From Spirochaetota bacterium (lineage in GTDB: Bacteria > Spirochaetota > UBA4802 > JAGODF01), in assembly GCA_017998375.1 (NCBI GenBank), contig JAGODF010000002.1, forward strand, positions 1 through 43,723: 43,723 nt of DNA, given 5' to 3'. Both the position numbers and the translations under genes were made by a program. Below, piece by piece: positions 1-43,723 of the stretch. Positions within the stretch are counted from its first letter, which is position 1. The number at the start of each line of letters is the position of its first letter. The notes below the pieces were generated by a model, which saw nothing but the letters and a program-made list of their open reading frames with translations, was not told the origin of the DNA and did not search any database.

Positions 1-1731
1 CTGCAGACCGGCTTCGAGAACGCCGACGACCACGTCTATCTCCAGACGATGAACAGCCGCTACGGGATACTCTACTCTCGCGCCGGCAACGGCATCTGCC
101 ACCAGGTCCACCTGGAGCGCTTCGCGCGACCCGGCGCGACGCTCCTGGGCTCGGACAGCCACACGCCCACGGGCGGCGGCATAGGGATGATAGCGATCGG
201 CGCCGGTGGGCTGGACGTGGCGGTCGCAATGGGCGGCGGTCCCTTCTATCTCGCCTGCCCCAGGGTCATCCGCGTCAACCTCACCGGGGCACTCAGGCCC
301 TGGGTATCGGCCAAGGACGTGATACTCACGGTGCTCCAGGTCCTCACCACGAAGGGCAACGTGGGCTGCGTGGTGGAATACGCGGGCCCCGGCGTGGAGA
401 CCCTTTCCGTCCCGGAGCGCGCCACCATCACCAACATGGGCGCGGAGCTGGGCGTCACCACGTCGCTCTTCCCCAGTGACGGGGTCACGCGCCAGTTTCT
501 ATCCGCGCAGAACCGCGCGTCATCGTGGACGGAACTCCTCCCGGACGCCGGCGCCGAGTACGAGCGCACCATCGATATCGACCTCTCCCGGATAGTTCCC
601 ATGGTCGCACTCCCCCATTCACCGGACAACGTGAAGCGCGTCTCCGAGGTAAAGGGACTGAAGGTGGACCAGGTGGCGATAGGGAGCTGCACCAACTCGT
701 CGTTCCGAGACCTCATGACCGTGACCGCCGTCCTGCGCGGCAAGCGGGCACACCCGGCCGTGAGCCTTGCCGTGGCGCCCGGCTCGCGCCAGGTGCTGGA
801 GATGATCGCGCGCAACGGCGCCATGGCGGACCTCATCGCTTCCGGCGCGCGCATCATGGAATCGGCCTGCGGGTTCTGCATAGGCAACGGATTCGCGCCC
901 AAGTCCGGCGGCGCGTCGCTCCGCACCAACAACAGGAACTTCGAGGGGCGCTCCGGCACGAAGGACGCCAGCGTCTACCTGGTGAGCCCCGAAACGGCCG
1001 CCCTTTCCGCCGTGGCCGGTGAGCTCACGGACCCGCTGGACATGCCCGCGTCAGAATGCCCGAAGGTGGAAACCCCCGCGCATTTCATCGTCGACGATTC
1101 CATGATCGTCGCGCCCAGGTTTGGGGACGCGGAGATCGTCCGGGGACCCAATATCGGCGAGCCGCCGCGCACCGACGCGCTCCCCGGCGAAATCCGCGGC
1201 GTTATCGGCCTGAAGGTGGGCGATAAGATCACCACAGACCACATCATGCCCGCAGGACAGCGCCTCAAGTACCGGTCGAACATCCCCGAGTACGCGAACT
1301 ACGTGTTCGAGAACGTCGACCCGCAGTTCTCGAAAAGGGCCCTGGACAACAAGTCAAAGGGAATCTTCACCGCCATCTGCGGCGGCGAGAGCTACGGGCA
1401 GGGCTCCAGCCGGGAGCATGCCGCCATCTGCCCCATGCACCTCGGCGTGCGCATGGTGATGGCGAAGTCGTTCGAGCGCATCCATTCGACCAACCTGGTG
1501 AATTTCGGGATCCTCCCACTCGTTTTCGACAATCCCGCCGACTACGAAGGGATATCCCTGGGAGACGAATTCATCGCGGAGAAACTGAAGGAGCAGGTGT
1601 CCGGGAAAGGGGGGAAGATACTCGTGCGCGTGGGCGGCAAGGAGAGGACATTCACGCTCCTGGCCACTGAGCGCCAGCGAGAGATCCTCCTGGAAGGGGG
1701 GCTCCTGAACTACACGAGGAAGCGGTTCTAG
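1..1731 (+). CDS. aconitase-family hydratase (fused catalytic + swivel domains, 'putative aconitate hydratase' type); N-terminus cut by window edge
   Basis: Frame 1 is open from nt 1 (LQTGFENADDHVYLQT precedes the first Met at 49). Aconitase signatures GSDSHTPTGGG, IGSCTNSS, NNRNFEGRSG and C-terminal swivel motif GQGSSREHAA. Stop TAG 1729-1731. Confidence 0.85.
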   Translation: MQTGFENADDHVYLQTMNSRYGILYSRAGNGICHQVHLERFARPGATLLGSDSHTPTGGGIGMIAIGAGGLDVAVAMGGGPFYLACPRVIRVNLTGALRPWVSAKDVILTVLQVLTTKGNVGCVVEYAGPGVETLSVPERATITNMGAELGVTTSLFPSDGVTRQFLSAQNRASSWTELLPDAGAEYERTIDIDLSRIVPMVALPHSPDNVKRVSEVKGLKVDQVAIGSCTNSSFRDLMTVTAVLRGKRAHPAVSLAVAPGSRQVLEMIARNGAMADLIASGARIMESACGFCIGNGFAPKSGGASLRTNNRNFEGRSGTKDASVYLVSPETAALSAVAGELTDPLDMPASECPKVETPAHFIVDDSMIVAPRFGDAEIVRGPNIGEPPRTDALPGEIRGVIGLKVGDKITTDHIMPAGQRLKYRSNIPEYANYVFENVDPQFSKRALDNKSKGIFTAICGGESYGQGSSREHAAICPMHLGVRMVMAKSFERIHSTNLVNFGILPLVFDNPADYEGISLGDEFIAEKLKEQVSGKGGKILVRVGGKERTFTLLATERQREILLEGGLLNYTRKRF

Positions 1732-2321
1732 TTCCGGACGTTGATGAGGCGCACGTTGAAGCCGCAGTAGGGCAGCCAGCCCTTGCGCTTCGCCTTGTCG
1801 AAGGAGATGATGAGGTGCGGCAGGTACTCCGGCTCGAAGGGCTGCCTGGGAAGGAACCATTTCAGTTCCTCGAGGAGCCGGTTTCCCTTCCTGCCGTTGC
1901 ACCAGCGGCAGGCGCAGACCAGGTTCTTCCAGCTTGAAAATCCGTCCCGAAGTTCGCGTCCCGTCACCGATTCCCACCTGCTCCGCGGCACTATGTGGTC
2001 CACCGTGAGTTCCCTCATGGAGAAGCGCCGCCCGCAGTACTGGCAGATCATGTCGTCGCGGTAAATCACGTTGAGCTTGGAAAACGCAACCTTCCGCCTG
2101 GGGAACTGGTTGTAGCCGATGACCGATACGACCGACGGTATCCTGATGGAAAGGGACGGGGACCGGACGAAGCCGTCCTCCTCCAGGACCGGTTTCGCCC
2201 GCTCGGACGCGACAAGGCAGATGGCCTCTTTTACATTGGAGATCCTGATGGGTATGAAGGCTGAATTGAGCACCAGCACTTCAGAATTCAGCGTCGAAGT
2301 GGCGGGGCCTGTAGCTGCCAT
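1728..2321 (-). CDS. HNH endonuclease family protein
   Basis: 197-aa ORF with HNH/zinc-finger motif CQYCG...LTVDHIVPRS...WKNLVCACRWCNGRKGN. SD-like GAGGAGCGGAG upstream of ATG 2321. Its stop overlaps the aconitase stop (CTAG at 1728-1731). Confidence 0.8.
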   Translation of the reverse strand: MAATGPATSTLNSEVLVLNSAFIPIRISNVKEAICLVASERAKPVLEEDGFVRSPSLSIRIPSVVSVIGYNQFPRRKVAFSKLNVIYRDDMICQYCGRRFSMRELTVDHIVPRSRWESVTGRELRDGFSSWKNLVCACRWCNGRKGNRLLEELKWFLPRQPFEPEYLPHLIISFDKAKRKGWLPYCGFNVRLINVRN

Positions 2322-2490
2322 GGTTTACACTCCGCTCCTCTCATGGGCATCCCGGGAAAACGGTGAGCAAAACCGACTGTCCCTTCACGGCGCCCTCGAG
2401 GATCGCGACCGCGCGACAGAATTAAAAAATCGCAATATGGAAAATCGTCATTCCAATAATGTCAAGACGTTTTTGCGCCGACCGCGGGCC

Positions 2491-3324
2491 TCACTCCGCC
2501 TCGAGGACCACCCTGAAACCGCGGAACCCGTCGCCGATATCCGGCCCGCCGGCGTTGCGCAGTCCCGACCTCATGTAGTATCCGCCGTCCTTCCAGGAGC
2601 CGCCGCGAAGCACCCTGAGCTCACCGCGGGAGGGCCCCCGCGGATTATTTTCCGGCGAGGACGCGTAGTAGCGGATATCGTACCGGTCGGCGCACCATTC
2701 CCAGACGTTGCCGCTCATGTCGAAGAGCCCGAAAGCGTTGGCGCGCCTGCCGCCCACTGGACGCGGTCCGCCTCCGCCGCCCGACGCGCCGGAGTTGTGA
2801 TAGTACCAGCAGTAGCGCCCGTCCACACGGTCGCCCCAGTAGTAATGGGTAGAGGTTCCGGCGCGGCAGGCGTATTCCCACTCCGCCTCGTACGGCAGCC
2901 TCGCGCGCACTCCGTGGCGCGCGCCGAAGCGCCGGCAGAACTCGGCCGCGTCGTTCCAGCTCACGCGCGTGACAGGGAGGCGGGCCCCGGGTCCGCCGCG
3001 CGAGGGATCGGCTCCCATTACCGCCAGGTACTCTTCCCGGGTGACCTCGCACGCGCCCATCCAGAACGGCGAGACGCCGACGCGGTGCCGGGGACACTCC
3101 TCGGCGACGCCCTGGCCGCAGTCGGAAAATCCCATGAGGAATCCGCCGCCCGGTATCTTCGCGAACTCCATGCCGCCCACCGTTTTACGGGTGATGGGAG
3201 CGTCGTTCCTCGGCGCGGCGCTCCCGCACGAAAGTATCGCCGTGTAAAACAGAAAAGACGTTAGTATCAGGATGAGTGATGAGTAATGCGTGAGGGCGAT
3301 ATCATGCCGCAAAGAACCGTTCAT
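2491..3324 (-). CDS. formylglycine-generating-enzyme (SUMF1/FGE-sulfatase) family lipoprotein
   Basis: Family signatures VTRVSWNDAAEFC, LPYEAEWEYACRAG, FGLFDMSGNVWEWC, VLRGGSW. N-terminal signal with lipobox ILSCG. SD GGGGGTGA before ATG 3324. Confidence 0.85.
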   Translation of the reverse strand: MNGSLRHDIALTHYSSLILILTSFLFYTAILSCGSAAPRNDAPITRKTVGGMEFAKIPGGGFLMGFSDCGQGVAEECPRHRVGVSPFWMGACEVTREEYLAVMGADPSRGGPGARLPVTRVSWNDAAEFCRRFGARHGVRARLPYEAEWEYACRAGTSTHYYWGDRVDGRYCWYYHNSGASGGGGGPRPVGGRRANAFGLFDMSGNVWEWCADRYDIRYYASSPENNPRGPSRGELRVLRGGSWKDGGYYMRSGLRNAGGPDIGDGFRGFRVVLEAE

Positions 3325-3363
3325 GTATCACCCCCACCGGAGAAAAAGAAAAACAGTCATTTT

Positions 3364-4344
3364 TCACTGCAGTCCGAAGTTTCCGCCCTCGTCGAAGCTC
3401 AGTTTCAGCGGAGCTTTCCTGATGTCCTCCGGCAGGTTCATGAACGTCTCCCCCCGGACATTGAATACACCCTTCCTCTGCTCGAAGACCTTGAGCACGC
3501 CCTTGCCGAGCTTCTTCGAGCTCAGCTGGTTCGCCACGCTGATTATCATCGTGTCGCCCACGCTCTGGGTCTTGCTGGTGTCTCCGTTGAAGACCTTCTC
3601 CCCATTCATGGAGAAATCGTAGTTCAGCGTGTTGAAGAGGATCTTCGCCTTCGTCTCGTTCCGTATCTTTATGTCGAAGTTCACGTCCATCTTCAGATCA
3701 AGGTCGGCGAGTCCTATCTCCGCCGGGTTGACGCGCTTGCCGTTGAGCATGCTGCCTATGGCGCCGAAGATAGTGTCCGCGTTGAGGTTCTGCCCGCTGC
3801 GCCGGATGGCGTCCTTGATGCTCGCCATGCTGGGCGCCTTCACCTTGAAGTTCTCAATCGCCACGTGGGGTTTGATGGCGGGGATCCTTTTGCTCACCTT
3901 GAAGGGATACTTGAAGGAGCCGGGCAGTCCGGGTATCTTCGGGAGGGGAATATGCAGTTCCCCGGAGATATCGCACATCAGGTACTCCTTCTGCCGGTAG
4001 TCCTTCACTATGCCGATTATCTTCGAGTACTCCAGGTTGAGTACCAGCGGCGTCACGGCCGCTCCCCTCGCCCTCACAGTGAACCCCGAGGGCGTGGTGG
4101 TGGCCAGGAGCTGCTTCTTCTCGATGTCCACCTTGAAGGTGACCTTTTCGAGCTTCAGCCCGATTGGATACGGATTGGTGATCTCGATGTCGAACAGCAG
4201 GTCGATGTCCCTCAGGCTGATGCTCTTGATGTCGAAGTCCTTGACGCTCACGCCGGGCATCTTCAGGCCAAAAGACTGGATGTCCGCCGTGGTGCACGAC
4301 AGTACCGCCAGGATGACTAGCGCCGACAGCAGGTAAATTTTCAT
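3364..4344 (-). CDS. LEA_2/WHy-type (late-embryogenesis-abundant-like) lipoprotein
   Basis: ORF 3364-4464 trimmed to the Met at 4344, which has GGAGG just upstream and starts a lipoprotein signal (MKIYLLSALVILAVLSC). Repeated beta-sandwich LEA_2-like segments, e.g. VSVKDFDIKSISLRDIDLLFDIEITNPYPIGLKLEKVTF. Confidence 0.6.
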   Translation of the reverse strand: MKIYLLSALVILAVLSCTTADIQSFGLKMPGVSVKDFDIKSISLRDIDLLFDIEITNPYPIGLKLEKVTFKVDIEKKQLLATTTPSGFTVRARGAAVTPLVLNLEYSKIIGIVKDYRQKEYLMCDISGELHIPLPKIPGLPGSFKYPFKVSKRIPAIKPHVAIENFKVKAPSMASIKDAIRRSGQNLNADTIFGAIGSMLNGKRVNPAEIGLADLDLKMDVNFDIKIRNETKAKILFNTLNYDFSMNGEKVFNGDTSKTQSVGDTMIISVANQLSSKKLGKGVLKVFEQRKGVFNVRGETFMNLPEDIRKAPLKLSFDEGGNFGLQ

Positions 4345-4612
4345 GACGCCTCCGGAAACGAAGTACCAAGGATATACGCACCAGAAAGCGTATCCCCGTC
4401 CCCGGCGGTTGTCAAGAACTCTATCGGCGTCGGGCATGGTTCCAGCCCGGCAAACCGCGCACAATCCCTGAAAATGCCGTATCAGCCAAAAAACTAATTG
4501 AAATTGTTGATTCGTGCCTGTACAAATGCCACAGTATCATCCACGCCTTTTTTCAGGACGCGCGCATGATACCAATCGTTGCGGACACGTGACCCGCTGC
4601 CGGATATTCGAA

Positions 4613-5500
4613 ATGCGTCTACACTTCAAAACCCGCGCCATCATCGCCCTCCTGGCCGCCATTGCCCTGGCGGGCACGGCCACGCCTCTCTTCGCCCAGC
4701 GCACCAAGTCCAGCAACCGGGCCGGCGAGCAGGTCAAGGCGGAGAAGGGCCTGAAAGACAACCGCTACTTCTTCTACTTCATCAACTCCTCCGTGACCAA
4801 TTTCGGCACCGACCAGGACAGGAAATCGTTCCGCGAGGCCATCCTCCGCGACATGATCTCCCAGATGCTCTACATGCGCTATCTCTTCCACGAGTCCTAC
4901 GTAGAGATACGGAAGGCCCAGGCCCTGCTTATAGAGGTCTATCGCAGCACCCTCCAGCGCGACATCGACAACGCGCGGCTGCTCCTCAACGGGATAGTCC
5001 CCTCGGTGTTCGACACCGACGACCGGGACGCGAACCTCTATCTCCGCCTGGGATACCGCGACCTCAACGTCGCGAAAATATACCTGGGCATGGGCGATAA
5101 CATCACCGAAAAGCTCTACTCCATGCGCCTGTACAAATACGTCGAGGCGATGAAAACCGCGAAGCACGGCTCCCGTTATGCGATACTCGGCATGATAGCC
5201 GTGGCCGAGAGGCTGTCTGATACAACCGGCTCTCATGGCGTGCAGAACGCCTTCACCACGGCGACGGTCTCCATCCAGGAGGCCATCGACGAGTATGACA
5301 GGCGAAACTTCACCTTCAACACGATCATGAACAAGATAGAGAAGCACGCACCTCCCGAGGAGCGGGAAAAATACATCACCGTGCACTACGACAGCTATTT
5401 CCGCGCCCGGAACGGAAAATCGTTTTTCGACGAGATATGGGACAAGGCAGAAGTGAACACCATCGAGGACTTCCAGCAGTACAAATCATCGCTTGACTGA
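4613..5500 (+). CDS. hypothetical secreted helical protein (paralogue A)
   Basis: ORF 4514-5500 trimmed to Met 4613, where a signal peptide begins (MRLHFKTRAIIALLAAIALAGTATPLFAQ). No catalytic motif recognised. Shares short segments with ORF 9495-10253. Start uncertain (no clear SD). Confidence 0.55.
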   Translation: MRLHFKTRAIIALLAAIALAGTATPLFAQRTKSSNRAGEQVKAEKGLKDNRYFFYFINSSVTNFGTDQDRKSFREAILRDMISQMLYMRYLFHESYVEIRKAQALLIEVYRSTLQRDIDNARLLLNGIVPSVFDTDDRDANLYLRLGYRDLNVAKIYLGMGDNITEKLYSMRLYKYVEAMKTAKHGSRYAILGMIAVAERLSDTTGSHGVQNAFTTATVSIQEAIDEYDRRNFTFNTIMNKIEKHAPPEEREKYITVHYDSYFRARNGKSFFDEIWDKAEVNTIEDFQQYKSSLD

Positions 5501-5528
5501 TCCGGGAGACGCGGAAAAAGGGGACGCC

Positions 5529-7808
5529 ATGGGAAGGACGTTGCTGACAGCTATTTGCTCGTGCATCATCGCGATGTCGTGCGGCCGCCAGGCCCCGGGA
5601 CGGGACCTTCCCCGCCTCGGATTCTATTACCCGCCCGAAAGGATCATCGAGAAGCTCAAGGACGTCGAGCCGGGCTTCCGCGAGCACTACATGCTGGGGC
5701 TCGCGCACAGGGAGCTCAAGCAGCACAGGAACGCCATCTTTCACTTCGCCAACAGCGCCTTCGTCTACGAGCGGAAGAAGAATCTCCGCATATTCGCCGG
5801 TCCCGTCTACCAGTTCGCGGACGAGTTCCATATCAAGTCGGACTACTACGACGACGCCATGTACGAGCTTGCAGGGATGTTCTACCTCTTCCGCGAGTAC
5901 GATCACGTCGTGAAGTTCGTGGATCTCATGGACAGGCAGCCCACGGCGCTCTACAGGGACGCCGCGGTTCTGAAATCCCGTGCGCTCTGCGAACTCAAAA
6001 AATTCGACCTGGCGGCGGAGAGTATCAACGCCCTCCTGCCGGAATACCCGCAGAAGGCATCCCAGGCCTTGCTCCGCATCCGCCTCGCGTCCACCTGGAA
6101 CCAGGCGGGCGACAGCGCCAAGGCCCTCGAAGAATATTTCAGGGTGATAGACCTGGACCCCGAGAGCTGGCGCGCCGGCATCGCCGCCGGGCAGATCACT
6201 GAGATACTGAAAGCAACTGCGCGCGCCCTCACCCCTGCGCAGAAACTTTCCCTGGGAAAAGCGCTCTACCACGCGCGCAGCTATTCCGCGGCCTCCGCGA
6301 TTATATCCGAAGCGCTCTCGGCTCCATCACTGAAGGAAGGACGGGACGACGCGACAATCTATCTCATCAAGTCGTACGTGCGCGAACGTCGCCTTCCGCA
6401 GGCCCAGGCGCTCGTCGCCGGTACCAGGAAAAGGCCTGACCATCATCTCTTCGCACGCGCCGAGGCCGACACGCTCTGGTTCTCCGGACAGAAAGCGGCG
6501 GCGGTCCAGAAATACCGCGTACTGGCATCGTCCTCCACGGAGTCGGCGAAGGACGCGCTTAAGCGCGTGGTCCTCTACACCGAGGAGCGCAAGCTTCCGG
6601 GCTTCCAGGATCTCCTGCGCGAGTACATGACCCGCTTTCCCGGCGACGAGAATTCCGATCTCTTCTCGTGGCTCCTGGCGCGGAGCTACATCCGCGCCCG
6701 CGATTTCTCCTCCGCGCTCCCGGTCATCACCGCGCATCTCGCGGGCATGCCCGACGGAAAGTACTCCGATCACATGAGGTTCTGGCTCTACAAGATCAGC
6801 ACCATGAAGGGCGAGCGCGATACAGCCCTGTCAGCGCTGAGGGACATGACGGTGAAAAATCCCGATTCTTCCTACACCTGGATACTTCTCGACCTGCTGT
6901 CCCGCGATCCTGTCGCCGCGGACGCCGGGGAAAAGCTCCGCTCCTGCGACCGTGACGAGTGCCGCCAGATGTACCATGCCCTGCTCACCCTGGGAGAGAA
7001 GGACCTGGCGAAGCGCGACGTGCGCATCAGGAACGTGAACCCGGGAAACACACGCGCGTACAACGATTTTGAGAGCAGGATAGCCGGACCTTCGCTCTCG
7101 TCGGACAGCGCTTCCGCCCTCAGGCGCCTGAAAAAATATTTCGAGATAGGCAACATCGACGCGGTCAACCGTGAGGTGTCCGCCCTCCCCGACGATGACG
7201 ATACCACGCTCGACACGCATACCGCCCTGGCGCATTTTGCCGGCAGGTACGGCAACCACTATCTGTCTGCCTATTCCACGGTGCAGCTTCTCAACTCGCT
7301 GAAGCTCGACACCAACCTGTTTCTCATGCACCGGGACACCATCCGGCGGCTCTATCCGGAAGCGTTTCCCAAATGCGTGAAAAAGTATTCGGAGAAATAC
7401 ACTATCAGCCGCGCCACCCTCTACGCCGTGATACGTTCCGAGTCGTTCTACAACAACGAGGCGCTCTCCCCGGCCGGCGCGGTGGGCCTCATGCAGCTCA
7501 TGCCGGCGACGGCCCGCGCCATCGCCCGCGAGCTGGGTGAGTCTTCCTACAACCTGAAAAAGCCCTGCACCTCGGTGAAGTACGGCGCGCACAATCTCGC
7601 CTGGCTGGACAAAACCTACGGCGGTAAAATAGAGCTGATGATAGCCGCGTACAACGCCGGCCCCGGCAACCTCCAGAAGTGGCGGGAGAAGTTCAACACC
7701 GACGACATCCATCTGTTCACGGAACTGGTCCCCTTCGACGAGACCCGCTATTACATGCTGCGCACCAAGAAGAACCTGCTCCAGGGGGAACTGGCATACG
7801 GTAAATGA
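5529..7808 (+). CDS. Slt70-like soluble lytic murein transglycosylase (helical/TPR-like N-region + SLT domain), lipoprotein
   Basis: SLT catalytic block SESFYNNEALSPAGAVGLMQLMPATA and AAYNAGPGN near the C-terminus, after a long helical repeat region. Trimmed to ATG 5529 (SD AAGGGGA), giving signal MGRTLLTAICSCIIAMSCG. Confidence 0.85.
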   Translation: MGRTLLTAICSCIIAMSCGRQAPGRDLPRLGFYYPPERIIEKLKDVEPGFREHYMLGLAHRELKQHRNAIFHFANSAFVYERKKNLRIFAGPVYQFADEFHIKSDYYDDAMYELAGMFYLFREYDHVVKFVDLMDRQPTALYRDAAVLKSRALCELKKFDLAAESINALLPEYPQKASQALLRIRLASTWNQAGDSAKALEEYFRVIDLDPESWRAGIAAGQITEILKATARALTPAQKLSLGKALYHARSYSAASAIISEALSAPSLKEGRDDATIYLIKSYVRERRLPQAQALVAGTRKRPDHHLFARAEADTLWFSGQKAAAVQKYRVLASSSTESAKDALKRVVLYTEERKLPGFQDLLREYMTRFPGDENSDLFSWLLARSYIRARDFSSALPVITAHLAGMPDGKYSDHMRFWLYKISTMKGERDTALSALRDMTVKNPDSSYTWILLDLLSRDPVAADAGEKLRSCDRDECRQMYHALLTLGEKDLAKRDVRIRNVNPGNTRAYNDFESRIAGPSLSSDSASALRRLKKYFEIGNIDAVNREVSALPDDDDTTLDTHTALAHFAGRYGNHYLSAYSTVQLLNSLKLDTNLFLMHRDTIRRLYPEAFPKCVKKYSEKYTISRATLYAVIRSESFYNNEALSPAGAVGLMQLMPATARAIARELGESSYNLKKPCTSVKYGAHNLAWLDKTYGGKIELMIAAYNAGPGNLQKWREKFNTDDIHLFTELVPFDETRYYMLRTKKNLLQGELAYGK

Positions 7809-7953
7809 CGGCTCCAACCGCCGGAGTAGCGGAATATTTTGTACTTTACCCGGGGGAACAAGTATAGTAGACATATACGTGGCGGCGGGCCCGGGGAAAC
7901 GACCGGCACCTGCCGCGATGAGCACATTTTCTCGCACATAGGATGGTGGCACC

Positions 7954-8649
7954 ATGAAGCGCGCACTGATCATCACGATCGTCATGTTCTCGTTGTCGCT
8001 CCCGGTGTACGCGCAACAGGGCGTGGGCAAGATAATCCAGCTGGTCAACGACGTCGACATCACCTCACTGACCACCGGGAAAAGAATAGTCCCCGAGATC
8101 GGGTTTATCGTGCACACGGACCACAAGATACGGACCGGGAAGAGGTCTTTCGTGGAGATACTCCTGGACAACGGCACGAGGCTCCAGCTGAAGGACATAT
8201 CGGTCCTCAACGTTTCGTCACTGAAGCTCACGAAGAACGACGAGCCCACCCGCCTGCGGCTGATAACCGGCAAGGTCCGCGTATCGCTCAAGAAGATCTA
8301 CCGCGACGGACATTCACTGATCCTCAAGACGCCCACGGCGATCGCGGGCGTCCGGGGAACCGATTTCGGGGTCATCGCGAGCCAGTTCGAGACGAAGGTG
8401 CTCGTGTTCGAGGGAAAGCTCGACATCGCCAGCTCCAACGCCTCGATTCTCAAATCCCAGCAGCTGGGCGAGCGCGACGAGTGCGATATCGTGAAGGATC
8501 GTGAGCCGTCCAACGTGAGGAAACTCCCGTCTAATCTCGTTGATACATGGTTCGAACGTTACGAGATAGATGCGCGGAACCGCATCATCCGCAAACGTGC
8601 GGAAAACGAAGGCATCCTGGACGACATTCTCAGGAAACGCCAGTATTGA
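7954..8649 (+). CDS. secreted FecR-domain protein
   Basis: Signal peptide MKRALIITIVMFSLSLPVYAQ. FecR-type block KTPTAIAGVRGTDFGV. Its stop TGA shares its A with the next gene's ATG. Confidence 0.75.
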   Translation: MKRALIITIVMFSLSLPVYAQQGVGKIIQLVNDVDITSLTTGKRIVPEIGFIVHTDHKIRTGKRSFVEILLDNGTRLQLKDISVLNVSSLKLTKNDEPTRLRLITGKVRVSLKKIYRDGHSLILKTPTAIAGVRGTDFGVIASQFETKVLVFEGKLDIASSNASILKSQQLGERDECDIVKDREPSNVRKLPSNLVDTWFERYEIDARNRIIRKRAENEGILDDILRKRQY

Positions 8650-9461
8650 TGGACCGCGTTCTTTCCCAGGGGGTGATGCGGGCCGCCTGTATCGCCCTCC
8701 CCCTGTTCCTCCTCCTCTGTTCCTCCAGGGACCAGTCTCTGATTAAAGACGCCGAGATCGGCAAATACAGGTCGCTCTACGAAAGCTCCGACTGGACCGT
8801 GAGGAAGCAGGCCGTCGCGAAGGCCTCCCGCATCCTTACCCAGGAGGGCACGGACCTGCTGCTGAAGGCAACCTCGGACAGCCACACCCTGGTGCGCATG
8901 GAGGCGATATCCGGACTTCGGCGCCACAAGTCGCCCCGCGCCCGGGAGCGAGTACGCGAAATAATAGAGACCACGGACGATTCCAACATCAGGTGGCAGG
9001 CCCTCAAAACTATGGGCTATTACCGTGAGCCGACGGCGGCGCTGCTCTTCGCGAAAAACCTGAAACACGACGACTGGCTCATCCGTGAGGAATCGATCAA
9101 GGGTCTCCTGAAGATAGACGACTACGCCATACGGTACGTATCGGTACCGTACATCATCGATGCCCTTCGCGATCCATCGATGAGCGTCAAGCTCACCACG
9201 CTGAAAAACCTTCGGGTCACCGACCCGCGCATTTACTCCAGTCTCTCCGCGATGCTCCTGTCCGCGGAGAACAGGCGGCATGCCCTCATCCAGGAAACCC
9301 TCAACGCCCTCAAGGAATACGATCTCGACGCGAAAACGAGGGAGAAGGTGATAGGGTATCTCACGCACCAGAACAGGGACATCCGTCTCACCGCGTACCG
9401 GGTCCTCGTGGCGCAGAATGAACGGGATGAAAACAGAAAGGCCCCCTCGCGTTCGCGATAA
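8649..9461 (+). CDS. HEAT/PBS-lyase-repeat lipoprotein
   Basis: ORF 8547-9461 trimmed to ATG 8649 (MDRVLSQGVMRAACIALPLFLLLCSS, lipobox). Repeated HEAT-like units: DSHTLVRMEAISGLRR, DSNIRWQALKTMGYY, DDWLIREESIKGLLKI, DPSMSVKLTTLKNL, NRDIRLTAYRVL. Confidence 0.7.
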   Translation: MDRVLSQGVMRAACIALPLFLLLCSSRDQSLIKDAEIGKYRSLYESSDWTVRKQAVAKASRILTQEGTDLLLKATSDSHTLVRMEAISGLRRHKSPRARERVREIIETTDDSNIRWQALKTMGYYREPTAALLFAKNLKHDDWLIREESIKGLLKIDDYAIRYVSVPYIIDALRDPSMSVKLTTLKNLRVTDPRIYSSLSAMLLSAENRRHALIQETLNALKEYDLDAKTREKVIGYLTHQNRDIRLTAYRVLVAQNERDENRKAPSRSR

Positions 9462-9470
9462 GGGGGCCTT
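9438..9470 (-). terminator. GC-rich hairpin, probable intrinsic terminator of the minus-strand gene 9495-10253 (possibly bidirectional)
   Basis: Perfect 10-bp stem AAGGCCCCCT / AGGGGGCCTT with a 13-nt loop. On the minus strand it is followed by TCTGTTTTC. It lies inside the last codons of the HEAT gene. There is no U-tract on the plus strand. Confidence 0.5.
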
Positions 9471-9494
9471 CTGCCGCAACCGGTGCGCGACGGC

Positions 9495-10253
9495 TTACTT
9501 GTCCTTTTGCCGCTCGCTCGATTCGTAGATCCTGTTCTGGTTGTCCACCATGTCCTTCTTGTACTCGTCCGGGATGGCGTACTTTTTCGATTCCTTCTCG
9601 TAGAACTCGGCGTCGGACTTCTTTCCCATGTACTGGGCCTCCTTCCTCCTTTCCTCGAACTGGCCGTTGAGGACCTTGTACACGTAGAAGTTCTTTTCCT
9701 TCGCGCGCCTGTAGAAATAAATCGAATCTATCGGCCGGTTCCGCACCAGGAGGTCGTTCGCCTTGTTCAGGCTGAAGCCCCCGTCCCTGATCGCCTCGTC
9801 GGCCTGCGGATGCGTGTCCAGCCTCCTGCTGCTCATGGCAAGCCGGAACGACGCCTTGGTCTTCATCTTGATCGTCTTCTGCATCAGGTCCTCGGCTGAC
9901 GTTTTGTATTTCCGCGCGATCGAGTCGGCCGTCTTGTTGATGTTCCTCTCGTTCTCGGTGAACTTGTTCGCCGACAGCACGTACTCGTTCCTGAAATACA
10001 GGGAGCTCGCCTCCGCGTACTCGTCGACCAGCTTGTCAAACTCATCTTCGCCGCCGCCGAAGTTCACGATCGCCGCGTTCAGGAGCTTGATGTTCCTGAA
10101 ATTTTCATAACTCAAACGGAGGATGACGGGAAGGGGCTGATACAGCTCGTTGAACGATTTTTTGGGTTCTTTCTGTTCGCCCTGCTGGGCAAAGCCCTGG
10201 AATCCAGTGACAAGCGCGAGGACCAGTATGATGATGGGGACTATCCGTGTCAT
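9495..10253 (-). CDS. hypothetical secreted helical protein (paralogue B)
   Basis: 252-aa ORF with signal peptide MTRIVPIIILVLALVTGFQGFAQQ. Charged, helix-prone sequence with no catalytic motif recognised. Confidence 0.6.
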   Translation of the reverse strand: MTRIVPIIILVLALVTGFQGFAQQGEQKEPKKSFNELYQPLPVILRLSYENFRNIKLLNAAIVNFGGGEDEFDKLVDEYAEASSLYFRNEYVLSANKFTENERNINKTADSIARKYKTSAEDLMQKTIKMKTKASFRLAMSSRRLDTHPQADEAIRDGGFSLNKANDLLVRNRPIDSIYFYRRAKEKNFYVYKVLNGQFEERRKEAQYMGKKSDAEFYEKESKKYAIPDEYKKDMVDNQNRIYESSERQKDK

Positions 10254-10412
10254 AATTCTCGCTCCTTAAATAAATGTGCCCGCGACAGACGACAAAGGCA
10301 CCGGAAGGCAGAGGACAGACCACCGCAGTCCGGCCTCGCATCTTAATATATCGGGCTGAATATTGAATAAGTCAAGTAAAATACGCCCTTCCGGGTCCGT
10401 CCAGCCCGGTTC

Positions 10413-11216
10413 CTACGTCGCCTCCGTTCCCCCGGGGCGAAATCCCTCAATATCCACGGTCACGCGCGAAAATCCGGCGGCCTTGAGTGCCCTCGTGATT
10501 TCCGTCCTTCTTTCATCATCATTTATGAGCGTTTTCACAGATTCAACCGGAAGCTCCACTCGCGCCATCCCCCCGTGACAGCGGACACGGACAGGATCGA
10601 AGCCCATCCCCCGGAGCGCCTCCTCCCCGGCATCGATCATCTCCAGCAGCTCGGGCCGTATTTCAGTTCCTTGCTCGATCCTGGTGGCAAGGCAGGAGTT
10701 CGGGTGCCGGAAAGGGATTTCGATACCCAGGTGACCGGCGGCTTCCAGGATGAGTTCCTTGGTGAATCCCGCGAGAAGGAGGGGCGATATCACCCCGAGC
10801 TCCTCCAGGGCCTTTCTCCCGGGTCGGTGCTCGCGCGTATCCGACACGTTCGATCCGTCAGCCACCGTGCCGAATCCGGCTTTCACCGCGTGGTCCAGTA
10901 TCCGGGCGCATATCGTCTTCTTGCAGTGATAACAGCGGTCCTTTCCGTTTCTCACGATGTCTGGCACGGCGAGTATGTTCAGCTCGATACTATCATGCCG
11001 TATCCCTGCCTTCCGCGCGAGTTCCGTGAACGCCTCCAGTTCGCGCCGTATGGAAAACTGCGACCTGACGGAAACCGCCATCATCCTCTTCCCGAGGACG
11101 GAACCGGCGACCAGCGCCAGGAAGGTGGAGTCCATGCCCCCCGACACTGCAACGGCGAGTCCCGGGATGGACCCGAGTATTTCCTTCAGGCGTGAAATAT
11201 GTTTGACTGCATCCAT
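10413..11216 (-). CDS. larE: PP-loop ATP-utilising enzyme, LarE-like sulfur transferase family
   Basis: ORF 10413-11828 trimmed to Met 11216 (MDAVKHISRLKE). PP-loop motif VAVSGGMDS and a conserved Cys in NSCLATR. The upstream 204 codons overlap surE antisense and look spurious. Confidence 0.7.
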   Translation of the reverse strand: MDAVKHISRLKEILGSIPGLAVAVSGGMDSTFLALVAGSVLGKRMMAVSVRSQFSIRRELEAFTELARKAGIRHDSIELNILAVPDIVRNGKDRCYHCKKTICARILDHAVKAGFGTVADGSNVSDTREHRPGRKALEELGVISPLLLAGFTKELILEAAGHLGIEIPFRHPNSCLATRIEQGTEIRPELLEMIDAGEEALRGMGFDPVRVRCHGGMARVELPVESVKTLINDDERRTEITRALKAAGFSRVTVDIEGFRPGGTEAT

Positions 11217-11342
11217 GCGTCCACCCAGAATAATTACATCACAGGCTTCAAGCGCGCCGCCATGCCGGTGTAATAGTACGCAAGGCGCACGTTTATTACA
11301 AGAACATATCGAACGGGAAGACCCCCGGGATATCTTTTTAAT

Positions 11343-12071
11343 ATGAACATACTGCTCACGAACGATGACGGGATAGACGCCGAGGGGATGAACGTTCTCT
11401 TCGACGTTCTCTCGGAGGTTCACGACGTCTGCATCGTGGCCCCCGCCGAGGAGAGGAGCGCCTGTTCCAACACCATTACCATCCGCTCCAGCATGCACCT
11501 GGAAAAACTGGGGGACAGGCGGTACGCGCTGGACGGGTTCACCGCCGACTGCGTGAACGTGGGCATCAACTCCGGCTTCATGCCCGTTCCGGACCTGGTG
11601 ATTTCCGGCATCAACCACGGCCCCAACCTGGCCGACGACGTCTACTTTTCGGGTACCGTTGCCGGGGCCCGGACCGCCTTCATTTTCGGCGTGTCGGGAA
11701 TCGCCGTCTCGCTCGACTGCCTCGTGTCCTCCACCTACTTCACTGACGCCGCGCGCTTCATCCGGGGATTCATCGCCGATATCAGCCGCCACCTGGGCAC
11801 CCGGCTCTATTTCTACAACATCAACCATCCCGACCTGCCGCCGGGCGACATCGCCGGGGTGAAGTACACGAAGCTGGGAAGGAGGCGCTATAACGACTCG
11901 TACCGGGTCCTCGGCGAGAACGGCTCCGGAAAGGAGATCCAGCTCATGGGTACCATCGAGTCACCGGAACTGGAAGGGAGCGACGTGACCGAGCTCCGGA
12001 AGGGATACATCTCGGTGACGCCGCTGACCCTGGACTGCACCAACCACGAATTTCTGCGGATAATGAGGTGA
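11343..12071 (+). CDS. surE: 5'/3'-nucleotidase SurE
   Basis: MNILLTNDDGIDAEG N-terminus (the NDDG metal-binding motif), SGINHGPNL, YSGTVAGA. Typical length of 242 aa. Confidence 0.9.
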   Translation: MNILLTNDDGIDAEGMNVLFDVLSEVHDVCIVAPAEERSACSNTITIRSSMHLEKLGDRRYALDGFTADCVNVGINSGFMPVPDLVISGINHGPNLADDVYFSGTVAGARTAFIFGVSGIAVSLDCLVSSTYFTDAARFIRGFIADISRHLGTRLYFYNINHPDLPPGDIAGVKYTKLGRRRYNDSYRVLGENGSGKEIQLMGTIESPELEGSDVTELRKGYISVTPLTLDCTNHEFLRIMR

Positions 12072-12078
12072 ACGCAAC

Positions 12079-12780
12079 ATGACAGAAGTCGACATCAACG
12101 TCCGCATCAGGAAATTCCTGTCCTCCGCGCTCCGCGATATCGGCGCCGGGAACTACGACGGCGCCATAGAGCACCTCCGCGCCGCCGAGGTGCTGGACCC
12201 GGAAAACCCGGAGACACTTTTCAACCTGGGGATATCGTACTGCCGTAAGGAGATGTTCCTCGAAGCGATCGACCTGTTCTCAAAGGTCATCGCGCTGCCC
12301 CGCTCCTCGGTGGACATTCTCACCGTGCTGAAGCTCATATCATACTGCCTCGTGCGCCTCGAGTCGTACGAACAGGCCCTCGTCCACGCCGGGGAGGGAC
12401 TCTCCCTCATGCCCGACGATACCGTGCTCCTCAACCTCGCCGGCTTCGCGAACGAAAAGCTGGACAGGGTTCCCCAGGCGCTTGCGCATTACCGGAAGAT
12501 ACTGGAGATAGACCCGGACAACGCCAACGCGCGCAACTCACTGGCGTACATCATGGCCTGGACCGGCACCGACCTCTCCGCCGCGCTGGAGCACGCGAAG
12601 GCGGCGCTGAAAGCGTCGCCGGAGAACCCCGCCTACCTGGACACCCTGGGCGTCGTCTACCTGAAAAAGGGGAATCCGGACCAGGCGCGCCAGCACCTCA
12701 AAAAGGCTCTCTCCCTCATGCCGGAATCGCGTGAGATAAAAAACCACATCAACATGCTTTTGAAAATTCAGGGTAAGTGA
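12079..12780 (+). CDS. TPR-repeat protein
   Basis: Successive 34-residue TPR-like units (e.g. ETLFNLGISYCRKEMFLEAIDLFSKVIAL, ARNSLAYIMAWTG, AYLDTLGVVYLKKGNPDQARQHLKKALSLMP). Begins 7 nt after the surE stop. Confidence 0.8.
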   Translation: MTEVDINVRIRKFLSSALRDIGAGNYDGAIEHLRAAEVLDPENPETLFNLGISYCRKEMFLEAIDLFSKVIALPRSSVDILTVLKLISYCLVRLESYEQALVHAGEGLSLMPDDTVLLNLAGFANEKLDRVPQALAHYRKILEIDPDNANARNSLAYIMAWTGTDLSAALEHAKAALKASPENPAYLDTLGVVYLKKGNPDQARQHLKKALSLMPESREIKNHINMLLKIQGK

Positions 12781-13686
12781 TCAGAGCATTGCCGCGACCA
12801 GGTCCGCGCACCGGTCAATGCTTTCCTGCACCCGCCGCGCTGTTTCACCGCCGTCGACTTCTCTGATGGACGCGCGCTCCAGGGCGCTTCGCAGTTTCTC
12901 CGTCGCGGACGTGTCATCCAGGTCACCGAACACGCCCAGGTTCGTCAGATCTTTTTTATGACTGATACAATCCGCCAGCCCGGAATGGTATGCCGTGGGA
13001 TTGACCGCAACCACGCCGCAGCCGGACACCGAGGCCTCGTACAGGAACAGCCCGAAATGCGTAACGGCCACCCGGGACGAGAGGAGTATTTCCGCGTAGC
13101 CCGCGCGCGCGGGTTCCACTTCGCCCCGCCCGTCGCGAAAAAGCGGCGCGCCCCTTCCCAGGAGATACCAGCTCGCGCCGACGGGCAGGAGCGACAGGAG
13201 CTTCTCCGCGCCCGCGTCGTCCGGAACAGCGCCGGCGTACACGACAAAATCGACCGATTTTTTCACGATGCGCCCGTCCAGCGACTTGAGTGACTGGAGA
13301 AAATTACAGCCGTAGATGAAGCTCCCGGCCACGGCCTTCACGCCGGGCGGATCCGGATGCGGCAGGATGTCCAGCACATGATCGGCGAGCTCCCTTCCCG
13401 GACCGCGGTCGTCGATCACACACACCGGCGCGATGCTCCGCAGAACGGAAACCTGCTCTTCTGTGGAATCGCGCATGTCTCGCAGGATGAGGCGCGTTTC
13501 CCCGACTTCGCGCCGCTCGTGCCGGTGCGCTTCCGACGGCACTTCACCCACCCGGGGGTGTATCACCATCATGACGTCGAGGCCATGCGCGTCACGGAGC
13601 CTCGACAGGAGCGACGCCATTCTCTGGACATGCCCCTGCCCCAGGCCCGGCCCCATGCCGGTGACGATGGTGACGTCGGCGCTCAC
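12781..13686 (-). CDS. PseG/SpsG-like (GT28 C-terminal fold) UDP-sugar hydrolase/glycosyltransferase family protein
   Basis: N-terminal GMGPGLGQGHVQRMASLL (the GxGxGHxxR pattern of PseG/SpsG). GTG start at 13686 overlaps the upstream stop by 4 nt. Family assignment is by motif only. Confidence 0.5.
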   Translation of the reverse strand: MSADVTIVTGMGPGLGQGHVQRMASLLSRLRDAHGLDVMMVIHPRVGEVPSEAHRHERREVGETRLILRDMRDSTEEQVSVLRSIAPVCVIDDRGPGRELADHVLDILPHPDPPGVKAVAGSFIYGCNFLQSLKSLDGRIVKKSVDFVVYAGAVPDDAGAEKLLSLLPVGASWYLLGRGAPLFRDGRGEVEPARAGYAEILLSSRVAVTHFGLFLYEASVSGCGVVAVNPTAYHSGLADCISHKKDLTNLGVFGDLDDTSATEKLRSALERASIREVDGGETARRVQESIDRCADLVAAML

Positions 13687-14444
13687 TTCTCCCCCGGCCG
13701 CTTCGCCGAGTGGGTCATGGCGCGCTGCTCCACGTGGCGGTTGATATCGGCCAGCTCCGGGTGCGCGTCGACGTACGCGAGGACATCAGCCAGGGGGAAG
13801 GGCTTCCCCCGGTACAGCGCATCGTAGAGAATCCCCGCCAGGCGATAGTCCTCCTCCGTGTCAACCGTGAGGCGCAGTGCACGGTGCCGCTCCTTCATGC
13901 CGGAGTCGAACCGCGCGATCTTGAAACGCCCGGGATTTTCCTTGATGAAGGGGCTCACGTGCTCCCGGTGATGGGGGCGCGTCCCCTCCCGGAAGGCCGC
14001 GTCGAGTGAGAAGCGGCTGATCACCTCCACGGAAGTACCCAGGGGGAGCCCTTCGGGGGCGCAGATATCGGCCTGCAGTGCCACGGCCTTTTTCACCGCC
14101 AGGTCCGCGAAGCCGGTATCCGTGAAGGGATTATCCGCCGTTACGCGCACGATGTAATCGCCGCCGAATTCGTCGGCCGCCCGGTGAAAGCGGTCGAGCA
14201 CGTCGTCCTCGGAACCGGCGAACGACTCCGCTCCGAGTTCCCTCGCTAGTGCGGTGATGGGAAGATTATCGTCCCCCTCGGGAACGGCAACCACCACGGC
14301 ATGCACCGAGGGGACCGCCATCACCCTCTCGATAACGTGGCGCACGAGGGGAATCCCCGCCAGCGGGAGCAGCGCCTTCCCGGGAAGGCGCGTGGAGGCC
14401 ATCCGGGCCTGGATGACGGCTGTTATTCGCGGAGTCGTGGGCAC
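13683..14444 (-). CDS. SpsF/PseF-type cytidylyltransferase (CTP_transf_3 family)
   Basis: ITAVIQARMASTRLPGKALLPL nucleotide-binding signature and VRVTADNPFTD block. 253 aa. Confidence 0.75.
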   Translation of the reverse strand: MPTTPRITAVIQARMASTRLPGKALLPLAGIPLVRHVIERVMAVPSVHAVVVAVPEGDDNLPITALARELGAESFAGSEDDVLDRFHRAADEFGGDYIVRVTADNPFTDTGFADLAVKKAVALQADICAPEGLPLGTSVEVISRFSLDAAFREGTRPHHREHVSPFIKENPGRFKIARFDSGMKERHRALRLTVDTEEDYRLAGILYDALYRGKPFPLADVLAYVDAHPELADINRHVEQRAMTHSAKRPGEK

Positions 14445-14468
14445 GGCGGAACCTCGCAGCCGGATAGA

Positions 14469-15962
14469 TCAGAGATTGAAGGTATACCACTCGTCGCAGG
14501 ACGCGCAGTCGGGGCTCTGCGCGAGCTTCCCGCGGTAGTCGTTCACGAAGTTTTCCCGCGACGCTTTCCAGATTTCGGACAGAGACCCCGTCGCGGCGCT
14601 GCCCCGCCCCCGCTCGCCGTCGACGTCCTGTTTGCAGAACGCCACCGTCCCGTCGGAGAGGATGCTCAGGTCGCGCTGGAGGTGCCAGCAGGGAATCCTC
14701 TCCACCGGCGAGAGGTCGGAGTAGCGCCTGTCCTCGATCCTGCCGAGGAAAGTGTTCTGCTTCTGGAGTATCACCGGCACGCCGATTTTTTCCCAGAAGT
14801 CGTAGTAGGCGTCGAGGAACTTCTCGGTCTCGTTGATCTTCATGACCTGCACGTAGAGGGAGTCCCCGCCGCCCAGCGCCTTTTTCAGTCCCTCCACGTT
14901 CGCCAGCACCTTCGAGAAATGGTCCGCGCCGTGGAGCGCCGCGTAGGTCACCCCGTCCATCCCGTTGACATTCACTATGACGCGGACCCTGCCCCTGCCG
15001 TGCTTCGCGCAGAATTCCGCGAAATTCGCGTCGGCGAGGAGCCCGTTCGTTTCCACGACCAGGGTCCGCACACTCTCGTCGGCGAGGGTCGTCTCCATGA
15101 TCTCGTAGAAATTACCGTGCATCAGAGGCTCGCCGGAGCCGCCGAAACAGACAGAGTACGGCAGGCCGAAGGCCTTCATGTCGCCGAGGATCTTCCGGTA
15201 GACGGGAAGCTCCATGTCGCCGCGCTGTTTCTTGAGGAACTTCCTGTAGCAGAAGACGCAGTCCAGGTCGCAGCGCCCCGTGAGCTCCACCTCCACGTAC
15301 GACGGCGCCGCGTGGAGCGCCCCCGGCGATTGCGCTATCACGTCCTTTATCTCCGCGTAGCGGGGCGCCCTGCCGAGCGCATCAAAAATGCTCTCCATGA
15401 TGCGACGGTCGCGCGGATCGCCGCAGCGGAAGGATATCCTTGTGTCGCGCACGTCCGGATGCGAATAGTAGATCTCCACGTCGAAATGGTGGATGTTCGA
15501 TTTGATCACCTGGGCGAGCGGGAGCGGCTTTTTCTCGCTCTCCGGTATGCTGCCGATGAGCTCACGGGAGACTATCTCGCCGCAGTACCCGGGCGGCACG
15601 TTCTCGGAGTAGGTGTACTCCGGCAGGTACTTCAGGTGCGTGTCGAGCATTTCCGCGATTATCGCGGGATCGAGGAACGGCGAGTCGGCATGGAGCCGCA
15701 CCGCGTGGTCGAAGTCGCTGCCGGCGAAAAACGATTTCCAGAAATCGACGTCACTGCCTTCATCAAGCTCGAGGATTTTTCCCGAAGCAGGCGCCTTCGC
15801 TAGAAAGCCCTTCGGCACGACGAGGATGATTTCATTGATTGCCGGAACGGTCCTGAGACGGGAAGAAAGCTCGTCGGGGAGATACAGCCCGCGGAAGGAG
15901 AGGTCCTCTTCCTTTATGTGTTCGCTGACCTGGAGCACTGCGGCGACTTTCAAGGGGATCAC
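14469..15962 (-). CDS. radical SAM / SPASM-type enzyme with N-terminal degenerate SpsF-like domain (spiro-SPASM-like)
   Basis: Radical SAM cluster motif GRCDLDCVFCY. C-terminal CWHLQRDLSILSDGTVAFC...CASCDEW (CX12GX4C...CX2C). The N-terminal ~200 aa align with gene 13683-14444 but lack its RLPGK signature. GTG start at 15962. Confidence 0.85.
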   Translation of the reverse strand: MIPLKVAAVLQVSEHIKEEDLSFRGLYLPDELSSRLRTVPAINEIILVVPKGFLAKAPASGKILELDEGSDVDFWKSFFAGSDFDHAVRLHADSPFLDPAIIAEMLDTHLKYLPEYTYSENVPPGYCGEIVSRELIGSIPESEKKPLPLAQVIKSNIHHFDVEIYYSHPDVRDTRISFRCGDPRDRRIMESIFDALGRAPRYAEIKDVIAQSPGALHAAPSYVEVELTGRCDLDCVFCYRKFLKKQRGDMELPVYRKILGDMKAFGLPYSVCFGGSGEPLMHGNFYEIMETTLADESVRTLVVETNGLLADANFAEFCAKHGRGRVRVIVNVNGMDGVTYAALHGADHFSKVLANVEGLKKALGGGDSLYVQVMKINETEKFLDAYYDFWEKIGVPVILQKQNTFLGRIEDRRYSDLSPVERIPCWHLQRDLSILSDGTVAFCKQDVDGERGRGSAATGSLSEIWKASRENFVNDYRGKLAQSPDCASCDEWYTFNL

Positions 15963-15980
15963 CTCGCGCGGGCGCCTTTG

Positions 15981-16946
15981 TCACATCACGTAGTCGGCCA
16001 TGTATATTTTCACGTCGGATTCCTTGCGCTTCTGCTCGGCCCACTTCACCATCTGCTCGCCGAGCCTCTCGTTGTAGAGTATGTTGAAGATGATGTCCCT
16101 GATCGACTCGTACTGGACAGTGCGCTTGCCGTTGAACTTCACGATGTGGTAACCGGCGCTGGATTTCACCACCCCGGAGAGCTGCCCCGGCCTGTTCAGC
16201 CCGTAGATCTGCATCGCCAGGATACGGTCGATATCCGTCAGCTTCTCCCATCCCCTGGCGCCGCCGCTGTTTTTCGTGGAGGCGTCCTCGGAATACTGTC
16301 TCGCGGCATTTTCGAAAGACATGCCTCCCCGGACCTTCGCGAGGACAGCGTTCATCTCCCGGTTCACGCGTCTCTCCTCGGCGATGGAATTGTTCCTGAG
16401 CCGCATGAAGATGTGGTGCGTGTTGAACTCGAATCCGACCTTACCGCTGTTTTTCCTGTACCATTCCAGGGCCTGCTGCTCCGACGGCGGAGACACGCCC
16501 ACTGCGATGGACATCACCATCTCCTTGGTCATCGAGCTCCGGATCTGGTCGCGGTACTCGGCGTATGAGATCCGGTCCTTCTTCTCGAGCTTTTCCTTGA
16601 ATTCGGCGTCGCTGGCGATATTGAGGCGCTTCTTCATCTTGTCGACGAAATCGTCGATCTTCTTTTCCGATATGATGATCGATTCCTCCTCGGCTGTCTG
16701 GACAAAGAGTGAATCCTCTATGAACATGTCAAGGACCCTGCTTTTGTGAAACGCCACTTTCCCCGCGGGGATTTTTTTGAACCGCCGCAGCTGGTCCAGC
16801 TTGATGTTCACCTCGCTTTCAACAATGGGCCTGTCGTTCACTACGGCGATCACGCCATCCATCCGTTCCCAGGCGCTGGAATCCGGCGCCATGAGAGCCA
16901 TCATCAGCGCCGCGGCGCCGGTCATCAATCCGGTTCTTTTCATCAT
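15981..16946 (-). CDS. SurA-like periplasmic chaperone / PpiC-type peptidyl-prolyl isomerase
   Basis: Signal peptide MMKRTGLMTGAAALMMALMA. SurA_N-like start (IAVVNDRPIVESEVN). Parvulin-type block SGVVKSSAGYHIVKF. Confidence 0.8.
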   Translation of the reverse strand: MMKRTGLMTGAAALMMALMAPDSSAWERMDGVIAVVNDRPIVESEVNIKLDQLRRFKKIPAGKVAFHKSRVLDMFIEDSLFVQTAEEESIIISEKKIDDFVDKMKKRLNIASDAEFKEKLEKKDRISYAEYRDQIRSSMTKEMVMSIAVGVSPPSEQQALEWYRKNSGKVGFEFNTHHIFMRLRNNSIAEERRVNREMNAVLAKVRGGMSFENAARQYSEDASTKNSGGARGWEKLTDIDRILAMQIYGLNRPGQLSGVVKSSAGYHIVKFNGKRTVQYESIRDIIFNILYNERLGEQMVKWAEQKRKESDVKIYMADYVM

Positions 16947-17746
16947 ACCCTGCTGTCTATTACCATTTTACTGATGCCCGCCCCGCTCTCGCCGAAAAAA
17001 ATCTCCTTGAGGCGCTGGAGCGTGTCGGTAATGTCCGACGCGTAGAGCTCAACGACACCATCTTTCCCAAAATTTTCAAGGTTTTTTTCTGCGAGGATGC
17101 GCTTTATCTCCTGTGCGACCTCGAACCCTGAATCGACGAGCACCATGTCGGGATAGACGTCGTTGATGGCCTTTTTCAGGAGAGGGAAGTGCGTGCACCC
17201 CAGGACGAGTGTCCTCACGCCTTCATCGTACAGTTCCTGGAGATACTTTCCTGCCGCCAGGCGCGTGATCTCATCATCAATCCACCCTTCCTCCGTGAGC
17301 GACACGAAAAGCGTTGCGTGCCTCTGGAGGACCCTGATTGCCGGGTTGATGGCCTTTACCGCCTTCTCGTACGCCAGGCTCTGCACCGTCGCCCGTGTCG
17401 CCACGACACCCACCATGCCGTTGGTCTGGACGCGGCAGGCCGCCCTGGCACCGGCCCCGACCACGCCGATAACCGGAACCGGAAACTCGTGCTGGAGCGT
17501 TTCCAGCGCCACCGCGGACGCCGTGTTGCAGGCCACGACGATCATTTTAACGCCGCGCCCGGTCAGGTACTCGGCGATTTCCCTCGAGTAGCGTAGTATC
17601 GTATCGCGCGACCTTGTTCCATAGGGGAAGCGCGCGGTATCGCCGAAATAGATGAGGTGCTCCCCGGGCAGGATATCCCGGATGGCCTTGCAGACCGTGA
17701 GTCCCCCGACCCCTGAATCGAAGATGCCTATCGGGCTACCGCTCAT
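16943..17746 (-). CDS. murI: glutamate racemase
   Basis: IGIFDSGVGGLTV, VVACNTAS and LGCTHFPLL, which include the two catalytic Cys motifs. Overlaps both neighbours (11 nt and 4 nt). Confidence 0.92.
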   Translation of the reverse strand: MSGSPIGIFDSGVGGLTVCKAIRDILPGEHLIYFGDTARFPYGTRSRDTILRYSREIAEYLTGRGVKMIVVACNTASAVALETLQHEFPVPVIGVVGAGARAACRVQTNGMVGVVATRATVQSLAYEKAVKAINPAIRVLQRHATLFVSLTEEGWIDDEITRLAAGKYLQELYDEGVRTLVLGCTHFPLLKKAINDVYPDMVLVDSGFEVAQEIKRILAEKNLENFGKDGVVELYASDITDTLQRLKEIFFGESGAGISKMVIDSRV

Positions 17747-19334
17747 CGCCGCCGTTCCCGTCCAGCCTGTCTTTCAGAAGCATGTACTCGATGCCGTCCA
17801 CCAGGGCCTGCCACGACGCCTCGATGATGTTCTCCGAAACGCCCACGGTCCCCCAGTGGCGCGCCGCGCGGCTTTGGTCTATCAGCACGCGCACGGCGGC
17901 GCCGGTACCCTTCTTCTCGTTCAGGACGCGGACCTTGTAGTCCGTGAGCTTGATCTCCCCGATCTCCGGATAAAATTTTTCCAGCGCCTTGCGGAGGGCG
18001 TTGTCCAGCGCGTCCACCGGGCCGTTCCCGTTCGCCGCCGTGTGCTCGATGATGCCGTCCACCTCCACCTTGATGGTGGCCTCGCAGACCAGCGCGTTAT
18101 TCTCGGTTTTCTCCGTTATCACCCTGAATCCGCGGAGGATGAAGAAAGGCGTGTACTCCCGCGTCGACCGGCGGATGATGAGCTCGAAGGAACCCTCGGC
18201 CGCCTCGAACTGGTAGCCCTTGTCCTCCATGCACTTGATTTTCTTGAGAATTTCCTTCGAGAGCTGCGCGTCGCCGGGCATGGTGATGCCCATCTCCCGT
18301 GCCTTGAACTCAACGTTGCTCTTGCCCGCCAGCTCCGAGATGAGCACCTTGCGGTGATTACCCACCTGCTCCGGATCGATATGCTCGTAGGTCCGCGTGT
18401 CCCGGGTCAACGCCGAAACATGGATCCCGCCCTTGTGCGCGAAGGCGTTGTCTCCCACGTAGGGAGCGCGCTCGTTGTGGGCCAGGTTCGCTATTTCGCT
18501 GATGAGCCGGCTCGCTTCGGTAAGGTGCACCAGGGAATCCGCGGCGGAGCAGCCGTATCCGAGCTTTAGGACAAGACCCGGTATAATCGTGGTGAGATCG
18601 CAGTTACCACAGCGCTCGCCATAGCCATTCATGGTGCCCTGCACAGACACGGCCCCGGCCTGGACGGCGACGAACGAGTTCGCCGCGGCGACGCCGGAAT
18701 CGTTGTGGAAGTGAACGCCCACGGGAGTCTTCACGGACTTTACCACGGCCGCCGTCATCTCCGACGCGTCATTCACCATGGTGCCGCCGTTGGTGTCGCA
18801 GAGGACCAGCATGTCGGCGCCAGCCTTCTCGGCGGCCGCCAGCGCCTCCAGGGCGTACGCAGGATTCGCCCTGTAACCGTCGAAGAAATGCTCGGCGTCC
18901 AGGAACACCTCCAGGCCGCGGTCCTTCAGGTAGGCAACCGTCCCGTATATCAGTTCGATATTCTCTTTCGGTTCTATTTTCAGCGCCGCCGAGACCTGGA
19001 AGTCCCAGGTCTTCGCGACAATGGTCACCGTCTTCGCGCCGCAACCCGCCAGCGCCGCCAGGAGCTCGTCCTTCCCGTAATCCAGGCCCGGCCTCTTCGT
19101 GGAACCGAAGGCGGCTATCCTGGAGTGGTGCAGCTGGTGACGCTCGATCTCCGTGAAAAAGAGATCGTCCTTGGGATTGGAGCCCGGCCATCCCCCTTCG
19201 ATGTAATCGATCTTCAGGCGGTCAAGCTCCCTGGCGATGCGCACCTTGTCGTGCAGGGAGAACGATATCCCCACGCTCTGTGCGCCGTCGCGAAGCGTCG
19301 TATCGTATATTGTTATTTCAGTTCTTTGAGCCAT
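17736..19334 (-). CDS. cimA: (R)-citramalate synthase (LeuA-related, long form)
   Basis: IYDTTLRDGAQSVGISFS, VHFHNDSG and a C-terminal LeuA-dimer-type regulatory domain. The 532-aa length is typical of CimA/LeuA_rel rather than classical LeuA. Confidence 0.8.
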   Translation of the reverse strand: MAQRTEITIYDTTLRDGAQSVGISFSLHDKVRIARELDRLKIDYIEGGWPGSNPKDDLFFTEIERHQLHHSRIAAFGSTKRPGLDYGKDELLAALAGCGAKTVTIVAKTWDFQVSAALKIEPKENIELIYGTVAYLKDRGLEVFLDAEHFFDGYRANPAYALEALAAAEKAGADMLVLCDTNGGTMVNDASEMTAAVVKSVKTPVGVHFHNDSGVAAANSFVAVQAGAVSVQGTMNGYGERCGNCDLTTIIPGLVLKLGYGCSAADSLVHLTEASRLISEIANLAHNERAPYVGDNAFAHKGGIHVSALTRDTRTYEHIDPEQVGNHRKVLISELAGKSNVEFKAREMGITMPGDAQLSKEILKKIKCMEDKGYQFEAAEGSFELIIRRSTREYTPFFILRGFRVITEKTENNALVCEATIKVEVDGIIEHTAANGNGPVDALDNALRKALEKFYPEIGEIKLTDYKVRVLNEKKGTGAAVRVLIDQSRAARHWGTVGVSENIIEASWQALVDGIEYMLLKDRLDGNGGDER

Positions 19335-19344
19335 ACAAAATATG

Positions 19345-19374
19345 ATTAAAGAAAAAACTCCCGCCTGTTGTCAA
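19345..19374 (-). promoter_or_regulatory. candidate sigma70-type promoter of cimA (near-leaderless)
   Basis: On the minus strand: TTGACA (19374-19369), 18-nt spacer, TTTAAT (19350-19345). Only 10 nt separate the -10 from ATG 19334, and there is no SD in between. Confidence 0.35.
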
Positions 19375-19495
19375 ATGTAATCCTTGAAGCCGTCCGATTT
19401 ATTGAGGGTGATGATATCTATGTAATCCCGGAGCGGAAACTGTTACCGGAAAGCTTTTTCCGAGTATAAGCGAAAAAACCATGGGGATGATACAG

Positions 19496-19523
19496 GAAGG
19501 CGCGGACTTAAATCCGCGCCTTC
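19496..19523 (-). terminator. 11-bp perfect hairpin downstream of the FecR-domain gene (possible terminator/processing site, no U-tract)
   Basis: GAAGGCGCGGA-CTTAAA-TCCGCGCCTTC, 57 nt past the stop at 19580. Not followed by a T-run on either strand. Confidence 0.35.
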
Positions 19524-19579
19524 AATCGCCGCCCGCCTGTCGCGCCCCGGACGGCACGCCGCCCGATACTATCGTGCCC

Positions 19580-20680
19580 CTATTCCAGAGTCTCCCCGGT
19601 CCTGAGATCGAGCTTCTTCACACCGTCCCGCGCATGCACGTACAGTTCGTTATCCTTTATCTCTATCCTGCCGTCGCTGGACATCTTCTTGCGCCATTTC
19701 ACGGGACCCTCTATGGAGGCGCAGAAGACATAGTCCCTGGACGCGATGTAGATGTCTTCGTCGCGACGCACAGGCGAGTTTACCACCTTCCACTCGCCCT
19801 CGACTTTTCCGTTCTTTATGAAGTAAATATCGTGCCTGGTGACCAGGAGGCTCCCGTCGGGCATGGGGGCCTTTCCTTCCCTTCTCACGGCCTTGCGGAT
19901 CGCGACCATGACTTCAGGCGCCCTTTGTTTCACCGCTATCAGTTCCTCTTCCTCCTCGCGGAACTCCTCCACCTTGAACTTCTGCACGTCCTTCTTGGCA
20001 ACGGATATGTCTTTTTTCACCTTCAGGAGTACCTGCGCATCGTCGGTCGCGGCACCCTCTTTCGCCGACGCGGACAGCGCTTTCGCCACGTTTTTCTCGG
20101 CCGCCTTCACTTCCTCCGCGGTGATCACCACCTTCTCGTTCTGGACCACCGGCGAAGATTCCTCTATTATTTTATCAATGCCCACTCTCTGTTCAAGAGC
20201 GTCTACTCGCTTCACCACGCCCACTTTCCCGTTGAACACCTTGATGCGCGTTGTTTTCTTCTTGTCAGCTTCGACGGTGAAAAGCGTGCCCCGGACACCG
20301 GCGACTGCGGTCGGCGTACGCACCAAGAAGTTTTCGTTCTTCATCAGTTTTTTCGGCCTGCAGAGGATCTTTCCCACGTCAAGCCCCAGCGTGACGTTTT
20401 CCGTGTCATTCTGGCGCAGTATCTGCGATACGAGGAGTTTGGAGTTTTCCTTTACCCGTATTATCGATTCGCCGATTTTTATGTCGCATGATGCGTTCTG
20501 CCCGGTAAGGATCACGTCCTTTTCATTTAGGACTTCACCTATCTGGACGTCGACCGCGTTCTTCTTCACGTCGCCCACGAAAAACGTGACGCTCGCGAAT
20601 TCTTCCGGCTGATCCAGCACCTGGGAACAGAACAATCCTCCCGCGAGGACCACGAGTACGATAACCATGCACCTCTTCAT
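19580..20680 (-). CDS. secreted FecR-domain protein with C-terminal coiled-coil / beta-propeller-like extension
   Basis: ORF 19580-20713 trimmed to MKRCMVIVLVVLAGGLFCSQ at 20680. FecR block RTPTAVAGVRGTLFTV. C-terminal repeats such as DGRIEIKDNELYVHARDGVKKLDLRTGE. Confidence 0.7.
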   Translation of the reverse strand: MKRCMVIVLVVLAGGLFCSQVLDQPEEFASVTFFVGDVKKNAVDVQIGEVLNEKDVILTGQNASCDIKIGESIIRVKENSKLLVSQILRQNDTENVTLGLDVGKILCRPKKLMKNENFLVRTPTAVAGVRGTLFTVEADKKKTTRIKVFNGKVGVVKRVDALEQRVGIDKIIEESSPVVQNEKVVITAEEVKAAEKNVAKALSASAKEGAATDDAQVLLKVKKDISVAKKDVQKFKVEEFREEEEELIAVKQRAPEVMVAIRKAVRREGKAPMPDGSLLVTRHDIYFIKNGKVEGEWKVVNSPVRRDEDIYIASRDYVFCASIEGPVKWRKKMSSDGRIEIKDNELYVHARDGVKKLDLRTGETLE

Positions 20681-20779
20681 GTCAAACCCCCGTACAACTG
20701 TCTGTAGGAACACTAGTAGTATACTGAATAAAATACCGCCGAATGCAATTAATTTCAGAATTAGATGATCAATTCAACG

Positions 20780-20804
20780 AAAAAAGCAGGGGGATCCCTG
20801 CTTT
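20780..20804 (-). terminator. rho-independent terminator ending the rimP...pnp-M16-bactofilin-M23 array
   Basis: Minus strand reads AGCAGGG-ATCC-CCCTGCT followed by TTTTTTCG. It sits 35 nt downstream of the M23 stop (20839). Confidence 0.8.
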
Positions 20805-20838
20805 CCGCATAATTCCTGCGATTTAATCGGCGGAAAGT

Positions 20839-21852
20839 TTATTTTAAGAGTCGATAGGGATTCCTGTAATCGCCGTTGTTGATAAGCTCGAAGTGAAGAT
20901 GGGGTCCCGTCGAGTTGCCTGTATTGCCGCCCTTCGCGATAATCTGGCCCTGTTTCACGTACTGTCCCCGGCGTACCGATATTCTGGAAAGATGGCCATA
21001 CAGCGACTTCCATCCCCCTGGGTGCGAAATAACAATGGTGCGTCCATACCCGCCGAGCCAGCCCGTGTAGGTCACCTTGCCGTACTTTGTCGCGCGGATC
21101 CAGTTGTAGTGACAATAAATGTCGAGCCCCTTGTGGAAGTGCCTGTTGCCGAAAATCGGATGATTCCTCCACCCGTAGCTGCTGGTGATTCTCCTCTGGA
21201 AGGAAGGCCAGAGGAAACCGCGGACAAGGTTGAGCGGCTTCGCGTCCGGGATGAAGAGGTGCTGGTTGGGGCGGATGAAGTCCGGGTTGCGCACCTCGTT
21301 GACCGCAAGCACCTTCTCTATCGGCACCCGGTATCTCGACAACACCGAACTCACCTTTTCCCCTGCCTTCACCGTATAGATGATGCCGTCCCTGTTCGGT
21401 ATTTTAAGGACCATGCCCACGTTGACCAGGTCGTAGGAATTCAGGTTGTTGCTGCCGCAGACCGTGTCCATTGACACGCCGTGGATTTTCGCTATCTTGC
21501 TGAGGGTTTCCCCGCTCTTCACGCGGTGAATCTTTATCTCGAGTTTCTGTTCTTCCTTCTGCTCGGTGAAATCGGTCTCCCTGGAAGAGAGGATCTGGTG
21601 TTTTTGTTCGTCCTCGGTCAGCGTCGCCTGTTCGGGAACAGGCGAGCCCGTGGTGAAGAAGAAGAATCCGGCGGCCACGATCGCCGCGGCGATACCCGCG
21701 ACGAGGGGCTTTTTCATAAGCGGTAATTCCAGGTGGCTGAACTTCTTCAGGTAGACTTTCCGGTCGCCCCTGAATAAAATGATCACTTCACCGGCCAGGA
21801 GCAACACGCTCAACCGGCCCACCCTGATGGTCTTGGAATAATATTTCTTCAT
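20839..21852 (-). CDS. LysM-domain M23 family metallopeptidase
   Basis: Two LysM-like units (HRVKSGETLSKIAKIHGVS..., YTVKAGEKVSSVLSRYRVP...). M23 motifs HKGLDI and GNTGNSTGPHLHFEL. An alternative start at 21717 (MKKPLVAGIAAAIV, TM helix) is possible. Confidence 0.85.
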   Translation of the reverse strand: MKKYYSKTIRVGRLSVLLLAGEVIILFRGDRKVYLKKFSHLELPLMKKPLVAGIAAAIVAAGFFFFTTGSPVPEQATLTEDEQKHQILSSRETDFTEQKEEQKLEIKIHRVKSGETLSKIAKIHGVSMDTVCGSNNLNSYDLVNVGMVLKIPNRDGIIYTVKAGEKVSSVLSRYRVPIEKVLAVNEVRNPDFIRPNQHLFIPDAKPLNLVRGFLWPSFQRRITSSYGWRNHPIFGNRHFHKGLDIYCHYNWIRATKYGKVTYTGWLGGYGRTIVISHPGGWKSLYGHLSRISVRRGQYVKQGQIIAKGGNTGNSTGPHLHFELINNGDYRNPYRLLK

Positions 21853-21930
21853 TGAATAACCGGATATGCCCGTTTTTTAAATTATCGGGGATTTGAATAT
21901 AAATACTTTATCTGTTTTCTCGGAACGGTT

Positions 21931-22350
21931 TTACCGCCTGTCCCTGCCGGGGCTTTCCGCCTTGATCTCCCCGGGGCCGTACGAATCCTCTATCAGCTTC
22001 TTCACATCCTTCTTGTGGCCCCCGGTTATCGTGATGGAACCCTGCGCTATCACGCCGCGCTGAATGGACAGCGTGGGCGTCACGATATCCCCCAGCACCC
22101 TGCCGGTTTCCAGGAGCTTCACCTCGTCGTCGGCGGATATGTTCCCTATTACGGTGCCGGCGATGACGACCGATTTCGCGTTGATGTTCGTCCTGACCTT
22201 GCCCGTCTCCCCCACCACGAGTTCGTCGTCGGTCTTTATCTCGCCCTCGAACTTGCCGTCTATGCGGAGGGACCCGCTGATATAGAACTTTCCTTCGAAG
22301 ACCGAACCTTCCCCGATGGTACTGTTGATTACATCGCTCTTGCCCGCCAT
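21931..22350 (-). CDS. bactofilin (polymer-forming cytoskeletal protein)
   Basis: 139 aa with the typical bactofilin beta-helix repeat pattern: SVFEGKFYISGSLRIDGKFEGEIKTDDELVVGETGKVRTNINAKSVVIAGTVIGNISADDEVKLLETGRVLGDI. Confidence 0.85.
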   Translation of the reverse strand: MAGKSDVINSTIGEGSVFEGKFYISGSLRIDGKFEGEIKTDDELVVGETGKVRTNINAKSVVIAGTVIGNISADDEVKLLETGRVLGDIVTPTLSIQRGVIAQGSITITGGHKKDVKKLIEDSYGPGEIKAESPGRDRR

Positions 22351-22375
22351 TGCCGGTTACCTCGCAAAGAATAAG

Positions 22376-23635
22376 TTACAGCCTGATGGACCTCGCCGCG
22401 CGTCCCTCATCAGCCAGCTTTCCGATCGACACGAGTGACAGTTCCTGCTCCCGCAGAAGCCTGCGGGCAACCCTCATTACGTCGTCGAGCGTCACCAGGT
22501 TGATATTGTCGACTATCTCCTCGAAGGGAACATAGCGCCCGAAATTCATTTCGTTTCGCGCGAGCTGGCCCATCCTCACTTCCGTGCTTTCCATGCTGAG
22601 GGCTATGTTCCCCTTTATGTACGTCTTCGTATCGAGGAGCTCCGTTTCCGTAATCCCATTCTCAAGGAGCGCCCTGCTCTCTTTCTGGATCAGGTCCATC
22701 ACCCTTTCGAAATTCTCGGGCGACGTCCCGCAGTAGATACCGAAAATCCCCTTGTCCGCGTAGGAGGAGTGGAACGAATATATTGAATAACAGAGGCCTT
22801 CCTTTTCACGTATGTTCTGAAAGAGCCTCGACGACATGCTCCCGCCGAAAAGCGTACTCAACGCGTACAGGGCCCACCGGTCGTCGTCGTTCTTGTTCAC
22901 TCCCTCGCCGCCCAGGCAGAAATGCACCTGTTCCAGGTCCCTCTGCACGTGGCGACGGTAAATCCTTTTCGACAGGTCCGTAATGGATCCGTCAGGCTCG
23001 CTTTTTTTTCCGCCGGAAGTGAAATATGTATCTATCAACCGTTTCGCGTCATCGACGTCGAACTTGCCGGCGATAACGAAAATACAGTTATTATTCAGGT
23101 AGTAACCGTTGAAAAAATCAACCAATTTTTTGCGGGTCACCCCCGCTATGCTCGATTCGTCTCCGATTATCGAGTGACCCAGCGGGTGTTCCGCCAGGAC
23201 AGACTCGATGAAGTGGTCATGGACCAGTTCATCCGGAGTGTCCTCGTACATCCGGATCTCCTCGAGTATTACCTTTTTTTCCTTGTCGATTTCAGCTTCG
23301 TCGAAGAGGGAGCGATAGTACATATCCGCGAGAATCTCGATCGTCAGTTCCAGGTGGTCCGAAATCACGTTGATATAGTAGCAGGTGTACTCCCTGTTCG
23401 TCGCGGCGTTGTGCTGCCCGCCCACGCGGTCAACGAGACGGGCGATCTCCCGCGCGGTATAGTTCTCGGTGCCCTTGAACAGCATGTGCTCTATGAAGTG
23501 CGCGTACCCGTGCTGGCCCGCTTTCTCGTGGCGTGACCCGGCCTTCACCCACAGGCCAGCCGAAATGGAGACAACCCCCTCGATCGGTTCGAGGAGCACG
23601 GTAAGGCCGTTCTCCGTTGTGTGTTTCACTACCAT
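22376..23635 (-). CDS. M16 (pitrilysin/insulinase) family zinc peptidase
   Basis: Inverted zincin motif HFIEHMLFKGT near the N-terminus. 419 aa, matching the two-domain M16 layout. A position downstream of pnp is common in bacteria. Confidence 0.85.
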   Translation of the reverse strand: MVVKHTTENGLTVLLEPIEGVVSISAGLWVKAGSRHEKAGQHGYAHFIEHMLFKGTENYTAREIARLVDRVGGQHNAATNREYTCYYINVISDHLELTIEILADMYYRSLFDEAEIDKEKKVILEEIRMYEDTPDELVHDHFIESVLAEHPLGHSIIGDESSIAGVTRKKLVDFFNGYYLNNNCIFVIAGKFDVDDAKRLIDTYFTSGGKKSEPDGSITDLSKRIYRRHVQRDLEQVHFCLGGEGVNKNDDDRWALYALSTLFGGSMSSRLFQNIREKEGLCYSIYSFHSSYADKGIFGIYCGTSPENFERVMDLIQKESRALLENGITETELLDTKTYIKGNIALSMESTEVRMGQLARNEMNFGRYVPFEEIVDNINLVTLDDVMRVARRLLREQELSLVSIGKLADEGRAARSIRL

Positions 23636-23684
23636 AACGCACCCGCCGGGTTATTGCCGACAATCGGATTGAAGGAGGGATGGG

Positions 23685-23712
23685 GCCCGGCGAATCCCGT
23701 GATTCACCGGGC
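23685..23712 (-). other. imperfect hairpin in the pnp-M16 spacer
   Basis: GCCCGG-c-GAATC-CCGT-GATTC-a-CCGGGC, 31 nt past the pnp stop. No U-tract, so possibly an RNA-stability or processing element rather than a terminator. Confidence 0.3.
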
Positions 23713-23743
23713 TCTCATTATGCAGGCAGCGATCCTGGGATGA

Positions 23744-25828
23744 TCAGTTCCTGGAATCGAGCGCGTCTTTCCTGCTTAAATCGATGCGTCCGATCTTGTC
23801 AATGCCGAGCACCTTCACATTGACGACATCACCCTCTTTCAGGATATCGCTCACGTTGTTCACTTTCTTGTGGTCGAGCTTGGAGATGTGCACCAGCCCT
23901 TCCTTCCCGCGGAGTATCTCGACGAAGGCGCCGTATTCCATCACGCGCTTCACCGTGCCGCGGTAGATCTTCCCGACTTCCACTTCCGCGATGATCGACA
24001 TGACGATGTCCACCGCCGCGTCCAGGGACTTCTGGTTGCTGCCCGATATCGTCACCGTGCCATCGTCCTCGATGTTCACGTCGGCCTTCGTCTCCTCGAC
24101 GATGCCCTTGATGACCCTGCCGCCGGGTCCTATGACCTCGCCTATCTTGTCCACCGGCACCTGCAGTGTCACGATTCTCGGCGCGTGCGGCGACATTTGT
24201 TTCTCGGGAGCCGGAATCGCCTCCCTCATTTTTCCGAGGATATGGAGCCTGCCTTCGCGTGCCTGCTCCAGCGCCTCGCGCATGATCGCCGGGGTTATGC
24301 CCTCGATCTTGATGTCCATCTGGAACGCGGTGATGCCGGTTTCGGTGCCGGCCACCTTGAAGTCCATGTCGCCCAGGTGGTCCTCAAGTCCCATGATGTC
24401 GCTGAGGACGCTGTAGCGGTCGCCCTCCATGATGAGGCCCATCGCGATGCCCGCCACGGCGCTCTTCATCGGCACGCCGGCGTTGAACATCGACAGCGAT
24501 CCGGAACAGACAGACGCCATCGACGAGGAACCGTTTGACTCGAGTATTTCGGAAACGACCCGTATCGTGTACGGGAAATCCTTCGCATCGGGAAGGGCCC
24601 ATTCCAGGGAACGCTCGGCGAGCATCCCATGGCCTATCTCCCTTCTCCCCTGTCCGCCGGTACGGCCCGTCTCGCCCACCGAAAAGGGCGGGAAATTGTA
24701 ATGCAGCATGAACCTCTTGGCGTATTCACCATCGATGTTGTCGACGCGCTGCGCGTCGGAAACGCTGCCCAGGGTGACGATGCCCAGGCTCTGCGTCTGG
24801 CCCCTGGTGAACACGGCGGAGCCGTGCGCGCGGGGAAGTATCCCTGCGATGATGTCGATGGGCCGGATTTCCTTGAGTCCCCTCCCGTCGGGACGGCTCT
24901 TCCTTTCGAGGATGTTCTCCCGGACGATTTCCTTGTCGATATCATCCGCGATGGAGCGCACCTGGCCGATGGTCTCCGGAAACTGGTCCTTGTTTTCTTC
25001 AACCATTTGCTTGACGAGCGCGTTGAACCTGTCCTCGCGGCCTTTCTTCTCGCGAATCTGGTCCAGCGCCTTCATGGCAGAAAGATATTTTTCACGAATC
25101 AGCGTCTCGAGCGCGGCGTCGTGTGATGCCGGCGTGTACTGCACCGGAGGCTTGCCCACCATGCCGGCGAGCTTCGACTGCGTCTCGCATATCTTTTTGA
25201 TATTCTCGTGCGCGAGCTCGACCGCGCTGATCATGTCGTCCTCGCTCACGTTGCTCGAACGTCCTTCTATCATGGTGACGGCCTTCGCCGTTCCCGCGAC
25301 CACGAGGTCGATATCGCTTTCCGCGGTTTCCTGGTTCGTCGGATTGACGATCCACTGTCCATTCACCCTGCCAATGCGCACCGCACCGACGGGGCCCTTG
25401 AAGGGCAGGCCCGATATCGCGAGCGCCGCCGAGGCCGCGTTGATGGCGAGGACATCGAACTGCGTTTCCCCGTCCGCGGAAAAGGTGTAGCTTATGATCT
25501 GGACCTCATTGATGAAGTCCTTGGGAAAGAGCGGCCTGATGGGCCGGTCGGTGAGGCGGCTCGTCAGGATTTCCCTGTCGCTCGGCCTCCCTTCCCTCTT
25601 GATGAAACCGCCCGCGAACTTGCCGGCGGCATACCACTTTTCGCGAAAGTCAACCGTGAGAGGAAAGAAATCCTGCCCTTCCTTCACTTCCCTTGACATG
25701 ACGACGCTTGCGAATACAATCGCCTCGCCGCTTGACACCAGGACCGCGCCGTCAGCCTGCTTGGCGAGGTATCCGGTGTTGAATCCGATCTTTTTCGATC
25801 CGATATCCACACTTATTTCAGTGCTCAT
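23744..25828 (-). CDS. pnp: polyribonucleotide nucleotidyltransferase (PNPase)
   Basis: Two RNase PH-like domains plus KH (VDKIGEVIGPGGRVIKGI) and S1 (GKIYRGTVKRVMEYGAFVEI) domains. I prefer ATG 25828 (SD AGGTGA 5 nt upstream) over the GTG at 25837 in the ORF track. Confidence 0.97.
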   Translation of the reverse strand: MSTEISVDIGSKKIGFNTGYLAKQADGAVLVSSGEAIVFASVVMSREVKEGQDFFPLTVDFREKWYAAGKFAGGFIKREGRPSDREILTSRLTDRPIRPLFPKDFINEVQIISYTFSADGETQFDVLAINAASAALAISGLPFKGPVGAVRIGRVNGQWIVNPTNQETAESDIDLVVAGTAKAVTMIEGRSSNVSEDDMISAVELAHENIKKICETQSKLAGMVGKPPVQYTPASHDAALETLIREKYLSAMKALDQIREKKGREDRFNALVKQMVEENKDQFPETIGQVRSIADDIDKEIVRENILERKSRPDGRGLKEIRPIDIIAGILPRAHGSAVFTRGQTQSLGIVTLGSVSDAQRVDNIDGEYAKRFMLHYNFPPFSVGETGRTGGQGRREIGHGMLAERSLEWALPDAKDFPYTIRVVSEILESNGSSSMASVCSGSLSMFNAGVPMKSAVAGIAMGLIMEGDRYSVLSDIMGLEDHLGDMDFKVAGTETGITAFQMDIKIEGITPAIMREALEQAREGRLHILGKMREAIPAPEKQMSPHAPRIVTLQVPVDKIGEVIGPGGRVIKGIVEETKADVNIEDDGTVTISGSNQKSLDAAVDIVMSIIAEVEVGKIYRGTVKRVMEYGAFVEILRGKEGLVHISKLDHKKVNNVSDILKEGDVVNVKVLGIDKIGRIDLSRKDALDSRN

Positions 25829-25856
25829 ATTTTTCACCTGTAATAAATTGACTTCG

Positions 25857-25879
25857 CCCGCCCGTTAGCGCAGGGCGGG
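25857..25879 (-). promoter_or_regulatory. GC hairpin in the rpsO-pnp spacer (rpsO 3' end / pnp leader structure)
   Basis: CCCGCCC-N9-GGGCGGG with no U-tract, 28 nt upstream of the pnp ATG. Confidence 0.35.
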
Positions 25880-25905
25880 TACGCAACGCCGGAGCACCTG
25901 GCGGA

Positions 25906-26166
25906 CTATCGTCTCAGACCGAGGGACTGTATGACTTCCCTGTAGCGGCCGAGGTCCTTGTTCTTCAGGTACGTCAGAAGCCTGCGCCTCTGGCCCACGA
26001 GTTTGAGCAATCCGGTCCTCGAGTGAAAATCCTTCTTGTGAACCTTGAAGTGCTCGGTCAAGTGATTGATCCTGTTTGTCAAAAGCGCGATCTGGACTTC
26101 CGGAGACCCGGTGTCCTTCTCGTGCCTTTTGTATTTCCCGATCAGTTCTCCTTTCTGCTGTAACAC
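25906..26166 (-). CDS. rpsO: 30S ribosomal protein S15
   Basis: 86 aa with [51 protein letters not shown] start at 26166 preceded by GGGGGAG. Confidence 0.95.
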
Positions 26167-26203
26167 GGTACAACTCCCCCTACACTAAGATTTTATTGCT
26201 TTC

Positions 26204-26364
26204 GCGGGTTTCACCCGCATCACGCATGGTCGTCCCGTAACAACGGGACGGGGCCTTCAAGGGGCTTCGCCCCTTCACCCCATTCTTCTTTCCACTTTAC
26301 ACAAAGCTATACTACCATCATTTGCGGGCTTTGCCCGTGTCCCGTAACACCGGGACGGGGCCTT
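26204..26364 (-). repeat. tandemly duplicated two-hairpin module in the truB-rpsO spacer
   Basis: The 26-nt element GTCCCGTAACA[A/C]CGGGACGGGGCCTT occurs at 26232-26257 and 26339-26364 (25/26 identical). Each copy is preceded by a short GC hairpin (26204-26218; 26325-26337). A third hairpin AAGGGGC-TTC-GCCCCTT (26259-26275) lies between the copies. Confidence 0.65.
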
Positions 26365-26387
26365 TACCACCGTGAATAAACTTCCAT

Positions 26388-27323
26388 TCAGTCCGCCGGC
26401 CTGTTAAAGACGTTCAGGTAGCGAATGCTCCATTTAACGAAATCGGGCTCCACTATTGCAATTAGTTTTTTACCGGCATCCACCACGGCGCAGGGACCCT
26501 TTTCGGCGCCGGTGATATCGTCCACGTCGTCGGGACCGAAAGCCTGCCCGTTGAGCACCTTCGCCTCGCTCCCCGGTTTCATCGTCATCACGCCGAAGCC
26601 CTTGAGCGCCTCCAGGGGCCCTATCACCCATTTCCTGTCGGTAACGCCAGTTCCCGCCAGATCAGCCAGCCCGTCTATGGTCAGGGCATCGTCCACTGAA
26701 AACGGACCCGAGGATATTCTCCGGAGCTGTTCGAGGTACGCACCCGTTCCCAGGTATTCGCCTATGTCCCTCGCCAGGGATCGGATGTATGTTCCCTTGG
26801 AGCAGGTGACGTCGGCCCGGAGCAGGGTTTCGTCGCCCTCCACCCGATCGAGGGACAGGCTCCTGATCTCCACGTCCCGCGCCTTCAACTCGACGCTCTG
26901 CCCGGCCCTGACCCTGTCAGACGCGCGTCGGCCGGCGATTTTCAGCGCCGAGTAGTCCGGCGGAACCTGGGAGATAGCGCCCGTGAAAGCCGCCCGTGCG
27001 CCGTCCAGACTCTCCGCCGTCAGCCGCGGAACATCCCTGGTTTCCACCACCGCTCCTTCGGTGTCGAGCGTGTCGGTCACCGCGCCGAGGCGGATACGCG
27101 CCATGTACCGCTTCTCGTGCTCGAGGAAAAACCTCGAAAGCTTTGTCATCATCCCGGTGCAGACGACCAGGAGTCCCGACGCGAACTTGTCCAGGGTCCC
27201 GGAGTGGCCGATCTTCATCATCCCGGTGATCCGCTTTACTTTTTCGAGCGCGTCGTTGGACGTGATCCCCGCCGGCTTGTCGATCAGCAGCACGGCATTG
27301 TTCAGCTTTTCCCGGGACAGCAC
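26388..27323 (-). CDS. truB: tRNA pseudouridine(55) synthase
   Basis: LLIDKPAGITSNDAL and HSGTLDKFASGLLVV (catalytic Asp motif), plus a PUA-like C-terminus. GTG start at 27323. Confidence 0.93.
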   Translation of the reverse strand: MLSREKLNNAVLLIDKPAGITSNDALEKVKRITGMMKIGHSGTLDKFASGLLVVCTGMMTKLSRFFLEHEKRYMARIRLGAVTDTLDTEGAVVETRDVPRLTAESLDGARAAFTGAISQVPPDYSALKIAGRRASDRVRAGQSVELKARDVEIRSLSLDRVEGDETLLRADVTCSKGTYIRSLARDIGEYLGTGAYLEQLRRISSGPFSVDDALTIDGLADLAGTGVTDRKWVIGPLEALKGFGVMTMKPGSEAKVLNGQAFGPDDVDDITGAEKGPCAVVDAGKKLIAIVEPDFVKWSIRYLNVFNRPAD

Positions 27324-27330
27324 CGCGCCT

Positions 27331-27678
27331 TCACGAATCCTTGTTCACGTCTTCGATCAGCCCCACCATGCGGACGCCCTCTTCTATCGACGAATCCAGG
27401 AAAAATTTTATCCTCGGCGTGACGCGCAGCTTCAGGTGTTTGGCGATCAGGTGCTGGAGAAATCCCGCCGCGGACTCCGCGCCCGCCAGCGTCTTCTTCT
27501 TTTCCTTATCGTCGCCTATGACCGATATCCCCACGTTGACTGACGTGTAGTCCTTGCTGATCTTCGCTCCGGTCACCGTGATGAACCCTATCCGGGGATC
27601 CTTGATCTCCCGGAGAAACGCGTCCGCCACGATCCTCCTGATCTCGGCCTCCAGCTTTTCCTTCCTGAAACTCGTCAT
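27331..27678 (-). CDS. rbfA: ribosome-binding factor A
   Basis: 115 aa with RIVADAFLREIKDPRIGFITVTGAKISKDYTSVNVGISV. Canonical position between infB and truB. Confidence 0.9.
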   Translation of the reverse strand: MTSFRKEKLEAEIRRIVADAFLREIKDPRIGFITVTGAKISKDYTSVNVGISVIGDDKEKKKTLAGAESAAGFLQHLIAKHLKLRVTPRIKFFLDSSIEEGVRMVGLIEDVNKDS

Positions 27679-27700
27679 ATCATGCGCCCGGCGCGCTTCA

Positions 27701-30160
27701 CTATTCCAGCTTCTTCGCGACCTGGATCACGCGGTAGGTCTCGAACGCGTCGCTTTCCTTGACGTCGTTGAAACCGTCGAGCTGGATGCCGCATTCCTGC
27801 CCGGCATCGACCGATGACGCGTCGTCCTTGAATCGCTTCAGTGTTTTTATCACGCCGTCGTAGATGACCACCCCATCCCGCATCATCCGGAGCTTGTTCG
27901 TCTTCTCCACCTTGCCGCTTGTGACTATGCAGCCCGCAATGGAACCAACCTTCGATATCTTGAACACCTGGCGCACCTCGCCGCCGCCGGTGATCTCTTC
28001 TTTGAACTCGGGTGAGAGCATCCCCTCCATGGCCGCCTTGATGTCGTTGGTGACCTCGAAGATGATGTTGTAGAACTTGATGGAGACCTTTTCCTTCTCC
28101 GCCACGTCGAGCACGCGCGCCGTGGGCCTCACGTGGTAACCGATGATGACTGCGTTCGACGCCGATGCGAGCATCACGTCGGACTCGTTGATACCGCCCG
28201 TTCCCGAGTGGATTACCTTAACCCGGACCTCGCTCGTCGACAGCTTCTCGAGCGCCTCCTTGAGCGCCTGCATGGAACCGTCCACGTCCGCCTTGATGAT
28301 GACGCGCAGCTCCTGTACCTCGCCTTCCTTGATGAGCTCGTTGAGGGACTCCAGCGTCACCTTGCGCACCTTCTTCGCCGACTCCTGGCGCAGGAGCTCC
28401 TGCCGTTTCTGCGCTATCTGCTTGGCGTACTTCTCGGACTCGACCACCTCCACCGGGTCGCCCGCCGAGGGCACGCTCGAGATGCCGAGCACCTCCACCG
28501 GCATCGAGGGACCGGCCTCATCGACCGCATTCCCATGGTCATCGAACATCGCCCTTACCTTGCCGGAATATACCCCGATGACGAAGGAGTCGCCCACGTG
28601 CATGGTGCCGTTCTCCACCAGCACCGTGGCGACGGGTCCGCGCCCGGCATCGAGCTTCGCCTCTATCACCTTTCCTTTCGCCATGAGAGACGGATTCGCC
28701 CGCAGGTCTATCATTTCCGCCTGGAGCAGAATCTGTTCCAGAAGCTTTTCGATATTCAGGATCTTCTTCGCGCTTATCTCCGCATAGAGCGTGTGGCCGC
28801 CCCATGTTTCCTGCACAAGCCCGTAGTTGGCCAGCTCGTTGCGCACCCGCTCGGGGTTCGCGTTCGGAAGGTCGATTTTATTGAGAGCCACGACAATCGG
28901 CACCTCGGCGTCCTTGGCGTGGTTGATGGCTTCTATCGTCTGGGGTTTTACGCCGTCATCAGCGGCGACGACCAGCACCACGATGTCGGTTACCGACGCT
29001 CCCCGCGCGCGCATGGTGGTGAACGCCTCGTGGCCCGGCGTGTCGAGGAAGGTGATGGGGCGGTCGTTTATCTTCACCGTGTAGGCGCCGATGTGCTGTG
29101 TGATACCGCCGAACTCCCCGTCCACCACGTTTGTCTTCCTGATGGCGTCCAGGAGCTTCGTCTTACCGTGGTCGACGTGGCCCATCACGGTTACGATGGG
29201 AGGCCGCGGACGCCAGTCTTCCTCCTTGTCCTCCTCTTCCTTCTTGATGACCGTTTCCTGGTAGAGCGAAACCACCGACACCTCGGTCCCGTATTCCGAA
29301 GCGAGAATTTCCGCGGTCTCGGAGTCGATAACCTGGTTGATGGTTGCCATCATGCCGAGCTTCATCAGCTTCGCGATGAGCTCGCTCGCCTTTATGTTCA
29401 TCTTCTTCGCGAGATCGCCGACGCTGACGCTTTCGGTTATCTCGATGTTCTTCGGCGTGGTTATTTCGGCCGGCTTGTCTTCCCTGTATCCCGGCTTTTT
29501 TCTCCTGAGGACGATGTCCTTCCCTTCGCTGGAACGGGCCTTGTCCTTCTTGTAATCCTTCTTCTTGTCCTTATCCTTGGTCTTCTTCCTCTTGCCGGCG
29601 CCGTCTTTGCCGCCGAAAGGTTCCCCTTCTTTCTTCTTCTCCCCAGTTGCCCCGGGGGCGCCTCCCGGACCGGTCCTGGGCTTGAACAGGTTTTTCAGGT
29701 CCCTCGCCGGGGCGGGTTTGCCCCTGTCTCCGGCGGGACGCGGACGTGCCGTGGAGGCGTCCTTGAGTTCCCTTATTTCACCGCCACGCCTTCCCTCGAC
29801 GGGTTTTCGGTCCCTGGGCTTTTCACCGGCGGCGGCAGGCTTTTCCTTCGCGTCCGTGGCAGGCTTCGCCTCGCCTTCCTCGGGCTTTTCCTTTATGAGT
29901 TCCTTGGTGACATGAACCTTCCGCTTCAGCTTTATCTTCTTGCCTTTCTGATCGCGCCTCTCCGCGTTTTTCCTGAGGATCTCCTGGGCTTCCTTCGCCC
30001 GCTGGGCCTTGACCGTCTCGATCCTCTTCTCAACGAGGAAGATGTCGTTCCCGGTAATCTCGGAGTTCTCGTCGCCGCAGGAAATATCGAGCTCCTTGCA
30101 GATGATCAAAATATCATCGAACGAGACATGGTTGTTGTTTGCGATCTCAATGGCTTTCAT
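27701..30160 (-). CDS. infB: translation initiation factor IF-2
   Basis: G-domain motifs [16 protein letters not shown] and NKID. Lys/Glu-rich linker and IF2 C-terminal domains. 819 aa. Confidence 0.97.
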
Positions 30161-30229
30161 GTATGTCCTTGCGTTGCGTTCTGGTTCTATCCGTCCTGCT
30201 TTCCCGGTCTCGCCTTACCGGGACATGTC

Positions 30230-31633
30230 CTATTCCTCGCTCTTGGGTTCATCTGCGGCTGTCTCACCGCCCTGTTCACCGGAGGCGCCATCCCCTTCCG
30301 GGGCGGCGGTCTCTTCCCCGCCTTCACCGCCTTCCTCCCCTTCTTCCTCGCCTTCGAAGTCTACAACCTCGGAGACTATATCCATTATCTTCTTGGCGGA
30401 CTTCTCGCCGATACCGTCTATCTTGATGAGGTCCTCGAAGGAGCGTTCCACGAGGTCCTCCACGGACAGGATGCCGCCGGCCTCCAGAAGCTTGATTATC
30501 CTGGGCTCAAGGCCGAGTTCCTCGAGCGGCGTCTCGTCCACGTCCTTCTTCGCGAAGAGCTGTTCCACCAGGGCGCGGGATTCGCTGGAGCTCAGGAACT
30601 CGCGGTACTGCTCCTCGGTCTTGATGTCGATGTCAAACCCGCAAAGACGGGAAGCGAGTTTCGCGTTGTGCCCGCCCTTCCCCACGGCGAGATTATACTG
30701 ATCCCTGTCCACGACGGCGATAACCCCGCCGCCCGAGGTTTCTATCACTTCCCTCACCCGCGCGGGCGTCAGCGAATTTGCCGCCATGGTCACCCTGTCG
30801 GGTGAGTATTCAACCACGTCAACCTTTTCGCCCTCGAGCTCGCGCACTATCGACTGGATGCGCACGCCCTTCATGCCAACGCAGGCGCCCACGCTGTCGA
30901 TGTCGTCGCGCTCGCTTGCGACCGCGACCTTGGTGCGCACGCCGGTGAAGCGGACTATGTTCACTATGCTGACGATCCCGTCGTACACCTCCGGGATCTC
31001 CATTTCGAAGAGCTTCTTGATGAACGTCGGGTGCGACCGCGAGAGGATGATGGTGGGGCCCTTGGAATCCTTGCCCACGCTCAGGACTATCGCCTTTATC
31101 CGATCGCCTATCTTGTAGTGCTCCAGGGGCGACTGTTCCTTCGCGGGAAGAATTCCCTCGGTCTTGCCGAGATCGACGAACATCTTGTCCTTGGTTTTCC
31201 TCTGGAGATAGCCGTTGATGAGCTCGTTCTCCTTGCCCTTGAAGTCGTTGAAGATGATGTTCTTCTCCGCTTCCTTTATCTTCTGTATGATGACCTGTTT
31301 CGCCGTCTGCGCCGCGATGCGCCCGAACGAGTCAAACGGATTTTCCTCGATATCGATTTCGTCTCCGAGTTTCACATCCGGGGAGACCTTTCTCGCCCTT
31401 TCCATCGATATCTCCTCGGCGGGATTCCGGGGATTGTTCACCACCATCTTCCGTGTCACGATCTTGACGCTGTTGTCGGTCCTGTCGAAGTTGACGCGCA
31501 CGTTGTTCGTGATGCCGTACTGCTTCTTGTACGCAGACAGCATTGCGGACTCGACGATCTCCTCGATGGCTTCCCTGGGGATGCTCTTTTCGTTCGCAAT
31601 CTGGTGCAACGCTTCAAAAAAATTACTGCTCAT
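30230..31633 (-). CDS. nusA: transcription termination/antitermination factor NusA (acidic C-terminal tail)
   Basis: S1 domain (YKIGDRIKAIV), KH domains (GACVGMKGVRIQSIV, AVGKGGHNAKLASRL), HhH-type repeats and a Glu/Gly-rich tail. SD AAGGA before ATG 31633. Confidence 0.95.
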   Translation of the reverse strand: MSSNFFEALHQIANEKSIPREAIEEIVESAMLSAYKKQYGITNNVRVNFDRTDNSVKIVTRKMVVNNPRNPAEEISMERARKVSPDVKLGDEIDIEENPFDSFGRIAAQTAKQVIIQKIKEAEKNIIFNDFKGKENELINGYLQRKTKDKMFVDLGKTEGILPAKEQSPLEHYKIGDRIKAIVLSVGKDSKGPTIILSRSHPTFIKKLFEMEIPEVYDGIVSIVNIVRFTGVRTKVAVASERDDIDSVGACVGMKGVRIQSIVRELEGEKVDVVEYSPDRVTMAANSLTPARVREVIETSGGGVIAVVDRDQYNLAVGKGGHNAKLASRLCGFDIDIKTEEQYREFLSSSESRALVEQLFAKKDVDETPLEELGLEPRIIKLLEAGGILSVEDLVERSFEDLIKIDGIGEKSAKKIMDIVSEVVDFEGEEEGEEGGEGGEETAAPEGDGASGEQGGETAADEPKSEE

Positions 31634-31726
31634 GACTCATCCTTCCGGTCGCTAACTGTAATATTTCGCGGGGACTCCCCTTCGGGTCCGGCCATCCCCC
31701 GCGTTGCGTGTACCCGCACGCCCGCG

Positions 31727-32176
31727 TCAGTACGACAGGTTCGCGCTCACTATCGCGGAAAACTCTATCGTCCTGTCCCCTTCCTCCGACTGTATGTCAA
31801 CCGAGCCCTTCGACACCGCGGAAATGGTTCCCTTGATGGCTTTCTTCATGTCGCCATCGTGGAAGACGATCTTCACGGGCGCCCCGGTGAACCTCCGGTA
31901 CTCCTCCACCGTGCGGATCTTTCTGTCAAGGCCGGGCGATGAAATCTCGAGGGAATAGTTCGGCAACACATCCATGCTGTCGAGCCTCCGCGCGAGGCTC
32001 CTGCTGAACATTTCGCAATCCTGGTGGGATATCCCGCGAAGATGATCGATTTTCACGATTACTCTGGAATTCTCTCCCCGCAACACAACGGACGCTTCGT
32101 ACACCATGTACTCCAGTTCATCGGCCGTTTCCTGCACGGCTTTGATGATCCTGTCTTTGTTGCTTGCGCCTTCCAT
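31727..32176 (-). CDS. rimP: ribosome maturation factor RimP
   Basis: ORF 31727-32308 trimmed to Met 32176, giving 149 aa, a typical RimP size. The longer TTG-initiated version would read through a strong terminator hairpin. Canonical position upstream of nusA. Confidence 0.8.
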   Translation of the reverse strand: MEGASNKDRIIKAVQETADELEYMVYEASVVLRGENSRVIVKIDHLRGISHQDCEMFSRSLARRLDSMDVLPNYSLEISSPGLDRKIRTVEEYRRFTGAPVKIVFHDGDMKKAIKGTISAVSKGSVDIQSEEGDRTIEFSAIVSANLSY

Positions 32177-32262
32177 GACCGGCTTCCATTCAATAATAAA
32201 GGCAACTGACGCCGCACGCCCCGGGACATTAAAAAAACTTTCTTCCCGCGCGTGCCCGCGTA

Positions 32263-32290
32263 CAAAAAAGAGAGTGGCCTCGCCACTCTC
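32263..32290 (-). terminator. rho-independent terminator inside the rimP-nusA-infB leader (attenuator candidate)
   Basis: Minus strand reads GAGAGTGGC-GAG-GCCACTCTC (perfect 9-bp stem) followed by TTTTTTG. It lies ~87 nt upstream of the rimP ATG. No minus-strand gene lies upstream of it. Confidence 0.75.
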
Positions 32291-32584
32291 CCAAACATGC
32301 AGTATCAATAGATAATATAACTAAGTACATCCTGAATATCAGATTACACTATCCGAATAGAGCTCAATAAAATCAAGTTTTTTTTACAAATCCATGCAAA
32401 ATACCCATTTCCTTTTGCGCGCCCGGGAATCCCGCGACAGCCGTTTCCGACTGCCTGTCCGGTCACCCCGGTTTTCCAATTATGCTTGAAAAAGAACCGG
32501 CGGCACCCCTCAATGTACCATCATACCGTAACACAATGTAGCGAGCACAACTCCCGCGGAAACAAACCATATGGAGGATACCCT

Positions 32585-33193
32585 ATGAACCTCATACATG
32601 CCATAGTATTCATACAGAGCTGGGGAGACAGCGACGAGCTGATTGGCGCGCTCAAGCGCGACTCCCATGTCATATCCCTGTTCCACATCATGGGCAGGCA
32701 CAGCTATCTCATCGACGCGAACTTCGACAACAAGCCCCAGCTGGAGGCGTGGGTGAAGCGCTTTAAATCTATCAATCTACAGTCCGGCGTTCCCGCGGTG
32801 ATATCCATCGAGACGCAGAAAATCATAGAAGTCTTCAAGTCGAAGACTGATTTCAACCTCGGCGATTACCAGGTGGTCGCGGAGAAGCACCACTTCTTCG
32901 TCAAGATCGACAACCCGCACGGCGACGAAAAGCTCATCACCCTCCTCCGCGACAGCGCTATCGTCCAGTCGAACCTGCATGTCCAGGGCGAGTGCTCTTT
33001 CATAGCCGAGGTCATCAGCGACGACTACTCGAGCTACAAGGAACTGCTCGCGAAGCTGAAGAAGCTCGAATCGATCCACCACATCGAGACGCAGGAGGTG
33101 ATATCGGTGCTCAAGTACCGCAACAGGGTGATGGACGAGCGCGGCAACCAGGTTTTCCCAAAGGACGACATCCGCGAGATGTATTCCCTTTGA
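32585..33193 (+). CDS. tandem Lrp/AsnC-type ligand-binding (RAM) domain protein without HTH
   Basis: ORF 32486-33193 trimmed to ATG 32585 (SD GGAGGA). Two ~80-aa units follow the RAM pattern: IHAIVFIQSWGD...VISLFHIMGRHSYLIDANF...SGVPAVISIETQKI and HHFFVKIDNPHGD...VQSNLHVQGECSFIAEVIS...ESIHHIETQEVISVL. Confidence 0.6.
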   Translation: MNLIHAIVFIQSWGDSDELIGALKRDSHVISLFHIMGRHSYLIDANFDNKPQLEAWVKRFKSINLQSGVPAVISIETQKIIEVFKSKTDFNLGDYQVVAEKHHFFVKIDNPHGDEKLITLLRDSAIVQSNLHVQGECSFIAEVISDDYSSYKELLAKLKKLESIHHIETQEVISVLKYRNRVMDERGNQVFPKDDIREMYSL

Positions 33194-33205
33194 TGAGAAA
33201 CCGGC

Positions 33206-33613
33206 ATGTCCAATATGATAGACAACCCGGTTGAGTACGCGCGCGACGTCGTCGGCAGGGACCCTTTCGCCACGCACCTGGGCGTGGCGGTCGAGGAGGC
33301 GCGCCAGGGGTACGCGCGCTGTTCCGTCACCGTGAAGCCGGAATACCTCAACGCCGTGGAGAGGGCCCACGGGGCGATAGTCTACGCCGTGGCCGACCAG
33401 GCCTTCGCCGTGGCCTGCAACTCCCTGGGCTCCATGGCGCTGGCCCTTTCCGTGAACATCAACTACGTCGCCGGGGCCCTGGACGGCGAGCGCATCTTCG
33501 CTGAGGCGGCCCCCGTGGAAACTGCGCGAAAAATCAGCGTCTGGAAAATCGAGGTGCGCGGCAACAACGACCGGCTCATCGCCACATGCACGGGCACGGC
33601 GTACCACAAGTGA
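33206..33613 (+). CDS. PaaI-family hotdog-fold thioesterase
   Basis: 135 aa with FATHLGVAVEEARQGYARCSVTV...NAVERAHGAIVYAVADQAFAVAC...KISVWKIEV. Layout typical of PaaI/YdiI-type thioesterases. Confidence 0.8.
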   Translation: MSNMIDNPVEYARDVVGRDPFATHLGVAVEEARQGYARCSVTVKPEYLNAVERAHGAIVYAVADQAFAVACNSLGSMALALSVNINYVAGALDGERIFAEAAPVETARKISVWKIEVRGNNDRLIATCTGTAYHK

Positions 33614-33620
33614 TTTTCTA

Positions 33621-33663
33621 TTGACAGCAACCGATATCATCCTGTACCATGCGGCAGGATGAT
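33621..33663 (+). promoter_or_regulatory. candidate promoter with an operator-like 9-bp inverted repeat, upstream of lipoprotein-dapA-dapB-regulator
   Basis: TTGACA (33621-33626), 18-nt spacer, TACCAT (33645-33650). The perfect inverted repeat ATCATCCTG-N10-CAGGATGAT (33636-33663) brackets the -10. Confidence 0.35.
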
Positions 33664-33714
33664 GGCAAGCCGGCCGCCATTCCCCCAATAACGGACCCGT
33701 TGCAGGTATCCCTG

Positions 33715-34083
33715 ATGACACCAATGATGAAACGCGCCCTCGTCTTCGCCTGCGCCATAGCGGCATGCCTCGCTCTGTCGTGCACCACGTTCATGCGCGA
33801 CGAACAGGCCGACGACCTGATGAAGCTCGACAAGGCCGAGGCCGTCATGCGGAAACCCGTCACCAGGGACGATTACAAACTAGAACAGGGCCAGCGGGTG
33901 AAGCTCCAGCTCCTGCTTACCGACGATTCCATCAGGGTCTACGCGTACCCGGCCGCCGTGGACTTCCTGAAATCGAACCGCATACTCATACTGCACATGT
34001 TCGAGGACGACTTCAAGGACGGAGTCTTCGACAGGAAAATCTTCATCGACAAGCTCGGCGAAACAGTATCAATTGATAAATGA
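33715..34083 (+). CDS. small hypothetical lipoprotein
   Basis: ORF 33649-34083 trimmed to MTPMMKRALVFACAIAACLALSC (lipobox LALSC). The start could also be 33724 or 33727. Its stop overlaps the dapA region. Confidence 0.55.
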   Translation: MTPMMKRALVFACAIAACLALSCTTFMRDEQADDLMKLDKAEAVMRKPVTRDDYKLEQGQRVKLQLLLTDDSIRVYAYPAAVDFLKSNRILILHMFEDDFKDGVFDRKIFIDKLGETVSIDK

Positions 34084-34094
34084 AGGGTGCTGAT

Positions 34095-34973
34095 ATGTTT
34101 ACCGGATTATACACCGCCCTGGTGACGCCTTTCCGGAACGGGGCCATAGACTACGACGCCGCGGCGCGAATCATCGAGTTCCAGGTCGCCCAAGGCGTCG
34201 ACGGGATAGTTCCCGTGGGTACCACGGGTGAATCGCCCACCGTCTCCTTCAACGAGCACAAGGAGTTCATCAGGAAGGTGGTCGACATCGTGAAGGGCCG
34301 CGTGAAGGTCATCGCGGGGACCGGCTCCAACTCCACCGAGGAGGCCATCTGTCTCTCCCGCTCGGCGCAGGACCACGGCGTGGACGGAGTCCTGCTCGTG
34401 AATCCCTACTACAACAGGCCCACCCAGAAGGGACTCATCCAGCATTTCGCGAAAATCGCCGGTTCCATCAAGATACCGGTTGTCCTCTACAACATACCCG
34501 GCCGCACGGGAGTGAATTTTCTCCCTGAGAGCGTCCGCGACCTGCTGAAGGAATGCGGCAACATCGTCGCCATAAAGGAAGCCTCGGGCGACATCAACCA
34601 GATGATGCGGGTGATTGAACTCTGCGGCGACAGGCTCACGCTCCTCTCCGGGGACGACAACCTGCTTCTGCCTGTGCTTTCCATCGGCGGGCGCGGGGTG
34701 ATATCGGTGCTCTCAAACATACTCCCCGCGGATGTGAAGAAGGTCATCACCCTCTACGAAAGCGGAAGCGTCGGCGAGGCGAGGAAGCTCTTTTACCGGC
34801 TTCTGCCGCTCTGCCGCGCCATGTTCCTGGAAACCAATCCCATACCTGTGAAGAAAGCGATGGAACTTCTCGGCTACTGCTTGCCGGAAATCCGCCTTCC
34901 TCTCACGCAACTGGGACCTGAAAACACGGAGCTCCTGAAAAAGGCATTGCGTGACTACGGGCTTTTGAAATGA
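34095..34973 (+). CDS. dapA: 4-hydroxy-tetrahydrodipicolinate synthase
   Basis: MFTGLYTALVTPF start, like other DapA proteins. GTTGES motif and the Schiff-base Lys context VAIKEASGD. SD AAGGGTG upstream of ATG 34095. Confidence 0.95.
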   Translation: MFTGLYTALVTPFRNGAIDYDAAARIIEFQVAQGVDGIVPVGTTGESPTVSFNEHKEFIRKVVDIVKGRVKVIAGTGSNSTEEAICLSRSAQDHGVDGVLLVNPYYNRPTQKGLIQHFAKIAGSIKIPVVLYNIPGRTGVNFLPESVRDLLKECGNIVAIKEASGDINQMMRVIELCGDRLTLLSGDDNLLLPVLSIGGRGVISVLSNILPADVKKVITLYESGSVGEARKLFYRLLPLCRAMFLETNPIPVKKAMELLGYCLPEIRLPLTQLGPENTELLKKALRDYGLLK

Positions 34974-35767
34974 TGAAAACAGTCATCAACGGCGCCGCGG
35001 GAAGGATGGGAACCGCGATTCTCCGCATACTCCTAGAACGCGGCCATTCCCTGCACGCGGCCTTCGAGCACGAAAGCTCGCCGGCTATCGGCACCGCCGC
35101 CGGGAAGCTCGTCCAGCGCGACGATATCACCACCCGCATACAGACGATGTCGCCGGACGCGCTTGCCGGCGCCGATATCATCATCGACTTCTCATCGCCC
35201 GGAGCGACGCTTCCGCTTCTCGCCGCCGCCGTCGCAGCCAGAAAACCGATTGTCATCGGCACCACGGGCATTTCCGACTCCCAGAAAAAAGAAATCGAAT
35301 CGGCGGCCGGTATCATCCCCCTCATCTTTTCACCGAACATGTCCGTGGGGGTGAACCTCCTGTTCAAGCTCACCGAGATGGCGGCACGGATCCTGAAAAA
35401 CAGCTACGACATCGAAGTCTTCGAGGCCCATCACAAGCTCAAGAAAGACGCGCCGTCCGGCACCGCGAAAAAACTGATAGAGATTATCAAGTCATCCTCT
35501 CCGGAGACCGCAGCGCTGAAGGAAGTGTATGACCGTTCCGGCATCATCGGCGAGCGCGCCCCCGGCGAGCTCGGGGTGATGGCCCTGCGCGGAGGCGACA
35601 TCGTCGGCGACCACACCGTCTTTTTCATCGGCCAGGGGGAAAGAATAGAGCTCACGCACCGCTTGAACAGCCGCGACACCCTGGCCCTGGGCTCCGTACT
35701 GGCAGCAGAGTTTCTCAATGGACGTTCACCCGGACTCTATACCATGTTCGACGTGCTGGGGTTTTAA
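34970..35767 (+). CDS. dapB: 4-hydroxy-tetrahydrodipicolinate reductase
   Basis: INGAAGRMG dinucleotide-binding motif and EAHHKLKKDAPSGTA signature. ATGA overlap with the dapA stop. Confidence 0.93.
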   Translation: MMKTVINGAAGRMGTAILRILLERGHSLHAAFEHESSPAIGTAAGKLVQRDDITTRIQTMSPDALAGADIIIDFSSPGATLPLLAAAVAARKPIVIGTTGISDSQKKEIESAAGIIPLIFSPNMSVGVNLLFKLTEMAARILKNSYDIEVFEAHHKLKKDAPSGTAKKLIEIIKSSSPETAALKEVYDRSGIIGERAPGELGVMALRGGDIVGDHTVFFIGQGERIELTHRLNSRDTLALGSVLAAEFLNGRSPGLYTMFDVLGF

Positions 35768-35768
35768 G

Positions 35769-36734
35769 ATGCAGGACAAGAAGGCCGAGGAAAAGAAGGA
35801 AGAAGTACGGGAATTCTCCGAGAATCCCTTCGACCCGGACCGGATGAACCCGGAAGGCGTAATGCGCCATTTCTTCGTCGACGATATCCCGATCATTCCC
35901 GTAGTTTCGCGCACCGGGACCCTCATGGGCATACTCCGTAAAGAGGACATGGTATCCGAGCTGAGCGACCTGGACCGTGTGCGAAAGCAGAAAATCGACC
36001 AGTTCATTCAGAAACTGCTGAAAAAGATGACCTTCGACGACCTCCTCCCCTACATAACGCGCCACAGGGAATTCATGGTCATCAATATTTTCGGCGAAAG
36101 CCAGGGAAAATGGACGCGCCTGCAGCTGCTCGAAGCCAGTGAACAGGGCCTCCACAAAAAGGCCCCCCATGACGCGGAACGACAGAGGGACGACCAGGCC
36201 ATGGAGTGGATGATATACCTGGTCCTGGAGCACATTCCCCGCGCCCTGTACGCCATGAACAACAACGGCAAGACGATGTTCTACAACAGTCATTTCGAGG
36301 ATTACATCGTGCAGACACTCGGCACGGATTATGAAATCGGAGCTATCGAGAAATCACTTGCAGCACCGGATAAAAACGATTTTTACTACAATGAAAACGA
36401 CGAAATTCTCTTCTACAATCAGGATTTCGGCTTCTATTATGAAAAAGTGCCCATGATCAGCAGGGACCAGACCGCGGGTTTCCTTGTTTTTTGCGACAGG
36501 GAATCCAATATACCGGTGACGGCCCTCACCTCGAAAAAGAACCTGAAAAAGCAGTCCCTGGATGATCGTCTTGCGACCATCGAGAAAATAATACTTACGG
36601 AGAGCCTCAAGGAGCACGGGAACAACCCCGATAAGGCAGCCTCGGCTCTCAAGATGAAAGTTACCGTCCTGAAAGCAAAGGCCAGAAAATACGGATTGAC
36701 CCTGAACAAACAGGCTGTTAAGAAAAAAAAGTGA
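35769..36734 (+). CDS. CBS - PAS-like - Fis-type HTH (HTH_8) regulator lacking an AAA+ domain
   Basis: ORF trimmed to ATG 35769, 1 nt after the dapB stop. CBS-like IPIIPVVSRTGTLMGILRKEDMVSEL. PAS-like VLEHIPRALYAMNNNGKTMFYNSHFEDY. C-terminal IEKIILTESLKEHGNNPDKAASALKMKVTVLKAKARKYGL resembles the Fis/NtrC DNA-binding helix-turn-helix. Confidence 0.65.
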   Translation: MQDKKAEEKKEEVREFSENPFDPDRMNPEGVMRHFFVDDIPIIPVVSRTGTLMGILRKEDMVSELSDLDRVRKQKIDQFIQKLLKKMTFDDLLPYITRHREFMVINIFGESQGKWTRLQLLEASEQGLHKKAPHDAERQRDDQAMEWMIYLVLEHIPRALYAMNNNGKTMFYNSHFEDYIVQTLGTDYEIGAIEKSLAAPDKNDFYYNENDEILFYNQDFGFYYEKVPMISRDQTAGFLVFCDRESNIPVTALTSKKNLKKQSLDDRLATIEKIILTESLKEHGNNPDKAASALKMKVTVLKAKARKYGLTLNKQAVKKKK

Positions 36735-36743
36735 ATATTTTTC

Positions 36744-36771
36744 TTGACTAAAAAAAAACTGGAATTATATT
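36744..36771 (+). promoter_or_regulatory. candidate sigma70-type promoter of rho
   Basis: TTGACT (36744-36749), 16-nt A-rich spacer, TATATT (36766-36771). This would give a ~330-nt leader before ATG 37109. Confidence 0.35.
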
Positions 36772-37108
36772 TGTTTTATTATTCGATTATACCCTCTATC
36801 CCCTATTACAATTTCACTCATGATTAAATTACTGGCACGCGCGTTTTCCCGGTGCTTTATCCCTGATTAACGGCTCAATACACTAAAGTTTCAAGATAAC
36901 AGGACTTCTTGCTTAAATGTTTTACCAGCAGCGCGCTCCGCAGCACGGACATAACCCCGGAGCATTATCGGGCAGATACGATTGAAATTGGTTTACCGCC
37001 TGGACGTTTCAAGCAATCAATTACAATAACGCCCATAACCAAGACGATACATTGCCGGCTTGCCTGAAAACCCGGTATTCTATCAATATTACATCCCAAA
37101 GGTGATCT

Positions 37109-38524
37109 ATGGCACGATTATCCGAAACACCACGGCATCAGCACAAGCCCAAACCCGTTGAGAGCGAGGTCCCGGCAACAGCTCCCGCTGCCTCCGCGGC
37201 GCCTTCCGCGCCAGCGGGACCGCGGCCCAACAGCAACGGTAACGGCCAGAGAAAGGGCAACCCTTCAGAAAACCGCCTCGACCTGGCCGAACTCAAGAAT
37301 AAAACCATCAATGAACTTTTCTCTATAACGAAGGAAATGGCCCTTGAGGGGATGTCCGGCCTCAAGAAGCAGGACCTCATTTTCGAAATCCTGAAGGCCC
37401 AGACAGAGCGAAACGGCCTTATATTTTCCAGCGGCGTCCTGGAAATTCTGAACGACGGCTACGGCTTCCTCCGTTCGCCCAACTACAATTACCTTCCGGG
37501 CCCCGACGACATTTACGTCTCCCCTTCACAGATCCGGCTTTTCGGTCTCAGGACGGGCGACACGGTGACCGGGCAGATACGGCCCCCCAAGGACAATGAA
37601 AGATTTTACGCGCTGCTGCGCGTTGAGGCTGTAAACTACGAAAACCCGGAAAATCTGCAGCGACGGTTCTTCTTCGACAATCTCACTCCGCTGTATCCGA
37701 TGGAGAGGATCAACCTCGAGACCGAGTCAGAGAACATCGAGATGCGCATAATGAACATCACGACGCCAATCGGAAAGGGCCAGCGCGCCCTCATCGTTGC
37801 GCCGCCGCGCACAGGAAAAACGATACTTCTGCAGAAAATAGCGAACTCCATCACCACGAACCATCCCGAGGTGGCGCTTATCGTCCTCCTCATTGACGAG
37901 CGCCCTGAAGAGGTCACCGACATGTCCCGCTCCGTCCGCGGGGAGGTGATATCGTCCACCTTCGACGAGCCTGCCTCCCGCCACGTCCAGGTGGCGGAGA
38001 TGGTGCTGGAAAAGGCCAAGCGCCTCGTGGAGCACAAGCGCGACGTGGTCATCCTCCTCGACTCCATCACCAGGCTGGCGCGCGCCTACAACCAGGTGGT
38101 TCCCACAAGCGGAAAGATCCTCTCCGGGGGCGTCGATTCCAACGCCCTGCACAAGCCGAAACGCTTTTTCGGAGCCGCCCGGAACATAGAGGAAGGGGGC
38201 AGCATGACCATCCTGGCCACGGCCCTGATAGATACCGGCAGCCGCATGGACGAGGTCATTTTCGAGGAATTCAAGGGCACGGGCAACTGCGAGCTTCACC
38301 TTGACCGGAAACTGGTCGAAAGGCGCATTTTCCCCGCCATCGACATGAACAAATCAGGTACCCGGAAAGAAGAACTTCTGCTTGACGGGGACGAGCTAAA
38401 TAAAATATGGATACTCAGGAAGGTAACTTCGGGCATGAGTCCCGTCGAGGCCATGGAGCTGCTTACCGAGAAAATGAGGGCCACGAAGAACAACAAGGCG
38501 TTCTTCAAGGCCATGAACACCTAA
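37109..38524 (+). CDS. rho: transcription termination factor Rho (with ~56-aa low-complexity N-terminal extension)
   Basis: Rho_N helix bundle starts at [15 protein letters not shown] (residue 57). Cold-shock-like RNA-binding domain [14 protein letters not shown]. Walker [35 protein letters not shown] before the ATG. Confidence 0.97.
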
Positions 38525-38538
38525 AAGGAGTAAAGGTC

Positions 38539-38739
38539 ATGAAAAAAGGGATTCACCCGGCGTACGAAGAAACAGTAATAAAATGCGCCTGCGGCAACGA
38601 GATCAAAACCAGGTCCACGATTCCGAACCTCAGGATCGATATCTGCTCTAACTGCCACCCGTTTTACACGAAGAAGCAGAAGCTCATCGACAGCACCGGA
38701 AGGGTGGAGAAGTTCAAGAAGAAATACAAAATCAAATAG
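38539..38739 (+). CDS. rpmE: 50S ribosomal protein L31 (Zn-ribbon type)
   Basis: [21 protein letters not shown]...[28 protein letters not shown]. 66 aa. SD AAGGAG upstream. Confidence 0.93.
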
Positions 38740-38748
38740 TATTCTTCC

Positions 38749-38785
38749 GCGGGGCGGTTATATCCAGATATTCCCGCCCCTTTTC
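38749..38785 (+). terminator. rho-independent terminator of rho-rpmE
   Basis: GGGGCGG..ATATC-CA-GATAT..CCGCCCC followed by TTTT, starting 10 nt after the rpmE stop. Confidence 0.8.
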
Positions 38786-39148
38786 ACTTTCCTGCTTGTC
38801 TACTCATACTTTCTTATCAAATATTCTTACTGAATAGTTCCATATGAGTAAATATTACACACGTCAAAACTTGATCAATGTGTAAAAAATACCCACTTTA
38901 CTGACTACTCCTATTTTAGCACCAACTTACTAACTTTACCAGGAAATCAAAATCCACTGCTTTCCTGGCACTGTACAAATCATGATTTCAGTTCTCTTTT
39001 TTTTGTTTTTTACTAAAATTTGTATAATCACTAAAATCATGATGACTCATTATCATCCCAATAATTACACGTTTCATTTATATTGTTAACAAACAATAAT
39101 TTTAATAATTTTCTAAATATTTCCAGCAAAGACACAAACTTCATCGCT

Positions 39149-39165
39149 CTGGCACGATACTTGCT
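39149..39165 (+). promoter_or_regulatory. sigma54 (-24/-12) promoter
   Basis: CTGGCACGATACTTGCT matches YTGGCACGrNNNTTGCW at all specified positions. The predicted TSS near 39175 lies ~22 nt upstream of ATG 39198. Confidence 0.65.
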
Positions 39166-39197
39166 TTTTAATAGAGTGTTACTCGATGGAGATTATC

Positions 39198-40034
39198 ATG
39201 AAAAATTATCACGCGGGCGACGAGTCAAGTCTCAATAACTACTTTTCATCAATCAACAGGATATCCCTTCTCACGCAGGAAGAGGAATCCGAACTGGCAA
39301 AATCCAAATGCGAGGGTGACGAAAGGGCGAAGGAAAGGCTCATAAAATCAAACCTGCGCCTGGTGGTGAAGATCGCCAAGAACTATACCTCCATTGAACC
39401 ATCCATAATAGACCTTATCCAGGAAGGAAACCTGGGCCTTATTCGGGCAGCGGAAAAATTCGACTACAGCATGGGATGCCGTTTTTCGACCTACGCGTCC
39501 TACTGGATAAAGCATTACATAACCCGCTTCATCGCGAAGCGCAGCAGGGCGATACGCATCCCCATCCGGAAGGGCGACCTCCACAAGAAGATCAAGAAAG
39601 CCCGTGAAATTCTCATCAGCGAGAACGGAAGGGAGCCCGTTTCCGTGGAGATAGCCGAGCTTCTCGGGATATCCGAGCGCGAAGTGAACGATATAATCGA
39701 AGTCTTCCAGCCCACGGTGTCCCTCGAGTACCCGCTGAACGACGGAGACTTCAGCCTGCTCGAAATCGTCCAGGACGAGACCACCAAGTCGCCGGATTTC
39801 AGCTTCAGCAAAGACGAGCTGAAGAAGATGCTCGACGAGGCGCTCAATTCACTGATGGACAACGAGAAGAAGATACTCAGAATGCGCTTCGGTTTCGACG
39901 ACGACCGTTCCGTTACGCTGAAGGAAGTAGGCCACAAGTTCGGCATCTCTGCGGAAACGGTGAGGCAGATAGAATCGAGGGCGATGAGCAAGATAAAGCA
40001 GAAGTTCGCGCACCTTCAGGACTATCTCGATTAG
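39198..40034 (+). CDS. sigma70-family alternative sigma factor, group-2/RpoS-like (no region 1.1)
   Basis: Region 1.2 (YFSSINRISLLTQEEESELAK). Region 2 (NLRLVVKIAKNY, DLIQEGNLGLIRAAEKFD, RFSTYASYWIKHYITRFI). Region 4.2 (TLKEVGHKFGISAETVRQIESRAMSKIK). ATG 39198 has SD GGAG 6 nt upstream; ATG 39186 is an alternative start. Confidence 0.85.
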   Translation: MKNYHAGDESSLNNYFSSINRISLLTQEEESELAKSKCEGDERAKERLIKSNLRLVVKIAKNYTSIEPSIIDLIQEGNLGLIRAAEKFDYSMGCRFSTYASYWIKHYITRFIAKRSRAIRIPIRKGDLHKKIKKAREILISENGREPVSVEIAELLGISEREVNDIIEVFQPTVSLEYPLNDGDFSLLEIVQDETTKSPDFSFSKDELKKMLDEALNSLMDNEKKILRMRFGFDDDRSVTLKEVGHKFGISAETVRQIESRAMSKIKQKFAHLQDYLD

Positions 40035-40065
40035 TCCCCGCTCTTTCATATACACTACCCTTGCT

Positions 40066-40096
40066 GTGAGAGGTTCCCCACCTCTCATTTTTTTTG
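40066..40096 (+). terminator. rho-independent terminator of the sigma gene
   Basis: TGAGAGGT-TCCCC-ACCTCTCA followed by eight T residues, 33 nt after stop 40034. Confidence 0.9.
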
Positions 40097-40192
40097 TTTG
40101 ATTTACATGCCGGGCAGTGCTCGTATAGTTTGAGCCGTAATATCGGGCCCTGCCCGATACAATTTCGCCGGCGGCACGCATCCAGTATCACC

Positions 40193-41212
40193 ATGACCAG
40201 TGATTCCAGGTTATCATCGCTCGTTGATCCTTTGAGGGAACTGCTCCAGGATATTCAAAGCCTTCTTTCCCGCACCGTGGAATCACGCGAACAGATCATC
40301 GCAGGTTTCAGCTGTGATTTCCTTCCCTTCGAAATAGTATCAGCCGCCGGGATTTTCCCTTACGTCATCCCGGAAGGAGAAGTTCCGACGACGACAGACG
40401 CCATTGTGGTACCGGCGGCCTGCCGCAGGTTCTCCGAAAAAAACGTTTCGGTTCCGGTTATCTCCGTTCCTTTATCAGCGACCGGTTACGGAGAAACCGC
40501 TCTTCCGCAATGGGAACAGATCATGGTCGACTGCATCGAGCGCATCACCGGGGCGCGGCCACGACGGCCGGACCCGGTCGTTCTCGCGGAATGCACGGAG
40601 CGGTACAACAGTTTGCGGAGGCTGGTCCGCGGCATCGCGTCGCTCCGCAGGGAAAAGCCCTCCCTGCTCTCCAACAGGGACCTCCAGGTAATGTTCGACG
40701 CGGCGCTCTGCCTTCCCCCCGACACGGTAATCAATCATCTCAAAGCGATTCTCGATGCGCTGAACACAACCGAACCATCAACACCATCGCAGGGCCTGCC
40801 TGCGATGGTGTACGGCTCCTTCTCCGTCAATCAGGAGCTTTTTGACAAGCTGGAAGACACCGGTTTTCTTGTTGTGGAGGATGATACCTGCCGCGGGCGT
40901 AGAAGCTTCGACATGTCGCACGACACCTCGTCCCCGGACCTGTATCGTGAAATTCTGCACGCGCACTCGTTCAGGCCGTTCTGCCCGTGCATGCGCGGCG
41001 TCACCGAGCGCTTCGAGCTTCTCTACCGGCTGGCGGCATCGTATGGAATAGAGACGGTGATACTCATCGACGATGATTCGTGCCCGGCATGGAAAGGCCA
41101 GATCGGCCGGATGCGCGTGAGGCTCATGCGCGCGGGGCTCGATCCGCTGGTCGTCACTCCGGCGAACGCTGTCGAGACGGCCAGGAGGTATATCGAACTC
41201 GCCTCACTTTGA
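40193..41212 (+). CDS. 2-hydroxyacyl-CoA dehydratase / benzoyl-CoA reductase subunit family (HGD-D-like) protein, orphan
   Basis: ORF trimmed to ATG 40193. Family-typical [29 protein letters not shown]-terminal block and [11 protein letters not shown] Cys motif. Assignment is by motif only. Confidence 0.6.
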
Positions 41213-42628
41213 GAGAAGGAACTTGTCGATGTTCAGCGCGGCCGCGCGCCCCTGCTGGATCGCCCAGACCACGAGTGACGCGCCGCGCACCGAATCGCCC
41301 GCAGCGAAGACGCCTTCCACGCTGGTCATGAATGACGTATCGACCTCCACGTTGCCCGATTGGGTGAGCTTCACACCCAGGTCCTTCACCAACCCCTCCT
41401 GACGGATATGCACGAAACCCATCGCGAGGAGCACCAGCTCCGCGTCCAACTCGAACTCCGATCCGGGCACTTCCTTCATGGCGAAGGCACCCTTCTCATC
41501 CAGCGCCCATTCGACGCGCGCGGCTATGATCTTCCTAACCTTTCCGTTTTCACCGATGAACCTCTTCGTGGCAATGTTCCAGAGCCTCTCGCAGCCTTCC
41601 TCATGGGAGCTCGACGTCTTCAGGAGCTTCGGCCAGAGCGGCCACGGCTCCTTAAGCGTGCGCTGCTTCGGGGGCATGGGCAGAAGCTCCAGCTGGGTGA
41701 TGCTCGACGCGCCCTGGCGGTTGGCGGACCCGACGCAGTCCGACCCGGTGTCTCCGCCGCCTATCACCACCACGTGCTTGTTGTACGCGTTGATGACGCA
41801 GCTCTCGTCGATTTTATCACCCCGGACTATGCGGTTCTGCTGGGCGAGGTACGTCATCGCGTGATAGATCCCGTCCAGTTCGCGCCCCTCTATTTTCAGG
41901 TCCCGCGCCTCCCTGGCCCCGATGGTGACGCAGAGCGCGTCGAACTCCTTCCGGATCTCCGCTGCGCTGATATCCCTGCCCGCGGCGATCCCCGTCCTGA
42001 TCACGAGGCCTTCCTCGACCATCAGGTCCACCCTGCGGTCGATCACCTTCTTTTCCAGCTTGAAATCGGGGATGCCGAAGCGGAGATATCCGCCCACGGC
42101 GTCCTCCGCCTCGAAGAGCACCACCGAGTGGCCCTTCCGGTTGAGGATGTCGGCGCATGCCAGGCCCGCGGGTCCGCTCCCGATCACCGCGACCTTTTTC
42201 CCGGTGCGCCTTGCCGGCGGATGCGCCTTCACGTATCCTTCAGCGAAGGCCTTCTCGGCGACAGCAAGCTCGTTCTGGCGTATCGTGACAGGCTCGTCGT
42301 TGATGGAAAGCACGCACGACGCCTCGCAGGGAGCCGGGCAGACGCGCCCGGTGAACTCGGGGAAGTTGTTCGTGTGGTGGAGGATATCGTACGCGTCCTT
42401 CCACTTTCCCCTGAAGATCATGTCCTGCCATTCCGGCATGATGTTGCTCACCGGGCAGCCCCAGTGGCAGAACGCGACGCCGCAGTCCATGCAGCGCGAT
42501 GCCTGGAGCCTGCGCTGGTCCTCCGGGAGCAGCATCTCCACTTCGCCGTAGTCGTTTATGCGCTCCTCGACGGGACGGTATCCCGACTCCTGGCGCCTCA
42601 CCGACATGAATCCCCTGGGATCGCCCAT
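41204..42628 (-). CDS. gltD: glutamate synthase (NADPH) small subunit
   Basis: ORF trimmed to MGDPRGFM at 42628. Fe-S Cys clusters [10 protein letters not shown]...CP and [15 protein letters not shown] folds [15 protein letters not shown] and [18 protein letters not shown] overlap with the gltB stop. Confidence 0.92.
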
Positions 42629-43723
42629 TACGCGTGCACCTCCAGCTGTTCCTCCTCGCGTATCGCGCGGAGCTTCCTGTCGATCTGCTCGATCATGATC
42701 TCCTGGAGCGCGCGCTTGTACTCGAACGGCATCACCTTCACGAATTTCGGCAGGTACTCGTACCACCTGCCGAGGATCTCCTGCGCCACTGCGCTCCCGG
42801 TGTACCGGTAGTGCTTCCTCAGCAGCTCGATGATGAAGTCCTGATCGTCGAAGTCGCGCACCGGGGCAAGTTCCACCATCCCCTTGTTGCAGTAGTAATC
42901 GAAATCGCCGTCGCGGTCCAGGACGTACGCGATGCCGCCGCTCATACCCGCGGCGAAGTTGCGGCCCACTTTCCCGAGCACCATTATCCGCCCCCCGGTC
43001 ATGTACTCCGCGCAGTGATCGCCGGTCCCCTCCACCACGGCGATCGCGCCGCTGTTCCGCACGCAGAAACGTTCGCCCGCGAGACCGCGCACATAGGCCT
43101 CGCCTCCCGTGGCGCCGTAGAGCACCGTGTTCCCGATAATGATGCTCTCCTCGGCGGCAAATTCCGATCCCTCCGGAGGCACCGCTATCAACCTCCCCCC
43201 GGAAAGCCCCTTGCCGAAGTAGTCGTTCGCGTCACCCTCGAGCCGGAAGGTAATGCCCTTCGCGAGGAACGCGCCGAAGCTCTGGCCCGCGCTCCCGCGG
43301 AAGGTGCAGTTGATGCTGTCGTCGGGCAGTCCCTCGTCTCCGTACCTGCGCGACACCATGCAGGAGAGCATCGCCCCGGTCGTCCTGTCGGTGTTCCTGA
43401 TGGGCATCTCGACATAGAGGCGCGTGTCGCTCTTCCAGTCGATGATCGGTTTCGCCTTGCCGATGATGGTGCGGTCGCAGACCTTGTCTATTTTGTGAAC
43501 CTGGCTCTGCACGCAGTAGCTGTCATTGTGATCGGCTTCTTTCGGGCGATGGAGAAGCGCCGAGAGGTCGACGTTCCCCGCCTTCCAGTTATCCACTTTT
43601 CTCTGTACAAGAAGGTCCGTCCTGCCGATGAGCTCGTTGAATGTCCTCACGCCGAGCCCCGCCATGATCTCGCGCGCCTCCATGGCGATGAACCTGAAAA
43701 AGTTCACGAGGTGCTCCGATTTC
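42628..43723 (-). CDS. gltB: glutamate synthase large subunit, C-terminal part (N-terminus beyond window)
   Basis: C-terminal GXGXG beta-helix domain (GSAGQSFGAFLAKGITFRLEGDANDYFGKGLSGGRL, GTGDHCAEYMTGG). The frame stays open to the window edge. Confidence 0.9.
   Translation of the reverse strand, partial: KSEHLVNFFRFIAMEAREIMAGLGVRTFNELIGRTDLLVQRKVDNWKAGNVDLSALLHRPKEADHNDSYCVQSQVHKIDKVCDRTIIGKAKPIIDWKSDTRLYVEMPIRNTDRTTGAMLSCMVSRRYGDEGLPDDSINCTFRGSAGQSFGAFLAKGITFRLEGDANDYFGKGLSGGRLIAVPPEGSEFAAEESIIIGNTVLYGATGGEAYVRGLAGERFCVRNSGAIAVVEGTGDHCAEYMTGGRIMVLGKVGRNFAAGMSGGIAYVLDRDGDFDYYCNKGMVELAPVRDFDDQDFIIELLRKHYRYTGSAVAQEILGRWYEYLPKFVKVMPFEYKRALQEIMIEQIDRKLRAIREEEQLEVHA

Follow-up and report, generated by a model that had tools for sequence, protein, structure and literature searches.

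The spiro-SPASM protein encoded in the window studied here (the whole stretch of DNA that was analyzed, 43,723 nt in length) joins a pseudo-cytidylyltransferase domain, a radical SAM core, and a Twitch-like auxiliary domain with a single predicted cluster, and its gene is co-inherited with genes for an intact cytidylyltransferase (CT), a GT-B fold protein (g301), and a SurA-type chaperone. To the existing description of the family, TIGR04321, this adds the pseudo-CT identity of the N-terminal domain (N-domain), the one-cluster cysteine pattern, the gene partners, and a widespread loss of the radical SAM cysteine triad, a new finding that concerns about half of the family's diversity. We consider it a real possibility, falling a little short of probable, that the operon serves to make or modify a nucleotide-activated sugar, acidic or deoxy, destined for an envelope glycoconjugate, and our best guess for spiro-SPASM itself would be that it tailors a CMP- or NDP-linked sugar by radical chemistry. 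The features concerned are:

14469..15962, minus strand: spiro-SPASM protein (TIGR04321), 497 aa from a GTG at 15962, probably 494 aa from a TTG at 15953
15318..15962, minus strand: N-terminal pseudo-CT domain of spiro-SPASM (residues 1 to ~215), CT fold devoid of the catalytic residues
14763..15299, minus strand: radical SAM core of spiro-SPASM (residues ~222-400), Radical_SAM HMM (PF04055) 54.5 bits
14472..14708, minus strand: C-terminal auxiliary Fe-S domain of spiro-SPASM (residues ~419-497), Pfam SPASM (PF13186) 29.6 bits
13683..14444, minus strand: intact SpsF-type CT, 253 aa, PF02348 84.9 bits
12781..13686, minus strand: GT-B fold protein (g301), 301 aa, distant PseG superfamily member according to its predicted structure and its relatives
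15981..16946, minus strand: SurA-type periplasmic chaperone/PPIase directly upstream of spiro-SPASM, recognized by homology to E. coli SurA

The original prediction had placed the spiro-SPASM, CT, and g301 ORFs at these positions, and all three are present on the minus strand, including the GTGA through which the CT and g301 ORFs overlap by 4 nt; the motifs that it quoted (CDLDCVFCY, CWHLQRDLSILSDGTVAFC...CASCDEW, IQARMASTRLPGKAL, and GMGPGLGQGHVQRM) were likewise all found. Small intergenic gaps (18 nt between the SurA-like and spiro-SPASM genes, and 24 nt for the other gap in the module), overlaps of 4-11 nt, and the lack of any minus-strand terminator inside the module support an operon. 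Translation of spiro-SPASM likely begins at the TTG, giving an N-terminus of MKV...: a GAGG lies 8 nt before this codon, and both the N-termini of homologues and the 494-aa deposited form agree with such a start. The remaining window genes are housekeeping only; murI and cimA, like surA, have no obvious link to the module. As had been noted earlier, no NeuB/PseI-type ulosonic-acid synthase, aminotransferase, dehydratase, or acetyltransferase of the SpsF/SpsG and PseF/PseG pathways was found anywhere in the window, which counts against the sugar proposal.

The N-domain had been proposed to be a paralogue of the adjacent CT, and the two share 24% identity over 200 aa (BLASTP, E 2e-9). Alignment of the N-domain to CT family profiles extends over 209 columns (hhalign, 98.8% probability, E 5.8e-17), and its structure matches that of 6oew_A with a TMt of 0.71 and an rmsd of 3.6 Å over 241 columns (Foldseek). 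Similarity so far above chance marks the domain, on sequence comparison, as a full-length paralogue, with the fold that is common to KdsB and CMP-Neu5Ac synthetase. In KdsB, Mg-A is held between the strictly conserved D95 and D219, and K19 is used (PMC3149649); in CMP-Neu5Ac synthetase, the dimer's subunits share the active site, and the D209A and D211A variants are dead (PMC2901514). However, the N-domain has no equivalents of the K19/R-loop or of either Mg-binding Asp, having lost all of its catalytic residues. In 251/251 family members the Arg/Lys P-loop has been deleted or replaced, while 108 of the 119 free CTs keep it, the Asp positions are unconserved (the D104 equivalent is kept in 47%, and Asp at the D195 equivalent in 22%), and CTP_transf_3 scores 17.7-19.8 bits on the domain, under the GA of 22.6, compared with the score of the free CT given above. 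The predicted loss of the active site therefore stands, although "degenerate" describes only part of the picture, since the domain has near-invariant residues of its own: H109, E163 (97%), D170 (99%), R172, and R175 (99%). We find it scarcely credible that the domain is a still-active nucleotidyltransferase with a non-canonical mode of nucleotide binding. Such activity would be in keeping with retention of the whole fold, with the conservation of P95, D98, P123, and G125, and with weak or confident NTP_transf_3 matches in some members, but the window's clade has the loop deleted, a deep clade has NAxxLSxYA in its place, with no basic residues, and the metal-binding Asp positions that have decayed are ones whose mutation kills related enzymes (PMC2901514).

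The free CT was correctly predicted to be an intact SpsF paralogue. It matches 6oew_A (1.3e-24), its homologues bear the names SpsF (JGI) or cytidylyltransferase, and R14, S17, R19, K23, D104, D195, and D199 are 97-100% conserved in its family, so that on alignment it retains every catalytic residue. It resembles KdsB and CMP-Neu5Ac synthetase in having an IQARxxSxRLPGK loop and both Asp motifs; however, it reaches no cutoff among the NCBIfam equivalog models, scoring at most 61 bits on KdsB models (cutoffs 155-281) and 25 bits on PseF (cutoff 206).

For g301 itself, there is no direct Pfam, NCBIfam, or PDB-sequence match. Its AF2 model has a GT-B fold (pLDDT 92), with structural matches to GT-B/GT1 proteins (TMq 0.5-0.62), and its invariant motifs are G16-x-G18-H19-x-x-R22 and H210-F-G212...E217. 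TIGR03590 (PseG) is matched by 9 of 24 divergent syntenic relatives, at sub-threshold scores of 62.6 bits or less against an equivalog cutoff of 153.55 bits, and the assignment of g301 as a PseG equivalog failed on this test. What survives of the earlier "PseG/SpsG-like" label is a remote relationship, suggested by the fold and the divergent relatives, which would place g301 within the PseG superfamily as a distant member. The pairing of a CTP_transf_3 cytidylyltransferase with an adjacent small GT-B protein carrying an N-terminal GxGHxxR recalls SpsF/SpsG and PseF/PseG, and in B. subtilis SpsF and SpsG act jointly in the synthesis of legionaminic acid (CMP-legionaminic acid) (PMC7439481). However, these known pathways are without any radical SAM enzyme.

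Throughout the phylum the gene set is conserved, in the order SurA-like, spiro-SPASM, CT, GT-B. The CT lies downstream of spiro-SPASM at 76/80 genome loci and, among other diverse loci, at 59/63, and g301 follows at 74/80 and 45/52; this is the co-conservation that the original prediction called for, but the conserved unit is one of four genes rather than three, because a SurA homologue is found upstream at 78/80 loci and 51/62 diverse loci. Counting against the sugar reading, a few family members (L081, L082, L117, and L137) are without the partners despite room for them on the contig. An alternative explanation is that the synteny reflects no shared pathway, with the radical SAM protein acting on an unrelated substrate and traveling with surA and two glycan genes. 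E. coli surA is also in a mixed operon, the housekeeping genes surA, murI, and cimA have no evident connection to the module, and some family members stand alone. Even so, we regard this explanation as improbable given that the fused domain is paralogous to the neighboring CT, that nine loci encode CT and g301 as a single fusion protein, that the spiro-CT-g301 unit is intact where all flanks differ in genomes of 27-68% GC, and that a deep clade in which surA is not upstream still keeps spiro, CT, and a g301-like gene together. The SurA-like gene, whose product matches E. coli SurA (1.2e-33) and LIC12922/3nrk (5.6e-27), persists where every other flank differs, yet it is hard to place in a sugar pathway of the cytoplasm, and its functional link to the module is uncertain.

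Membership of spiro-SPASM in TIGR04321, originally only suspected, is clear: the window protein scores 376.2 bits over model positions 87-509 (NCBIfam HMM search), against a cutoff of 250 bits, its homologues carry the database name "spiro-SPASM protein", and Spirochaetota are the source of 80/80 named loci. In line with the earlier statement that no substrate or product had been described, our literature search found no paper on the family and no reaction, substrate, product, or phenotype assigned to it. The CDLDCVFCY motif supplies C231, C235, and C238 (CX3CX2C), and this triad and the GGSGEP SAM-binding motif are invariant in the window's clade. The auxiliary domain has the pattern C425-X12-G438-X4-C443 ... 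C486-X2-C489, in which the four Cys are kept in 133-134 of 135 family clusters; no further C-terminal Cys is conserved among those clusters, implying a Twitch-like domain with a single predicted auxiliary cluster. The SPASM/twitch-type signature noted earlier thus holds for the Pfam match and the four Cys, but not for a canonical 7-Cys SPASM domain. Both the best PDB sequence match and the best structural match (Foldseek, TMt 0.69) are to the Twitch enzyme BtrN, which shares the CX3CX2C triad and a single auxiliary cluster, the latter ligated by four Cys in the same CXnC...CX2C arrangement. A Twitch domain is a SPASM domain in shortened form, with one cluster, and BtrN oxidizes a cyclitol, a small, carbohydrate-like substrate, with the auxiliary cluster as putative electron acceptor (PMC9012708). 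However, identity between the two proteins is only ~15%, Pfam calls the spiro-SPASM domain SPASM, and BtrN has neither an N-terminal CT-like domain nor any linkage to a CT or GT-B protein.

Most SPASM-domain radical SAM enzymes are RiPP or protein maturases, and spiro-SPASM could in principle act in this way on a peptide or a protein, for instance one that belongs to the envelope or is a SurA client. Its radical SAM part has anSME and SuiB as structural neighbors, CteB and ChlB are also similar in structure, and NCBIfam models of peptide maturases give weak matches. We consider such a role distinctly improbable: the 18- and 24-nt gaps are too small for a precursor gene, no small conserved ORF was found to recur in the neighborhoods of the spiro-SPASM gene, the N-domain has the fold of a CT and not of a peptide-recognition element, and neither the four-Cys, BtrN-like auxiliary domain nor the conserved CT and GT-B partners fit.

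When family diversity is counted as 135 clusters at 50% identity, the CX3CX2C triad is missing from 64 of them. It was lost in many separate lineages: a rough NJ tree has ~18 or more changes of state. Members without these Cys score above the TIGR04321 cutoff, the top score of all (510 bits) being one of theirs; the auxiliary Cys and G125, E163, D170, and R175 are 97-100% conserved with or without the triad; and SurA, CT, and g301 still adjoin, with the catalytic motifs of the partner CT intact. Because so many clusters without the triad retain both the module and an intact CT, radical chemistry is not essential to the common function of the family, and the radical chemistry originally proposed is not borne out as a universal activity. 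The same observations favor a reading that we hold unlikely but worth weighing, in which spiro-SPASM serves chiefly as an Fe-S partner subunit that does no radical chemistry, and in which the conserved functional unit consists of the pseudo-CT domain and the four-Cys cluster. Its role would be to regulate, stabilize, or complete the CT and GT-B enzymes, perhaps by sensing redox state or iron as a pseudo-dimer partner, and a radical SAM site, even one kept as in the window, would be ancestral or an optional addition; a "pseudo-SAM/SPASM" family, TIGR04347, is already in NCBIfam. However, the triad and GGSGEP do not vary in the window's clade, and a cluster with four Cys ligands leaves no iron site open for Lewis-acid catalysis. 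Further, E278 is conserved in 96% of triad-bearing and 67% of Cys-less members, and Q372 in 99% and 50%, a difference that indicates, in these alignments, that at SAM-site residues the members with the triad are under selection for SAM chemistry.

Under the nucleotide-sugar reading that we prefer, the CT would activate a keto-acid sugar with CTP, and g301 would release or transfer a sugar from an NDP-sugar. The dead CT-like domain may dock spiro-SPASM onto this chemistry, either as the second half of a pseudo-dimer with the free CT, an option raised because this family's CTs form dimers that share active sites, or by binding sugar or CMP-sugar in a repurposed pocket. Since the triad and the GGE motif are intact in the window protein, its radical SAM center would remove an H atom from the substrate and the auxiliary [4Fe-4S] cluster would serve as electron acceptor, resulting in a two-electron oxidation like that of BtrN or in a related dehydration, epimerization, or decarboxylation. 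BlsE, DesII, viperin, and MoaA, which act on nucleoside or nucleotide substrates and are precedents for nucleotide-tethered sugars as targets of radical chemistry, are among the top structural neighbors of spiro-SPASM (Foldseek, TMt 0.39-0.65). However, this likeness is one of fold and logic only, with no specific sequence kinship, and none of the four has a pseudo-nucleotidyltransferase domain. In other lineages, glycan genes (Wzt, GT1, GT11, and a DegT-like aminotransferase) lie near the module, and at two loci (L169 and L172) the g301-like protein is fused to a methyltransferase, followed in L169 by an ATP-grasp ligase.

The three genes of the module lie on the minus strand, with the coordinates, lengths and GTGA overlap originally predicted, and all motifs quoted in that prediction were found in the three translations:

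14469-15962, minus strand: spiro-SPASM protein, 497 aa in the ORF listing
13683-14444, minus strand: SpsF-type cytidylyltransferase (free CT), 253 aa in the ORF listing
12781-13686, minus strand: third gene of the module (g301), 301 aa in the ORF listing, sharing the GTGA overlap with the CT gene

Translation of the spiro-SPASM gene probably begins at the TTG codon at 15953 rather than at the GTG codon at 15962, because a GAGG sequence stands 8 nt before the former and immediately abuts the latter, because homologues start with MK (the TTG start yields an MKV... N-terminus), and because a 494-aa form has been deposited for the window's own contig. Along one strand of the window, cimA-like, murI, surA-like, spiro-SPASM, CT and g301 genes are packed with gaps of 18-24 nt or overlaps of 4-11 nt, and an internal terminator is absent. 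Promoter and terminator scans of the window gave results no better than shuffled sequence, and a search for riboswitches or other structured RNAs that might hint at a ligand returned 0 Rfam matches.

Within a family that is named but uncharacterised, the spiro-SPASM protein is unexceptional. Membership of the TIGRFAMs 'spiro-SPASM' family had been suggested, and the window protein indeed matches TIGR04321 with 376.2 bits (E 2.4e-112; curated cutoff 250), as do its distant relatives (313-510 bits). All 80 named genome loci with TIGR04321 members (MAGs) are from Spirochaetota, loci from metagenomes carrying no taxonomy, and other named homologues are assigned to Spirochaetota or Spirochaetia. 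Our searches of the literature on the spiro-SPASM family, on radical SAM enzymes combined with cytidylyltransferases and on spirochaete nonulosonic acids found no relevant paper. The locus is a phylum-restricted unit among core genes, next to a SurA chaperone and with no assigned reaction. Leptospirosis, syphilis, Lyme disease and periodontitis are among the diseases that spirochaetes cause, and the envelope glycans of these bacteria are poorly understood.

The first 210 residues of the spiro-SPASM protein resemble the product of the next gene, as originally proposed: BLASTP aligns them with the 253-aa CT at 24% identity over 200 aa (E 2e-9), and a profile-profile comparison (hhalign) of 135 N-domains with 120 free CTs (the window CT and 119 homologues) gives a probability of 98.8% and E 5.8e-17 over 209 columns. 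The match of the N-domain to Pfam CTP_transf_3 is sub-threshold (residues 82-143, 17.7-19.8 bits; GA 22.6). Structural comparison, carried out on the full-length AlphaFold model (pLDDT 83, pTM 0.82), superposes the protein on the whole chain of 6OEW, with a target-normalised TM of 0.71 and an rmsd of 3.6 A over 241 columns. Among free CTs, R14, S17, R19, K23, D104, D195 and D199 are each 97-100% conserved. The loop [AS]RxxSxRx[PK]xK, found in 108/119 free CTs, occurs in 0/251 members of the spiro-SPASM family; the window clade has lost the P-loop, leaving a 4-residue gap, and the deepest clade has a loop that reads NAxxLSxYA, without a basic residue. Column by column, the position equivalent to D104 is Asp in only 47% of the fused domains and that equivalent to D195 in only 22%, so that neither Mg-binding Asp position is conserved. 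By the literature on KdsB and CMP-Neu5Ac synthetase, the residues missing from the fused domain are the catalytic ones: Mg-A of KdsB lies between the strictly conserved D95 and D219 while K19 stabilises the beta-phosphate (PMC3149649), and CMP-Neu5Ac synthetase loses essentially all activity on mutation to D209A or D211A (PMC2901514). The N-domain is a paralogue of the neighbouring CT and, on this decisive column comparison, catalytically dead, which agrees with the probable non-catalytic role first ascribed to it. An active fused nucleotidyltransferase, hardly credible given that neither the P-loop Arg/Lys nor the pair of Mg-binding Asp residues is retained, was rejected. The domain has been repurposed and is not decaying, since it has near-invariant residues of its own that are absent from the CT family (H109 91%, E163 97%, D170 99%, R172 88% and R175 99%).

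The remainder of the window protein has the features of a radical SAM enzyme, namely a CX3CX2C triad (C231, C235, C238), a GGE motif and a match to Pfam Radical_SAM (PF04055; residues 225-374, 54.5 bits, GA 29.5). Within the window clade the three Cys residues and GGSGEP (274-279) are invariant. The only other conserved Cys residues are C425, C443, C486 and C489, which are present in 133-134/135 clusters formed at 50% identity and are spaced CX17C...CX2C (CX12GX4C plus CX2C). A full SPASM domain carries a seven-Cys motif, CX9-15GX4C...CX2CX5CX3C...C, that ligates two clusters. The SPASM/twitch signature claimed for the C terminus thus stands in part: four Cys residues and a match to Pfam SPASM (PF13186; residues 425-490, 29.6 bits, GA 21.5) support it, but of the seven-Cys motif the window protein has only CX12GX4C and CX2C, and no further C-terminal Cys is conserved across the family. 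The pattern is that of a Twitch domain, a truncated SPASM domain with a single cluster (PMC9012708), and predicts one auxiliary cluster. A Foldseek search with the spiro-SPASM model places BtrN first (TM 0.69, target-normalised), followed by CteB, anSME, SuiB, BlsE, DesII, viperins and MoaA. BtrN catalyses a two-electron oxidation of an aminocyclitol, in which its auxiliary cluster is thought to accept an electron (PMC9012708).

Of the two partner genes, the free CT clearly belongs to CTP_transf_3 (PF02348, 84.9 bits), and its best solved relative is 6OEW, a cytidylyltransferase of Leptospira borgpetersenii (E 1.3e-24). Its scores lie below the equivalog cutoffs both for KdsB (best 61.4 bits; cutoff 193) and for PseF (25.4 bits; cutoff 205.7). 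Searches of Pfam, NCBIfam and PDB sequences with g301, as a single sequence and as a 19-member profile, gave no match, and the window sequence did not match PseG (TIGR03590) even at E 10. An AF2 model of g301 built from a 19-sequence alignment (pLDDT 92, pTM 0.89) has the GT-B fold, with GT1 enzymes as its best structural matches (TM 0.5-0.62, query-normalised); PseG was not among the best 50 structural matches listed. Across 24 divergent relatives in the same position, G16, G18, H19, R22, D70, D92 and G212 are invariant, and the His of the GxGH motif is, we assume, the counterpart of the catalytic His of Campylobacter jejuni PseG (His17). Nine of these relatives do match TIGR03590, at 39-63 bits (best 62.6 bits, E 4.5e-17; coverage up to model positions 2-267/280), but all score well short of the equivalog cutoff (153.55 bits). 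The PseG/SpsG likeness first noticed in this gene therefore holds for the fold, the GxGH motif and the relatives, but not at the level of the PseG cutoff; g301 belongs to the wider PseG lineage without being a PseG orthologue, and a role as hydrolase or as transferase is putative either way.

Gene neighbourhoods, which the original prediction had proposed to compare across genomes, were examined in two sets. Among 80 species-representative genome loci, all from Spirochaetota and at 43-65% identity, the CT lies directly downstream of the spiro-SPASM gene in 76/80, g301 lies downstream in 74/80 and a SurA homologue lies directly upstream in 78/80. In a diverse set of 80 metagenomic loci (26-47% identity to a member lacking the Cys triad) together with the contexts of L081-L085, and counting only loci with room on the contig, the CT is present in 59/63, g301 in 45/52 and SurA in 51/62. 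The upstream gene is a genuine SurA, aligning with Escherichia coli SurA (1.2e-33) and, over its full length, with leptospiral LIC12922/3NRK (5.6e-27; PMC11358297). The unit is kept across genomes of 27-68% GC, and in loci L166 and L167 all flanking genes differ while the four-gene unit is intact. In nine loci the CT and g301 are fused into one polypeptide of 523-564 aa (an 839-aa ORF in L156) with an intact P-loop (L092 6466-8067; also L088, L090, L091, L095, L097, L102, L156 and L163), which provides a Rosetta-stone link between the two. Chance synteny, an improbable explanation for such a unit, was considered and rejected. When 87 diverse loci were clustered all against all to look for another conserved pathway gene, only SurA, CimA, MurI and antisense artefacts recurred; the recurrent ORFs tested from this clustering were TPR, aconitase and nitroreductase genes. 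That the spiro-SPASM protein is a RiPP maturase is very improbable, and we rejected it, as the window leaves no room for the gene of a precursor peptide, no small ORF recurs among the loci compared, and the N-domain has a CT fold where a peptide-recognition domain would be expected.

Some loci carry additional genes that are typical of sugar tailoring. In the deep clade with the highest TIGR04321 scores (L169 7457-12354; L172 7484-12403), the order is spiro-SPASM, a ~320-aa protein of unknown function, CT, a ~575-aa methyltransferase-domain protein and a gene of ~500-515 aa. The ~320-aa protein has NRG...WNDM motifs and is possibly GT-A-like; in L169 the N terminus of the methyltransferase-domain protein was confirmed as a g301-like domain and the closing gene is annotated as an ATP-grasp ligase. 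On the shorter contigs L170 and L171 the run is seen as far as the ~320-aa gene. No SurA gene lies upstream in the deep-clade loci examined, its place being taken by divergent xseA/xseB. In L167 (1-12000) a polysaccharide locus encloses the four-gene unit; this locus also encodes Wzt ABC and EamA transporters, GT1 and GT11 glycosyltransferases, a DegT-like aminotransferase and two methyltransferases. Four loci have a spiro-SPASM gene and no CT despite sufficient room (L081, L082, L117 and L137). At L081 (6001-9181; GCA_054033435.1, 39% GC) a triad-bearing member is solitary: SurA, CT and g301 are all absent within 6 kb of it, so the module is not universal; a flagellin gene lies upstream of it and a leucine-rich-repeat protein gene downstream.

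The best-supported, still tentative, reading is that the locus encodes a nucleotide-sugar module to which the spiro-SPASM protein is tethered by its dead CT domain. The free CT would activate a keto-acid sugar with CTP, and the PseG-like g301 would handle an NDP-sugar. The dead domain might pair with the free CT, which is conceivable because CMP-Neu5Ac synthetase-type enzymes form dimers whose active sites are shared (PMC2901514), or might bind the sugar itself; the spiro-SPASM protein would then carry out a radical oxidation of the BtrN kind or some similar step. The architecture, the loss of catalytic residues, the cluster pattern, the co-inheritance of the genes and the fusions are observed; substrate class, docking mode and reaction type are proposals. 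By fold and cluster pattern BtrN is the nearest characterised system, the SpsF/SpsG and PseF/PseG pairs are nearest for the two partner genes (PMC7439481), and KdsB and NeuA are nearest for the CT fold. The spiro-SPASM locus differs from all of these in joining a radical SAM enzyme to a pseudo-CT, and from nonulosonic-acid systems in that the rest of the pathway is missing from the window, as had been pointed out originally; its products also fail the PseG, PseF and KdsB equivalog tests. If the reading is right, the module would represent a new way to tailor a sugar linked to CMP or an NDP, with a radical SAM enzyme brought in by means of a dead copy of the enzyme that activates the sugar.

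The radical step, however, cannot be common to the family as a whole, to judge from the distribution of the triad. An exhaustive profile search gave 442 clusters at E <=1e-30, nearly all of ~500 aa, and a census of 135 full-length sequences (the window protein and 134 cluster representatives) found CX3CX2C in 71/135 and no such triad in 64/135. Members without the triad, among them the near relatives P0262 (L166 6001-7503) and P0264 (L167 6001-7461), are scattered across a rough neighbour-joining tree, with at least 18 state changes on what is an approximate topology; P0320 (L084 4906-6384) is a further example. These proteins score above the TIGR04321 cutoff, the highest score of all (510 bits) belonging to a member of this set, and the single named case bears the NCBI name 'spiro-SPASM protein'. 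They keep the four auxiliary Cys residues and the N-domain core, SurA, CT and g301 still adjoin them, and the neighbouring CTs keep their catalytic motifs. The main rival to a radical SAM enzyme tethered in a nucleotide-sugar module is that the spiro-SPASM protein serves chiefly as a non-radical Fe-S partner subunit, which we consider rather unlikely. SAM-site residues are relaxed where the triad is missing (conserved at 96% with the triad and 67% without it for E278, at 99% and 50% for Q372), which argues for selection on radical chemistry in members that have the triad, the window protein included. A bolder reading, which we regard as unlikely, places the indispensable core of the family not in the radical SAM site but in the repurposed dead CT domain with its single four-Cys cluster. 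The protein would then be a new kind of Fe-S pseudoenzyme subunit, pairing with the active CT and with the PseG-like protein so as to regulate or finish the synthesis of an envelope sugar specific to spirochaetes; the radical step would be an optional addition, many times discarded, and the conserved link to SurA would tie the sugar to outer-membrane biogenesis throughout the phylum. If the nucleotide-sugar proposal holds, repeated loss of the triad in a protein that otherwise stays whole and keeps its partners would offer a natural experiment in the passage from enzyme to pseudoenzyme.

A few further observations concern neighbouring sequence. The contig of L082, which carries a 591-aa member lacking the Cys triad, includes, at 10240-13395, a 1051-aa gene matching Pfam Myosin_head; this is odd on a bacterial contig and may stem from chimeric assembly or from a spurious match. 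At 12778-12783 of the window, the stop codons of g301 and of a convergent TPR gene (12079-12780, plus strand) abut with zero spacer; a TPR gene adjoins the module in some other lineages too: L001-L008 have it on the opposite strand, and nine loci have it on the same strand, following the CT-g301 fusion. Finally, an 890-aa plus-strand ORF of the window (28133-30805) has no Pfam match and a low GC3 (0.62), and AT skew is strongly negative (-0.33 to -0.35) across 28000-31000. Because this ORF sits just past the minus-strand genes rbfA, truB and pnp, the real gene at 28133-30805 is probably on the minus strand.

Follow-up and report, generated by a model that had tools for sequence, protein, structure and literature searches.

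A sigma54-type promoter ahead of an RpoS-type sigma factor gene in an uncultured spirochete, and its counterparts across the Spirochaetota

Introduction

Does an uncultured spirochete place the gene of an alternative sigma factor under the control of RpoN, in the manner known from the agent of Lyme disease? The question is raised by a -24/-12 motif located directly ahead of a sigma70-family gene on a 43,723-nucleotide stretch of DNA, referred to as the window in the following, a piece of chromosome with housekeeping genes from an uncultured member of the Spirochaetota. Virulence of the Lyme disease spirochete has its central switch in the sigma54-sigmaS cascade, which is usually portrayed as a peculiarity of Borrelia, in which the dependence of the rpoS promoter on sigma54, Rrp2, and BosR has been established by experiment (PMC1976401, PMC3037356, PMC2940757). 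Sigma-32 and the Borrelia sigma-S have been described as indirect routes of sigma54 control (PMC3162934).

Elsewhere in the phylum, rpoN has been reported in Leptospira as well as in Borrelia (PMC4758666, PMC3037356), RpoS is said to be missing from Leptospira (PMC12655853, PMC4758666), and the Rrp2 protein of Treponema denticola is described as an unstudied, predicted sigma54 activator (PMC12070737). A comparative-genomics preprint on spirochetes from 2025 does not mention sigma factors, and the searchable, non-subscription literature documents a sigma54-driven rpoS for Borrelia alone and yielded no report of a phylum-wide conservation. Moreover, the ancestry of the Borrelia "RpoS" itself has been called into question by Chiang and Schellhorn in 2010 and by Hengge in 2011 (both as cited in PMC6719511).

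Materials and Methods

Relatives of the locus were collected by scanning GTDB species genomes, which yielded 80 loci (~12 kb each) encoding a homologous short sigma factor. A locus whose promoter region is masked by Ns (L008) was not counted as assessable. The position weight matrix (PWM) for sigma54 sites was trained on 82 orthologous sites, with the site of the window left out. Borrelia RpoS was retrieved with a Borrelia-specific peptide, obtained by decoding the primers and the probe of a published rpoS qPCR assay (PMC1976401) and padded with X to a query of 268 aa; a padded query of 41 aa matched only sigma fragments of similar length. The sequences recovered were a Borreliella RpoS (P0156, 266 aa) and its relapsing-fever orthologue (P0155), the Borrelia RpoS proteins being 266-267 aa long.

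Results

The gene at issue ends with its stop codon at position 40034, and its product matches the Pfam domains Sigma70_r1_2, r2, r3, and r4, all over cutoff, and contains no region 1.1, which confirms the architecture predicted for this 278-aa protein from the bare sequence. Since the orthologues of 278 aa begin with MK or MR at the homologous position, the ATG at 39198 is taken as the start codon, and the ATG that precedes it in frame at 39186 is probably not used. All 80 homologues from GTDB are similarly short (259-291 aa). The protein stays under the cutoff of every NCBIfam equivalog, reaching 257.7 bits with the RpoD model (cutoff 572), 228.3 bits with the proteobacterial RpoS model TIGR02394 (cutoff 378.7), and 220.7 bits with NF004207 (cutoff 394). 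Sequence identities are at least 53% inside a family of proteins of ~278 aa from Spirochaetota MAGs and then fall sharply to ~47% for RpoD proteins; the residues P122-I123-R124-K125 are invariant across the family alignment. The original assignment as a group-2 or RpoS-like rather than a housekeeping sigma factor is upheld by the missing region 1.1, by the RpoD score, and by the position of the protein in a clade with Borrelia RpoS (see below). The coordinates of all relevant features are listed in Table 1.

Table 1. Features of the sigma factor locus and its surroundings (positions refer to the window).
Feature	Position	Strand	Basis or remark
CBS plus NtrC/Fis-type-HTH protein gene, without AAA+ domain	35769-36734		two genes upstream
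rho, ahead of rpmE	37109-38524		Pfam Rho domains
rpmE (ribosomal protein L31), upstream neighbor	38536-38739	+	Pfam Ribosomal_L31, 5.9e-33
Intrinsic terminator of rpmE	38751-38785	+	hairpin, inverted repeat I5
Distal dyad TGAGTAAATATTACACA, candidate enhancer (UAS) half	38845-38861	.	intergenic alignment; consensus TGTGTAA-N3-TTACACA
Proximal dyad TGTGTAAAAAATACCCA	38879-38895	.	34 nt from distal dyad; 271 nt upstream of -24 element
Sigma70-like promoter candidate, TTTACT-17-TAAAAT	39009-39037	+	consensus scan, 9/12; TGTATAAT at 39022-39029
Sigma54 (RpoN) -24/-12 promoter TGGCACGATACTTGCT	39150-39165	+	zero mismatches to TGGCAC-N5-TTGCW; PWM; orthologue conservation
Predicted transcription start	39175-39177 (+1 ~39176)	+	counted from C of the -12 GC; sigma54 promoter geometry
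Shine-Dalgarno sequence GGAG	39188-39191	+	6 nt ahead of ATG 39198; GGAGG-like at same position in orthologues
Spirochete RpoS-type (group-2-like) sigma70-family factor, 278 aa	39198-40034	+	Pfam, alignments, tree
Intrinsic terminator of sigma gene	40066-40096	+	hairpin plus U8

A direct check of the sequence places CTGGCACGATACTTGCT at 39149-39165, with the GG at 39151-52 and the GC at 39163-64 separated by exactly 10 nt; the positions and letters reported initially all proved correct. The element lies 32 nt upstream of the start codon of the sigma gene and is the sole -24/-12 match without mismatches in the window. In a matrix-based scan, which had been proposed for the whole genome and was applied here to the window, it reaches a PWM score of 25.5 bits, as compared to a median of 24.5 bits for the training sites and to a score of 15.5 bits for the runner-up in the window. 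The latter, at position 36760, has GT in place of GC at -12, overlaps a good sigma70-type promoter of rho, and was rejected. The leader following the predicted start would comprise ~22 nt and appears unstructured (-2.4 kcal/mol, z +1.0).

The window carries the genes for aconitase, nusA-infB-pnp, dapA-dapB, a conserved unknown protein, rho, rpmE, the sigma factor, an HGD-D-like protein, and gltD-gltB. The hairpin of the rpmE terminator (38751-38780; -17.5 kcal/mol, z -3.0) is followed by UUUU and shields the sigma gene from upstream read-through, and that of the sigma gene itself (40066-40088; -12.4 kcal/mol, z -3.2) is followed by U8. With terminators flanking it on both sides, the sigma gene forms a single transcription unit; both hairpins fold as foreseen in the original prediction, which had described the gene as isolated between two strong terminators. 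No RNA family from Rfam was matched in the window. A search of the window in all six frames for GAFTGA, the Walker A motif of bEBPs, and the RpoN box gave no match, and none of the large open reading frames represents an rpoN or bEBP gene, in agreement with the initial view that neither rpoN nor an AAA+ activator gene is located in the window. The rpoN and bEBP motifs were equally absent within 6 kb of the sigma gene in any of the 80 loci (six frames). Because neither GAFTGA nor the bEBP Walker A motif occurs in the window or the loci, an activator would have to be encoded elsewhere.

The -24/-12 element is strongly conserved. Among the assessable loci, 84 of 85 carry it with an invariant GG-N10-GC ahead of the orthologous gene, and in 78 of the 80 GTDB loci GG-N10-GC lies within the pattern TGGCAC-N5-TTGCW with at most 2 mismatches, the distance between the end of the site and the start codon being 14-47 nt in most loci and as much as 187 nt in a few. 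Perfect sites occur 34 times in the 0.88 Mb made up of both strands of the window and the 80 loci, and all 34 are located directly upstream of the sigma gene, with none elsewhere; comparable scores at random places throughout the genome had been named as an observation that would speak against the promoter. In a motif-anchored alignment of 79 loci, G1, G2, A4, T12, and G13 are conserved in 79/79, T0 in 78/79, and C14 in 77/79, and the flanking columns are unconstrained. The invariant columns are exactly the positions contacted by sigma54, i.e., the alignment reproduces a sigma54 logo as a phylogenetic footprint. For two unexpected members of the clade, P0096 and P0119, the site was predicted beforehand, and perfect sites were found 35 nt upstream in both. 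One orthologous locus, L028, lacks any -24/-12 site over a distance of 700 nt, indicating that the wiring can be lost. The comparative evidence is decisive. Note that the view of this wiring as rarely documented outside of Borrelia, which accompanied the original prediction, holds for the literature but not for the genomes, where it is the rule across the Spirochaetota; the locus therefore represents an orthologue of the Borrelia system rather than an independent invention. Other upstream candidates came to nothing: a search for a universal motif of 8 nt over 83 loci returned A/T-rich words alone, and the AAATCATGAT pair and a second CTGGCAC of the window are not conserved in the relatives.

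With the Borreliella RpoS P0156, the sigma factor of the window shares 37% identity over 259 aa (E 1e-48), and by raw identity it is closer to the C-terminal parts of RpoD proteins (~45%) than to Borrelia RpoS. In an NJ tree over 277 columns, which is distance-based and has an outgroup without spirochete RpoD (none being encoded in the fetched loci), the short spirochete sigma factors and Borrelia RpoS form one clade with 99% bootstrap support that leaves out 32 RpoD proteins as well as both RpoD and RpoS of E. coli; this provides the phylogenetic placement against RpoS and RpoD called for at the outset. Within it, Borrelia groups with a core of Spirochaetaceae and Treponemataceae (80%), and the subgroup of the window receives 86%. 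Of the outgroup sequences, E. coli RpoS comes closest, the enlarged clade reaching 80% bootstrap (NJ). Strict tests of monophyly failed at first because P0096 and P0119, which are family members with N-terminal extensions, are nested inside the clade. HMM scores of Borrelia RpoS amount to 263 bits with the Treponema-side model, 241 bits with RpoD, and 197 bits with that of the window's subgroup; a competition of such models separated the classes only weakly and was not relied on.

A P-[IY]-R-K motif is common to the sigma factor of the window and Borrelia RpoS (VPYRK in P0156), at a place where RpoD has PVHM, and the R-K pair of the family aligns with R121/K122 of RpoS(Bb), two residues that follow region 2.4 and have been discussed in connection with promoter selectivity (PMC6719511). 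The Borrelia rpoS loci bear TTGGCACAATTTTTGCAT and TTGGCATGATTTTTGCAT, separated from the start codon by 59-62 nt, in agreement with the published promoter primers (PMC1976401). The order rho-rpmE-sigma is common to 38 related loci, and the order flgJ-rpoS-deacetylase-tsaD of Borrelia recurs in 27-35 loci; six members of the clade on the Borrelia side (L039, L040, L044, L047, L052, and L054) show the rho-rpmE context and thereby link the gene arrangements of the window and of Borrelia. As judged from the NJ clade, the bridging synteny, the R-K motif, and the common promoter type, the gene of the window is an orthologue of Borrelia rpoS.

An alignment of the intergenic region with those of close relatives revealed two further conserved elements, the tandem dyads of Table 1. 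Within the subgroup of the window, every one of the 32 loci has such dyads, at distances of 166-447 nt upstream from the -24 element, and 30 of these loci carry two copies whose starts are 31-34 nt apart; sites with at most 2 mismatches were observed 56 times, as compared to 0.2 expected from shuffled sequences. They are absent across the clade on the Borrelia/Treponema side. Their persistence in loci in which the upstream gene differs from rpmE (L002-4, L009) shows that they go with the sigma promoter, and a single copy is also found upstream of rho in L021-27. The dyads are placed farther upstream than typical enhancers (100-150 bp).

Discussion

From the data presented here, it appears very probable that the -24/-12 element represents a functional sigma54 promoter and that the monocistronic gene behind it encodes an RpoS-type sigma factor orthologous to BB0771, together constituting a cascade from RpoN to a second sigma factor. 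Such a chain had been put forward in the original prediction, and it gains support from the footprint in 84 of 85 loci and from the clade with Borrelia RpoS. RpoN holoenzyme would bind the GG and GC elements as a closed complex, which would be opened through ATP hydrolysis by an Rrp2/NtrC-like AAA+ enhancer-binding protein whose gene would lie at another place in the genome. Transcription would then begin near position 39176, and the newly made sigma factor would steer core RNA polymerase toward a regulon of its own, resulting in a two-step sigma cascade. In the lineage of the window, the activator would probably bind to the two dyads ~270-305 nt upstream and reach the promoter by looping over the A/T-rich spacer. 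Sequence comparison thus leads us to expect that the sigma gene of the window organism is sigma54-dependent and that its genome contains both rpoN and a bEBP gene.

The role of the dyads can be read in two ways. NtrC sites have a 7-N3-7 dyad geometry with the half-site TGCACCA. The dyads described here are likewise 17-bp elements of the 7-N3-7 type, arranged as a pair with a separation of about three helical turns, and thus resemble the NtrC enhancer at glnAp2, where the sites are centered at -140 and -108, 32 bp apart (PMC5159524). By this analogy, the tandem dyads are the probable enhancer of the sigma54 promoter. Alternatively, they may be operators of a separate regulator that modulates the sigma54 promoter in a BosR-like fashion, a possibility which we regard as real but somewhat doubtful. 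Their distance beyond that of typical enhancers and the extra copy at rho in L021-27 imply that the protein binding them may not be a bEBP, and the latter feature suggests a factor with several targets. A candidate is the CBS-HTH protein encoded two genes upstream, in which HTH_8 was detected in 5/5 orthologues (best E 1.6e-7), which has matches to NtrC4, FleQ, and ZraR in their DNA-binding domains, and whose gene shows conserved synteny in 20 loci from the same subgroup as the window. Moreover, Rrp2 of Borrelia is reported to act independently of an enhancer, and BosR binds to direct repeats (TAAATTAAAT) beside the promoter (PMC3037356 and, as cited there, its reference 24). Against this alternative, L021-27 have dyads yet no CBS-HTH gene adjoining rho, and the tandem 7-N3-7 sites at a spacing of ~32 bp follow the textbook layout of a bEBP enhancer.

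A second alternative concerns the promoter itself: the long A/T-rich intergenic region could contain a sigma70-type promoter that provides the main or an additional start of transcription, leaving the -24/-12 element within a 5' UTR of ~160 nt. A site resembling a consensus promoter is indeed available at 39009-39037, and the TTGTATAATC stretch is kept in the closest relative, L001. Lybecker and Samuels, in 2007, are said to have described a long sigma70-dependent rpoS transcript in Borrelia, which would be a precedent for a second, longer rpoS mRNA. Still, the site agrees with the consensus at only 9/12 positions, a match of the kind to be expected where the DNA is this rich in A/T, and it is not conserved past L001, whereas the -24/-12 element is kept phylum-wide; a start from this site is therefore considered unlikely. 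Finally, that the motif is a chance match or the site of an unrelated factor, with an ordinary sigma70-transcribed rpoD paralogue behind it, could draw on the lack of rpoN and activator motifs in the window and the 80 loci and on the frequency of the -24/-12 pattern with 2 mismatches allowed, which is no higher in the window than in shuffled sequences, but appears effectively refuted by the comparative data, i.e., by the exclusive location of the 34 perfect sites, by the invariant GG and GC at fixed spacing between free flanks in 79 aligned loci, and by the experimentally sigma54-dependent function of the same site in Borrelia.

Returning to the RpoN-driven cascade, its recurrence in ~84 spirochete genomes makes the arrangement look like an ancestral trait of the phylum and not like a specialty of Borrelia. 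The sequence data indicate that the pairing of promoter and gene is of ancient date and extends to nearly the whole phylum, including free-living lineages. We lean slightly toward a scenario in which the cascade from RpoN to an RpoS-type factor is ancestral and phylum-wide in the Spirochaetota, with the tandem enhancer kept in the lineage of the window and lost on the Borrelia/Treponema side. If so, the cascade would span from environmental lineages labeled as Leptospirales to the Treponemataceae and Borrelia and would not be an invention for host adaptation in the latter; rather, the Borrelia pathway would be a repurposed ancestral circuit for stress or adaptation. A loss of the enhancer would fit the reported enhancer independence of Rrp2 and the recruitment of BosR in Borrelia, and the enhancer of the window's lineage might be read either by the nearby protein with CBS and NtrC-type HTH domains or by a bEBP. 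The disputed origin of BB0771 would be settled in favor of a spirochete-specific family of group-2 sigma factors, and a first target would be predicted for Rrp2 of Treponema denticola. More generally, the sigma54 activators of Treponema and of environmental spirochetes would obtain a concrete predicted target, and the conserved dyads, as candidate enhancer, offer a sequence handle for finding the cognate activator. For the window alone, the outcome is confirmatory and unsurprising. While the RpoN-RpoS module of Borrelia was known, the near-universal pairing, the support for a spirochete-specific origin of RpoS(Bb), and the tandem dyad of one subgroup are added here.

A comparison with the Rrp2-RpoN-RpoS system of Borrelia burgdorferi shows orthologous sigma genes, TGGCAC-N5-TTGCW directly upstream, and group-2-like products without region 1.1 in both cases. 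The differences lie in the surroundings: the gene follows rho-rpmE in the window and flgJ in Borrelia, the element precedes the start codon by 32 nt (leader of ~22 nt) as compared to 59-62 nt, and the conserved tandem dyads of the window's lineage are missing in Borrelia. In addition, hk2 is located ~5.5 kb downstream of rpoS in Borrelia, whereas no hk2-rrp2 pair is found near the gene of the window, and the window organism is an uncultured, probably free-living spirochete as opposed to the agent of Lyme disease. The resemblance to proteobacterial RpoS (sigma-S or sigma-38) consists in a truncated, RpoD-like sigma factor with regions 1.2-4. The low score with TIGR02394 and the position of E. 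coli RpoS outside the clade agree with the published opinion of Chiang and Schellhorn (2010; cited in PMC6719511) that a separate duplication gave rise to BB0771. Moreover, E. coli rpoS is not known to be transcribed by sigma54, in contrast to what is proposed for the gene of the window.

The NtrC-controlled promoter glnAp2 of E. coli shares with the window the -24/-12 promoter and two 17-bp dyads, spaced 31-34 nt in the spirochetes and 32 bp in E. coli. It differs in the half-site (TGTGTAA in the window's lineage), in the position of the dyads (~-290 and -325 from the predicted start in the window), and in the target, which is a nitrogen-assimilation gene at glnAp2 and a sigma factor gene here. 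Control of a second sigma factor by sigma54 is also seen in other bacteria: RpoN together with FlrA or FleQ controls fliA in Vibrio and Legionella, and enterobacterial rpoH has a predicted sigma54 promoter. The downstream sigma factors of the FliA and RpoH cascades belong to group 3 and are encoded by non-homologous genes, whereas the factor described here is an RpoD-like member of group 2.

Variation in promoter layout and sigma-factor length

Only one assessable orthologous locus, L028 (JAKQUI010000003.1), departs entirely from the usual promoter-gene layout, as a -24/-12 element was not found within 700 nt upstream of its sigma gene, and the sigma54 promoter has apparently been lost or replaced there. 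In three further loci (L037, L045, and L078), the element lies 109-187 nt before the start codon, compared to 14-47 nt in most others, which implies that the sigma gene would carry a long leader in some lineages of the Treponema-side clade (the loci grouping with Borrelia rpoS). Two family members, encoded in L086 and L087, possess N-terminal extensions (see table), yet retain perfect sigma54 sites 35 nt upstream, and L087 also retains the rpmE-...-sigma-HGD-D neighbourhood of the window.

Coordinates of the gene for the CBS and HTH_8 protein and of the extended sigma family members
Feature	Location	Strand	Length	Remark
CBS + HTH_8 protein gene	window 35769-36734	+		listed ORF begins at 35718
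Extended sigma family member	L086 4001-5002		333 aa	
Extended sigma family member	L087 4001-5179		392 aa	

A candidate dyad-binding protein and a further dyad

The gene placed between dapB and rho codes for a conserved protein of 321-338 aa, in which a CBS-like domain at the N-terminus is followed by an unassigned central segment and, at the C-terminus, by an HTH_8 DNA-binding domain of the NtrC/Fis type; an AAA+ domain is absent from it. The HTH_8 domain is present in all five orthologues (5/5; best E value 1.6e-7), and the PDB profile matches of the protein are to NtrC4, FleQ, and ZraR, in each case to the DNA-binding domain. Synteny of the gene is kept in 20 loci, belonging to the same subgroup as the carriers of the tandem dyads upstream of the sigma promoter, and we speculate that the protein could bind these dyads. 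A third, single dyad copy (GTGTAAA-N-TTACACA) occurs in the sub-lineage L021-L027 (e.g., L021 3762-3778). It precedes rho by about 60-90 nt and the -24 element of the sigma gene by about 2.1-2.2 kb, suggesting that the dyad-binding factor has further targets beyond the sigma gene.

Many MAGs of the window's subgroup (L001-L033) carry the submitter labels Leptospiraceae, Leptospirales, or even Leptospira, in contrast to the reported absence of RpoS from cultured Leptospira (PMC12655853, PMC4758666).

Other motifs upstream of the sigma gene and rho

A second CTGGCAC without a -12 element is present at window 38965-38976, adjoined by two exact copies of AAATCATGAT (38977-38986 and 39034-39043, 57 nt apart), which make up a larger inverted repeat, ATCATGATTTCAGT / ACTAAAATCATGAT. 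This arrangement of CTGGCAC and the AAATCATGAT pair is peculiar to the window and conserved in no relative. Upstream of rho, at window 36745-36778, the runner-up in the search with the sigma54 matrix, CTGGAATTATATTTGT (15.5 bits, GT at -12), overlaps a good sigma70-type promoter (TTGACT-N17-TATATT), and a separate TGGCACGCGCGTTTTC (36833-36850) lacks the -12 GC; both are probably chance matches. Rho itself starts with an Ala/Pro/Asn-rich low-complexity extension of about 60 aa (window 37109-37290), after which the Rho_N domain begins at residue 61.
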